DNA from: Coraliomargarita sp.
GTDB taxonomy: Bacteria > Verrucomicrobiota > Verrucomicrobiia > Opitutales > Coraliomargaritaceae
Reading direction: 5' to 3'
Assembly (NCBI GenBank): GCA_965216325.1
Contig: OZ244160.1
Coordinates: forward strand, 192,001 to 256,000
DNA length: 64,000 bases
The notes under the pieces are model-generated. The model ran no database searches. It was not told the origin of the DNA and worked only from the letters and a program-made list of their open reading frames with translations. Within the stretch, counting starts at the first letter, position 1; each line of letters begins with the position of its first letter. Made by a program: the position numbers and the translations under genes. Positions 1 through 64,000 of the stretch are shown piece by piece.

Positions 1-342
<342 letters not shown>

Positions 343-368
343 GCTGCCGGGAAAGCCCTTCTTAGGCT

Positions 369-455
<87 letters not shown>

Positions 456-463
456 ATACCATC

Positions 464-1651
464 ATGCCAAACCAACCAACACTATCCACATGGGCCAGCA
501 ACATCGCGCCGTCGCCGACGCTGGCTGTCGATGCAAAAGCTAAAGAGCTGAAAGCTGCGGGCGAAGACGTCTGCGGTTTCGGTGCCGGTGAACCGGATTT
601 CGATACTCCGGAGTTCATCAAAGAGGCCTGTGCGAAGGCTCTGGCTGAGGGTAAGACCAAATATGCGCCTGCTCCGGGCATTCCTGAGCTGCGCTCGGCG
701 CTTGCTGAGAAATACCGCAATGACAATGGTGTCGACGGTGTGGAAGCCTCGCAGATCGTGGTTAGCCCGGGCGGAAAGTATTCGTGCTACCTCGCAATCA
801 TGGCGGTGGTTAGTCCAGGAGACGAGGTGATCATCCCCGCCCCATACTGGGTCAGCTACCCAGAGATGGTGAAGCTCGCGGGTGGCACGCCGAAGAGTAT
901 TTTTGCCGGCGCGGATGCCGGATTTAAAATTACACCGGAGCAGTTGAAAGAGGCGATTACGCCGAAGACGCGCATGGTCATTATCAACAGCCCGTCCAAC
1001 CCGACCGGTGCGATCTACACACGTCCTGAGCTTGAAGCACTCACACAAGTCGCGGTTGACGCAGGAATCTATATCATGTCTGACGAGATCTATGAGTATC
1101 TCCTTTATGATGGTGTGGAGCACGTCAGCCCTGCGTCCTTCTCTAAGGAAGCAGCGGAGCATGTGATCACGGTGGCTGGCTTCAGCAAGACCTTCTCCAT
1201 GACTGGTTGGCGCCTCGGCACACTGATGGCACCGCCTGCCGTTGCCAAGGCAGTAGCCAGCATTCAAAGCCAGACTAGCTCCAATGCGACCACCTTTGCG
1301 CAGTATGGTGCATTGGCTGCGATGGAGAATTGGGACAAAGCCATGAGCGCCGTGAACGAAATGCTCACCGTCTTTGACCGTCGCCGTCTGCGCCTGCTCG
1401 AAGGCCTTACTGCGATCGACGGCGTCCAGTGCCCACGTGCACAGGGTGCGTTCTACTTGTTTCCGAACATCGAATCCTTCGGTCTTAGCGCAAATGACTT
1501 TGCCGGCAAGATCCTCGAAGAAGAGAAGGTCGCGCTGGTCCCGGGCGAAGGTTTCGGTGCGCCAGGCTACGTGCGTCTGAGTTACGCGATTTCCGATGAA
1601 GTGATCGAGAAGGGCCTCGAGCGTCTCGTGCGCTTCTGTGCAAAACTTTAA
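464..1651 (+). CDS. aspC: Aspartate aminotransferase (PLP class I/II)
   Basis: [19 protein letters not shown] and [15 protein letters not shown]-lysine motifs. Confidence 0.9.
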
Positions 1652-1655
1652 TTAA

Positions 1656-3944
<2,289 letters not shown>

Positions 3945-3966
3945 GGTTTCTCTAACTTCATTAAGC

Positions 3967-3998
3967 AAAAGCCCCGGTCATCCGACCGGGGCTTTTTT
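3967..3998 (+). terminator. Intrinsic terminator (possibly bidirectional)
   Basis: AAAAGCCCCGGTC-ATCC-GACCGGGGCTTTTTT. Confidence 0.85.
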
Positions 3999-4129
3999 AT
4001 GCTCCACGACTACGCGGAAGAAAATCGTATCCATTGACGCGCTGGCGGTTGCGGTGCCCGTAGTAGTTGAATTAACGGTAACTGGTGAGGCGTGGAGCCG
4101 CTGTGCAGAGAAGGCAGTGAAAAACTGAT

Positions 4130-5714
4130 TAGCCCGTATATTGCATGAATGGGTTTGTCTTGGTCAGGTTGATCTTTTTTCGCTCAGTTGGTGTAAAGGG
4201 ACTACTGAATCGCAGGCAAAAAGCGTTAGCTTTTATCTGTAAGCATAGCTTAGCTCTATCCCTGCGTATATTTGGCTTCCTCTGGAGTTGAGCCGCAGGG
4301 TGAAGCGCGAAGGTGGATTTTAAGTGGGATGTAGTTTGGCCGCACATGCGGCAAAGGCCTGTTGATCGGGACATGCGACGCTGAGCCGGAACAGCCAGCG
4401 GCTGCGTTTTCGTTCAATCAGGCAAGCGATCTTCACGAGTTTGATCCGTATGCTGTGCACGGTGGCGCGTTCCAATTTGGTGCCTGCCAATCCGATACGG
4501 CGAATTGTGTCCATGAGCACGTAAGCGAGTGAAGACAGGAGCACCCGCCACTGGTTCGCCCACCAGTTTGAAGCACTGGTGCGGTCACTGAAGAGCATCA
4601 TTTGTTCTTTGATTTTATTCTCCATTTCGCCCCGCTCGCAGTAGTGCGCGTATACCTGCTCGGGCGCTTCGCTCACATTGGTAATCACAAAGCGAGGGTT
4701 CGCACCGAGCTTGGTGTGTTCGGCCTTATGGATGATCCGGCGACTGCGTTTCCATTTACCGGCCGCGTAAGTAAACTGCCCAAAGCGCTTTTGCTTTTCA
4801 TCGGTCTGCTCAAAGTCTTCGGCAACTTGCTGTTGTAACTTGGCTCCAGCTCGCTGCAGACGTGGATTACGTGCGATCCCGACGACATAATCGACTTGGT
4901 TACGTTCACACCAACCCAATACTCGGTGGCGACAAAAACCACTGTCGGCGCGAAAGACGATCTTCACCTGCGGCCACCGCTGACGGATATAAGTAGTCAG
5001 CAACTTGAGAATCGCACCGGCATGCTTGGCCGCATCGATATTGCTCGGGCGCAGGTAAGCGACGAGCAACTGCGAACCGCAAAACACATAAAGTGGAAAG
5101 AAGCAGTAGTTACCATAGTAGCCGTGAAAGAAACGTCCCTCTTGCATGCCATGGACCGGATCATCAGTCGCATCAAAATCCAAAACAATGCGCTCAGGAG
5201 CCTGCTGGAAGGAATCAAGGAACTGATCGACGAACAACTTGTTCAAGGCTACCGCACCACTGCGATCCTGAGCGTTCTCAAAGCGGCACAATGTCGATCC
5301 GCTGCCAAGGCTCTTGTCGCCCCCGGCAAGCATCTGCCAGAGGGGATCATCCCGAAACTCGTCAAAATCGTTCAAGTCCTCATAGCCACTGGCCAAACCA
5401 TAGACGCGCTGGCGTAGCAATTGCTCAGCGCTGTGCTTAATCTTACCCGGCTGGCGATCATCGACCAAACGCTTCGATGCAGCCTTGGTCAGACCTAAGC
5501 GACGATCCGCTTCGCGTAATAACAGCAAGCCCCCATCACTACTCAATCTAACTGCGTCAAAACGAGCACTCACCCGCTTGCTTTTATGACTTGTGAAACG
5601 ATACGTGCTCTGTTGTTTTTCTGACATCGAAGGGTTTTGGGTTCTTTTTCGCAACTAACTGCATAGCAGTTGCTTGAAACCCTTCGATACTTTATTCGCG
5701 CAATATGCGGGCTA
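4130..5714 (-). mobile_element. IS1380-family insertion sequence
   Basis: Terminal inverted repeats TAGCCCGTATATTGCATGAAT (4130-4150) and the reverse complement of 5694-5714, TAGCCCGCATATTGCGCGAAT (18/21), flank one transposase; exact ends are uncertain by 2-3 nt. Confidence 0.88.
4320..5627 (-). CDS. IS1380-family DDE transposase
   Basis: LSSDGGLLLL, GYEDLND, LDFDATDDPVHG, VFRADSGF, RGEMENKIKE motifs; ATG at 5627 preferred. Confidence 0.92.
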   Translation of the reverse strand: MSEKQQSTYRFTSHKSKRVSARFDAVRLSSDGGLLLLREADRRLGLTKAASKRLVDDRQPGKIKHSAEQLLRQRVYGLASGYEDLNDFDEFRDDPLWQMLAGGDKSLGSGSTLCRFENAQDRSGAVALNKLFVDQFLDSFQQAPERIVLDFDATDDPVHGMQEGRFFHGYYGNYCFFPLYVFCGSQLLVAYLRPSNIDAAKHAGAILKLLTTYIRQRWPQVKIVFRADSGFCRHRVLGWCERNQVDYVVGIARNPRLQRAGAKLQQQVAEDFEQTDEKQKRFGQFTYAAGKWKRSRRIIHKAEHTKLGANPRFVITNVSEAPEQVYAHYCERGEMENKIKEQMMLFSDRTSASNWWANQWRVLLSSLAYVLMDTIRRIGLAGTKLERATVHSIRIKLVKIACLIERKRSRWLFRLSVACPDQQAFAACAAKLHPT

Positions 5715-6844
5715 GTCTGCTTGCTGTTGTAGTTCAGGCGAAGAGCACTAGCTCATTCATCCCCGGGGCCATCTGGCCAGATGATCAAGGGGTGCACATC
5801 AACGCCCATGGCGGTGGTGTGCTGTTTCATGGGGACCGCTATTACTGGTTTGGTGAGCATAAGGTCGCAGGTGCTGCGGGAAACCGTGCGCAAGTCGGTG
5901 TTCACGTCTATTCGTCTACAGATCTCTACAACTGGAAAGATGAGGGGGTTGCCCTGCAGGTGTCGGACGATGCGGACAGTGACATTGTAAAGGGCTGTAT
6001 TATAGAGCGCCCGAAGGTTATCTATAATGCGAAGACGGATAAGTTCGTCATGTGGTTTCATTTGGAACTCAAAGGGCAGGGCTATGATGCCGCTCGTTCC
6101 GGTATTGCTATTTCGGATACAGTCACAGGGCCCTATACCTTTGTTCGAAGCTTGCGCCCGAATGCCGGACAGTGGCCCATTAATGTAACGGAGGCTCAAA
6201 AAGATTCTGCGTCGATCGAGCGCACGAAGCAGGAGCAGGAAGACTTTAGTGGCGGTCCGACAGCAAAACATGCCAAGTTTAATATCCTCGGTTCGCACTT
6301 TGAAGGCGGACAAATGGCGCGTGATATGAACCTGTTTGTTGATGACGACGGCAAGGCCTACCACATCTACTCTTCGGAGCATAACTCAACACTGCATATT
6401 TCGCTGTTGTCCGATGATTATTTGAGTCACGTCGGCACCTATACGCGCAACTTCCCGTTCCGTTGGATGGAAGCGCCTGCGCTGTTCAAGCGTAAGGGCA
6501 AATACTATCTGATCGCTTCAGGCTGCACTGGCTGGGATCCGAATGCGGCACGCTCTGCCGTTGCCGATTCGATTCTCGGTGAATGGACCGAGTTGAAGAA
6601 CCCCTGTGTGGGCATCAATCCAGAGAATCAGCTTGGTCCGGAGAAAACCTTCGGCGGGCAGAGCACATGCGTGTTCCCGGTTCAGGGTAAGGCGGACGCG
6701 TATATCGCGATGTTTGATATTTGGCGTCCACAGGATGCGATTGATGGCCGTTATGTGTGGCTGCCGATTGAATTTGACGACCAAGGCTTCACGATCGAGT
6801 GGGCTGATGAATGGGATCTGAGCTTCTTTGACTCGAAGGATTAA
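5705..6844 (+). CDS. Glycoside hydrolase family 43 (GH43_24-like, beta-galactanase-type); N-terminus altered by the IS
   Basis: HINAHGGG, YYWFGE, IERPKVIYN, RDMNLFVDDDGKAY, MEAPALFK, TFGGQST. Confidence 0.85.
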   Translation: MRASLLAVVVQAKSTSSFIPGAIWPDDQGVHINAHGGGVLFHGDRYYWFGEHKVAGAAGNRAQVGVHVYSSTDLYNWKDEGVALQVSDDADSDIVKGCIIERPKVIYNAKTDKFVMWFHLELKGQGYDAARSGIAISDTVTGPYTFVRSLRPNAGQWPINVTEAQKDSASIERTKQEQEDFSGGPTAKHAKFNILGSHFEGGQMARDMNLFVDDDGKAYHIYSSEHNSTLHISLLSDDYLSHVGTYTRNFPFRWMEAPALFKRKGKYYLIASGCTGWDPNAARSAVADSILGEWTELKNPCVGINPENQLGPEKTFGGQSTCVFPVQGKADAYIAMFDIWRPQDAIDGRYVWLPIEFDDQGFTIEWADEWDLSFFDSKD

Positions 6845-7041
6845 TGCCATTTCATCTTCAACCCCGTCTCTCTGTATCCGCAGGAGGCTGGGTTGGATGC
6901 TTTCGGTGGCCGATGTCTGCCGACACGAGAAAGCCGCAAGCCTTAAAGGCTGCGGCCTCATGTAGGGATGCTGTGCTGGGGGCTGCCTAATAACGCATTG
7001 AAGAAGGTTTGGCCCAGTTGGTGCGAACCATCGATTGAGCA

Positions 7042-7105
7042 GGACAGGAATGTCCTGCCTCCTGAATCAAGTGCCTCTTTTCCAGGAGGACGGACATTCT
7101 TGTCC
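7042..7105. repeat. REP-like inverted pair (GGACAAGAATGTCC family)
   Basis: GGACAGGAATGTCCTGCCTCCTG versus the reverse complement of 7083-7105 (20/23); same family at 52467-52532. Confidence 0.75.
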
Positions 7106-7115
7106 GTCTTAAAGC

Positions 7116-8180
7116 TCATACCTTATTCAAAGAGGTATAAGTCGCAGGGGAAATACAGGATTGACGCTCTACCAGCTCAGCATTGATGAGCTGAGTGGCG
7201 CCAGCTGGAGTGCTTGGCGCCTCTTCCAGGCTTTTGATCAACATTTCGGCGGCAGCGACACCGATCTCATAGGGGCGTTGGTCAAAGCTACTGAGTTGAG
7301 GTCGTAAAACACGGCTAATTTCCTGATTGCCACATCCGAGTACGGAGAGGTCGTCTGGAATTTTGAGATTGTTTTGTTCTGCGGCTTGATAGCTCAGCTC
7401 CGCCAGATCGTCGTTGGTGGCGAATAGGGCGCTTGGTCGGTCCTTGCCCGAGAGGGCTTTGCTTAGTGCTTGAATGCTCAGTTCGGGTTGATGCACGGAG
7501 GGAAGTTCTATGCGTTGCACAGTGGCGCCTTGGCCGAATTCCTGAATCGCCTGAATAAATCCTTCTTCGCGTAGTTGCCAGACACTCACATTTTGAGCAA
7601 CGCAGGTCACTGCCAGCTTCCGATGTCCGAGTGCGAGTAGGTGCTTGGCGGCCGCTTGTCCGATGCGACGGTCATCGGTGCCAGAAAATGAACAGTCGAA
7701 TTTGCTTAAACGACGGTCTACGGTGACAATGGGAATGCCCATATTCAGGCTTTCTTTGAAATAGTGCTCGTCCGCTTGGTCAAAGGTTGGGCGTGTGATG
7801 ATCCCATCGACTCGTAGTGCGATCAAGCGATTGATTTTGTCATGCTCTTCAGTGTGTTCATTGCTCGAGATGTAGCGACTTGGCCAGCTGAGCAGCATGT
7901 TGTAATCGTGCTTATCGAGGGTGTCGTGAATGCCCTGTACCATCGGCTCGTAATAGCCCATAGCAGGAACCATGACTCCAATAATACGGCTCTTGCCGGT
8001 CTGCATGCCGCGCGCCTGAAGGTTGGGGCGGTAGCCCATTTGCTCCGCGATTTGTTTGATTCGTATGCGATTTTCTTCCGACATCCGTCCTTTGCCGCTG
8101 AGGGCGTTGGATACAGACATGGTGGTGACTCCTGCTTTTTCGGCGATCGCTCGTAGACTGACTTGGGATTTGGGTTTCAC
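7116..8180 (-). CDS. LacI-family transcriptional regulator
   Basis: N-terminal HTH (LRAIAEKAGVTTMSVSNAL, YRPNLQAR) plus sugar-binding domain (LGHRK, IPDDLSVLG). Confidence 0.92.
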   Translation of the reverse strand: MKPKSQVSLRAIAEKAGVTTMSVSNALSGKGRMSEENRIRIKQIAEQMGYRPNLQARGMQTGKSRIIGVMVPAMGYYEPMVQGIHDTLDKHDYNMLLSWPSRYISSNEHTEEHDKINRLIALRVDGIITRPTFDQADEHYFKESLNMGIPIVTVDRRLSKFDCSFSGTDDRRIGQAAAKHLLALGHRKLAVTCVAQNVSVWQLREEGFIQAIQEFGQGATVQRIELPSVHQPELSIQALSKALSGKDRPSALFATNDDLAELSYQAAEQNNLKIPDDLSVLGCGNQEISRVLRPQLSSFDQRPYEIGVAAAEMLIKSLEEAPSTPAGATQLINAELVERQSCISPATYTSLNKV

Positions 8181-8370
8181 TTTTGGCTAACGAATTGTAG
8201 CATATAGATCTAATTTATGTTTCGTACCGTTAGTAGGATTTAAATTAATGAGCTGGGAGTAAAGTGCTTATTTGAGCTTCCTGATTCGCAGTCCCGTGAA
8301 TACGGGATAAAGCTCTGGAGATACTATATTAGTGTTATCTTTACCTGTTCGATCTGGGTGTATACTTTGT

Positions 8371-8406
8371 CCCCAATCCTTAGAGTGGCCACTCTAAGGA
8401 TTGGGG
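8371..8406. repeat. Perfect 36-bp palindrome with no spacer
   Basis: CCCCAATCCTTAGAGTGG|CCACTCTAAGGATTGGGG. Confidence 0.9.
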
Positions 8407-8811
8407 CATGGAATTGTCGTTCGGCTGGATTTTGGGCACATGCTTTCATGTGAGAGCACTGATCCGTTTGGCTAAACCGCGGTAGGCTGTGATGTGTGGA
8501 GCCACTAAACCGGTTCCGGGTTTGTCTTGAGTTTTGAGACGGGCGACATGACCGGTCCGCAGGAACCGGACCACCGCAGGTGAGAGGTCCCGCTCGGTGT
8601 CATCTTGTGGGCTGAAATTAGAAACAAAAAAGCCCGCGTGCTGCGGGCAAAAATGGCGGGATAGACGGGACTCGTTCCGAGTGCTTCGCTTACGAAGCGC
8701 GACATGACCGGTCCGCAGGAACCGGACCACCGAAGGTAAGAGGTCCCGCTCGGTGTCATCTTGTGGGCTGAAATCAGACACAAAAAAGCCCGCGTGCTGC
8801 GGGCAAAAAAA

Positions 8812-8891
<80 letters not shown>

Positions 8892-8994
8892 CGTTGATGA
8901 AGTCGCGGAAGCTAGGTTTCGGGAGTGCCAAGTCAAGCAGTAAGCTAAAAACCTGCGATTTCTGTGTGTAATTTACAGCTGCGGGTAAAACAAA

Positions 8995-9098
8995 GTAGAA
9001 GCGGCATCCTGCCCTACGAGGGGCTCAGGGCCTTGAGCTTGCCGAAACGGCCACCTTCAATTAGGTCTAGTGGGAAGCGGCTGGAAGCGCGCTTCTGC
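8995..9098. repeat. Degenerate GTAG-type REP pair
   Basis: GTAGAAGCGGCATCCTGCC ... GCGGCTGGAAGCGCGCTTCTGC. Confidence 0.55.
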
Positions 9099-9302
9099 CA
9101 TAGGCATCAGACACAAAAAAGCCCGCGTGCTGCGGGCAAAAAAATGGCGGGATAGACGGGACTCGTTCCGAGCGCTTCGCTTACGAAGCGCGACATGACC
9201 GGTCCGCAGGAACCGGACCACCGAAGGTAAGAGGTCCCGCTCGGTGTCATCTTGTGGGCTGAAATCAGACACAAAAAAGCCCGCGTGCTGCGGGCAAAAA
9301 AA

Positions 9303-9380
<78 letters not shown>

Positions 9381-9479
9381 TCCGTTGGTGAAGTCGCAGA
9401 AGCTAGGTTTTAGAGGTCTTAAGTCAAGTGATGTTTTTTATTTTTTTATCTTTTTTCTGATTTCGATCTTTAGGAGCCC

Positions 9480-10610
9480 TTATCCCTCTGACTGAGCGAT
9501 GCTTAGCTCTTCAGCGAATTCGGCTATAATTCGTTCCCAGCCCAAGCCTTCAGCTGTTTGTCGTGCGGCTGAAGCGATTGAAGGCCATTTCCCCGGGGTA
9601 TCGAGTGCGTGATCAAGTTGTGTGAGGTAGTCTTTCTGAACATCGAATTGAGCAATGAAACCATTCTTGCCACTCTCAATGTAGCGACCGGGGGCGGCGT
9701 AGTCGTAGGCGACGGTAACCAAGCCGGATGCCATGGCTTCAGTGACTACGTTACCAAAGGTCTCGGTGATACTGGGGAAGATGAATAGGTCGCCGGACGC
9801 GTAATGGCGGGCGAGATCTTCACCTTTCTGCATTCCTGAAAAAATAAAGTCCGGGTGTTGCTTCTCGATCTTGGTCCGTTCGGGCCCGTCGCCGACGAAG
9901 ACGCAGGCGGCATTGGGATAGCGCTGTTTGATGCGCTCAAAAGCGTTTACGGTCAGTGGGATATTTTTCTCCGCTGCGATGCGGCTGACAAATATGGCGA
10001 CGATTCCGTTTTCCGGGTCCACACCCCAGCGCTGGCGCAGCTCCGCGCAGCGTTTGCTGGGACTAAACAACTCGGTATCCACCCCGCGCCCGAGTAGTCG
10101 TGTGCCTTGCACGCCCATCGCCTCAAGCTGAGCGATCACATCTTTTGACGGTGCAAAGGTGCGGCGCGTGCGGTTGTGAGTCTTACGCAGGAAGCCGCCA
10201 ACGAGTCGTTCCAGAATCGGCAGCTTGTAGTGCTTCATGTATTCGTGGAAGTTGGTGTGGAATCCACTGGTAACCGGGATGTTCAATTTCTCTGCTGCGC
10301 CGATTGCGGATTGTCCCAAAGGGCCTTCGGTGGCTACGTAGATAATGTCTGGGCGGTCCTGTTTCCAGTGCTTCTGGAGAGTCTTGCGACAGGGGAGGCC
10401 GAAGCGCAGGCCGTCGTAGCCAGGAAGCGGCAGGCCCGGAACGATGAGTTCGTTGGCATAGGTCGCATTCTGAGCTTCGGAGCTTTGGCGCGGGCGCACG
10501 ATCGCCACGGAGTGCCCTTGCTGACGAAGCCCGCTTGCGATGCGGCTAAGTGTCATGGCGACACCATTGACCTCGGGAGGATAGGTTTCGGTGACGATGC
10601 AAAGCTTCAT
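9480..10610 (-). CDS. Glycosyltransferase family 4 (GT-B)
   Basis: MKLCIVTETYPPEVNGVA start; FPSITETFGNVVTEAMASG (E-x7-E). Confidence 0.92.
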   Translation of the reverse strand: MKLCIVTETYPPEVNGVAMTLSRIASGLRQQGHSVAIVRPRQSSEAQNATYANELIVPGLPLPGYDGLRFGLPCRKTLQKHWKQDRPDIIYVATEGPLGQSAIGAAEKLNIPVTSGFHTNFHEYMKHYKLPILERLVGGFLRKTHNRTRRTFAPSKDVIAQLEAMGVQGTRLLGRGVDTELFSPSKRCAELRQRWGVDPENGIVAIFVSRIAAEKNIPLTVNAFERIKQRYPNAACVFVGDGPERTKIEKQHPDFIFSGMQKGEDLARHYASGDLFIFPSITETFGNVVTEAMASGLVTVAYDYAAPGRYIESGKNGFIAQFDVQKDYLTQLDHALDTPGKWPSIASAARQTAEGLGWERIIAEFAEELSIAQSEG

Positions 10611-10701
10611 CTTAGTGGTTGCTCCTGTATTGCCATGTGCGTGCTGCCCGTCAAATTCTTCGACCGCTTCTAAAGAGACAAGCTGAGAATTTGAACAACA
10701 G

Positions 10702-11589
10702 GTGACAAAACAGTTACATATCATCACCGGTCCGACTGCTGTCGGCAAGACCGAGTATGCCTTGAGCTATGCCGAGCAGCACAATGCGGAGATCGTGTCG
10801 TGTGACGCTTCGCTCTTTTACCGGGGCATGGATATTGGTACGGCAAAGCCGACTCCTGAGGAATTGGCACGTGTCCCGCACCATTTGATAGATATCTGTG
10901 AGGTCGATCAGCCCTTTGATATTGTGGCTTTTGATGCCGCGGCCCATGCGGCGATTGAGGATATTTGTTCGAGGGGCAAATCAGTTGTGGTGACCGGGGG
11001 GAGCGGTTTCTATTTGAAAAGCTTTCTGGCCCCCGTGATCGATACCGTTGTGGTTGCGGATTCCATTCGTGAGGAAGTCGTCGGCCTGTATGAGTCGGAG
11101 GGGCTGGGTGCGCTCCTCGCGGCCTTGAATGAAGTCAGTCCAGATGGTCTCGGAAATTTGGATACAAAGAATCCGCGTCGGGTGTTACGTGCCTTGGAGC
11201 GCTGCATGGCGTCGGGCAAGAGCTTGCCTCAGTTACAGGCTGAGTTTGCCGCGCGACCCGAGCCCTATGCGGATTGCGAAAAGCGCTTGGTTCTACTGTC
11301 TCGCGAGCCTGAACAACTGAAACAACGTGTCGCCTTGCGAGCGGAACAAATGGTTGAAGCGGGATTGATCGAGGAGGTCGCTGCATTGCGAGACGCAGGC
11401 ATCGAACGCAATCCGAGTGCGGCTGCTGCGATCGGTTATCGGGAGACTCTGGCGCATTTACGTGGCGAACTGAATCGCGAGGAGTTGCTCGCCGCGATTA
11501 TTCAGAACACTCTGCATTTGGTGAAGAAACAGCGCACTTGGTTTCGCACGCAAATTCGCGAGCCGGACGAGCGTATTGAATTTTCGTAA
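10702..11589 (+). CDS. miaA: tRNA dimethylallyltransferase
   Basis: GPTAVGKT, YRGMDIGTAKP, PHHLID, GGSGFY, KKQRTWFR. Confidence 0.95.
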   Translation: MTKQLHIITGPTAVGKTEYALSYAEQHNAEIVSCDASLFYRGMDIGTAKPTPEELARVPHHLIDICEVDQPFDIVAFDAAAHAAIEDICSRGKSVVVTGGSGFYLKSFLAPVIDTVVVADSIREEVVGLYESEGLGALLAALNEVSPDGLGNLDTKNPRRVLRALERCMASGKSLPQLQAEFAARPEPYADCEKRLVLLSREPEQLKQRVALRAEQMVEAGLIEEVAALRDAGIERNPSAAAAIGYRETLAHLRGELNREELLAAIIQNTLHLVKKQRTWFRTQIREPDERIEFS

Positions 11590-11657
11590 CTGTAACTTTA
11601 GTTTATGAAAGCTTTGGTTGACAACTGTCTGTGGAATTGTAGAACGTAAGTTCCCAG

Positions 11658-12260
11658 ATGGGCACGAGTCTGAAATACAGAGTTCTTATCCTGAACCGCC
11701 TTTGGCAACCGGTTAACATTGTCGGGGTTCAGCGAGCTTTCAGTCTCTTACTTCAGGACCACGCGCAAGCGATCAATACGCGCGACCAGAGTTTTCTCAT
11801 GATGGATTCCGCCCAGTGGTTGGAGTATTCCGCTACCGAACCGCCTGCGGATGATGAAGCCTATTTGAACACAGTCCGTAGCCGCATTCGTGTGCCGAAG
11901 GTTTTGATCCTGCGTGAATATGATAAGCTTCCGGCTCAAGAGGTGAAGTTTACGCGGGATAATTTATTCGAGCGCGATAACTACCGCTGTCAGTATTGCG
12001 GGAATGCGTTTACCGCTCAGGATTTGAATATGGATCACGTGATTCCGCGTGACCAAGGAGGACGCACTTCTTGGGAGAACATCGTGACGTCCTGTATCAA
12101 GTGTAATACCCGAAAAGCAAACCGCCTACCACATCAGGCGAGCATGCATTTGATTAAGAAGCCTGAGCGTCCACGCTGGAGACCATTTGTGAGTTCGCTA
12201 ATTGGCTCGGAGTGCGACGAAGAGTGGACACACTTCATTCAAGGCGAGAAGGCTGGTTAA
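11658..12260 (+). CDS. HNH endonuclease (McrA-like)
   Basis: VLILN N-terminus, RDNYRCQYCG, DHVIPRDQGG, WENIVTSCIKCN. Confidence 0.9.
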   Translation: MGTSLKYRVLILNRLWQPVNIVGVQRAFSLLLQDHAQAINTRDQSFLMMDSAQWLEYSATEPPADDEAYLNTVRSRIRVPKVLILREYDKLPAQEVKFTRDNLFERDNYRCQYCGNAFTAQDLNMDHVIPRDQGGRTSWENIVTSCIKCNTRKANRLPHQASMHLIKKPERPRWRPFVSSLIGSECDEEWTHFIQGEKAG

Positions 12261-12261
12261 G

Positions 12262-14985
12262 CTAAAACGGAAGCAGCTTGCGAGGGTCGTAGACGGAGCG
12301 GAATTTTTGTTTTTCGAGGGTGCCAGTCACATGAAACTTCAGCAGAAACGCGAGCGGATTTACGATTTTGCTCAGTTGTTTGAGCGGGTTCCCTGAGCTA
12401 CCCATATTACCGAACAGGCGGACCGTAACATACATGTCGAGAGCCTGATCTTCCATTTGCATCGTCCCGTTCGCTTCAATGCGTGTGCGTTGCCCGTTCA
12501 CTTCGATTCGTGAGAACGCGACTTGTCGATCTGCGAGTTCAAAGTCGGATTCAAGGCTATCAAGACTGAAGGAGGTAAACCCGAGGGAGGTGCCTTGAAG
12601 GATTCTGGAAAGTGGCCCAAGTAGCTGGATCGATCCGAGGTCTTTATCTCGAATGGAGAGGCTCCCATGGCCCGTTGCTGCATATAGATCATGCATTGGG
12701 CCGATTGCATGAATGTTTGCGAAGATACGTCCTTGCTCGCGCAGATCAGGAGTGAGCGATTCGTCCTTTTTGTCCTTAAGGCTCTCTTCGATCGAGTCGA
12801 GTGCGGGTAGGTTTGTGATGGCTCGTTGTTCGTCGGCGTCTCGCAGGTTGAGTTGCACGTTCACGATATTGGATTCGCCTTCTGCGCCGATCACATCAGC
12901 AGCCGCGGTTCCGTGTCCACTGGCATAGCCAAAGAGGACATCTCTCAATTGAGTGATGTTCCCGTCGGCGTAACCAGCCAAATTCAGAAAGTCCAAAGGT
13001 GTGCCATTGTAGACCAACGGCCCATTTGATATGGCATTAAAAATATAGTGACTCTTACCAGTAAATTCGGGGTAGTAATCCTCATCGAAATACACACCTC
13101 GAAGCTGTGCGCTAGGGGTTGCTGAAAAATCGAAGTCGCCTATCGTTCGGTCATACAGCACATTGCCCATCAGATTTTGTAATGCTTCTTCCGTGAGTCG
13201 GGTTGCGACGTCGAAGTGTAGTGCTGTGGGGCCAGGGCAGTCGTCGGGAAGAACTGTGAAGCCAATTGCGCCATCTAGCGAACCGTCACTGCCGTTCGCA
13301 TGGATGATGTGGACCTCAATGTAGCGAGGGGTTCCCCGCACAACAACATGGCCACTTTCGAGCGGAACCTTGCTGTATTCAACATGGTTGAGCAACACAC
13401 TACCATAATAGTCGTTGACGCTGCCTTGTTGAATGTTTGCACGAATAATGAAGTCAGCATCGACCTTACGATCTGCGTGAGAGAAGTCGAACTCGTCAAA
13501 GACGCTTGCCCACCATCTTGGCAGCAGTGGGTTGTAGTCTTGGGGGTTCACAACACCTTTGAGCAATGCATCCAGGGCCCCATCTTCTTTTCGGTAGCGG
13601 ATCGCTGCCTGCAGCGATTGCGATGAGCGTTCGACATTCAATTGGCTCAATATGAATTCGTTTTCGGCGTAGTAGCCACGCGCGCGTATTTGCTCGAAGT
13701 CGATTTCATCGACCGCCACATCGTTAATCAGGCAGTCGAATTCCAAGCGATTCAGTTGCATGCCCGAGTTGAGGGATAGGAAGATGTTGTAGTAGGGGGC
13801 GCTGGAAAACCTTAGATGTGGTAGGCCGGATTTGAGGTCGTCCGAGAGTAACTCATAAATACTGATGCTGCCTCCCGCGTCGAGCCAACCGCTGCGCTCA
13901 TGCAGGTTGAAGATGCCATTGAATTCGACGGCTCCGAGCATGCCTTTGGTTGAACCTGAAAAACCGAGACCTTCGCCCGTTTGATACCATAATTTGAGGT
14001 AGGGCGCTTCCATGCGGATGTCCTCTACGGTTATACTTTCGGCGGATAACTCTAGCTCGGGCCAGCGACTTTCCATGATCTGATCCCAATCGTCTTTGGT
14101 AATGCGCACGCTAATGGGCCCAGTGCTGACGTCGTGATTGTGTGTTTGCAGGCTGCGTGCGCGTATCAGAGTCGGTTGGCTGAACTGCAGCTTGTTGTCT
14201 TCGAAACATGTTGAGAGTGAGATGGTGACTTCTTGGGCACTTGCTTCTTCGTGGTTGACTTCCGGGCATACGAGTTGTGTCTCCAACTCAAGTCGCGAAG
14301 GATCCACGATATTTAAATCGAAGACGAGGGTAGGCGATTTGAAGAACCGATATTCTTCGCGCTTGGTGAGCCCATCCGCAATGAGTTTATAGGCGCTTTC
14401 TAGCCAATCTTGATCTCCACTTGCTGGCGTGCTGTCATCGCTCGCTTGTGTCGCGATACTGAGGGGGCAACGTGCGCTGCCCCGCAGGCGAATGTCATCC
14501 AGAGATGCGCAGAATGATTCGAGCTGCAGTTGATCTTCTTTGATAGTCAGGTCAAAGGCCACTTTTTCGAGGAGCGGGCTGCGTTCCCCATTTGGTGCAT
14601 ACACTGCAGGGATATAAGCTGTGCCTGAAGTTAAGATGAATGTGGAAACGTTGATTGGTGACCGCTTTGTATTGAATAGGTCAAAATAGATGTAGGCGCT
14701 TTCTGCTTCAAAGATCGCTTCTTCATTTTCTGCTGCGAAGATTTCCAGTTCATGGAGTTTGATACGTCCGTTTAGATACAACTCACATTTTTGTGTTTGT
14801 ATGCGGAATCCTGATACATCTACTTTAGAGAGTGTGTCGTTCAGCCAGCTGCTCGGGATCGGGATATAGCCATACGCAAGCAAGCATCCTAAAATGAATG
14901 CTTGAGGGATGAATAATAACAGTAGTAGCCCATCCAGAAGCAACTCGAAGAGCAAGAGTGATTTGGATCGCTTCTGTTTTTCCAT
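12262..14985 (-). CDS. Large membrane-anchored AsmA-like protein
   Basis: 907 aa, N-terminal TM helix, beta-rich body, C-terminal pattern resembling AsmA-like ends; family call tentative. Confidence 0.55.
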   Translation of the reverse strand: MEKQKRSKSLLLFELLLDGLLLLLFIPQAFILGCLLAYGYIPIPSSWLNDTLSKVDVSGFRIQTQKCELYLNGRIKLHELEIFAAENEEAIFEAESAYIYFDLFNTKRSPINVSTFILTSGTAYIPAVYAPNGERSPLLEKVAFDLTIKEDQLQLESFCASLDDIRLRGSARCPLSIATQASDDSTPASGDQDWLESAYKLIADGLTKREEYRFFKSPTLVFDLNIVDPSRLELETQLVCPEVNHEEASAQEVTISLSTCFEDNKLQFSQPTLIRARSLQTHNHDVSTGPISVRITKDDWDQIMESRWPELELSAESITVEDIRMEAPYLKLWYQTGEGLGFSGSTKGMLGAVEFNGIFNLHERSGWLDAGGSISIYELLSDDLKSGLPHLRFSSAPYYNIFLSLNSGMQLNRLEFDCLINDVAVDEIDFEQIRARGYYAENEFILSQLNVERSSQSLQAAIRYRKEDGALDALLKGVVNPQDYNPLLPRWWASVFDEFDFSHADRKVDADFIIRANIQQGSVNDYYGSVLLNHVEYSKVPLESGHVVVRGTPRYIEVHIIHANGSDGSLDGAIGFTVLPDDCPGPTALHFDVATRLTEEALQNLMGNVLYDRTIGDFDFSATPSAQLRGVYFDEDYYPEFTGKSHYIFNAISNGPLVYNGTPLDFLNLAGYADGNITQLRDVLFGYASGHGTAAADVIGAEGESNIVNVQLNLRDADEQRAITNLPALDSIEESLKDKKDESLTPDLREQGRIFANIHAIGPMHDLYAATGHGSLSIRDKDLGSIQLLGPLSRILQGTSLGFTSFSLDSLESDFELADRQVAFSRIEVNGQRTRIEANGTMQMEDQALDMYVTVRLFGNMGSSGNPLKQLSKIVNPLAFLLKFHVTGTLEKQKFRSVYDPRKLLPF

Positions 14986-15002
14986 TGTTTGGAGGGTGGG
15001 GG

Positions 15003-17015
15003 CTATTCGGTACCTTCTTCGCTTGTCTCAATATCGGCTTCAGGCGTGCTGACTCCTGTGTCCTGAGGGTCGATCTTCGTCTCGTCCGGACTTTGCAACA
15101 GTGGGTATGGAGATGGGGTTGGGACCGGTTCCCCGAGTGCTTCTTCGGGTAGTTTGAGGTCGCTGGTTAGGTCATGCAGTGCCTCGATGAGTTCTGGGTC
15201 GACATCAAACATTGTGTTGTGTGCTTTAGAGCCTCCAGCTTGAGCGGTGCCTGATAGACGCTCTGTAAAGAGATACTCTCGTGACTCGATTTGTCCGGTC
15301 TCACTGCCATCAGGTAGGGAGATGTCGACGCTTAGGCGGTAAACCCAAGGTAGTTCTGTATTGGCATCCAATGGGTATGCTTCCTCAAAATAATCAGCCC
15401 GATATGCGTCCACGCGGAACTCGCGAATCCATTTTAGCACGATGCCCAGTGCCAGGCGGTCGTCTTCGGGCAGGGCATCAATCAGCTCTTTCCATGAAGC
15501 CCCGGCTTCGGCAGGGTTCAAGTCGAGTAGCATCGTTTCAGTGGTGAGTCGCTCTAAGCGCACTGCTTTAATTTGAGCTGACTTTGGCAGTTGGTCGAGG
15601 ACGCGCTTCCAGTAATGCAACTCATTGAGTGGGAACATGTCGAGTGTCGCACGTCGTTCGACGAGATAGATATAGTCCGAGTTTTTTGTGCGCGCGTATA
15701 GGTTTTCATTGTCATTGTTTGGGTGCGCGAGTTCGAGCACAATAGGGTCTACCCCTTCTCCGAAGCTTAGGGTTACTGTGCGGCGTGGATTATTGAACCC
15801 GAGTTGGCCGATGGTGCTTGGGGTCGGCTCGTCGCTGGCAAAGTCTTTCGCACGAAGGTGATAGAGGTCGGTCACCAGATTATGAATGATGCTGTCTTCG
15901 ACTCGATGTGCTTTAACTTCATTATCACCTTTGGGTTGGATGACTTGCCAGCTACCTGTTTCGAGGCGGTTCAAGCGAACTGTCAGGTCTCCTTCTTTAA
16001 TACGAATCGCGGTCAATTCGTTTGGATCAAAGCTGATGAATGAACGCTCTCTGAGCGAGCTTTGCGCCTCGCGCAGTTGGTCGAAAGAGTCCGCGCTCAC
16101 GGTGAAGACCGTCGGATTGTTCTCGATCTGGGCAAAGTAGGTTGCGCTTTCTTTACTGCTTGGAACACGATTGCCGAGTAGCAAGGTTTGACGACGCTTG
16201 TTACCATGTAGCGTGATGCGCATGGTTGGGCTCTCAAGGCCGAGGATCACTGGATCTTGTGATTCGACAAAACTCTCTACTTTTGCAGAAGTCAGTGTGT
16301 TAATGGTGTTTGAAACGAGTCCAGAGTCTGCTTCGGCTGAGAGGGGAGCTTCAAACAGCCAGCCGTTGTTCGTGCGTTTTAGGTGTAGACTCAAATCACT
16401 GAACTCACCGTCTGAGGATGCATTGATTTGAACACTCAGCGCATCGACTTCGAAGACCGGGATGTCAAAGATCTCTCGGTTTCGAAGGTCGCTGATGTCT
16501 ACGAGCATGCTGTCGATGACTTCGTTTGAAACGACGAAGATTCGCTCCTTGTTGGGACCTAGTATATAAACATTTTTACCGATTTCGGTTCGGTTGCCGA
16601 TTACAAGATCTGTGCGCTCTGTGCCGTGTCCGATCGTCAGCACTGAGGAGGCATCCGATAGTCCATAGTCTTCAAGGCTTTGGCCTGTGCGCTCGATTTC
16701 ATCGACGGAGAAAGTGGCTTGCTCTTCGAGAAACTGCAATTGGTTAAGGATGCGATTGACTGCGAAGTAATTGGCGGACCATTGAATCGGTTCAGAGATC
16801 AACCAGTCTGCCCCTTCACGTATGAGCACTCGTGGTGTTTCCAACTGCGGTCCACTGAGCTCGATGCGGTCTGCCTCGATGATCTCGCGTCCAATCAGAC
16901 TTGCCAAGCGGTTGGAGTCTTCGCTGGAGCGAGTATCTTGATTCTTCAGAAAAAAGATGAGCCCGAAGCTAATTAAGTTCAGGACCAATAGGAATACGGT
17001 AAATTTGAAGCGCAT
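15003..17015 (-). CDS. DUF4340-type periplasmic protein of a Gld-like ABC operon
   Basis: N-terminal TM, repeated W...P...A and YGL/LGL..P units; position after a GldG-like gene. Confidence 0.75.
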   Translation of the reverse strand: MRFKFTVFLLVLNLISFGLIFFLKNQDTRSSEDSNRLASLIGREIIEADRIELSGPQLETPRVLIREGADWLISEPIQWSANYFAVNRILNQLQFLEEQATFSVDEIERTGQSLEDYGLSDASSVLTIGHGTERTDLVIGNRTEIGKNVYILGPNKERIFVVSNEVIDSMLVDISDLRNREIFDIPVFEVDALSVQINASSDGEFSDLSLHLKRTNNGWLFEAPLSAEADSGLVSNTINTLTSAKVESFVESQDPVILGLESPTMRITLHGNKRRQTLLLGNRVPSSKESATYFAQIENNPTVFTVSADSFDQLREAQSSLRERSFISFDPNELTAIRIKEGDLTVRLNRLETGSWQVIQPKGDNEVKAHRVEDSIIHNLVTDLYHLRAKDFASDEPTPSTIGQLGFNNPRRTVTLSFGEGVDPIVLELAHPNNDNENLYARTKNSDYIYLVERRATLDMFPLNELHYWKRVLDQLPKSAQIKAVRLERLTTETMLLDLNPAEAGASWKELIDALPEDDRLALGIVLKWIREFRVDAYRADYFEEAYPLDANTELPWVYRLSVDISLPDGSETGQIESREYLFTERLSGTAQAGGSKAHNTMFDVDPELIEALHDLTSDLKLPEEALGEPVPTPSPYPLLQSPDETKIDPQDTGVSTPEADIETSEEGTE

Positions 17016-17021
17016 GGGATG

Positions 17022-18494
17022 TTAGCGGCGGCGAAGTAGGTGGACGGCAAAGCCAAAGAGGGCGGTGATGCCGGGCACGATTGCAAAGTAGAGAATTAAC
17101 CGTTTGAGCTCCTGCTCACTCATGATGATTTGGTAATTCTGGAGTGGGCGGCTCGGAATGTTGAGCATATTATTACGGTCGAGCGCCCAGTTGATCGAAT
17201 TGATGAAGAGACTTTGGTTGCCAAAAGCCTGAAAGCGATTGTTCGCGACAAAGTCCGAATTACCGAACACGATGAGGCGGCCGCCCTGGATCGTGATCCC
17301 TAGTTCGGAGCCTGCGCTGCGGGTCGAGACGGTGGCGATACTGAGTGGCCCTGGTAAGTCGCGGCCGGAGTCATACTTGACCGGATTTTGAGTTCGGTAG
17401 TCACGTTCGCCCCAACTTTGAGCTGAGGTGCCGAGAATCTGCTCTACTTTGAGGCCTTCCATGTTGAGTGAGGCAGGATCCGTGCGAACGGGGCGTGGGA
17501 GCCCGAAGAGTGCATTAATCTGATTGTCGATCAGTAATTGAGTGATCGGGTGTTCTGCAAAACGGCGGATAATCAGGTCGCCACCTTGTGCCTTGAAGTC
17601 GCTGCCGACATCGATGACCGTCATGTCATCGCTGAGCACACCCCAGTCATACAAGAGCTCGTCGAGACCGTGAGCGCGTCCGGGATTGATGAGGACAAGC
17701 ATGCGACCATTCCGCTCGCCCAAATAGCGCCGTAGCTTCTCAACCTCTTCAGGCAAGAGTGCCGCCTGTGGTGACGGAATGATAATCAGGTCGGCATCTT
17801 CCGGAACATTTGGATCGATCGAAAGATCCAGATTCGCGAGCTCGAAATTGCGTTCTTTGAGGAAACTCTCGACCTGAGAGAGGCCAAAGCGTGGATCGAC
17901 GTCATCCAGACGCATTTCACCGTGGCCAAGCAGGAAGTAGATCTTGTCGGTGTCTTCGGCTGAGACGTTGAGGATTGCCGAGGTGATGATGCGTTCGCCA
18001 ATAAATCCGGTGGTTTCGCCATCGGTGACCTCGTAGAGCTTGGCTGGGTTGATCTCCTGAGATTTGTCGCCGCTGGCGACGAGGACGACGTTCTCCTTCG
18101 TCAATTTGTAGCGACTGGCAAGTTGCTGGGCCCGTGCACGTTGCTTGTATATGTCTACAAACTCGACATTGAGCAGGGCAGTGCCGTCCTTGGCGTCTTC
18201 CGCTTCGTATTGGCGCAGTAGTTTTTGTAGATCCTTAAGCACCAGTTCGGTTTCGGGGCTGTCGGGTATTGTGACGACGATATCAACCGGTTCTGCCAGT
18301 TCGCGAATGTAGGCCCGCGTCTCTGCGGCGAGTGTATAAGTGCCTGCCTCGGTTAAGTCGTAGCGCTCAAAGTATTTTGCCGCGAGGAAGTTTAGCGAGA
18401 GGATGAGGCTCAGACTGAGTACAATCTGCGCAATCCGGTTTACGACCCTGAAGCGGCGTGCCAGGCTGAATTCTGCGAAGCGTGAAGTGTCCAT
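17022..18494 (-). CDS. GldG-like ABC-associated auxiliary component
   Basis: RYDLT...YTL, IYFLLGHGE, GRLIVFGNSDF, N- and C-terminal TMs. Confidence 0.85.
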   Translation of the reverse strand: MDTSRFAEFSLARRFRVVNRIAQIVLSLSLILSLNFLAAKYFERYDLTEAGTYTLAAETRAYIRELAEPVDIVVTIPDSPETELVLKDLQKLLRQYEAEDAKDGTALLNVEFVDIYKQRARAQQLASRYKLTKENVVLVASGDKSQEINPAKLYEVTDGETTGFIGERIITSAILNVSAEDTDKIYFLLGHGEMRLDDVDPRFGLSQVESFLKERNFELANLDLSIDPNVPEDADLIIIPSPQAALLPEEVEKLRRYLGERNGRMLVLINPGRAHGLDELLYDWGVLSDDMTVIDVGSDFKAQGGDLIIRRFAEHPITQLLIDNQINALFGLPRPVRTDPASLNMEGLKVEQILGTSAQSWGERDYRTQNPVKYDSGRDLPGPLSIATVSTRSAGSELGITIQGGRLIVFGNSDFVANNRFQAFGNQSLFINSINWALDRNNMLNIPSRPLQNYQIIMSEQELKRLILYFAIVPGITALFGFAVHLLRRR

Positions 18495-19258
18495 TATGCT
18501 TTTGCCTCGATGACCAGTGTCGACAGCCCGAGCAAAACGATGCCGGTGCTGGTATAGTAGAAGAATGGACGGGTGTCGATGACGCCGCGCGAGAAGTCTT
18601 CCAAGTGTTCAAAGATTTGCAGGTAATTTGCAACTGAGGTCGTCCAGCTGAGTATGCCAGTTTCCATCGGTTGCACACTGCCGATGAAGTTTCCGCCAAT
18701 GATCGCAATGAACAGGGCGGTGAAGGTCAGCATGCCGGCCACAAGCTGGCTACGGGTGATGGTGCTGGAAAAGATCCCGATTGAGATGAAGAGAATGCCA
18801 CTGAGTGCAATGAAGGAGAGTCCGCCGAGCACCGCTTCCGGTGCGAGCAGTGCGTCGGATCCAGCCACGTGTGGAAAAGCCTTCAGCATGATGAAGGGGA
18901 ACGACAATGTTCCGAACCAAAGACCGACATAGAATAAATATGCACCGGCGAATTTGCTGAGAATAATGCTCACACGGGAAGCGGGTGTGGTCATTAGTGT
19001 ATCCAGGGTTCCGCTACTGCGTTCGCCTGCGATACTCTTCATGGTTAGGAGTGGAACGACGAAGAGGGTGGGCAGCCAGAAGAACTTGAAGAAGGCGACA
19101 GATGGCAAGTCGTCTTGTGGTTCGGCCACAATGATGGTCATGAGACGCCAATACAGCAGTCCCATGATGAAATAGAAAAAGACCCCTGCCAGATAGGTGG
19201 TAGGGCTGATCAAGAGCATTCGCAGCTCGTGCTTCAGAAGTATGAAAAAATGACGCAT
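18494..19258 (-). CDS. GldF-like ABC-2 permease
   Basis: PLLTMKSIAGERSSGTLDTLMTTP, SKF, HLEDFSRGVIDTR; ATG at 19258. Confidence 0.88.
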   Translation of the reverse strand: MRHFFILLKHELRMLLISPTTYLAGVFFYFIMGLLYWRLMTIIVAEPQDDLPSVAFFKFFWLPTLFVVPLLTMKSIAGERSSGTLDTLMTTPASRVSIILSKFAGAYLFYVGLWFGTLSFPFIMLKAFPHVAGSDALLAPEAVLGGLSFIALSGILFISIGIFSSTITRSQLVAGMLTFTALFIAIIGGNFIGSVQPMETGILSWTTSVANYLQIFEHLEDFSRGVIDTRPFFYYTSTGIVLLGLSTLVIEAKA

Positions 19259-19281
19259 GTCGTAAAAATGTCTGTGTCGGT

Positions 19282-20307
19282 CTACTCCGCAGCGACTGGC
19301 TTGGCCTCGCTCTCCTTTTTCTTGCTGCGACTCTTGTCGATGGTTTCTTCCCATGAGCGCTTAGTCGCCGCGAGGAAGATTTTCTCCAGGTTTGGCTGGT
19401 GCGGGGCCAAGCTGAGAAGGGTGCAGTCGTCTTGCTTGGAAAGTGTTGCGATCAATTGAGCGCTGAGGTCTTCTGGACCTTCGGCGGTGATGGTGTAGCG
19501 CTTGCTGTCATCGCTGACCGCTTCTGAATCCAAGACCGTTGCCTGGATGCCTTTGGATTTGAGGGCAGAGAGCATGATGTCTTCTTGGCCGCGCAGTTCG
19601 ATTTCGAAGCGATTGCCCGGCACGAATTCCTGACGTAGTTCGTCGCTGCTGCCGCTGGCGACGATGCGCCCACGATTGATAATGATCACACGGTCGCAGG
19701 AACGCTCGATCTCAGGCAGGATGTGGCTGGAGAGAATCACCGTCATACGGCCACGTAGACTGTCGATCAGACGGCGGATGCCCTGAATCTGATGGGGGTC
19801 CAAGCCGATGGTTGGCTCGTCCATAATGACCACTTCCGGTTGCCCGAGTAGTGCATCGGCGATACCGACGCGCTGGCGGAAGCCCTTGGAAAGTGTGCCA
19901 ATGATCTTGCGACGCGCGGTGCGCGCCAGGTCGCAGGTTTCCATCGCTTCTTCCACGGTTTCGCGGATTTTACGCCCCGGAACTTCTTTGAGACGGGCTC
20001 TGAATCGCAAATACTCGACCACACGCATGTCCTCTGGGAGCGGATTATTCTCCGGCATGTAGCCGATCCGCTTTTTGACCTCGTGTGGATTGTGGGCGAC
20101 GGAAATGCCTCCAACCCAAGCGGATCCAGAAGTTGCGGGCATGATGCCGCTCAAAATTCGCATCGTGGTGCTCTTGCCGGCACCATTGGGCCCGAGGAAG
20201 CCGACGATTTCGCCATGATTCACGGTGAAATTGACATTATGAATGGCCGTGAGCGCCCCGTATTTACGGGTGAGTTTGGCGACACGTATGCTAGGGCTGT
20301 TGTCCAT
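19282..20307 (-). CDS. GldA-like ABC transporter ATP-binding protein
   Basis: GPNGAGKST, LSKGFRQRVG, MDEPTIGLDP, SSH. Confidence 0.93.
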   Translation of the reverse strand: MDNSPSIRVAKLTRKYGALTAIHNVNFTVNHGEIVGFLGPNGAGKSTTMRILSGIMPATSGSAWVGGISVAHNPHEVKKRIGYMPENNPLPEDMRVVEYLRFRARLKEVPGRKIRETVEEAMETCDLARTARRKIIGTLSKGFRQRVGIADALLGQPEVVIMDEPTIGLDPHQIQGIRRLIDSLRGRMTVILSSHILPEIERSCDRVIIINRGRIVASGSSDELRQEFVPGNRFEIELRGQEDIMLSALKSKGIQATVLDSEAVSDDSKRYTITAEGPEDLSAQLIATLSKQDDCTLLSLAPHQPNLEKIFLAATKRSWEETIDKSRSKKKESEAKPVAAE

Positions 20308-20442
20308 TGAGGAGTGATCGAAAGCTAAATAGAACGACTGAAGAAAATTAAACGCATAATCGTGAACAAAAGTCCGAGGTGCAGCAATACCCGAAAAATC
20401 TGCTTTTCAATGGACTGACTTTGTCTGACTTTGGTTCCACAT

Positions 20443-21603
20443 ATGATTACGACGACCGAAGCCCTCGCAGAAGCAGTCCAGCAAGCCCGCGCCGCTGGAG
20501 CTGTGGGTATTGATACCGAATTTATTTGGGATCGCACCTACTACCCAACGCTGGGGGTCGTGCAGATGGGCATGCCTGATGGCCACTGTGAACTGATTGA
20601 CGCCCCGGCGATTGAAGATTGGTCGCCCTTTGCCGAGCTCATGGCGGATCCCGAGACCGTTAAAATTCTGCATGATGCCAAGCAGGACCTGATTATTTTG
20701 CGCCGCGCCTGCGGAGCAGATCCGAAGAATATTTTCGATACTCAGTTGTCTTCCGGCTTCGTCGGGCTCTCTTCAACCGTTTCTTTGCGTGATTTGTTGA
20801 AGACGCTGGTGCGTGTGCGTTTGGCGAAGACCGAGACGCAGTCAGACTGGGTCGCGCGTCCGCTTACCGATGCGCAGATTCAGTATGCGGAGGATGATGT
20901 GCGTCACTCGGTGAAACTGATGGAGAAAATCTATGAGCGTGCCGAGACGCTCGGCCGTCGCTCGTGGATCGAGGATGAAATGTCGTTTTACGACGATGCC
21001 AGCATCTACGCGGAGCGCGATCCTGATGCAGAAATGCCGCGTGTGCGTGGCAGTGGGGCCCTGACGCAACAGCAGCGTAATATTCTGCGTGCGCTTGGCT
21101 CGTGGCGTGAGTTGACTGCGCGCCGTCGCAATTTGCCGCGCAATTTCATTCTGTCCGACGATGCCATTGTATCGCTCACGAAGAAGCTTCCAAAGTCAGC
21201 TGAGGCGATCCAACCAATGAAGGGCTTGACCGAGCGTGCATTGCAGCGCAACCGGGGCAAGATCTGGGCAGCAATCGAGCGTGGTATTGAGGGGGATTTA
21301 CCGCCTTTGGCGAATGGCCGCCTGAACGGAATTCAGCCGGACGACGGTTACGAAGCGCGAGTGGACTTGGCTTTGGCCTATGTGAAAGGCACCTGCCTCG
21401 CCGCAAATATCGACCCTGCACTCATCGGTAACCGTGCGGAAGTCGCCGGGTTGGTGCTCGATGTTGAGCGTGCCGACGGCGAGCGGCACCGCATGCTTCG
21501 CGGCTGGCGTAAGGACTTCTGTGGCGAGACCTTGCTCTCCATGATGCAAGGCAAGTGCAGTGTACGTGTGGATCCCGAAACCGGATTCCCTCAGGGCATT
21601 TAA
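20443..21603 (+). CDS. rnd: Ribonuclease D
   Basis: IDTEF...TYYP, KILHDAKQD, FDTQ, SDW..RPLT..Q..YA.DD, HRDC-like region. Confidence 0.9.
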   Translation: MITTTEALAEAVQQARAAGAVGIDTEFIWDRTYYPTLGVVQMGMPDGHCELIDAPAIEDWSPFAELMADPETVKILHDAKQDLIILRRACGADPKNIFDTQLSSGFVGLSSTVSLRDLLKTLVRVRLAKTETQSDWVARPLTDAQIQYAEDDVRHSVKLMEKIYERAETLGRRSWIEDEMSFYDDASIYAERDPDAEMPRVRGSGALTQQQRNILRALGSWRELTARRRNLPRNFILSDDAIVSLTKKLPKSAEAIQPMKGLTERALQRNRGKIWAAIERGIEGDLPPLANGRLNGIQPDDGYEARVDLALAYVKGTCLAANIDPALIGNRAEVAGLVLDVERADGERHRMLRGWRKDFCGETLLSMMQGKCSVRVDPETGFPQGI

Positions 21604-21626
21604 GCTAGTTCCTGAGTTAATTTTTA

Positions 21627-21774
21627 AACCGTGAATGAACGTTAATTAACATTAATCATACGTCCTTCAATGAGACCTCATTATGGCGAGGGCCTCGCAA
21701 AGAATTAAATCTACCTGCAATATTATCAGTAATGCGCACCATAAATTAACGTTCATTGACGTTAATTAACGGTT
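21627..21774. repeat. Inverted repeat pair built from about 10-bp units
   Basis: AACCGTGAATGAACGTTAATTAACATTAAT (21627-21656) versus the reverse complement of 21745-21774 (25/30). Confidence 0.75.
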
Positions 21775-21809
21775 CCCAATTTTCAATCTAGAATCTTAAG
21801 CTTAGTATC

Positions 21810-22184
21810 ATGGACATCGAGACTTTCCCAAATCCAAATCCAGAGCGTAACTACACCATCCAACACATTCAGGAGGAGTTCACTTCGACCTGCCCGATGA
21901 CGGGGCACCCAGACTACGCGACAGTGGTCTTCAGCTATACGCCAGACGAGATTTGCATCGAGCTCAAGGCGATGAAGCTGTATCTCCACAGCTTCCGCAA
22001 TAAGGGTATTTTCTTCGAAGCGGCGACCAACAAGATCTTCGAAGATCTTTACGAAGTCACGAAACCACGCTGGGCGCGACTCGAAACCATCTGGCGTGGA
22101 CGTGGTGGCATTCGTTCCAACGTGATCGTCGAAGCGCAACAAGACGGTTACGACGGCCCGAAGACGGCTCCGTTTAAGAGCTAG
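21810..22184 (+). CDS. queF: NADPH-dependent 7-cyano-7-deazaguanine reductase (short type I)
   Basis: ETFPNP, EFTSTCPMTGHPD, ELKAMKLYL, RGGI. Confidence 0.93.
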   Translation: MDIETFPNPNPERNYTIQHIQEEFTSTCPMTGHPDYATVVFSYTPDEICIELKAMKLYLHSFRNKGIFFEAATNKIFEDLYEVTKPRWARLETIWRGRGGIRSNVIVEAQQDGYDGPKTAPFKS

Positions 22185-22187
22185 AAT

Positions 22188-22264
22188 GGTAGGGAGGTCT
22201 GCCTCAGACCTCCGTTCCATCTCCGTCCTGATTGCGGAGGCATGAGGGCATGTCTCTCCCTACC
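22188..22264. repeat. GTAG-type REP pair between convergent genes
   Basis: GGTAGGGAGGTCTGCCTCAGACCTCCG ... CGGAGGCATGAGGGCATGTCTCTCCCTACC. Confidence 0.65.
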
Positions 22265-22283
22265 TTTGTAGGATGTTATCCTC

Positions 22284-23609
22284 TTACGGAAACACCCCGC
22301 GCATTTCGTAGACGTTATCGATGTATTCGATAGCAGCAGCGTAGGAAGCGATACGCATATTGCAGCCTAGGCGTTTGGCCGTATCCAGAACGCGTTGGGC
22401 GGAACGATTCATCACTTTGCGCAGCTTTTCGTCGACCAGCTCTTCGTCCCAGGTCTCGGATTGGCGGTTTTGTTTCCACTCGAAATAACTGACTGTCACA
22501 CCACCCGCATTGCAAAGAATCGCTGGCAAGACTTCGACGCCTTTGTCGAGTAGGTGACGTTCAGCACGTGGAGTCGTCGGTGCATTCGCGCCTTCGACTA
22601 GAACCTTGCAGTTCATTTGTTTGGCGTGCTCAAGATCGACCATCTGTTCGAGCGCGGCCGGGATGAAGAGGTCGACTTGCGTGGCATAAAAGGCTGCTTC
22701 ACTGATCGCTTCGGCAGCGGGGTAGCCCTTGACGCCTCCGTTTGCAGCTACGTAGCTGGCGAGTGCTTCAGCATCGATACCGTCTTCACAGTAGATAGCG
22801 CCCGTGTGGTCCATGACCGCACTCAGTTTCGAGCCAAGCTTCTGCAACAGACGCCCTGTCCAAGAGCCGACATTACCATAACCGATCAGGCTGAAGTTGA
22901 GCTGGTCGATTTGCATCCCCATGCCGGGGAGCAGTTCTTCCAAGACGAAGACGAGCCCTTGCCCGGTGGCTTTCTCGCGGCCGGCGGAACCACCGAATTC
23001 GAGTGGTTTGCCGGTAACGACACCACGCGCGGTGACGCGATTGGAGGATTCAGCAAAGTTGATATAAGTGTCGGCCATCCATGCCATGACTTGGGCATTG
23101 GTGCCGACATCGGGTGCCGGAATGTCGTAGTCGGGGCCGATGTTGTCGCCGAGCGCAGCCGTCATCCGACGTGTCACACGCATGAGTTCTTCTTTGCTGA
23201 GTGCGCGTGGATCGATTTTGAGTGCTCCCTTGGCCCCGCCAAAGGGCAAGCGGGCTAGGGCGCACTTCATCGTCATGAGTAGTGCGAGCGTTTTGACCTC
23301 GTCGAGCTTTACCTCGGGGTGGTAGCGAATGCCGCCCTTGTAGGGGCCGAGCACATTGTTGTGCTGCACGCGGTAGCCTTTCACCAACTGCCAGGTACCG
23401 TCGTCCATTTGCACCGGACAGTGCACCATGATCTCATTCTTCGGCTGGGTGAGGATCAGCTTCAGCCGATGCGGGACCTCGAGCAGGTTGGCGGCTTCGA
23501 GGACCGAACCAATCGTTTGAAAATACAAGTTATGCTCGTCGTAGTATTCTTCCAGTTCGTGGAAAATCTCACGGGCGGACTGACAGGCTGGGGTATCGCA
23601 GGATTCCAT
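22284..23609 (-). CDS. gdhA: Glutamate dehydrogenase (Glu/Leu/Phe/Val dehydrogenase family)
   Basis: GPYKGGIRYHP, GGAKG, DIPAPDVGT, GYGNVG, NAGGVTVSYFEW. Confidence 0.9.
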   Translation of the reverse strand: MESCDTPACQSAREIFHELEEYYDEHNLYFQTIGSVLEAANLLEVPHRLKLILTQPKNEIMVHCPVQMDDGTWQLVKGYRVQHNNVLGPYKGGIRYHPEVKLDEVKTLALLMTMKCALARLPFGGAKGALKIDPRALSKEELMRVTRRMTAALGDNIGPDYDIPAPDVGTNAQVMAWMADTYINFAESSNRVTARGVVTGKPLEFGGSAGREKATGQGLVFVLEELLPGMGMQIDQLNFSLIGYGNVGSWTGRLLQKLGSKLSAVMDHTGAIYCEDGIDAEALASYVAANGGVKGYPAAEAISEAAFYATQVDLFIPAALEQMVDLEHAKQMNCKVLVEGANAPTTPRAERHLLDKGVEVLPAILCNAGGVTVSYFEWKQNRQSETWDEELVDEKLRKVMNRSAQRVLDTAKRLGCNMRIASYAAAIEYIDNVYEMRGVFP

Positions 23610-23664
23610 GCACTAAGGCTGTCATGGATCGCTCAATTGGCAAGCGGGGATGAATGTCGCTTCG

Positions 23665-23934
23665 TTAAGCCTTCCAATCTTTGGTCTGCTCTTGAAGCAT
23701 GGCGCGGAGGGCGGCTTTTTTCTCGTCGTTCATTTTCGGACGCGAGGCCTCGCAGTCGTGGTCGTGCTCCTTGTAGCAACGGCACATTTCTTGGCTGTCG
23801 ATCACCTGCTTGTTGAATTTACCGCAGAAGAAGCACAGACGAATGTGCAAGCGAAGAAAGAACTTTCGCATGGGCGAAAGGTTCTCGTAATCGGTTTCGA
23901 GGAGTGCTTTGGAGACTTGTTTACAGGTGAACAT
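23665..23934 (-). CDS. Zinc-finger anti-sigma factor (zf-HC2-like)
   Basis: TCKQVS...LRLHIRLCFFC (HxxxCxxC), downstream of an ECF sigma. Confidence 0.8.
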   Translation of the reverse strand: MFTCKQVSKALLETDYENLSPMRKFFLRLHIRLCFFCGKFNKQVIDSQEMCRCYKEHDHDCEASRPKMNDEKKAALRAMLQEQTKDWKA

Positions 23935-24051
23935 TTTTAGAGGGGTTAGGGGGCAGAATTTAGGAGCTAGAAGCTATTCATGCTTATTTTGTATGACTGC
24001 ATTTAAGAAAAATCTAACTTCTAACTACTCCCTTCTAACTTCTTGAAATAT

Positions 24052-24645
24052 TTAATCGGCTTCGGGTCCGGTCCAATTCGCTTCAAGCGCAGTCTTCAGT
24101 TGAGCGCGAGCGCGGTGTAACAAAACCCACAGATAGTTCGGTGTGATGTCCATGACCTTACAAACTTCTTCAGTTGTGTGGTCTTCCAGCACTTTTAAGA
24201 TAAATGCTTGCCGTGCAGGGTCTTTGACATCGTTGATGCAGGTTTCAAAGACTTTCCAGAACTCGGTGTTGTCGTAGGATTTGCGCGGATTGAACTGCCA
24301 CGGGTCGGGATTGGTCGTGGTAATTCCGCTGTATTTGAACCAGAAGCTCTCCATCATCGCTTCGTCTTCGCTGTCGATGTTGACTTTGCTCTCTTTGACG
24401 GATTTACGGATCTGGTCGACGATCTTGTTGCGCATGATGCCGCGCAGCCAGAATTTGATGTCGCGGCTGCCATCGAAGCGGTCGAGTGCTTTGATGCCGG
24501 CCATAAAAGTGTCCTGCACGCAGTCCTGAGCAGCTTCTGGATTGCGGAGGCGAGACATCGCGAAGCCAAAGAGATAATCACCATACAGGTCGACCCACTG
24601 TTCGGGCGGGGTGATTGGGACTTTTGGTTGCGACTCGTTAGGCAT
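24052..24645 (-). CDS. ECF RNA polymerase sigma factor
   Basis: AQDCVQDTF, WLRGIMRNKIVD, region 4 WVLLHRARAQLK. Confidence 0.92.
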   Translation of the reverse strand: MPNESQPKVPITPPEQWVDLYGDYLFGFAMSRLRNPEAAQDCVQDTFMAGIKALDRFDGSRDIKFWLRGIMRNKIVDQIRKSVKESKVNIDSEDEAMMESFWFKYSGITTTNPDPWQFNPRKSYDNTEFWKVFETCINDVKDPARQAFILKVLEDHTTEEVCKVMDITPNYLWVLLHRARAQLKTALEANWTGPEAD

Positions 24646-24749
24646 CTATCGGTGACATTACTTGTCTATGATATGGGGTCAATAGGCGTTACTTATATTG
24701 GATCAATTTCGTTCGTGCATTTCACAGAAATCAGCATTCACTGCCTGCC

Positions 24750-25193
24750 ATGGACGAAATTTTACGCACGATCCCGCACCGCCCGCCGTTCCTCTTTGTC
24801 GACGAAATTGTCGAAGTTCGTGAGGATGGCGCTACATGTAAGCGCACCATTCGCATGGAAGAGCCTCAGTTTGAAGGCCACTATCCGGGCAACCCAATTA
24901 TGCCGGGTGTGTTGCTCTGCGAAGCTTGTTTCCAAGCCGGCGCGATTTACCTCGCCAAGCAGATCGAGAAGGAAGGACGCTCGCTCAAGGATGTGACTCC
25001 CGTGTTGTCCCGTATTTCAGACGCGCGTTTCAAGCAAATGGTCAAGCCGGGCGATGAGGTAACCATCGAGGTCACGATGAAAGAGACCGTCAGCAAGTTC
25101 TTCTTCATGAAGGGCAAGGTGCTCAAGAATGGTAAGCCTGCGCTGACCATTGAGTTCGCACTCGCAATGCTGGAACCGGAGGCGGGCAAGTGA
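24750..25193 (+). CDS. fabZ: 3-hydroxyacyl-ACP dehydratase
   Basis: IPHRPPFLFVD, FEGHYPGNPIMPGVLLCEA, VKPGD. Confidence 0.88.
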   Translation: MDEILRTIPHRPPFLFVDEIVEVREDGATCKRTIRMEEPQFEGHYPGNPIMPGVLLCEACFQAGAIYLAKQIEKEGRSLKDVTPVLSRISDARFKQMVKPGDEVTIEVTMKETVSKFFFMKGKVLKNGKPALTIEFALAMLEPEAGK

Positions 25194-25996
25194 GTTTCCT
25201 CGGCTTTGAAGGCAAGCGCTACCTCGTAATGGGAGTGGCGAATCGTAAGAGTGTCGCGTGGGCGATCACGAAGTCGCTTGAAGAACTAGGTGCGGACGTA
25301 ATTCACAGCGTGCGTTCCGAAGCGCGCTTGGAGAGCTTGCAGAAGCTGCTCGGTGAGCGTAAGGCCTATCTCTGTGATGTGGAGTTTTCCGAGCAAATCA
25401 CTGCGCTGGCTGAGCAAGTCGCGGCCGACTATGGTCAGATCGACGGTATTGTGCACTCAATCGCGTTTGCGAATTACTCGGAGGGCTTTAAGCCCTTCCA
25501 CGAAACGGTGAAGAAGGACTTCTTGCAGGCGACTTCGATTTCTGCCTTCTCGCTGGTTGAAGTGGCGAATGCGTTTAAGCCGATTCTAAGCGAGGATGCT
25601 TCCGTGGTTTCGATTGGTATTTCGTCGACCGATGTGACTGCTGAGAATTACGGCTATATGGCACCGATCAAATCGGCGCTGGAAACCTGCTCTTACAACT
25701 TGGCCAAGTCCTTTGGCGCAGACACGCGTGTGCGTTTCAATACCGTGAATGCCGGGCCGCTCAAGACCAGTGCATCCGCGGGCATCCCCGGCTACTTGGA
25801 GAGCTATCTCTACGCGGAGAAGCTGACCTTCCGTAAGCAGAACCTGACCACGCAGGAAGTGGCGAATACCGCAGTCTTCTTGCTGAGTCCTGCATCGAGC
25901 GGGATTAACGGTCAAGGCATCGTCGTGAACGCCGGTATGGACCGAAATTACTTCGATAAGGAAGTGGTGCGTTTGGCGATGCGTCCGGAGAAGTAG
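25190..25996 (+). CDS. fabI: Enoyl-ACP reductase
   Basis: GVANRKSVAW, VHSIAFA, YGYMAPIK, NAGPLKT; 4-nt overlap with fabZ. Confidence 0.88.
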   Translation: MSFLGFEGKRYLVMGVANRKSVAWAITKSLEELGADVIHSVRSEARLESLQKLLGERKAYLCDVEFSEQITALAEQVAADYGQIDGIVHSIAFANYSEGFKPFHETVKKDFLQATSISAFSLVEVANAFKPILSEDASVVSIGISSTDVTAENYGYMAPIKSALETCSYNLAKSFGADTRVRFNTVNAGPLKTSASAGIPGYLESYLYAEKLTFRKQNLTTQEVANTAVFLLSPASSGINGQGIVVNAGMDRNYFDKEVVRLAMRPEK

Positions 25997-26054
25997 GGGC
26001 GCGACTTGACGCGCCCGCATCGGTTCGACGGGCGTGCGAAACGCTCGCCCCTAC
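25993..26054. repeat. GTAGGGGCG-type REP pair
   Basis: GTAGGGGCG...CGCCCCTAC; same family at 41134-41209. Confidence 0.75.
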
Positions 26055-26422
26055 ACAGGCTTCACCACTGTCAGTAGCATCTTGAAGTTTTCAGGTGCGT
26101 CGACGGCGTGCGGAATGTTGGCGGGTAGGACGATTGTCTGGCCTGCTGGAACCGTATGCGCTTGGCCATCTACAGTGAGGCTGCCTGTGCCATCCAGCAC
26201 TTGGACCATCGCGTCACCGGTTGAGCTGTGGGTGCTCAGGCCTTCACCTTTGGCAAATGCGAATACAGTCAGATTCAGATACTTGTTCTGCGCGAGTGTG
26301 CGGCTGATCACTTGGCCGTCCTGATACTCGACCAGAGCGCAGAGCTCCAAGGCTTCGGCCTTGGGCATGTTTTTGATCATCGGCTTTGCCGCTGGTGTGA
26401 GTGTTAAGTTTTGAAGGTCCAT
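26051..26422 (-). CDS. Cupin domain protein
   Basis: LTVFAFAKGEGLSTHS, LPANIPHAV, FKMLL. Confidence 0.88.
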   Translation of the reverse strand: MDLQNLTLTPAAKPMIKNMPKAEALELCALVEYQDGQVISRTLAQNKYLNLTVFAFAKGEGLSTHSSTGDAMVQVLDGTGSLTVDGQAHTVPAGQTIVLPANIPHAVDAPENFKMLLTVVKPV

Positions 26423-26564
26423 GATGAACTTAAAGGTAAAGGCTACGAAAGGAGCGAGCGCTGCAGGCTCATTGAGCTACCAATCTCAATCAGCCATCCT
26501 CATAGAACACACTAACAGGAGCCTACTAGCAGCTGCTGTCCTTTCGTAGCTAAATGATGGAGCT

Positions 26565-26816
26565 CTAGTGATTGCAGCGTTTGCTGGTATCAAACACAAA
26601 GGCTTCGGGGGTGCCGGCAAATTTACCTTTGGCCCAGAGAGTCTCGATCAGCTGCGCGGCTGTCATACCACCGCCGGAGCAGATGTAGAAGCGGGCGTCG
26701 GTGCCGAACTTTTCGTTGATCGTAGCTTCAAGACTCGCGTCGCTATATTGGATGCCTGAAGCAATCATCATTTCGAGGACTTCGTGGCCGTGGTGTTCGA
26801 TATTTTTTACGTTCAT
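26565..26816 (-). CDS. YecH-family putative metal-binding protein
   Basis: HGHEVLEMM, FGTDARFYICS, KGKF, C-terminal CNH. Confidence 0.85.
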   Translation of the reverse strand: MNVKNIEHHGHEVLEMMIASGIQYSDASLEATINEKFGTDARFYICSGGGMTAAQLIETLWAKGKFAGTPEAFVFDTSKRCNH

Positions 26817-26818
26817 AA

Positions 26819-27121
26819 TTAAGAGCTGAATTGTTGTTTAATGCGAGTGAGTCGGATGCAGGCTCCGTCGCTGATTAGTGTGTCCCACCATTCGTCGCCA
26901 TCATAGGTATAGCGAATTTGCAGGCCGCGAATTTGTTCGCTGATTAAAAGGTGTTGTCCCTCGGTCAGGCTGATCGTCTTCGGCGCGGTATAACCTGGTC
27001 CTGCCTTCGGGATGACCGCAAGTATTTCGGTGCAGGCTTCAAGGTCGGTGAAGAGTGCGTGGAAGGTTTCCGGATCGAGCTCGGTTTGCGTGAGCTCAGG
27101 AAGTTGGAGTTCGGTAGGCAT
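26819..27121 (-). CDS. Hypothetical protein in the nap operon
   Basis: 100-aa ORF packed tightly between neighbours; QIRYTYDGDEWWDTL. Confidence 0.7.
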   Translation of the reverse strand: MPTELQLPELTQTELDPETFHALFTDLEACTEILAVIPKAGPGYTAPKTISLTEGQHLLISEQIRGLQIRYTYDGDEWWDTLISDGACIRLTRIKQQFSS

Positions 27122-27126
27122 GTTGA

Positions 27127-27438
27127 TTAGGGTAATACTGCCTTTAACGGATGGAGGAGTATTGCGTTGGTGGGTGCGGGACAGAGTTCATGGCAGATGC
27201 CGCAGCCAGTGCAGCGGTCTGCGACGATGCGTGGGATGCCACGTTCCATTACGATGGCGTCTGATTCCGGACAGCGTTCTTTGCAGGTGGAGCAAAAGCT
27301 ATTCTGGTAGGCGAGGCAGTGACGTCCTTGGATGATTGCGACCTTCGGGCTCGATTCGACTACAGGCGCTTCAGCCACGGTCTCTGAGGAGCGTGGAATA
27401 AAACGGCTAAAGAAGTCGCGTCTGGATAAAGTGGCCAT
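27127..27438 (-). CDS. Short NapF/NapG-like 4Fe-4S ferredoxin
   Basis: SRRDFF N-terminus, CLAYQNSFCSTCKERCP, CTGCGICHELCP. Confidence 0.8.
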   Translation of the reverse strand: MATLSRRDFFSRFIPRSSETVAEAPVVESSPKVAIIQGRHCLAYQNSFCSTCKERCPESDAIVMERGIPRIVADRCTGCGICHELCPAPTNAILLHPLKAVLP

Positions 27439-27471
27439 GCTGGAGTGAGGGGGAAAGTGAGAGTGTTTCGG

Positions 27472-27520
<49 letters not shown>

Positions 27521-27523
27521 TCG

Positions 27524-27586
27524 TCTTACTCTTAATCCTACTCTATCAACTGAAGGGATTCGGATTACGATTAACAGTAGGATTCA
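27524..27586. repeat. Inverted hexamer tandem repeat (TCTTAM/GATTAG family)
   Basis: TCTTAC TCTTAA TCCTAC ... GGATT CGGATT ACGATT AACAGT AGGATT; same family at 43144-43204. Confidence 0.6.
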
Positions 27587-27588
27587 GG

Positions 27589-28392
27589 TTATTGGGTATT
27601 TAGTAGTTCCTCGGTGAACGGGAATGGAGATTCGGCGAAGTTGCTTTTATCGATCTGTCCGCTAGGGACGTGACATTGGGTGCAGCTTTGACGTTCTGGG
27701 TGGCTGGTGCGGATTGGGCTGGTGCCGAGTTCGCCGTGACAGCTCATGCAGTTTTGACGCATGTGCAGGGTGTGCGGGATGGTCATCGGGGCGTCGTCGT
27801 AGGCTTGATCCTTCACTGCGGGTGCTTGGTTCCCCGTGAACTGATTGCCGGTATGAAGATCGAAGTCGGAGGTGTTCCAGCGGCTGCCGTGGCCTTCGGC
27901 TGAGACGTGGCATTGGGTGCAACTGGTATAGGCGGGGTGTGAGATCGCGGGGGCGACCACGTCGTCGATTCGGGTGGCTTGTGCGTGGCACTGTAAACAG
28001 GTGGCGGCGTTGTCTTGAGCGATTGGGTGGGGCACGATCGGCGGTGCGCCATCGTAAGCTCGGCGTGATTCACGTTTCTCGCGTAGTTGATCGGTGGATA
28101 CAAACAGTGGGTGTGTTTGCAGGTTTTCGACTGGGTTGCTGCGCAGGCTGCTGAGATGACTTTTGAAATTCGAGTTCGGTCCAAAGCCGGCCTTGGCAAT
28201 TTGGCTGTAGTCGACTGCAGCTTGAACGCTGGAGTGTTGTTCGTCCTCGTGATCGTGATGGGTGCTTTGCTCGGCTAGGGTTGTTTCTCGCACGGTTTGC
28301 CGCAGGCCCATGAAGAAGCCGCTCACCGAGGCGGTGAATACGACTGCGACTAAGATCGTAGTCGCTTTGACTGATTTGGATTTGCCGGGCAT
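27589..28392 (-). CDS. napB: NapB-like cytochrome c with two tandem diheme modules (4 CxxCH) and an N-terminal TM
   Basis: GAPPIVPH..CLQCH..SHP..CTQCHV and DAPMTIPH..CMSCH..SHP..CTQCHV; directly after napA. Confidence 0.75.
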   Translation of the reverse strand: MPGKSKSVKATTILVAVVFTASVSGFFMGLRQTVRETTLAEQSTHHDHEDEQHSSVQAAVDYSQIAKAGFGPNSNFKSHLSSLRSNPVENLQTHPLFVSTDQLREKRESRRAYDGAPPIVPHPIAQDNAATCLQCHAQATRIDDVVAPAISHPAYTSCTQCHVSAEGHGSRWNTSDFDLHTGNQFTGNQAPAVKDQAYDDAPMTIPHTLHMRQNCMSCHGELGTSPIRTSHPERQSCTQCHVPSGQIDKSNFAESPFPFTEELLNTQ

Positions 28393-28395
28393 GGC

Positions 28396-30828
<2,433 letters not shown>

Positions 30829-30830
30829 GG

Positions 30831-31115
30831 TTACTGGCAGGGTGCAGGTTGGGGTTCTTGGGTTGAAAATTCCTCAGTAGAGCAGAAGACGACATCGACG
30901 TAGACCACGCCGGGCAGTGATTCGATCCAACGGTGGATGGGGCGGGCGTCGGTGCCTTCGATCGCAATCGGCAAGTAGGAGCCGATGAGTTGCTCCGCAG
31001 TGATCGCTTCGTGCTCGGCGATGGTGGTTGCTGTGGATGCAGCGAGTTCGGCGTCATCGGACAGGGTGATGACCAGGCTGCTGAGAGCGGTATGCCATGG
31101 GCGTTGTTTGCTCAT
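30831..31115 (-). CDS. napD: NapD-like chaperone
   Basis: LSSLVI...IESLPGVVYVDVVF; immediately upstream of napA. Confidence 0.65.
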   Translation of the reverse strand: MSKQRPWHTALSSLVITLSDDAELAASTATTIAEHEAITAEQLIGSYLPIAIEGTDARPIHRWIESLPGVVYVDVVFCSTEEFSTQEPQPAPCQ

Positions 31116-31138
31116 TCTTGCTGCAAGCTAGCGGGTCG

Positions 31139-31188
31139 AAATTGCTTTATCAAGAATTAAATACCTTTTATTCTTGATAAAGCAATTT
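31139..31188. promoter_or_regulatory. Perfect 19-bp inverted repeat in the divergent promoter region; candidate Rrf2 operator
   Basis: AAATTGCTTTATCAAGAAT-N12-ATTCTTGATAAAGCAATTT. Confidence 0.7.
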
Positions 31189-31211
31189 GAAGGCTGCATA
31201 ACGAGGTGCAG

Positions 31212-31853
31212 ATGAAAACCTCGACCCTCATCGGAGCTGCTGCCTTTACCCTTGGAATTCTGATTCTTGCTGCCGGCTTTGTGATTTATAAACGCTCGTT
31301 TGAAGATTTCGAGCACGGTGGACATGCGAGCTCAGAGGTCGCCCTTCAAGTGGAGCATCTCTATGGGGTTGAGATTGAAGGGCAGCCGAGGACGCCGAGC
31401 GTCTTAACGGATGTGCTCTCGCATCGCGGTGAGGTGGGTGAGGTTGCGTGTGCGAGCTGTCATACGACACGGAGTCCCAATGTGGGGAATCATCAGGGGG
31501 ATGATTTGGATACTTTTCACCAAGGGCTCGTAGTGAAGCACGGTGATTTGAGCTGCTTGAGTTGTCACAATGATGCCAACTACGATACTTTGAAGTTGGC
31601 GGATGGCACGGCAGTTGGATTTGAAAATACGATGCAACTCTGTGCGCAGTGCCATGGGCCGCAGTCACGTGACTATCAGAACGGCTCGCACGGAGGGATG
31701 AACGGTTATTGGGATTTGTCCCGAGGGCCACGCACGCGTAACGCCTGCACCGTATGCCATGATGCGCACGCGCCGGCGTATCCACAGTTGATGCCGGTCT
31801 TTGCGCCGACCGACATCGTTCCGCCTAAAGACGATCACCACGCTGCCCACTAA
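31212..31853 (+). CDS. Membrane-anchored tetraheme cytochrome c
   Basis: N-terminal TM; CASCH, CLSCH, CAQCH, CTVCH; ATG after GAGG. Confidence 0.88.
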   Translation: MKTSTLIGAAAFTLGILILAAGFVIYKRSFEDFEHGGHASSEVALQVEHLYGVEIEGQPRTPSVLTDVLSHRGEVGEVACASCHTTRSPNVGNHQGDDLDTFHQGLVVKHGDLSCLSCHNDANYDTLKLADGTAVGFENTMQLCAQCHGPQSRDYQNGSHGGMNGYWDLSRGPRTRNACTVCHDAHAPAYPQLMPVFAPTDIVPPKDDHHAAH

Positions 31854-31859
31854 CTAACC

Positions 31860-32781
31860 ATGCCTGAACAATCTCAGTCCGAAGCCACGAAAGGGATCAG
31901 TCGCCGAACGGTGCTCAAGGGAGTCGGTGCCACGCTGGGAGCGGCTGCCTTCGCCAAAGCGATTGCTCCGCTCACCAATTGGGCGGCCGAGCAGTCGATC
32001 GATGAATTTCTACAGAATCACTACAGTGAGCTGACTCCGGAGCAAATGGAGAAGGTGATCGCGCGTCTGGAAGCCGAGACCAAGGAGGACTATGGTGCGG
32101 ATGTCACCATTAAAGATGCGAAGCCAAACCCGGGAGTGAAATTTGCGTATGCGCTGAACCTTAGTATCTGTGTTGGTTGTCGAAAGTGTGCACAGGCCTG
32201 CCATAAGGAAAACAACCACGATCGTGCTTCGCAGAATTCCTACATTCGTGTGTTGGAAATGAAGAAGGGGTCCTTGGATCTGGAGCATGGCCGCGCCAAT
32301 TACTCAGGGCCCGTGCCGAAGAGCGACTCCTTCTATATGCCGGTGCAATGTCAGCAGTGTGACAATCCGCCCTGTGTCGATGTCTGCCCGGTTGAGGCGA
32401 CCTGGAAGGAGAAGGACGGCATTGTGGCGGTTGATTACAATTGGTGCATTGGTTGTCGCTATTGTGAGGCTGCGTGTCCGTATCATGCCCGACGCTTTAA
32501 CTGGACGAAACCTCAGGTGCCGAAGGAGGATATTAATCCGGACCAAGGCTATCTCAGTAATCGCATTCGCCCGCAAGGCGTGATGGAGAAGTGCACCTTT
32601 TGTATGCACCGCACGCGTGAAGGGAAGTTACCTGCTTGCCTTGAAGCCTGCCCGACCGGTGCTCGTGTCTTTGGTAATATCCTCGATCCGGACTCAGAGA
32701 TCCGCTGGGTGCTGGAAAATAAACGTGTCTTTGTTTTGAAAGAAGAGCTCGGCACGAAACCTAGCTTCTACTACTTCTTCG

Positions 32782-32789
<8 letters not shown>
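31860..32789 (+). CDS. Tat-exported 4Fe-4S protein (NrfC/DsrO-like)
   Basis: SRRTVLK; CVGCRKCAQAC, CQQCDNPPCVDVCP, CIGCRYCEAACPY, KCTFC...ACLEACP. Confidence 0.9.
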
Positions 32790-34039
<1,250 letters not shown>

Positions 34040-34047
<8 letters not shown>

Positions 34048-34486
34048 ATACGGAAAGACTGCACAAAATGCGATATCCGCGATGAGCTTGCTCGCGGAAG
34101 TCTACGATGGTGGAGAAACGAAGCTGAGTTCGCTGGAGATTGCCGAGCGACGACAGTTACCAAAACCGCTGGTTGCGAAGTTGCTCGTGGTGTTGTCAAA
34201 AGCAGGCTTAGTGGATGGTACGCGTGGGCCGAAGGGCGGTTATTGGTTGGCCAAGAATCCGGGAGAGATTGTCCTGTTGGACATTGTTGTGTTGTTTGAG
34301 AAAATGGGTGAGCGGACGATGTGTCCCTTTGGTCCGGACTGGTGCGGCAATGGGGAGCCGTGCCCGCTGCATGATCAGCTGTTGGAGCTCGATGATCAAT
34401 TGATGCGCTTTCTCGAGCGAACCAGTCTTGCGGTTTTTGAGGAGGGGGCTTTGACGCGTGCTGCGGATGGCGCCTGTTATATCTGA
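34040..34486 (+). CDS. Rrf2-family Fe-S transcriptional regulator
   Basis: EIAE..., GLVDGTRGPKGGYWLAK, CPFGPDWCGNGEPCPLHD; ATG overlaps the NrfD stop region. Confidence 0.9.
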
Positions 34487-34731
34487 TGTTTGGGATTGGC
34501 TTTGCAGTTCTTAATTATGAGTCCTGCTTGCTGCAGCGAGCAGTTCCAATGCTGATTGGTTGGGCGATGTCTTTGGGGCTGACTTGGGTTGCCATTGGTT
34601 GGTTCAATGAAATTCACCGCAATCATTAGTTTAGTTCATGTCTTCATTAAGCTCATTAATCTAATTGGCATGAAAACTGTTAAAAACTTTGTGTGCAAAA
34701 TAAAGCGCATCCTTAGCAAACAAAACTGAAT

Positions 34732-46823: not shown

Positions 46824-47558
46824 ATGCACTTATCTTCTGTATTCGATTTTCTGCTAATTCAAGCGGCCGGCGGGCCCAATGTCTTTACCTACTTCGCTCA
46901 ATCTAATTTCGCGGGCAAAATTGTTATTCTGGTGCTCGGTGTGTGTAGCATCTTGGCTTGGACTGTGATGCTGGGCAAATACATGGACCTTTCCCGACTG
47001 CGTTCCCAGAACCAGCGTTATGAGCGCATGCTTAGCAAAGAGGCACACCTGCTCGCCCTGGAGCCATCGCGACCAGGTAAGGGCGCTGGCCCGTTTTATA
47101 ATATTATCCGCGAGGGCCTGGAGGCCTTCTTTCGCTATGGCGGTGATTTGGTCGACACGGATACGCACCGCGCAACGCTGCGTATGGGGCATGTCGAGAA
47201 TGCACTCCAGCGTGCGGTTGCTGAGCAAACGCTGCGCTACGAAGCGAAGATGGTCTTACTCGGTTCGATTGTGACTGGTGCGCCCTTTCTGGGGCTGCTC
47301 GGAACGGTCTGGGGGGTGATGGATGCCTTCGGTGGTATGGCGGGATCCGGCTCCGCGAGCTTGCAGAGTTTGGCGCCGGGTGTGTCGGGTGCCCTCTTGA
47401 CGACGGTTGCCGGCCTGGTGGTGGCGATCCCTTCGGTGTTTGGTTACAACTACTTATTGCAGCAGACGAAGATTGCCGTGGTTGAGTTGGAAAATTTTGC
47501 GAGCACGGCCGCGGATCGTATCGAACTCGAAGCACAAGCCGCCGCAGTTGCGGAATAA
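46824..47558 (+). CDS. MotA/TolQ/ExbB proton channel protein
   Basis: APFLGLLGTVWGVM, APGVSGALLTTVAGLVVAIP. Confidence 0.92.
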   Translation: MHLSSVFDFLLIQAAGGPNVFTYFAQSNFAGKIVILVLGVCSILAWTVMLGKYMDLSRLRSQNQRYERMLSKEAHLLALEPSRPGKGAGPFYNIIREGLEAFFRYGGDLVDTDTHRATLRMGHVENALQRAVAEQTLRYEAKMVLLGSIVTGAPFLGLLGTVWGVMDAFGGMAGSGSASLQSLAPGVSGALLTTVAGLVVAIPSVFGYNYLLQQTKIAVVELENFASTAADRIELEAQAAAVAE

Positions 47559-47589
47559 CTCTCACTGTCACCATCACTTTCACTTCACT

Positions 47590-48003
47590 GTGGCTCGTAA
47601 ATTTCATCGTAAGAACCGGCTCGACGCGCTCACGGAGATTAACGTGACGCCGTTGATCGACTTGGCCTTTGCCTTGTTGATTATCTTCATGATTACAACG
47701 CCGTTATTGGAGCAAACGATCCCTGTGGACCTGCCGGTCGAAACGGCCTCGGCTCAGCCGCAGGATCGTGAGGAGTTCCTCTCTGTTTCCATTGATAAAG
47801 AGGGGCGTTATGCTTGGGGCGACGAATACGTGACGGTTACTCAATTACAGGATTATCTCGATGTCCTTGCCGCCAATCCGGATCCACCGGTGCTGAGTAT
47901 TCGAGCGGACGGGGCGCTTCCCTATCAGGAGGTGGTCACGGTGATGGATATGATCAAGCAGCGTAAAATTTCTAAAATCAGCCTCGATACCAAGGCCGAG
48001 TAG
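47590..48003 (+). CDS. ExbD/TolR protein
   Basis: EINVTPLIDLAFALLIIFMITTP, IRADG; GTG start assumed. Confidence 0.9.
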   Translation: MARKFHRKNRLDALTEINVTPLIDLAFALLIIFMITTPLLEQTIPVDLPVETASAQPQDREEFLSVSIDKEGRYAWGDEYVTVTQLQDYLDVLAANPDPPVLSIRADGALPYQEVVTVMDMIKQRKISKISLDTKAE

Positions 48004-48009
48004 CACTCC

Positions 48010-48780
48010 ATGAAACTTCCCAAAGATCAGCCGTTTTGGACCTCCGTCATCTTGCATGGCGCGGTCTTGTTGGCGCTGTTCTTGGCCACGATTATTGAAT
48101 ATTTTCGTCCGGATGAGGAAGCAGTGCATGTCTTTGAAATGGTCAGTGACGTTGCGCCGTCGCCGAGCCAATCACAGTCGGTGACGAGTGCAGAGCCACC
48201 GCCGCCGGATATTCAGATGCCGGATTTGGCCCCAGTGCCGGTCGTGCCAGACGTGCACGTGCCGCCTCCGCAGGTTACGCCACCGCCGACACCTCCACCT
48301 GCGCCGACTCCGCCAACACCGAAACCGAAGAAACCTCAAATGATGAGTTATGAGGAGTTCTTGAAGCACAATAAGATTCGTGAGCCGCGCCAGCAACAGC
48401 GTCCCTCGAGGTCAGTAACGACTGCTCCAACGATTTCGATTCCACAAGTGGATGTGCCAACCATCACGCACTCAGCTCAATCCTCGCGACCAACTGCGGC
48501 GCAGGTGTCGGCATTGAATAACTACAACATGCAGCTGCGTAATCGCTTGATGCAGGCCTGGCGTAAGCCGACGAACTTGGGTGGTCTAGAGCTGCGTGTG
48601 AATGTGAGTTTCTATGTGTCCGCGAGTGGGCACATCAGTAAGGTGAAGCTGAACCCGCCGACTGGGAATGCGACTTTCGATCAGTCGGTCTTGTCTGCCT
48701 TTCGTGCGATGGGGAGTGCGGGCCCGACCCCGACGGGGCAGGGATTTAGTTCCAGTATCAATTTCCGGATGGAGCTTTAG
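48010..48780 (+). CDS. TonB/TolA-like energy transducer
   Basis: TM with SVILH, Pro-rich linker, TolA/TonB-like C-terminal domain (AWRKP, GNATFDQS). Confidence 0.85.
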   Translation: MKLPKDQPFWTSVILHGAVLLALFLATIIEYFRPDEEAVHVFEMVSDVAPSPSQSQSVTSAEPPPPDIQMPDLAPVPVVPDVHVPPPQVTPPPTPPPAPTPPTPKPKKPQMMSYEEFLKHNKIREPRQQQRPSRSVTTAPTISIPQVDVPTITHSAQSSRPTAAQVSALNNYNMQLRNRLMQAWRKPTNLGGLELRVNVSFYVSASGHISKVKLNPPTGNATFDQSVLSAFRAMGSAGPTPTGQGFSSSINFRMEL

Positions 48781-48968
48781 TTCGGCGGAGGACTTCGGGA
48801 GTAGGGCCTTTGCTTGCAAAGTGCCGCGAGTCACAGCTGGTCTTGGAGAGGCATCGTGCACCCAAAGGGTATTTTTCGCCAGCACGAGCCCTACTGATTG
48901 GAGTGTGAATGGATTCTGATGTTCTCATTCATTGCAGGTGCGCATCCGTCTGTCTGAAATTTATTAAA

Positions 48969-48986
48969 TACCTTGACATCAAGTAA
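48969..48986. promoter_or_regulatory. Candidate MarR operator overlapping a TTGACA -35 box
   Basis: TACCTTGACATCAAGTAA; similar to 49473-49490. Confidence 0.6.
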
Positions 48987-49008
48987 TTTGTTTGAAGGTT
49001 TCATTTAC

Positions 49009-49458
49009 ATGGCAAAGATTTATCAGAACTCCGGCACGCACTTGTTTCTGCTTTTTTGGAAGGCATCGCATGCGGTGATGGCCTACGACCAAGAGAGTAT
49101 TCAACGCTCCGGGTTCAGTTCGCTCTCGGACTTTGCGGTGCTGGAGGTGTTGTTGCATAAGGGTGCGCAGCCGGTGAATACGATCGGGGAGAAGGTGATG
49201 CTGACCAGTGGGTCGATCACGACTGCGGTGCAACGCTTGGAGAAGCGCGAACTGGTGCGCCGCGAGCGTAGCCGGGATGACGCACGTGTGGTGCTGGTGC
49301 ATCTTACGGACGCCGGCCGCGAACTGATTGAGGCGAGCTTTGCCGCACATGCTGAGCATCTGGATACTTTATTCGAGAGCCTGGATGATGACGAGCGCGA
49401 GCAGTTTGCCGCGCTGATGCGTAAAGTTGGACACCGTGCTCAAAGCCTAAACGGCTAA
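49009..49458 (+). CDS. MarR-family regulator (MhqR-like)
   Basis: DFAVLEVLLHKG.QP...IGEKVMLTSGSIT..V.RLE, DAR..LV.LT..G. Confidence 0.9.
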   Translation: MAKIYQNSGTHLFLLFWKASHAVMAYDQESIQRSGFSSLSDFAVLEVLLHKGAQPVNTIGEKVMLTSGSITTAVQRLEKRELVRRERSRDDARVVLVHLTDAGRELIEASFAAHAEHLDTLFESLDDDEREQFAALMRKVGHRAQSLNG

Positions 49459-49472
49459 TCATTTTAACTATA

Positions 49473-49490
49473 TATCTTGATGTAGAGATA
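49473..49490. promoter_or_regulatory. Candidate MarR operator upstream of the DoxX gene
   Basis: TATCTTGATGTAGAGATA (TATCT-N8-AGATA). Confidence 0.65.
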
Positions 49491-49519
49491 TTAATTCAAA
49501 GACGAACGAAAACCCACCA

Positions 49520-49954
49520 ATGAAAATCAAAAAAATCCTCCTCAATACGACATCGACCTATGCCACAGTGCCGCTCCGCTTTGGGGTGGGCATTGTGATG
49601 GCTGCGCATGGTGCGCAAAAGCTCTTCGGCTGGTTCGGCGGACACGGCTTGCCGGGCACTGCAAAGTTCTTTTCAGAGAATCTCGGTCTTGAGCCCGGCT
49701 TGCTGATGGCAGCGATGGCCGGCGGCACCGAATTCTTCGGCGGTCTGCTGCTCCTTGTGGGGCTGCTAACGCGTCCAGCTGCCGCTGCGATCGCCTTTAC
49801 CATGGCGGTTGCGATTGTCACTGCGAAGATGGGGGCCTTCTTCGCTTCGAATAATGGTATGGAGTATCCGCTGACCTTGCTGCTGGCGAGTCTCAGTCTG
49901 GCTATGCTTGGCGGGGGTGCCTTCTCAGTGGATCGCAAGCTCAGCCAATCTTAA
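49520..49954 (+). CDS. DoxX-family membrane protein
   Basis: HGAQKLFGWFGG, EFFGG..L..GLLTR, NGMEY, GAFSVD. Confidence 0.92.
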   Translation: MKIKKILLNTTSTYATVPLRFGVGIVMAAHGAQKLFGWFGGHGLPGTAKFFSENLGLEPGLLMAAMAGGTEFFGGLLLLVGLLTRPAAAAIAFTMAVAIVTAKMGAFFASNNGMEYPLTLLLASLSLAMLGGGAFSVDRKLSQS

Positions 49955-49960
49955 TCTCAA

Positions 49961-50051
49961 AGGTAGCGCAGCACCGTCCTCGGTGCGCAAGATCCCGCCG
50001 ATTTAGAACCGTTTTTCAGTTCATGCGGCGCGAGACGCGCCAGCGCTACCT
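49961..50051. repeat. GTAG-type REP pair
   Basis: AGGTAGCGC ... GCGCTACCT ends with internal hairpins. Confidence 0.6.
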
Positions 50052-50084
50052 GTGGACAATACTAGTAACAGTAAGGTGATGACT

Positions 50085-50801
50085 ATGTTCAAACAGATCA
50101 CGCGTGCGCAGGAACGGATGCGCACACAAATCGGCTGGCTCGATGGCTGGCATAGTTTTTCTTTTGGCGGCCATTATGATCCGGATCGTATGGGATTTGG
50201 GGCACTGCGTGTGGTCAACGACGACCGTATTGCGCCGGGTGGCGGTTTTGCTCCGCACCCACATGCAGACATGGAGATCGTGACGCTTGTGCTTGAAGGG
50301 CAAGTCGAGCACAAGGATAGCATGGGCAACGGTCGTGTGATCAACACGGGCGAAGTGCAATACATGAGTGCCGGCAGCGGGGTCACGCACAGTGAGTTTA
50401 ACCCCTCTCAAGCGCAGCCGACCCATCTGATGCAAATCTGGATCGAGCCGAATGCGAAAGGGCTTGAGCCACGCTATGCGGATCAGCCGATCATCGGGGA
50501 GGCCGACAACGAATGGAAGTTGATCCTCTCTGCCGACGGGCGTGATGATTCGATTGCGATCCGGCAGGATGCAGAGTTGCGCACGGTCCAGTTAAGTGAC
50601 GGCGCTAGCTTGAGTTATGCAGCCAAGGGCGAGGAAAGAGGGCTTTGGCTCTTTGTGATCGAAGGTGAAGTCTCAGTCGATGGTGAGACGCTCTCGACCG
50701 CCGACTCATTGGCACTCTCTGGCGTAGAGGAGTTAGAGGTCGTCAATCGCAGTGGCGGGCCCGCCAAGGTCCTGCTTTTTGATGTCCCATTTGAAGTATA
50801 A
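50085..50801 (+). CDS. Pirin family protein (YhhW-like)
   Basis: GWL..WHSFSF, LRVVNDD, HPHADMEI, HKDSMGN, MSAGSGVTHSE, QIWI. Confidence 0.92.
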   Translation: MFKQITRAQERMRTQIGWLDGWHSFSFGGHYDPDRMGFGALRVVNDDRIAPGGGFAPHPHADMEIVTLVLEGQVEHKDSMGNGRVINTGEVQYMSAGSGVTHSEFNPSQAQPTHLMQIWIEPNAKGLEPRYADQPIIGEADNEWKLILSADGRDDSIAIRQDAELRTVQLSDGASLSYAAKGEERGLWLFVIEGEVSVDGETLSTADSLALSGVEELEVVNRSGGPAKVLLFDVPFEV

Positions 50802-50860
50802 TAAAACGCTAGTAAACTCGACTGATCACTGGCTCAAAGGCCACGACTTAAAAAACTATC

Positions 50861-51463
50861 ATGAACGTAACCGAAGCTATCGAAAATCGCCGCTCTGTAA
50901 AACACTACGATGCGGATCACACCATGCCCGAGGCAGACCTTGCAGAGCTCATTCGTTTGACGAAGCTCGCGCCGTCCTCGTTTAACATGCAGAACTACCG
51001 TCTGCTCGTCATCCGTGATAAGGAATTACGCCAGCAGATTCGCGCAGTTGCCTGGGATCAGGCACAGGTCACTGATGCGAGCGTGCTCTTTATTATCTGT
51101 GCCGATCTCAATGCGCACAACGAAGATCCGGCACTGTATTGGTCGCACGCACCGCAGGAAGTGCAGGATATCCTTGGCCCAATGATCAAGCCGTTCTACG
51201 AGGGCAATGATCGGCTAATCCGCGATGAAGGTATCCGCTCTTCTGCCTTGGCTGGCATGACCCTGATGCTGGCCGCGAAAGAACTCGGTTACGACTCTTG
51301 CCCGATGATTGGCTTCGATGGCGAGAAAGTCGCTGAGCTCGTGAATCTGCCCGAGAACTATGCGCTGAGCTTCATGATTCCGGTAGGGAAGGAGTCGAAA
51401 CCGGCCTGGGATCGGGGAGCTCGGTTGTCGGACGATATTGTCGTGACTTACGATCGCTTTTGA
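50861..51463 (+). CDS. Nitroreductase family protein
   Basis: RRSVKHY, APSSFNMQ, LGYDSCPMIGFD. Confidence 0.92.
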   Translation: MNVTEAIENRRSVKHYDADHTMPEADLAELIRLTKLAPSSFNMQNYRLLVIRDKELRQQIRAVAWDQAQVTDASVLFIICADLNAHNEDPALYWSHAPQEVQDILGPMIKPFYEGNDRLIRDEGIRSSALAGMTLMLAAKELGYDSCPMIGFDGEKVAELVNLPENYALSFMIPVGKESKPAWDRGARLSDDIVVTYDRF

Positions 51464-51478
51464 TTCTAACGCTTTAGC

Positions 51479-52450
51479 TTATTCGGCGAAATCCTGCAGC
51501 ATGTTTAGATAGCCTGCGTAGAAACAGATGATCGTGTAGGCGACCATGCATGCGACGAGTGCGAATAAAATACTGGGGTAGGTGGCAGCTGCAATGGTCA
51601 ACGCGCGGTTGGCCTTACCCTGGTATTGTTCGCCAATGGTTTTGAGGCTTTCGTCGAGTTTACCGGTTTGTGCGCCGGTTTGATAGTATGCGCAGAAATC
51701 AGCAGGAAAGCATTTGAGTTTTTGAAGTTGTGTGCCGGGGTCGTCGCCCGCGTCGAAGGTGGGCTGTAGGTTTCGGTAGGCACGTTTGAATTCCGACGCG
51801 TTGGTGATGTCCGTCGCATATTGCCAAGCACGTTGGATGGGCAGGCCCGTTTCGACAAAGGTGCCTAGACTGTTTGCCAAGTCCGCAACCGCTTGTGTTT
51901 TACTGTATTTGCGTAGCAGTGGCACACAGCGGATCAGCCTTGGAAGCAAGGGGCTTTCGATTTTTGCCATGACAACGACTAGCCCGATCAATGCCCATAG
52001 AGGCACCAGTAGCGACAGCACCTGCAGTCCCATCAGTGATGGATTGAGGCTGCTCAGGCCCGATTCGTAGTCGAGGTTTTGCATGAAGACCAAGACGACG
52101 GCGGCAAAATGGAAGACGCCCAAGGGATAGAGGGTGCTAAAGACAACCTTTCGCTGGATGTCAGCGATACGCTGGTGGCGGGTGTGCAGATTGAAAAAGG
52201 TCTGTGGCAGGCGCCCGCTGTCTGCCGCAGCGATGATAAAGATACGATCTGCTCGTGGGAGCCATCCGGGTGCATTGGTAATGACTGTGGCAATCGTTTC
52301 GCCCGCATGGAGTTGTTCGGTGAGTTTGCGACGTCCGCTGGCTGGTGGGCCTGAGGCGCACTCGATCGCTTCGGCGAGGGGAATGCCGGCTTCCATATGC
52401 TGCGCCAATTGCAGATACCAGTTGGCGAGCGTTTTGTGTGAGGCGGGCAT
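51479..52450 (-). CDS. Type II secretion F / PilC-family inner-membrane platform protein
   Basis: Two T2SSF repeats (AGIPL..A, SGRL, YP; TGLPI, TGAQTGKLD, YP). Confidence 0.82.
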   Translation of the reverse strand: MPASHKTLANWYLQLAQHMEAGIPLAEAIECASGPPASGRRKLTEQLHAGETIATVITNAPGWLPRADRIFIIAAADSGRLPQTFFNLHTRHQRIADIQRKVVFSTLYPLGVFHFAAVVLVFMQNLDYESGLSSLNPSLMGLQVLSLLVPLWALIGLVVVMAKIESPLLPRLIRCVPLLRKYSKTQAVADLANSLGTFVETGLPIQRAWQYATDITNASEFKRAYRNLQPTFDAGDDPGTQLQKLKCFPADFCAYYQTGAQTGKLDESLKTIGEQYQGKANRALTIAAATYPSILFALVACMVAYTIICFYAGYLNMLQDFAE

Positions 52451-52466
52451 GGAGGATTGATTGAGT

Positions 52467-52532
52467 CGGAGGGTGGACACGCTTGTCCACCATGCGGGGC
52501 GTGTGGGGCAGGACAAGAGTGTCCTGCCTCCG
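52467..52532. repeat. REP-like inverted pair (GGACAAGAGTGTCC family)
   Basis: CGGAGGGTGGACACGCTTGTCC versus the reverse complement of GGACAAGAGTGTCCTGCCTCCG (19/22). Confidence 0.72.
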
Positions 52533-52613
52533 GAGGATAAGCATGAAACTGCCTTGCAAGCTTGTTCTCAAGGGCAAAGCATACAGCTTTGTCATTAACC
52601 CAACGTAGATACC

Positions 52614-54362
52614 TTGAGTCTGGAAAATAGTAGCCCGTTCGATGCCGTTGCCTGTTCCAATGTGAATAGTGCATGGGGCGCAGTGACGATGGAGGTCTTG
52701 GCACGCTTAGGTGTGCAAACAGTCGTTGTTTCGCCGGGGTCGCGCTCAACGCCACTCACCATCGCAGCTGCACGTAATCCGAAGCTTGAGGCCATTCCTG
52801 TCTTGGATGAGCGGACTGCAGCTTTCTATGCGCTTGGTATCGCGAAGCGCACGCACCGCCCAGTCGTGTTAGTCTGCACTTCGGGCTCGGCTGCTGCAAA
52901 TTACTTCCCGGCAGTTGTGGAAGCTTCACTGAGCGCAACTCCCTTGCTGGTGTTGACTGCAGATCGGCCGCCGGAACTACGCGCATGCGCTTCGGGGCAA
53001 ACGATCGACCAGCTGAAATTGTTTGGCGAGTATGTCCGCAGCTTTACAGAACTGGCTTTGCCAGAGGCGCGTCCCGACATGTTGGCCTATTTGCGCCAAA
53101 CGCTGGTGCATGCGGTCAATCGCAGCTTAACCGGCGAGCCCGGTCCAGTGCATTTGAATTTTCCGTTCCGCGATCCATTGCATCCAACCGCAGATGGAGG
53201 GGGCGTCGTGGATGCCGCGACACTCGAAGCTGCTGCAACCGTGCAAACGCGTCGTTGTGAAGCAGTGCCGTTTAGCGGGGGCATTGATTCGATTGCAGTG
53301 GAACGTTTGAGCAGTCATCGCAAGGGCTTGATTATCGTCGGTGATGTGAATCCTGAAGACGGTGATGAGAGCTTTGCCGATGCGGTGGCGATGCTCTCGG
53401 AGAAGCTCGGTTGGCCCGTGTTGAGTGACGTGCTCAACCCCTTAAGGGGGCACGCGCGTGAGACGCGTGCATTGGTGACGCGCTATGATGCAATTCTCCG
53501 TGATGAAGCGAGTGCTGAAGATCTAGAACCGACCGCAGTGCTGCAAATCGGGCCTTTGCCGACCAGTAAGGTGCTACGCAAGTGGCTGGGGCAACTCGAT
53601 GCGGTTGCGTTCTTATTATCCGAATATCCGAGTAACACCGATCCATTGCACCGTGTTGCGACTCCATTGATTGGCTCTGCGCACTCTTTGGCTGAAGTCG
53701 TCGGCCATCTGCAGCCTGAAGAGGGCTGGGTCGAGACGTGGGTCGCCCGCGAGTGGCATGTCTCTGGACGTATTGATGATGCGATGGAGTCCATGCATGG
53801 CTTGTTCGAGGGGAAGGTCGCATGGATGCTCTCGCAGAAGTTGCCAGTGGGCAGCTCGGTCTTTCTGGCGAGTAGTATGAGTGTGCGTTATGCGGAGTGG
53901 TTCTGGTCGGCGGGGAGCCGTGCCTGTTCGATCTATGCGAACCGTGGAGCTAATGGTATAGATGGCACACTCGGCACGGCTATGGGTGTTGCGCATGGTG
54001 GTCAGCCAGCCGTTCTGCTCACAGGGGATCTTGCGTTCTTGCATGACAGTAATGCTCTGATGGCGGCCCAACAGTTGGATGGCAGCTTAACCGTGATTTG
54101 TATTAACAATAATGGTGGGGGCATCTTCGAGCACCTGCCGGTTGCGCAGGCGAGTCTAGAGTTCGAGGACTACTTTGCGACACCGCAAACGGTGGACCTT
54201 GCGCAGTTGTGTGCGGCGCATGAAGTCTCGCACACTTGTATCCATGATTGGGATACATTTTCGGAAGCCGTTTCACGCCTGCCGGATCGTGGCGTGCGCG
54301 TTTTGGAACTGCAGACCGACCGCAAAGCCGATCGTGCAACTTTGAAGGCCCTGTTGGGATAG
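52614..54362 (+). CDS. menD: SEPHCHC synthase (menaquinone biosynthesis)
   Basis: SPGSRSTPL, DER.A.F.ALG, CTSGSA, ADRPPEL, NRGANGIDG, GDLAFLHD, NNNGGGIF; start codon uncertain. Confidence 0.95.
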   Translation: MSLENSSPFDAVACSNVNSAWGAVTMEVLARLGVQTVVVSPGSRSTPLTIAAARNPKLEAIPVLDERTAAFYALGIAKRTHRPVVLVCTSGSAAANYFPAVVEASLSATPLLVLTADRPPELRACASGQTIDQLKLFGEYVRSFTELALPEARPDMLAYLRQTLVHAVNRSLTGEPGPVHLNFPFRDPLHPTADGGGVVDAATLEAAATVQTRRCEAVPFSGGIDSIAVERLSSHRKGLIIVGDVNPEDGDESFADAVAMLSEKLGWPVLSDVLNPLRGHARETRALVTRYDAILRDEASAEDLEPTAVLQIGPLPTSKVLRKWLGQLDAVAFLLSEYPSNTDPLHRVATPLIGSAHSLAEVVGHLQPEEGWVETWVAREWHVSGRIDDAMESMHGLFEGKVAWMLSQKLPVGSSVFLASSMSVRYAEWFWSAGSRACSIYANRGANGIDGTLGTAMGVAHGGQPAVLLTGDLAFLHDSNALMAAQQLDGSLTVICINNNGGGIFEHLPVAQASLEFEDYFATPQTVDLAQLCAAHEVSHTCIHDWDTFSEAVSRLPDRGVRVLELQTDRKADRATLKALLG

Positions 54363-54861
54363 CCACAAAAAACACGAAAAAGCACAAAAAACTATCAAAC
54401 TGAGGTTGTGCTAATCCTGGACGTATTTCTTGATGTATAGTTTGGGTGCGCCGAAATTGATAAGCAGACCATCGTGTATGCGGGCAGATTTCAGATAGCC
54501 AAGTATTTGAGCGACATGGTCCTCTGAGACTGAGCGAGTGGCTTTCAGCTCAACAATGATACGGCCTTCTACGAATAGGTCGGCGAAATACTCTCCGATA
54601 ACTGTTCCATCCTCATCGTAAACAGTCAGTGGGTGTTGCTGGATGACTTCTAGCCCTGCCTTTTGTAAGCGATGACACAGCGCGTTTTCATAGACTTTCT
54701 CCAGATGTCCATTGCGGTGATATTTGTGGATCGCGAAACTGGTTTCGCGGATGAGGTCGCAGAGTTCGTTGATTTGTTTCATGGAACTAACGTTACTAAT
54801 GGGGGTTCTTTATATTTCAAACGTCAGCAGAGTTTTTGTGCCTTTTGGTGTTTTTTGTGGC
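54362..54861. repeat. Inverted repeats bracketing the GxxExxY gene
   Basis: GCCACAAAAAACACGAAAAAGCACAAAAA (54362-54390) versus the reverse complement of 54833-54861 (27/29). Confidence 0.85.
54411..54782 (-). CDS. GxxExxY protein (PD-(D/E)XK-like)
   Basis: [41 protein letters not shown]. Confidence 0.93.
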
Positions 54862-54923
54862 CAATGCCCAGATCCACTTTCACTGGGTTGCTTTTCGTGA
54901 AAAACCTCTCCTTAGTAGCTCCT

Positions 54924-55757
54924 ATGAACTGGGAAAAAGTCCGCGAATTCGAAGAGATTATTTATGAAAAGTGTGATGGCGTTGCCAAGGTCACGATCAA
55001 TCGTCCGCACCGTCGTAATGCGTTTACACCCGATACGGTGGGTGAGTTGATCGAAGCATTCACGGATGCACGTGAAGATTCCTCCATCGGTGTCGTTTTG
55101 CTGACAGGTTTTAATCCGCAGACAGATGGGAAGTTCGCGTTCTGTGCTGGAGGCGACCAAAAGATCCGCGGGCACAAGGCTGGCGGTTACATCGGCAAGG
55201 ATGGTGTGCCTCGTTTGAATGTCCTAGACCTTCAGAAATTGATCCGTTCGATGCCGAAGGTGGTGATCGCGCTGGTTGCAGGATACGCAATCGGTGGTGG
55301 TCATGTGCTCCATGTGGTCTGCGATATGACTATCGCCGCGGACAATGCGATCTTCGGTCAAACGGGCCCGAAGGTGGGGAGCTTCGATGGAGGCTTTGGC
55401 TCCAGCTACTTGGCACGTATTGTTGGCCAGAAGAAAGCGCGTGAGATTTGGTATCTCTGTCGCCAATACAATGCGCAGGAAGCGCTGGACATGGGCTTGG
55501 TCAATAAGGTGGTGCCCTATGAGCAACTTGAAGCCGAGGGCTACCAGTGGGCGCAGGAAATTCTGCAACACAGCCCGCTGTCGATTCGTTGCTTGAAGGC
55601 CGCCTTCAATGCAGATGTTGACGGTCAACAAGGCCTGCAGGAACTTGCCGGCAACGCGACCTTACTCTACTACCTCACTGAAGAGGGTGAGGAGGGCCGC
55701 CGTGCGTGGAACGAAAAGCGCGCTCCAGAGTTCAAGAAGTATCCTTGGTTGCCTTAG
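54924..55757 (+). CDS. menB: 1,4-dihydroxy-2-naphthoyl-CoA synthase
   Basis: [49 protein letters not shown]. Confidence 0.96.
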
Positions 55758-55824
55758 TCGTGCAACTTGTGGAGCCTTGCTTGTTCTTGACCACGTTCGC
55801 TCTAAATCATATGTCTGCATGCAT

Positions 55825-56574
55825 ATGAAGGGGGGTATATGTATACTGCTTGTTGCGCTCTGTGGCGCACTTTCAGCGGGAGAAACATGGACACTGACGA
55901 ATCAGAAGAATCAATCGATTGAGGTGGATTACATCTTCTATGATGGAGTTCAGCTTAGCTGTCGGAAGGTCGGAAGTGTCAATAAATTCAAGCTTTCGCC
56001 CAACGACCTCTCGAAAGAGTGCTGGAAGGAAATTCAGGCGAGTTTTGGCAACAGTGCTGTCATTGACCTGGAAGTGAGCCGTCGGACGAAAACGTCTTCA
56101 GATACGGACCGCACATCCTATTCGGGGTATTTCTCCACATACAGTCACGAGCGTAAGGATATTGAAAAGCTCAATTTGTTTACGATCGAGCTATCTTCTT
56201 CCTCACATTTTGCCTCAGAGGTGACGATTGAAACCTTCATCTTTGCAGATGGTGAGGTCGAGTATGGCCGTATTCCTGCGACAGTTTCGATGCGTGAATC
56301 CTTCGAAACTGTTGTGGAGAAGATGATGGAGAGTACTGAATACAGCTCAAAATCGTCTTACAGTGGAACTTATTACAAAAGCGAGTATGGCGACGATAAG
56401 GCTTATCTTGGAGTGATCGTGTTAAATGGTCGTGGTGAGGAGATTGCGGACTATGCTTCCTCTGGAAAAATTAAATCCAGAATGCACGCGATCAAGCACT
56501 CGGAGCGCCAGAGTTTTAAGCCGAAAGGTGGGGGCAAGGAAACGAACAAGAAGAAGTCCGTTGAAAGCCTCTGA
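55825..56574 (+). CDS. Exported hypothetical protein
   Basis: Signal-like N-terminus, then WTLTN.K...I (SHD1-like start); no family recognised. Confidence 0.6.
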   Translation: MKGGICILLVALCGALSAGETWTLTNQKNQSIEVDYIFYDGVQLSCRKVGSVNKFKLSPNDLSKECWKEIQASFGNSAVIDLEVSRRTKTSSDTDRTSYSGYFSTYSHERKDIEKLNLFTIELSSSSHFASEVTIETFIFADGEVEYGRIPATVSMRESFETVVEKMMESTEYSSKSSYSGTYYKSEYGDDKAYLGVIVLNGRGEEIADYASSGKIKSRMHAIKHSERQSFKPKGGGKETNKKKSVESL

Positions 56575-56580
56575 GGCTCG

Positions 56581-58143
56581 CTATTTTCGGTTCTTTATAT
56601 AGTCCAGTGCCTGGCTGACTGGAAGTTCGTCGCTCGAAGGGCCGTTGCGAATAAAGAAACTTTCGCCCTTGGTGTGCTTGAGGAAGACTGGTTCGTCGGA
56701 GCGTTGACATTCGGCAATGCCGACCAGTTTGCCGTCGAGAGTGACCGTGCGGAACTCGATGTATTTGGAGAACTCAGCGCCGATCTGTGCCGCGATCAGA
56801 TTTTTGAAATGGAGTTGTGCGTGGTCTTCGCTTTCGAACTTGTCGGCTTCAAGGCCGAGTATCTCGCCATCGTCCGAGACGCCGAGCAGTAGGGTGCCGC
56901 CATCGGTGTTGAGAAATGCGGCCACGCCCTTGAGCCATGCGGTTTCGATTTCCTTGCCCGGCTTGTTGGTGTGGAGGTTGGTCCGCATGGTGGACTTAAA
57001 CTCGCGGCGTTTACTTTCGCCACGCTTAATCATGTCTTGGACGCTCTCGATGGCTTTTGCGGGGTCGAACGGGACCGTTGGGCCTCCGCGGTGGCCAATT
57101 TGGCGCCTAGCCAAAACAAAGCTGAATGCAGCAGCGACCACTACCGCGAGCATGCCGAAGCCCATCAGCATACTGCGTCGTTCGCTTACCCCTTGTATGG
57201 TGTCTTGCTCGGGAACCATGACGCCCACCCATACATTCTGTTCGGGGTTGAGAGGACGAAAACCACACCACCAGACCTTACCACCGTGTCGGACTGCGAT
57301 GATTTTTTTCTCCTCGGAGGTATTTCGCCATGCCGAGTGTGCCTTCTTCGCCAGCTCATTATCGCTCTCTTGCATCGAAGTAAAGGCAGCGCCGTTCTCG
57401 GGATGCGTAGTATACATAGCCTCGTCACGGCGCAGAATCATGATCTGGCTGTTGGGGCTAGGCTGCATGTCTTGGATGCTGGCGTAGAGGTTCTGTAGAG
57501 AAAGGTCGAAGGCGATTACCAGTTGGTAACCTTCGGGGTTCTCCAGTTGTATTGAGCTGGACGCGGTGAGGCCGACGATCTTGTGCGTGAAGAAAATGTA
57601 GGCATCGGTCCAATACACCTCATCGGTACTGAGTGCTGGGTAAAACCACGGGCGGCTTCGAGCGTCGTAGTGACTGACTTCTCTGGTTTCGTTGAGCAGT
57701 TCGTCGCCATTCCAGATTTTGGTGACAGCCTGACGCTCGCCGTTCTTGATTCGGGTGTAGGTTGTCGTGATCGGGCCGTCGGCATCCGTGATGTAGTAGC
57801 TGCGACCATCGGTATCGGCGATGGAGAGGCCAAAGTGCTGACTGTCCTGCTGGATCAGTGGGAAGAGCAGGTGGTTCATCGCTTCGGGATCGTCCAAGGT
57901 CAGTAGCTCGGATTGAGCCCACTGGCGCACGATACGCACGGCATTGCTGGTCGCAGTTCCGACGATCCGAAACTCATTTGTTGCGCGGTCGGTTGACTGC
58001 TCAATGTAGGTGCTGGAGACATCCCGTTGCGCCTTACTCGCAAAATAAAGCGCAGGACCTAAGCCGACAAGGGTAAGGACGGCCAGCCCGATTATAAAAT
58101 CGCGCAGGAAGGTCTTGAGCAGAGTAGATTGTTTACGGGTCAT
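56581..58143 (-). CDS. Membrane protein: periplasmic dCache sensor fused to a cytoplasmic Schlafen/AlbA_2 domain
   Basis: TM1; YDARSRPWF...WTDAY...GLTAS...AFD Cache motifs; TM2; GESKRREFKST, AFLNTDGGTLLLGVSDDG, FFIRNGPSS. Confidence 0.85.
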   Translation of the reverse strand: MTRKQSTLLKTFLRDFIIGLAVLTLVGLGPALYFASKAQRDVSSTYIEQSTDRATNEFRIVGTATSNAVRIVRQWAQSELLTLDDPEAMNHLLFPLIQQDSQHFGLSIADTDGRSYYITDADGPITTTYTRIKNGERQAVTKIWNGDELLNETREVSHYDARSRPWFYPALSTDEVYWTDAYIFFTHKIVGLTASSSIQLENPEGYQLVIAFDLSLQNLYASIQDMQPSPNSQIMILRRDEAMYTTHPENGAAFTSMQESDNELAKKAHSAWRNTSEEKKIIAVRHGGKVWWCGFRPLNPEQNVWVGVMVPEQDTIQGVSERRSMLMGFGMLAVVVAAAFSFVLARRQIGHRGGPTVPFDPAKAIESVQDMIKRGESKRREFKSTMRTNLHTNKPGKEIETAWLKGVAAFLNTDGGTLLLGVSDDGEILGLEADKFESEDHAQLHFKNLIAAQIGAEFSKYIEFRTVTLDGKLVGIAECQRSDEPVFLKHTKGESFFIRNGPSSDELPVSQALDYIKNRK

Positions 58144-58185
58144 TTCCTGAGAGAAACGACAGGGGATAGCCGAAAAAGTTGCTGC

Positions 58186-59166
58186 TTACATAAAGTAGCG
58201 AACGTAGGCGCGGTTGCGCAAATCTTCGATCCAGCGCTCCTGAGTTTCACGGGCGATGTCGCCAACGAGAATGTCTTCAATGGTATCGCGCACCTCGCTG
58301 ATTGGCTGGATGCCTTCTTCACGCTTGTCCTCGCAGTAGAGGATGAAAACAGTGCCGTTGAGTTCGATTGGTTGGCTGTGTGCGCCTGGCTCTAGGTCGA
58401 ACGCGACATCGCTCAACTCCTTACGAATATCTTCGCGCTCCAGCCAGCCCCAATCACCACCGCGACGGCTCATTTCGTCCTGACTATACTTCCGGGCCAG
58501 ATCGCTGAAGTTTGTGCCTTCATCGAGTTCAGTCATGATCTTCTTCGCGGTTTGGCCGAGTAGGTCGAGACCTTCGTCCGCCATCGGGGTGAGGATGATC
58601 TGGCGCAGGTGCATGGACTCGTTCTGATAGAACTTGATCTTGTTACGCACGTAGAAGGCCTCGATGCGCTCAGGGCTCATTTCGGACTGCGACTTGCGGT
58701 TTTGCTGACGCATCACGTTAACCGTCACGCGCTTGCGAATCGATTCGCGGTATTCGCGTGGTGTCTGGCCCTGGGCTTTCAAATACTGGAGGAAACGCGC
58801 GCGGTCGCCGCCGAAGTCCCGCTGAAGTACGTCGTTATATTCCTGATCGATATAGGATTGTGGAATGAGCAGGCCCTTGTTTTCCGCTTCTTTCACAATG
58901 ATGATGCGGTCGATCATGTTCTGCAGTACTTCCTTGCTGAGCTCGTCGATGCGGCGGCGGAAGTCCTGTTCATTGCGAGATTCTACGCGGAGGCGTGGGA
59001 TGATTGGTTCCAGCTCGCGGCGCAGCTCTTCGACCGTAATGATCTGACCTTCGGCGATGGCGGCGATGCCGTTGCCGAGGCGAAGCATGTCGCGGGATTG
59101 TTGCGCGGAGGCAGAAAGTGTCAGGCCGAGAACGGCGAATAGGGCGATTAGGCGTGGAAAGGTCAT
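58186..59166 (-). CDS. SurA-like parvulin peptidyl-prolyl isomerase
   Basis: Signal peptide, [22 protein letters not shown]...GGDWGW. Confidence 0.85.
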
Positions 59167-62100
59167 GTGCGCGCGTGGCGTTGTAAAAACTTTGAAATTT
59201 CGGCCAACCTTAGAAGGGGATTCTTGGCGGTCAAGCGGGGAAAGCGGCTGCCGCTTTTTAGGAATTCCTTCTTGGGGCTGGGATTCGCCAGTCTGCAGAT
59301 CAGTCGGTCGCCCTCGGTTTCGACGCGACGCACCCCCGCCAGCTCAGCCAACACGCGGACTTTGCTCACGGCCAGTAGATGTTCGCTCGCTTTGGGCAAT
59401 TTGCCAAAGCGGTCCTCGAGTTCGTCGCCGATGGCACTAATTGTGTCGACTTGCTCCGCGAGGGCGAGGCGGCGGTAGAGATCGATCCGTAGGCGCGGTT
59501 CGGCAATATAATCGACGGGCAGTGCGGCCTCGACCACTTTTGCCTGCCGGTTGCCGTATTCGGCTTCCTTGATGGCTGCGAAGCTGTGTGTGCCGGTCGT
59601 GCTGCGGCGGGCGCTGGCACCTTCGCCGCTGGCGATAAAGTCGAGCTTCACTTCGGCTCGAATGCGGTCCGCGCCGGGCTCGCCCTTGAGGCGGGCAACG
59701 CTCTGCGTGAGCAACTGACAGTAGAGCTCGAATCCAACACCTGCGATGTGACCGCTCTGTTGCGAGCCGAGTAGGTTGCCCGCGCCGCGGAGTTCCAAGT
59801 CGCGCATCGCGATACGGAATCCGGCCCCGAGCTGGTTGTGTTGCTTGAGTGCGTTGAGTCGCTTTTGAGCTTGATCAACCAGTGCCGCGTGACGGTGGAG
59901 TAGGAGATAGGCGTAGGCTTGGCGTTTAAAACGGCCCACGCGTCCACGAATTTGATAGAGCTGCGCGAGCCCAAAGCGGTCGGCCCCTTCAATGATCAGC
60001 GTATTGCAATTTGGGATATCGATGCCGGACTCGATGATCGTGGTGCAGACCAGCACGTCAAAATCACCGGCGACGAATTTGGTCATGATTTTCTCGAGCT
60101 GACCTTCTTCCATCTGCCCGTGCCCGACGGCTACCTTGAGGCGCGGGTGCATCTCGCGGATGGTGTTGGCGACACCCTCAATCGTGCTGACACGGTTGTG
60201 CAGGTAAAACACCTGACCGCCGCGATCGGTTTCGGCCTGAATCGCGCTTTTAATGAGGTCGAGGTCGTAGCTTTTGACCACGGTCTCGATCGGACGACGG
60301 TCCACGGGTGGTGTTTCAATCACGCTCATTGCCCGTGCGCCGGCCATCGCTAGATACAGTGTGCGCGGAATCGGCGTTGCGCTGAGGGTGAGAATGTCGA
60401 CGTCAGCGCGCAGGCGCTTGATCGCTTCCTTTTGTTTGACGCCAAAGCGTTGTTCCTCGTCCACGACTAGCAGGCCAAGGTTTTGAAAGTGCACGTCTTT
60501 GCTGAGCAGGCGATGGGTGCCGATTACGATGTCGATACGGCCTTCGGCGAGGTTGGCGATGATTTCCTTGTTTTGCTTCGTGCTGCGGAAGCGGCTTACC
60601 ATGTCGATAATGATGGGGAACTGCGCCATGCGCTCACGGAAGGTATTGAAGTGTTGCTGGCAGAGCACCGTGGTCGGCACCAGCACCGCGACCTGCTTGC
60701 CCGCAAGCACCGCCTTGAGCGCAGCGCGGATCGCGACCTCGGTCTTACCAAAGCCCACGTCCCCGCAGATCAAGCGATCCATTGGTAGTGGCTTTTCCAT
60801 GTCCTCCTTGGTGGCGTCGATGGCGTGTAGTTGATCGGGCGTCTCTTTGTAGGGGAAGGCATCCTCGAAGGACTTTTGCCAGAGGTGGTCGGGTGGGAAG
60901 GCATAGCCACCAGCGTTTTCACGCTGTGCGTGCAGGTTGAGCAACTCGGCGGCGTAGTCGAGGGTTGCGATTTCAGCAGCCCCGCGGGTCTTGTCCCACG
61001 CGGCTCCGCCAATCTTGCCGAGTTTGGGTAGGCTCTTAGTGAGGCCGACGTAGCGGGTAAGGAGGTGCGACTCGTGCAGGGGCACGTGAATCGTCATATC
61101 GTCGGCAAACTCGACCGAAATGACTTCCTTGGTGCCGCCTTGAATATCCAGCTTGGTCAGGCCACGGAATAGGCAGATGCCGTGTTGCAAGTGCACCAGT
61201 GGGTCCCCATCGGCCAGTTCGGTGAAGTCGAGCATCTGATCGACCTGTGAGATCGTTGGACGGGCGCGCTCCTTGCGAGTGTGCAACTTGCGGCGGCGGG
61301 TGCCGAAGTATTCGCTTTGGGTGATGAGGACGAAGCCGGAGGAGGTTGGGGTCCCGGCTTTAGCCGGCTTCGAGCTAGATATAAAACCGCCTAAAGGCGG
61401 GACCCCAACCTTATCCTGACGAAAGATAAACCCAGCGCCAATGTTGCCTTGCAGATACTGAGGCTTGAGCTTCGCGGTCAGCGGATTGTCAGCCAGCAGA
61501 TCTTTGATGCGCTCGGCTTCGCTTGCGTTTTGAGTGGCGAAGCAAAGCTGTAACTGGTCTTGCTTGGCCCAGTCGGCCAGCTGGCTTTCGAATTTTGAAC
61601 GGGTGCTTTGCTCCGATTCGAAGCGGTCGAAGCCGACCTGAGTCGCGTCCGTGTGCAGTCGGTAGTTTTCGGTGGCCTCGGTGGAGAGGCCAATGCGTTC
61701 GGCATCTTTAAAGAGCTCCGGCGCTGTATCCACTTCGCAAATACCGAAGTATTGGTCGTCTGCGGGTGCACGGTCGGCTATGACTTTATAGAAGCTGCGC
61801 TGGTTGTTTTTTTCGAAGCGTAGGGGGTGTTCCCGCACCAATAGGGCGGGGTCTTCGAGGAGCCATTGGATGGATTCAATGGGAAGGTAATCGATAAGGT
61901 TGCCTTCACTGGAGGAGGCCGTGCTTTCGTTGCCAATGGCTGCGGCGATACTGATCGATTGCACCGGATGGGTTGTGCGCTGCGAGGCTGGATCAAAGCT
62001 ACGGATGCTCTCGATCTCGTCGCCGAAGAAGTCGATGCGGTAGGGCTCGTTGGCGTCGTAGGGGTAGATATCGATCAATCCGCCGCGGGTCGCCAGTTGC

Positions 62101-62594
62101 CCCGGATGTTCGCAGAGTGCCTCCGCGTCGTAGTTGAGTTCGTCGGTGAGCCGACTGATTAGCTCGGTGAAGGGCAGTTCATCACCGACATTGAGTTTGA
62201 TTTGCTGGCTCTCGAACTGGCTGCGCTTGGGGCAGGCACCTAGGAGAGCTTCGGGTGTAGCGATGAGGACCTGCTTGCTAGAACTCGGTTGAAGTAGGGC
62301 GCTGAGCACAGCGAGGCGTTCGCAGATGCGGTCGGCACGGCGATTGACGTCGATGTCGGGCGGGGGTTCTTCGGGGAAGTGATGCACCGCCATCGTCTCG
62401 GCTTGTCCCAACCAGCTTGCAAAGGTTTCGGCCTCGGCTGCAGTGCTTTCAGCGCGGCGTGGGTTGGCGACCAAGGCCACTGTGAGCTCGACAGAACTCT
62501 CGCGGCAGAGGCTTGCGTAGAGTGCAGCGCGTGCTTCAAGGCAGACGCCGTGTAGCAACTGGGCCTTGCTTAACTCTGGAGGTGATTTGGGCAT
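59163..62594 (-). CDS. mfd: Transcription-repair coupling factor
   Basis: [65 protein letters not shown]. Confidence 0.97.
61343..61411. repeat. 69-bp REP-like palindromic element within the mfd coding sequence
   Basis: 25-bp arms AGGTTGGGGTCCCGGCTTTAGCCGG / CCGCCTAAAGGCGGGACCCCAACCT (23/25). Confidence 0.85.
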
Positions 62595-62706
62595 AGCTAA
62601 GGTGAGACCCCTTCCACCTGGCAAGCAGGTGACCTCCTCTTAGCAGGGGAGGGGCTCAAACTCCCCTCCTTGTTGAGGTGGGGTGGTGCTTTTCTAGGCT
62701 GAGCAT

Positions 62707-63381
62707 CTACAATTTTTCCAGCGCATCGGCGGCTGCCGCGATTTCAGCCGCCTTCTTGGAACTGCCGCTGCCTTGACCCAGCTGTTCGCCATTTAGATAG
62801 ACGGCTGCTTCGTAATGGCGGGCGTGGTCGGGGCCTTCGGCTTTGATCAATTGGTACTCAGGCTTTGCGCCATTGTGAGCGCTCTGGCTCCATTCTTGTA
62901 AGCGACTCTTGGGAGTGCCGTTTGCGAACTGCTTGCCTGCAGTGGTGATGTCGTTGCCAAAGATACGCAGCACGCTGGTCTTTGCGGCGGAGAGTCCACC
63001 ATCCAAATAGATTGCGCCGATCAGCGCCTCGATCGCGTCTTCCAGCATGCGGTCGCTCGGATCGGGGTGGTGTTTGCGTTGTGCGTCGCTCACTTCAAGG
63101 AGTTGAGCCAAGCCAAGTTCGCGCGCTTTGGGTGCCAGCGCACGGCCATTGACCAGACTGGCGCGCATCCGGTCGAGTGCGCCTTCTTCGAGTTCGGGGA
63201 ATGCGTCATAGAGTGCTTCGGCGATGATCAAGTCGAGCACCGCGTCGCCTAAAAATTCAAGTCGTTGATTGTCATGCACTCCGAGGCCAAGGCTCGGGTG
63301 CTTGAGGGCAAGCTCGAGCAGATCACGATTTTTAAATCGGTGATCAATTTGTGACATCAGCTGGTCGAAATTGGTCTGCAT
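62707..63381 (-). CDS. rnc: Ribonuclease III
   Basis: [24 protein letters not shown], dsRBD (KSRLQE, GPDH, SKKAAE). Confidence 0.96.
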
Positions 63382-63511
63382 TGCTAAATTTTAATGAACT
63401 TGGCTTTACGGCTTGCGCCAGCAAGGGGATTTTATTGGCTGTTTATTAGTTCATTCACCTCCCGCAGGCAACCGTTGGGAGACGATTTTACCCGCTACGA
63501 ATACCTTTCCA

Positions 63512-64000
<489 letters not shown>

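What the first reader, a model, noticed from the sequence alone, without database searches (positions are those of the whole stretch)
56581..58143. Transmembrane receptor coupling an amino-acid-type dCache sensor directly to a Schlafen/AlbA_2 nuclease-like domain
Seen in sequence: TM1, a periplasmic region of about 290 aa, TM2, a short linker with no HAMP, kinase or cyclase domain, then an AlbA_2/Schlafen domain. The periplasmic part has Y-x4-R-x-W(F), a Tyr 16 residues after the Trp and an Asp 31 residues later (YDARSRPWF...DAY...AFD). Established: this spacing fits the dCache_1 amino-acid-binding signature (YxxxxRxWY..Y..D), and Schlafen RNase domains use an E-x4-E-x-K plus downstream Asp motif, retained here as GESKRREFK and GVSDD. 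Inference: a one-component system in which a periplasmic ligand (amino acid, cell-wall fragment or phage cue) controls cytoplasmic tRNA/rRNA cleavage or nucleic-acid binding. I do not know a characterised Cache-Schlafen receptor. It lies 42 bp downstream of the SurA-like gene on the same strand as rnc and mfd, not in an obvious defence island.
Basis: partly seen in the sequence, partly recalled or inferred. Interest (0 to 1): 0.88.

Follow-up and report, generated by a model that had tools for sequence, protein, structure and literature searches.

The report
Amino-acid-type membrane sensor fused to Schlafen RNase
This gene encodes a membrane receptor whose outer part looks like a bacterial amino-acid sensor and whose only inner part is a Schlafen-type RNA-cutting domain; the design has been listed in two published surveys but never studied.

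Summary
ORF 56581-58143 (-) encodes a 520-aa protein: TM1, a 289-aa periplasmic double-Cache domain, TM2, a 29-aa linker and a SLFN_AlbA_2 domain (Pfam E 4.5e-20). No HAMP, kinase or cyclase domain was found.

The sensor carries the published amino-acid motif in an accepted variant (Y159, R164, W166, F167, Y182, D213). Its model matches solved amino-acid chemoreceptor domains best.

The cytoplasmic domain keeps E376-x4-E381-x-K383 in 120 of 120 homologues and D424 in 119 of 120. It superposes on the catalytic lobe of SLFN11, 12, 13 and 14 (Z 9-11) and on the SAMD9 tRNase domain (Z 12.7).

The family is large and spread patchily over several phyla. It has no conserved neighbour and no defence-island context in the loci sampled.

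It is not unrecorded. Gumerov 2022 lists 'AlbA_2,dCache_1' (11 proteins). Perez Taboada 2026 lists 'Cache.pSlfn' as group pSlfn12 (25 members, defence score 0.36, untested).

Best reading: a one-component receptor in which an extracellular amino-acid-like ligand controls RNA (probably tRNA) cleavage. Ligand, substrate and biological role are inferred, not shown.

The parts
56581..58143 (-). Whole gene, 520 aa plus stop: Cache-Schlafen receptor
   Evidence: ORF list and translation. Full-length homologues at 41-91% identity.
58039..58098 (-). TM1, residues 16-35
   Evidence: Hydropathy. In the model it is part of one long helix, residues 4-77.
57172..58038 (-). Periplasmic double-Cache (two PDC modules) sensor, residues 36-324
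   Evidence: Model pLDDT is mostly above 85. Best Foldseek matches are dCache ligand-binding domains of Mlp24, Mlp37, PctA, PctB, Tlp3, CtaA and PscC. PF22673 scores 26.5 bits.
57505..57669 (-). Amino-acid-binding motif region, residues 159-213 (Y159, R164, W166, F167, Y182, D213)
   Evidence: Positions and conservation. Motif definition. The variant Y....R.WF{n1}Y{n2}D is listed as accepted.
57106..57171 (-). TM2, residues 325-346
   Evidence: Hydropathy. Helix 319-350 in the model.
57019..57105 (-). Cytoplasmic linker, residues 347-375: a low-confidence stretch at 350-356, then helix 361-374
   Evidence: Model. The distance from R347 to E376 is 27-28 residues in 96 of 120 homologues, range 25-31. 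No Pfam domain.
56584..57018 (-). SLFN_AlbA_2 (Schlafen-type nuclease) domain, residues 376-520
   Evidence: Pfam E 4.5e-20. Domain model pLDDT 91.1. VIA-align Z 13.8 to 3LMM, 12.7 to the rSAMD9 tRNase domain, 9-11 to SLFN11/12/13/14/5.
56995..57018 (-). E376-x4-E381-x-K383 motif
   Evidence: Invariant in 120 of 120. Aligns with ESTHVEIK of SLFN12. Ex4(E/D)xK is the catalytic motif according to PMC13056530.
56869..56883 (-). G421-V-S-D424-D425, the downstream acidic residue
   Evidence: D424 is kept in 119 of 120. It aligns with the last Asp of GVHD in SLFN5 and GVDD in SLFN13.
58186..59166 (-). Upstream SurA-like PPIase gene, 42 bp away on the same strand; a possible co-transcript
   Evidence: Pfam Rotamase and SurA_N_3. 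The same neighbour is seen in 2 congeneric loci.
59163..62624 (-). mfd (transcription-repair coupling factor); overlaps the SurA-like gene by 4 bp
   Evidence: Pfam TRCF, CarD_TRCF_RID, DEAD, UvrB_inter.

Best explanation
The gene encodes a one-component transmembrane receptor. A periplasmic double-Cache domain of the amino-acid-binding type (dCache_1AA) is joined through TM2 and a short linker of fixed length to a single Schlafen/AlbA_2 nuclease domain in the cytoplasm.

The most likely working is this. Binding or loss of an extracellular amino acid, or a molecule like one, changes the arrangement of receptor subunits in the membrane. That brings the tethered Schlafen domains into, or out of, an active assembly. 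The active assembly then cuts RNA, most probably tRNA, and so throttles translation.

Shown here: the topology, both folds, the intact ligand motif, the intact catalytic motif, and conservation of the whole design. Inferred: the ligand class, the RNA substrate, the direction of gating, the oligomeric mechanism, and whether the output serves physiology or phage defence.
For: Architecture and topology.

Sensor:
- Foldseek's best solved matches are amino-acid chemoreceptor dCache domains (Mlp24, Mlp37, PctA/B, Tlp3, CtaA; E 1e-10 to 1e-8, TM-score by target 0.6-0.75).
- The AA_motif residues are present with the published spacing.
- The exact variant Y....R.WF{n1}Y{n2}D makes up 7% of bacterial motif-bearing proteins in Dataset S1 of PMC8915833. 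It is the variant recorded there for the Pontiella sulfatireligans assembly, which also holds one of that paper's 11 AlbA_2,dCache_1 proteins.
- R164, the carboxylate-binding Arg that amine sensors lack (PMC10589655), is kept in 119 of 120.

Effector:
- Pfam 72.8 bits.
- A profile of 50 family members matches SLFN13, SLFN5 and SLFN12 at E 7e-5 to 1e-4. E376-x4-E381-x-K383 lies on ESTHVEIK of SLFN12.
- VIA-align places the domain on SLFN11 residues 188-352 and SLFN14 residues 177-349. These are the lobes holding the residues mutated in the entries titled 'E209A' and 'E211A'.
- E376, E381 and K383 are kept in 120 of 120, D424 in 119 of 120.
- The cytoplasmic domain is far better conserved than the sensor: 64.5% against 38% mean identity to the query over 119 homologues.

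Precedents:
- Single-domain prokaryotic Schlafens are tRNases switched on by a fused sensor: RorSlfn5 by a phage protein (PMC13056530, abstract) and Cash by the small molecule cA4 through rearranged oligomers (PMC13462974, abstract and passages).
- The same Schlafen subtype is fused to receiver (REC) domains next to REC+Hpt genes in two congeners. This shows it being used as an output of ordinary signalling.
Against: No binding, cleavage or gating was measured.

The window protein itself stays just under Pfam's cut-off for the PDC_1 family (26.5 against 27), and dCache_1 (PF02743) did not appear at E up to 1. The Cache call therefore rests on the fold and on homologues; 24 of the 120 listed carry PF02743 by my count.

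The linker has a low-confidence stretch at residues 350-356, which the sequence shows to be rich in Gly and Pro. A rigid helical relay as in HAMP receptors is therefore unlikely, and the gating mechanism is open.

AlbA_2 domains also bind DNA: the SAMD9 DNA-binding domain scores Z 12.8. Some mammalian Schlafens are reported to lack nuclease function (PMC13462974 introduction).

The AA_motif predicts a ligand class, not a ligand. This family has no tested member.
Confidence: 0.5

Rival explanations
1. It is a dedicated anti-phage, abortive-infection-type sensor. The periplasmic domain detects an infection-linked cue, such as envelope damage, released cell-wall amino acids or a phage component. 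The Schlafen domain then destroys tRNA to stop phage production.
For: Prokaryotic Schlafens as a class are shown to be defence effectors, and 69.6% lie within 10 kb of a defence gene (PMC13056530, section 6).

The Schlafen profile of this family scores 128-170 bits on three GmrSD_N(DUF262)-Slfn proteins of the same phylum. That domain composition protected E. coli as EcoSlfn7.

The distribution is patchy. A full-length match was found in 4 of 301 sampled genomes of the phylum. It was found in 3 of 3 other genomes of the genus but in none of the 21 other genomes of the family that were searched. The domain tree mixes phyla. All this fits an accessory, horizontally moved gene.
Against: Group pSlfn12 has a defence score of 0.36, below that paper's 0.5 cut-off.

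In the window the neighbours are rnc, mfd, a SurA-like gene and menB/menD.

In 16 diverse loci, 148 neighbour ORFs gave no complete PADLOC system. There were only generic cross-hits, plus one full-length SoFic match 5 kb away in 1 of the 16 loci. The protein itself matches no PADLOC model.

A small-molecule pocket conserved in 120 of 120 homologues is unlike the fast-evolving protein sensors of known phage-triggered Schlafens.
Confidence: 0.2
2. The AlbA_2 domain does not cut. It is a membrane-tethered nucleic-acid-binding module, for example a ToxR-like regulator that binds DNA or sequesters an RNA when the sensor is occupied.
For: Source databases name homologues 'putative DNA binding domain-containing protein' or 'RNA-binding domain-containing protein'.

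The best fold matches include DIP2311 (AlbA_2 plus ATPase, Z 13.8) and the SAMD9 DNA-binding domain solved with DNA (Z 12.8). SLFN5 entries are titled DNA/RNA-binding protein.
Against: The three acidic residues and the Lys of the nuclease motif are kept in 119-120 of 120 homologues. That is hard to explain without catalysis.

The same SAMD9 domain is also deposited as a tRNase domain (9O0D).

No HTH or other DNA-reading domain is present.
Confidence: 0.12
3. The Cache domain senses something other than an amino acid, or serves only for anchoring or dimerisation. The RNase is then regulated by another input such as membrane state, a partner protein or proteolytic release.
For: The motif predicts only a class of ligand. 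The linker looks flexible. Forms with the same Schlafen subtype but only TM segments and no Cache domain exist: a 280-aa protein in L006, and 275-aa and 309-aa proteins in L102 and L103.
Against: All five key motif residues, with R164 and D213 (mutation of their PctA counterparts R126 and D173 reduced or abolished binding), are conserved across phyla. No conserved partner gene was found in 62 loci.
Confidence: 0.1

Closest known systems
pSlfn12 ('Cache.pSlfn' / 'Cache.Cache.pSlfn') in Supplementary Table 2 of Perez Taboada et al. 2026, Nat Microbiol (PMC13056530)
   Same: The same domain composition. The group's 25 members include a record of about the same gene length (NC_014008.1_854, 1560 bp), Desulfovibrio-type records and others. 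I did not fetch or align those proteins.
   Different: It is only a row in a table, annotated by structural homology. The main text does not contain the words Cache, membrane, transmembrane or periplasm. The group's defence score of 0.36 is under the paper's cut-off and no member was tested. The amino-acid motif, the topology and the neighbourhoods described here are not in that paper's text.
'AlbA_2,dCache_1' architecture in Dataset S2 of Gumerov et al. 2022, PNAS (PMC8915833)
   Same: Eleven proteins with a dCache_1 domain bearing the AA_motif and an AlbA_2 domain. They include Pontiella sulfatireligans and Chromatiaceae genomes, whose homologues are in my locus set.
   Different: It is listed among hundreds of architectures. 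In the passages I read, the main text names only the major receptor classes. None of the eleven was tested for binding, and the output domain is not discussed.
CbCash (Csx15-Schlafen), PMC13462974
   Same: A single prokaryotic Schlafen domain switched on by a small-molecule ligand bound to a fused sensor. It cleaves tRNA, and activation works by re-arranging oligomers so that catalytic interfaces align.
   Different: It is soluble, its ligand is intracellular cA4 from type III CRISPR, and its sensor is Rossmann-like. Here the sensor is extracytoplasmic, the protein is membrane-bound, and no CRISPR link exists.
RorSlfn5 (Ig-like-Slfn) and EcoSlfn7 (DUF262-Slfn), PMC13056530
   Same: A Schlafen nuclease with the Ex4(E/D)xK motif fused to a sensor. 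DUF262-Slfn proteins of the same phylum score 128-170 bits with this family's Schlafen profile.
   Different: Those are cytoplasmic phage sensors in defence contexts. RorSlfn5 is triggered by a phage tail assembly chaperone.
Amino-acid chemoreceptors with dCache_1AA domains (PctA, Mlp24/37, Tlp3, CtaA)
   Same: The same sensor fold and the same ligand motif, set between two TM helices.
   Different: Their output is a HAMP plus methyl-accepting signalling domain feeding CheA. Here no such domain exists and the output is a nuclease domain.
Mammalian SLFN11/12/13/14 N-terminal nuclease core
   Same: The fold of the catalytic C-lobe (Z 9-11), and the E-x4-E-x-K and Asp positions.
   Different: The mammalian core has two lobes, and most members (SLFN12 excepted) carry a helicase domain. 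Here there is one lobe only, so an active site or RNA channel probably needs two or more subunits (inference).

Membership tests
dCache_1 / dCache_1AA (amino-acid-sensing double Cache) | Extracytoplasmic domain of two PDC modules after a long N-terminal helix, set between two TM helices | tested here: met
   Model: helix 4-77, strands 103-215 and 233-311, TM2 319-350. Foldseek's best matches are solved dCache ligand-binding domains, TM-score by target up to 0.75.
dCache_1 / dCache_1AA (amino-acid-sensing double Cache) | Pfam HMM match over the gathering score (PF02743 or PF22673) | tested here: not met
   PF22673 scores 26.5 bits against a cut-off of 27. PF02743 is not reported at E up to 1. 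Among the 120 listed homologues, 24 carry a precomputed PF02743 hit by my count, and most carry PF22673.
dCache_1 / dCache_1AA (amino-acid-sensing double Cache) | AA_motif: [Y/F]-x4-R-x-W-[Y/F], then Y after 13-17 residues, then D after about 27-34 residues | tested here: met
   Y159, R164, W166, F167; 14 residues; Y182; 30 residues; D213. Definition. The variant Y....R.WF{n1}Y{n2}D is listed.
dCache_1 / dCache_1AA (amino-acid-sensing double Cache) | Binds amino acids | not testable with these tools
   Needs ITC or thermal shift on the purified domain.
Prokaryotic Schlafen nuclease (pSlfn; Pfam SLFN_AlbA_2) | PF04326 over the gathering score | tested here: met
   72.8 bits against 25.3, residues 376-507 covering profile positions 1-117 of 118.
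Prokaryotic Schlafen nuclease (pSlfn; Pfam SLFN_AlbA_2) | Ex4(E/D)xK catalytic motif | tested here: met
   E376, E381 and K383 are invariant in 120 of 120. They align to ESTHVEIK of SLFN12. The motif is as given in PMC13056530.
Prokaryotic Schlafen nuclease (pSlfn; Pfam SLFN_AlbA_2) | Third acidic residue in the GVxD strand | tested here: met
   D424 is kept in 119 of 120 and aligns to the Asp of GVHD in SLFN5 and GVDD in SLFN13. That this Asp is the catalytic one (D252 in SLFN11, D248 in SLFN13) is recalled, not taken from a call.
Prokaryotic Schlafen nuclease (pSlfn; Pfam SLFN_AlbA_2) | Fold of the Schlafen catalytic lobe | tested here: met
   Z 13.8 (3LMM), 12.7 (rSAMD9 tRNase domain), 11.4 (SLFN14), 10.2 (SLFN11 residues 188-352), 9.8 (SLFN13). 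Matches outside the AlbA_2/Schlafen/SAMD9 family score 5.5 or less.
Prokaryotic Schlafen nuclease (pSlfn; Pfam SLFN_AlbA_2) | tRNA/RNA cleavage | not testable with these tools
   Needs an enzyme assay.
Anti-phage defence system | Matches a known defence model, or sits in a defence island | tested here: not met
   No PADLOC match for the protein. Window neighbours are housekeeping genes. In 16 loci and 148 ORFs there was no complete system. The published group score is 0.36.
Anti-phage defence system | Protects against phage | not testable with these tools
   Needs phage challenge.
Classical transmembrane signalling receptors (MCP, histidine kinase, GGDEF/EAL, cyclase, Ser/Thr kinase) | HAMP or one of these output domains after TM2 | tested here: not met
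   None is reported by Pfam up to E 1. NCBIfam gives only a weak sensor-region match to GepA (25.3 bits against 1200).

The most novel reading that the evidence does not exclude
An extracellular amino acid, or a metabolite like one, is read by a Cache domain and passed across the membrane directly to a Schlafen tRNase, with no phosphorelay or second messenger. That would be a chemoreceptor-like RNase that tunes or shuts down translation in response to the chemical surroundings.

Together with the REC-Schlafen response regulators in the same genus, it would make the Schlafen nuclease an ordinary output domain of bacterial signal transduction. It would also give prokaryotic Schlafens a non-immune, physiological role conserved in several phyla.
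Probability: 0.35. Interest if true: 0.8.

Novelty: new member of a known kind. Interest (0 to 1): 0.55.

Why it matters
Prokaryotic Schlafens have only just been shown to be tRNA-cutting immune effectors. Each studied case is cytoplasmic and is triggered by a phage protein or a CRISPR second messenger.

This family is the clearest candidate for a Schlafen controlled from outside the cell by a small molecule, and the ligand class is already predicted. The hypothesis can therefore be tested directly with routine assays: ligand binding by the sensor, and RNase activity and toxicity of the output with point mutants.

If confirmed, it would add an RNase to the short list of output domains of transmembrane one-component receptors. 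It would also address the open remark in PMC13056530 that about 30% of prokaryotic Schlafens are not defence-associated and may have non-immune functions.

Tried and rejected
**Homodimer of the cytoplasmic domain.** Complex prediction with two copies of alignment A2 scored 0.01 against a mark of 0.42. No controls were run and the verdict was 'no answer'. It says nothing for or against dimerisation.

**Promoter and terminator scan of 55500-63500.** It found 2 promoter-like and 9 terminator-like sites, within the numbers seen in shuffles. This gives no information on whether the gene is co-transcribed with the SurA-like gene and mfd.

**Expression.** Two RNA-seq runs of one sample (X18, X20) and one possible RNA run (X19) hold short contigs of 154-296 nt at depth about 3. 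They cover parts of the gene and of the SurA-like gene. X21 held nothing. These are contigs in RNA libraries, not proof of transcription, and no contig bridges the 42-bp gap.

**Conserved partner gene.** I clustered neighbour ORFs from 61 of the 80 fetched loci plus the window. The 19 dropped loci had short contigs or partial matches. My crude ORF caller recovered the gene itself in 56 of the 62. No neighbour family occurred in more than 12 of 62 loci. Neighbours are conserved only within clades.

**A separate 'signalling' clade of Schlafen domains.** I considered that Cache- and REC-fused Schlafen domains form a clade apart from defence Schlafens, and could not show it. The quick tree has a single very long outgroup, so its root is unsafe. 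DUF262-fused, defence-type proteins score as high with the family profile as the REC-fused ones do.

**Earlier findings of this scan.** Searches by place and by sequence returned nothing.
Full report
**1. The observation.**

Window 56581..58143 on the minus strand is an uninterrupted ORF of 520 codons with an ATG start. Hydropathy gives two membrane segments, residues 16-35 and 325-345. The 289 residues between them form the periplasmic part. K/R-rich stretches precede TM1 and follow TM2 (R346, R347), so both ends are cytoplasmic.

Pfam places SLFN_AlbA_2 at residues 376-507 (72.8 bits, cut-off 25.3, E 4.5e-20). It gives a near-threshold MCP-like_PDC_1 match at 151-219 (26.5 bits, cut-off 27). 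Nothing else of note appears up to E 1, and no HAMP, kinase, cyclase, GGDEF or HTH domain. NCBIfam gives only a weak sensor-region match, and PADLOC gives nothing.

**2. The gene belongs to a real, large family.**

A search of 5.8 billion protein clusters gave 618 proteins at E up to 0.001 among the 7,997 candidates scored. The best 120 are 478-565 aa, align over nearly the whole length at 41-91% identity, and all carry PF04326. Where sources name them, the names are generic: 'RNA-binding', 'putative DNA binding' or 'ATP-binding'.

In the species-representative genome collection, 555 of 599 candidate stretches encode a relative. The named records come from:
- Coraliomargarita
- Pontiella and other Kiritimatiellales
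- Desulfosarcina, Desulfocapsa and Desulfuromusa
- Chromatiaceae and Sedimenticola
- Myxococcota, Calditrichia and a Thermoguttaceae MAG

A profile of the cytoplasmic domain found 10,912 cluster representatives at E up to 0.001, and 1,423 at E up to 1e-30. Of the best 150, 117 are 477 aa or longer. Most of the 33 shorter ones are N-terminally cut pieces of the same architecture.

**3. The sensor.**

The full-length model is confident (mean pLDDT 87.9). It shows the canonical double-Cache layout: one long helix running from TM1 into the periplasm, two PDC modules, and a return helix that becomes TM2.

Foldseek's best solved matches are almost all ligand-binding domains of amino-acid chemoreceptors: Mlp24 with Gly, Asn, Arg, Pro or Ser; Mlp37; PctA with Met, Ile or Trp; PctB; Tlp3; CtaA; and PscC.

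Gumerov et al. 2022 (PMC8915833; passages and three supplementary files read) define the amino-acid motif as Y121, R126 and W128 for the carboxylate, and Y144 and D173 for the amino group. The two halves lie 13-17 residues apart, and the Asp follows some 27-34 residues later. Here the counterparts are Y159, R164, W166, Y182 and D213, with gaps of 14 and 30 residues.

Across 120 homologues the counts are as follows:

| Position | Conservation |
|---|---|
| W166, Y182, D213 | invariant |
| R164 | 119 of 120 |
| 159 | Y in 89, F in 28 |
| 167 | F in 106, Y in 14 |

The exact variant Y....R.WF{n1}Y{n2}D is on that paper's list of accepted variants, at 7% of bacterial motif-bearing proteins. The position of F167 (Y129 in PctA) is described as a structural aromatic that does not touch the ligand. 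The Arg is what distinguishes amino-acid sensors from amine sensors (PMC10589655, passages). The sensor is therefore of the dCache_1AA type by every test I could run, except Pfam's own score threshold for this one sequence.

**4. The output domain.**

A model of residues 349-520, built on 50 family sequences, is very confident (pLDDT 91.1, pTM 0.87). Foldseek and VIA-align agree on its relatives:

| Solved structure | VIA-align Z |
|---|---|
| DIP2311 (3LMM) | 13.8 |
| SAMD9 DNA-binding domain | 12.8 |
| rSAMD9 tRNase domain | 12.7 |
| SLFN14 | 11.4 |
| SLFN5 | 10.3 |
| SLFN11, residues 188-352 | 10.2 |
| SLFN13 | 9.8 |
| SLFN12 | 9.7 |
| Best unrelated chain | 5.5 or less |

By sequence, the family profile finds SLFN13, SLFN5 and SLFN12 in the PDB at E 7e-5 to 1e-4. 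E376-S-K-R-R-E381-F-K383 aligns with E-S-T-H-V-E-I-K of SLFN12. GVxD424 aligns with GVHD of SLFN5 and GVDD of SLFN13.

Perez Taboada et al. 2026 (PMC13056530; abstract, section 6, passages and one supplementary table read) state that the C-lobe of SLFN11 holds the catalytic Ex4ExK motif and that prokaryotic Schlafens conserve Ex4(E/D)xK. That the Asp of the GVxD strand is the third catalytic residue is my recollection of the SLFN13 and SLFN11 literature, not a result of a call.

In the family, E376, E381 and K383 are kept in 120 of 120 and D424 in 119 of 120. The output domain is much better conserved than the sensor: 64.5% against 38% mean identity to the query. Mean column identity is 0.80 for the output domain against 0.54-0.57 for the two sensor modules. 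An intact, strongly constrained nuclease site is the simplest reading.

**5. The link between them.**

After TM2 comes a stretch of low model confidence (350-356) that the sequence shows to be rich in Gly and Pro. A helix (361-374) then leads straight into the first catalytic Glu.

The linker sequence is poorly conserved, but its length is tightly held: 27-28 residues in 96 of 120, range 25-31. This does not look like a rigid helical relay.

I therefore favour control by subunit arrangement. A single-lobe Schlafen domain probably needs partners to build an RNA-binding channel. SLFN11 binds one tRNA between two subunits. Cash is switched on when cA4 rearranges its oligomers so that catalytic interfaces align (PMC13462974, abstract and passages). 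This step is inference. My one attempt to test dimerisation gave no verdict and is reported only under Tried and rejected.

**6. Context and distribution.**

In the window the gene follows rnc, mfd and a SurA-like PPIase on the same strand. It converges on an unannotated 321-aa ORF, beyond which lie menB, a small PDDEXK_3 gene and menD. This arrangement recurs only in congeners.

Across 62 loci no neighbour family is shared by more than 12. Each clade has its own housekeeping setting:
- Kiritimatiellales: a PLD-domain protein upstream and TatD downstream.
- Desulfocapsa: Mla genes, DUF3124 and NhaA upstream, with an AP_endonuc_2 protein downstream.
- Chromatiaceae: a convergent PolyA_pol/HD (CCA-adding type) gene.

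PADLOC on 148 neighbour ORFs from 16 diverse loci gave only generic cross-hits, one full-length SoFic match 5 kb away, and no complete system.

The distribution is patchy. The full-length gene was found in 3 of 3 other genomes of the genus. It was found in none of the other 21 genomes of the family that were searched, and in 4 of 301 sampled genomes of the phylum, counting the window's own. A quick tree of the output domains puts the window's clade (support 99) inside a well-supported group that mixes Desulfobacterota, Kiritimatiellota and MAGs labelled as other phyla. The gene thus behaves as an accessory, horizontally exchanged gene that lands among ordinary genes.

**7. The same output domain on other inputs.**

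Two congeners encode receiver-domain proteins of 311 and 341 aa, each REC plus Schlafen. They are 40-41% identical to residues 365-519 here and sit next to a REC+Hpt gene. That is a two-component response regulator with a Schlafen output.

Other genomes of the phylum carry the subtype behind two or three TM segments only, behind unknown N-terminal parts of about 190 aa that precede a TM segment, behind an AAA_22 ATPase, and, in three genomes, behind GmrSD_N/DUF262. The last is the composition that protected E. coli from phages as EcoSlfn7.

So the evidence cuts both ways. The domain is used as an output of ordinary signalling modules, and it is also closely related to a proven defence effector. 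I could not separate a 'signalling' clade from a 'defence' clade.

**8. What is already known.**

The architecture is not new to the literature, but only as table rows.
- Dataset S2 of Gumerov 2022 lists 'AlbA_2,dCache_1' with 11 proteins among dCache_1AA receptors.
- Supplementary Table 2 of Perez Taboada 2026 lists 'Cache.pSlfn', 'Cache.Cache.pSlfn' and 'Cache.Cache.Cache.pSlfn' as group pSlfn12. It has 25 members and a defence score of 0.36, under the 0.5 cut-off, and was not among the seven systems tested. CheY.pSlfn is its group pSlfn18, with 14 members and a score of 0.5.
- That paper's main text has no occurrence of Cache, membrane, transmembrane or periplasm. The Cash paper has none of Cache or transmembrane.
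- A full-text search for AlbA_2 together with Cache found no paper.
- A preprint on SLFN-Argonaute fusions was seen only in a search listing.
- Two earlier follow-ups in this scan reached the same reading for homologues in other genomes. They are not independent evidence.

**9. Verdict.**

The finding is real, and its domain interpretation is right. It is a member of a catalogued but wholly uncharacterised group: an amino-acid-type Cache receptor whose only output is a catalytically intact Schlafen nuclease domain.

The most likely mechanism is ligand-controlled assembly of an RNase, probably a tRNase, at the membrane (confidence about 0.5). The main rivals are a dedicated phage-defence role (0.2) and non-catalytic nucleic-acid binding (0.12).

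The main text of neither survey read here connects the predicted ligand class, the topology and the housekeeping contexts. Together they make a direct experimental test straightforward.

Noticed in passing
L008:1489-2424 (-) and L009:949-1974 (+), two genomes of the same genus: Response regulators made of a receiver (REC) domain plus the same Schlafen subtype (311 and 341 aa, 40-41% identical to residues 365-519). Each lies beside an ORF with REC and Hpt domains. This is a two-component pathway ending in a Schlafen nuclease domain. The window's own genome has only the one PF04326 match, though 24 kb of it is withheld.
   Followed up: partly
L020, L022, L027, L028, L029, L032, L036, L038, L041 (Kiritimatiellales loci): The Cache-Schlafen gene lies between a 600-700-aa protein with two PLD domains (20-103 bp upstream) and a TatD-family hydrolase (3-81 bp downstream), all on one strand. 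This may be a three-gene operon of nucleic-acid- or lipid-cleaving enzymes. PADLOC cross-hits to DrmC and QatD are explained by the shared domains.
   Followed up: partly
L042, L046, L051, L056, L063, L068, L086 (Chromatiaceae and other Gammaproteobacteria): A convergent PolyA_pol + HD gene (CCA-adding / poly(A) polymerase type, 405-444 aa) lies just downstream of the Cache-Schlafen gene; where it is the nearest called ORF its end is 3-30 bp from the gene's end. A tRNA 3'-end repair enzyme beside a putative tRNase may be more than chance. I did not test this.
   Followed up: no
L096:646-2946, L097:862-3114, L098:592-2850 (three genomes of the phylum): GmrSD_N(DUF262)-Schlafen proteins of about 750 aa. 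Their Schlafen domain scores 128-170 bits with the Cache-Schlafen family profile. This is the composition shown to protect E. coli from phages in PMC13056530.
   Followed up: partly
window 55609-56574 (+): A 321-aa ORF convergent on the gene, with no Pfam match. An internal Met is followed by a hydrophobic, signal-peptide-like stretch, so the true start may be later and the product secreted. Congeneric loci have an unannotated 256-292-aa ORF at the same place.
   Followed up: no
window 54411-54782 (-): A small PDDEXK_3 nuclease-superfamily protein (123 aa, E 6e-30) wedged between menD and menB on the opposite strand, overlapping the longest menB reading frame.
   Followed up: no
L016 (a contig of a MAG labelled Yoonia, Alphaproteobacteria): It holds a 63%-identical full-length copy whose Schlafen domain groups with the Coraliomargarita copies (support 99). 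This is either a mis-binned contig or a recent transfer.
   Followed up: no
G306:C3:48954-50429 (-): The full-length match is split into two pieces (profile positions 154-522 and 1-129) that overlap by a few bases. This could be a frameshifted copy or an assembly error in that genome.
   Followed up: no
L094 (G000:C1:1342729-1343436, +): The only other dCache_1 match in the window's genome over the Pfam cut-off (66.8 bits) has a TAA inside the matched stretch. It may be two genes or a broken one.
   Followed up: no
L006:1243-2085, L102:232-1056, L103:309-1235: Short (275-309 aa) proteins with two or three predicted TM segments and the Schlafen domain but no Cache domain: membrane-tethered Schlafens without an obvious sensor.
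   Followed up: partly
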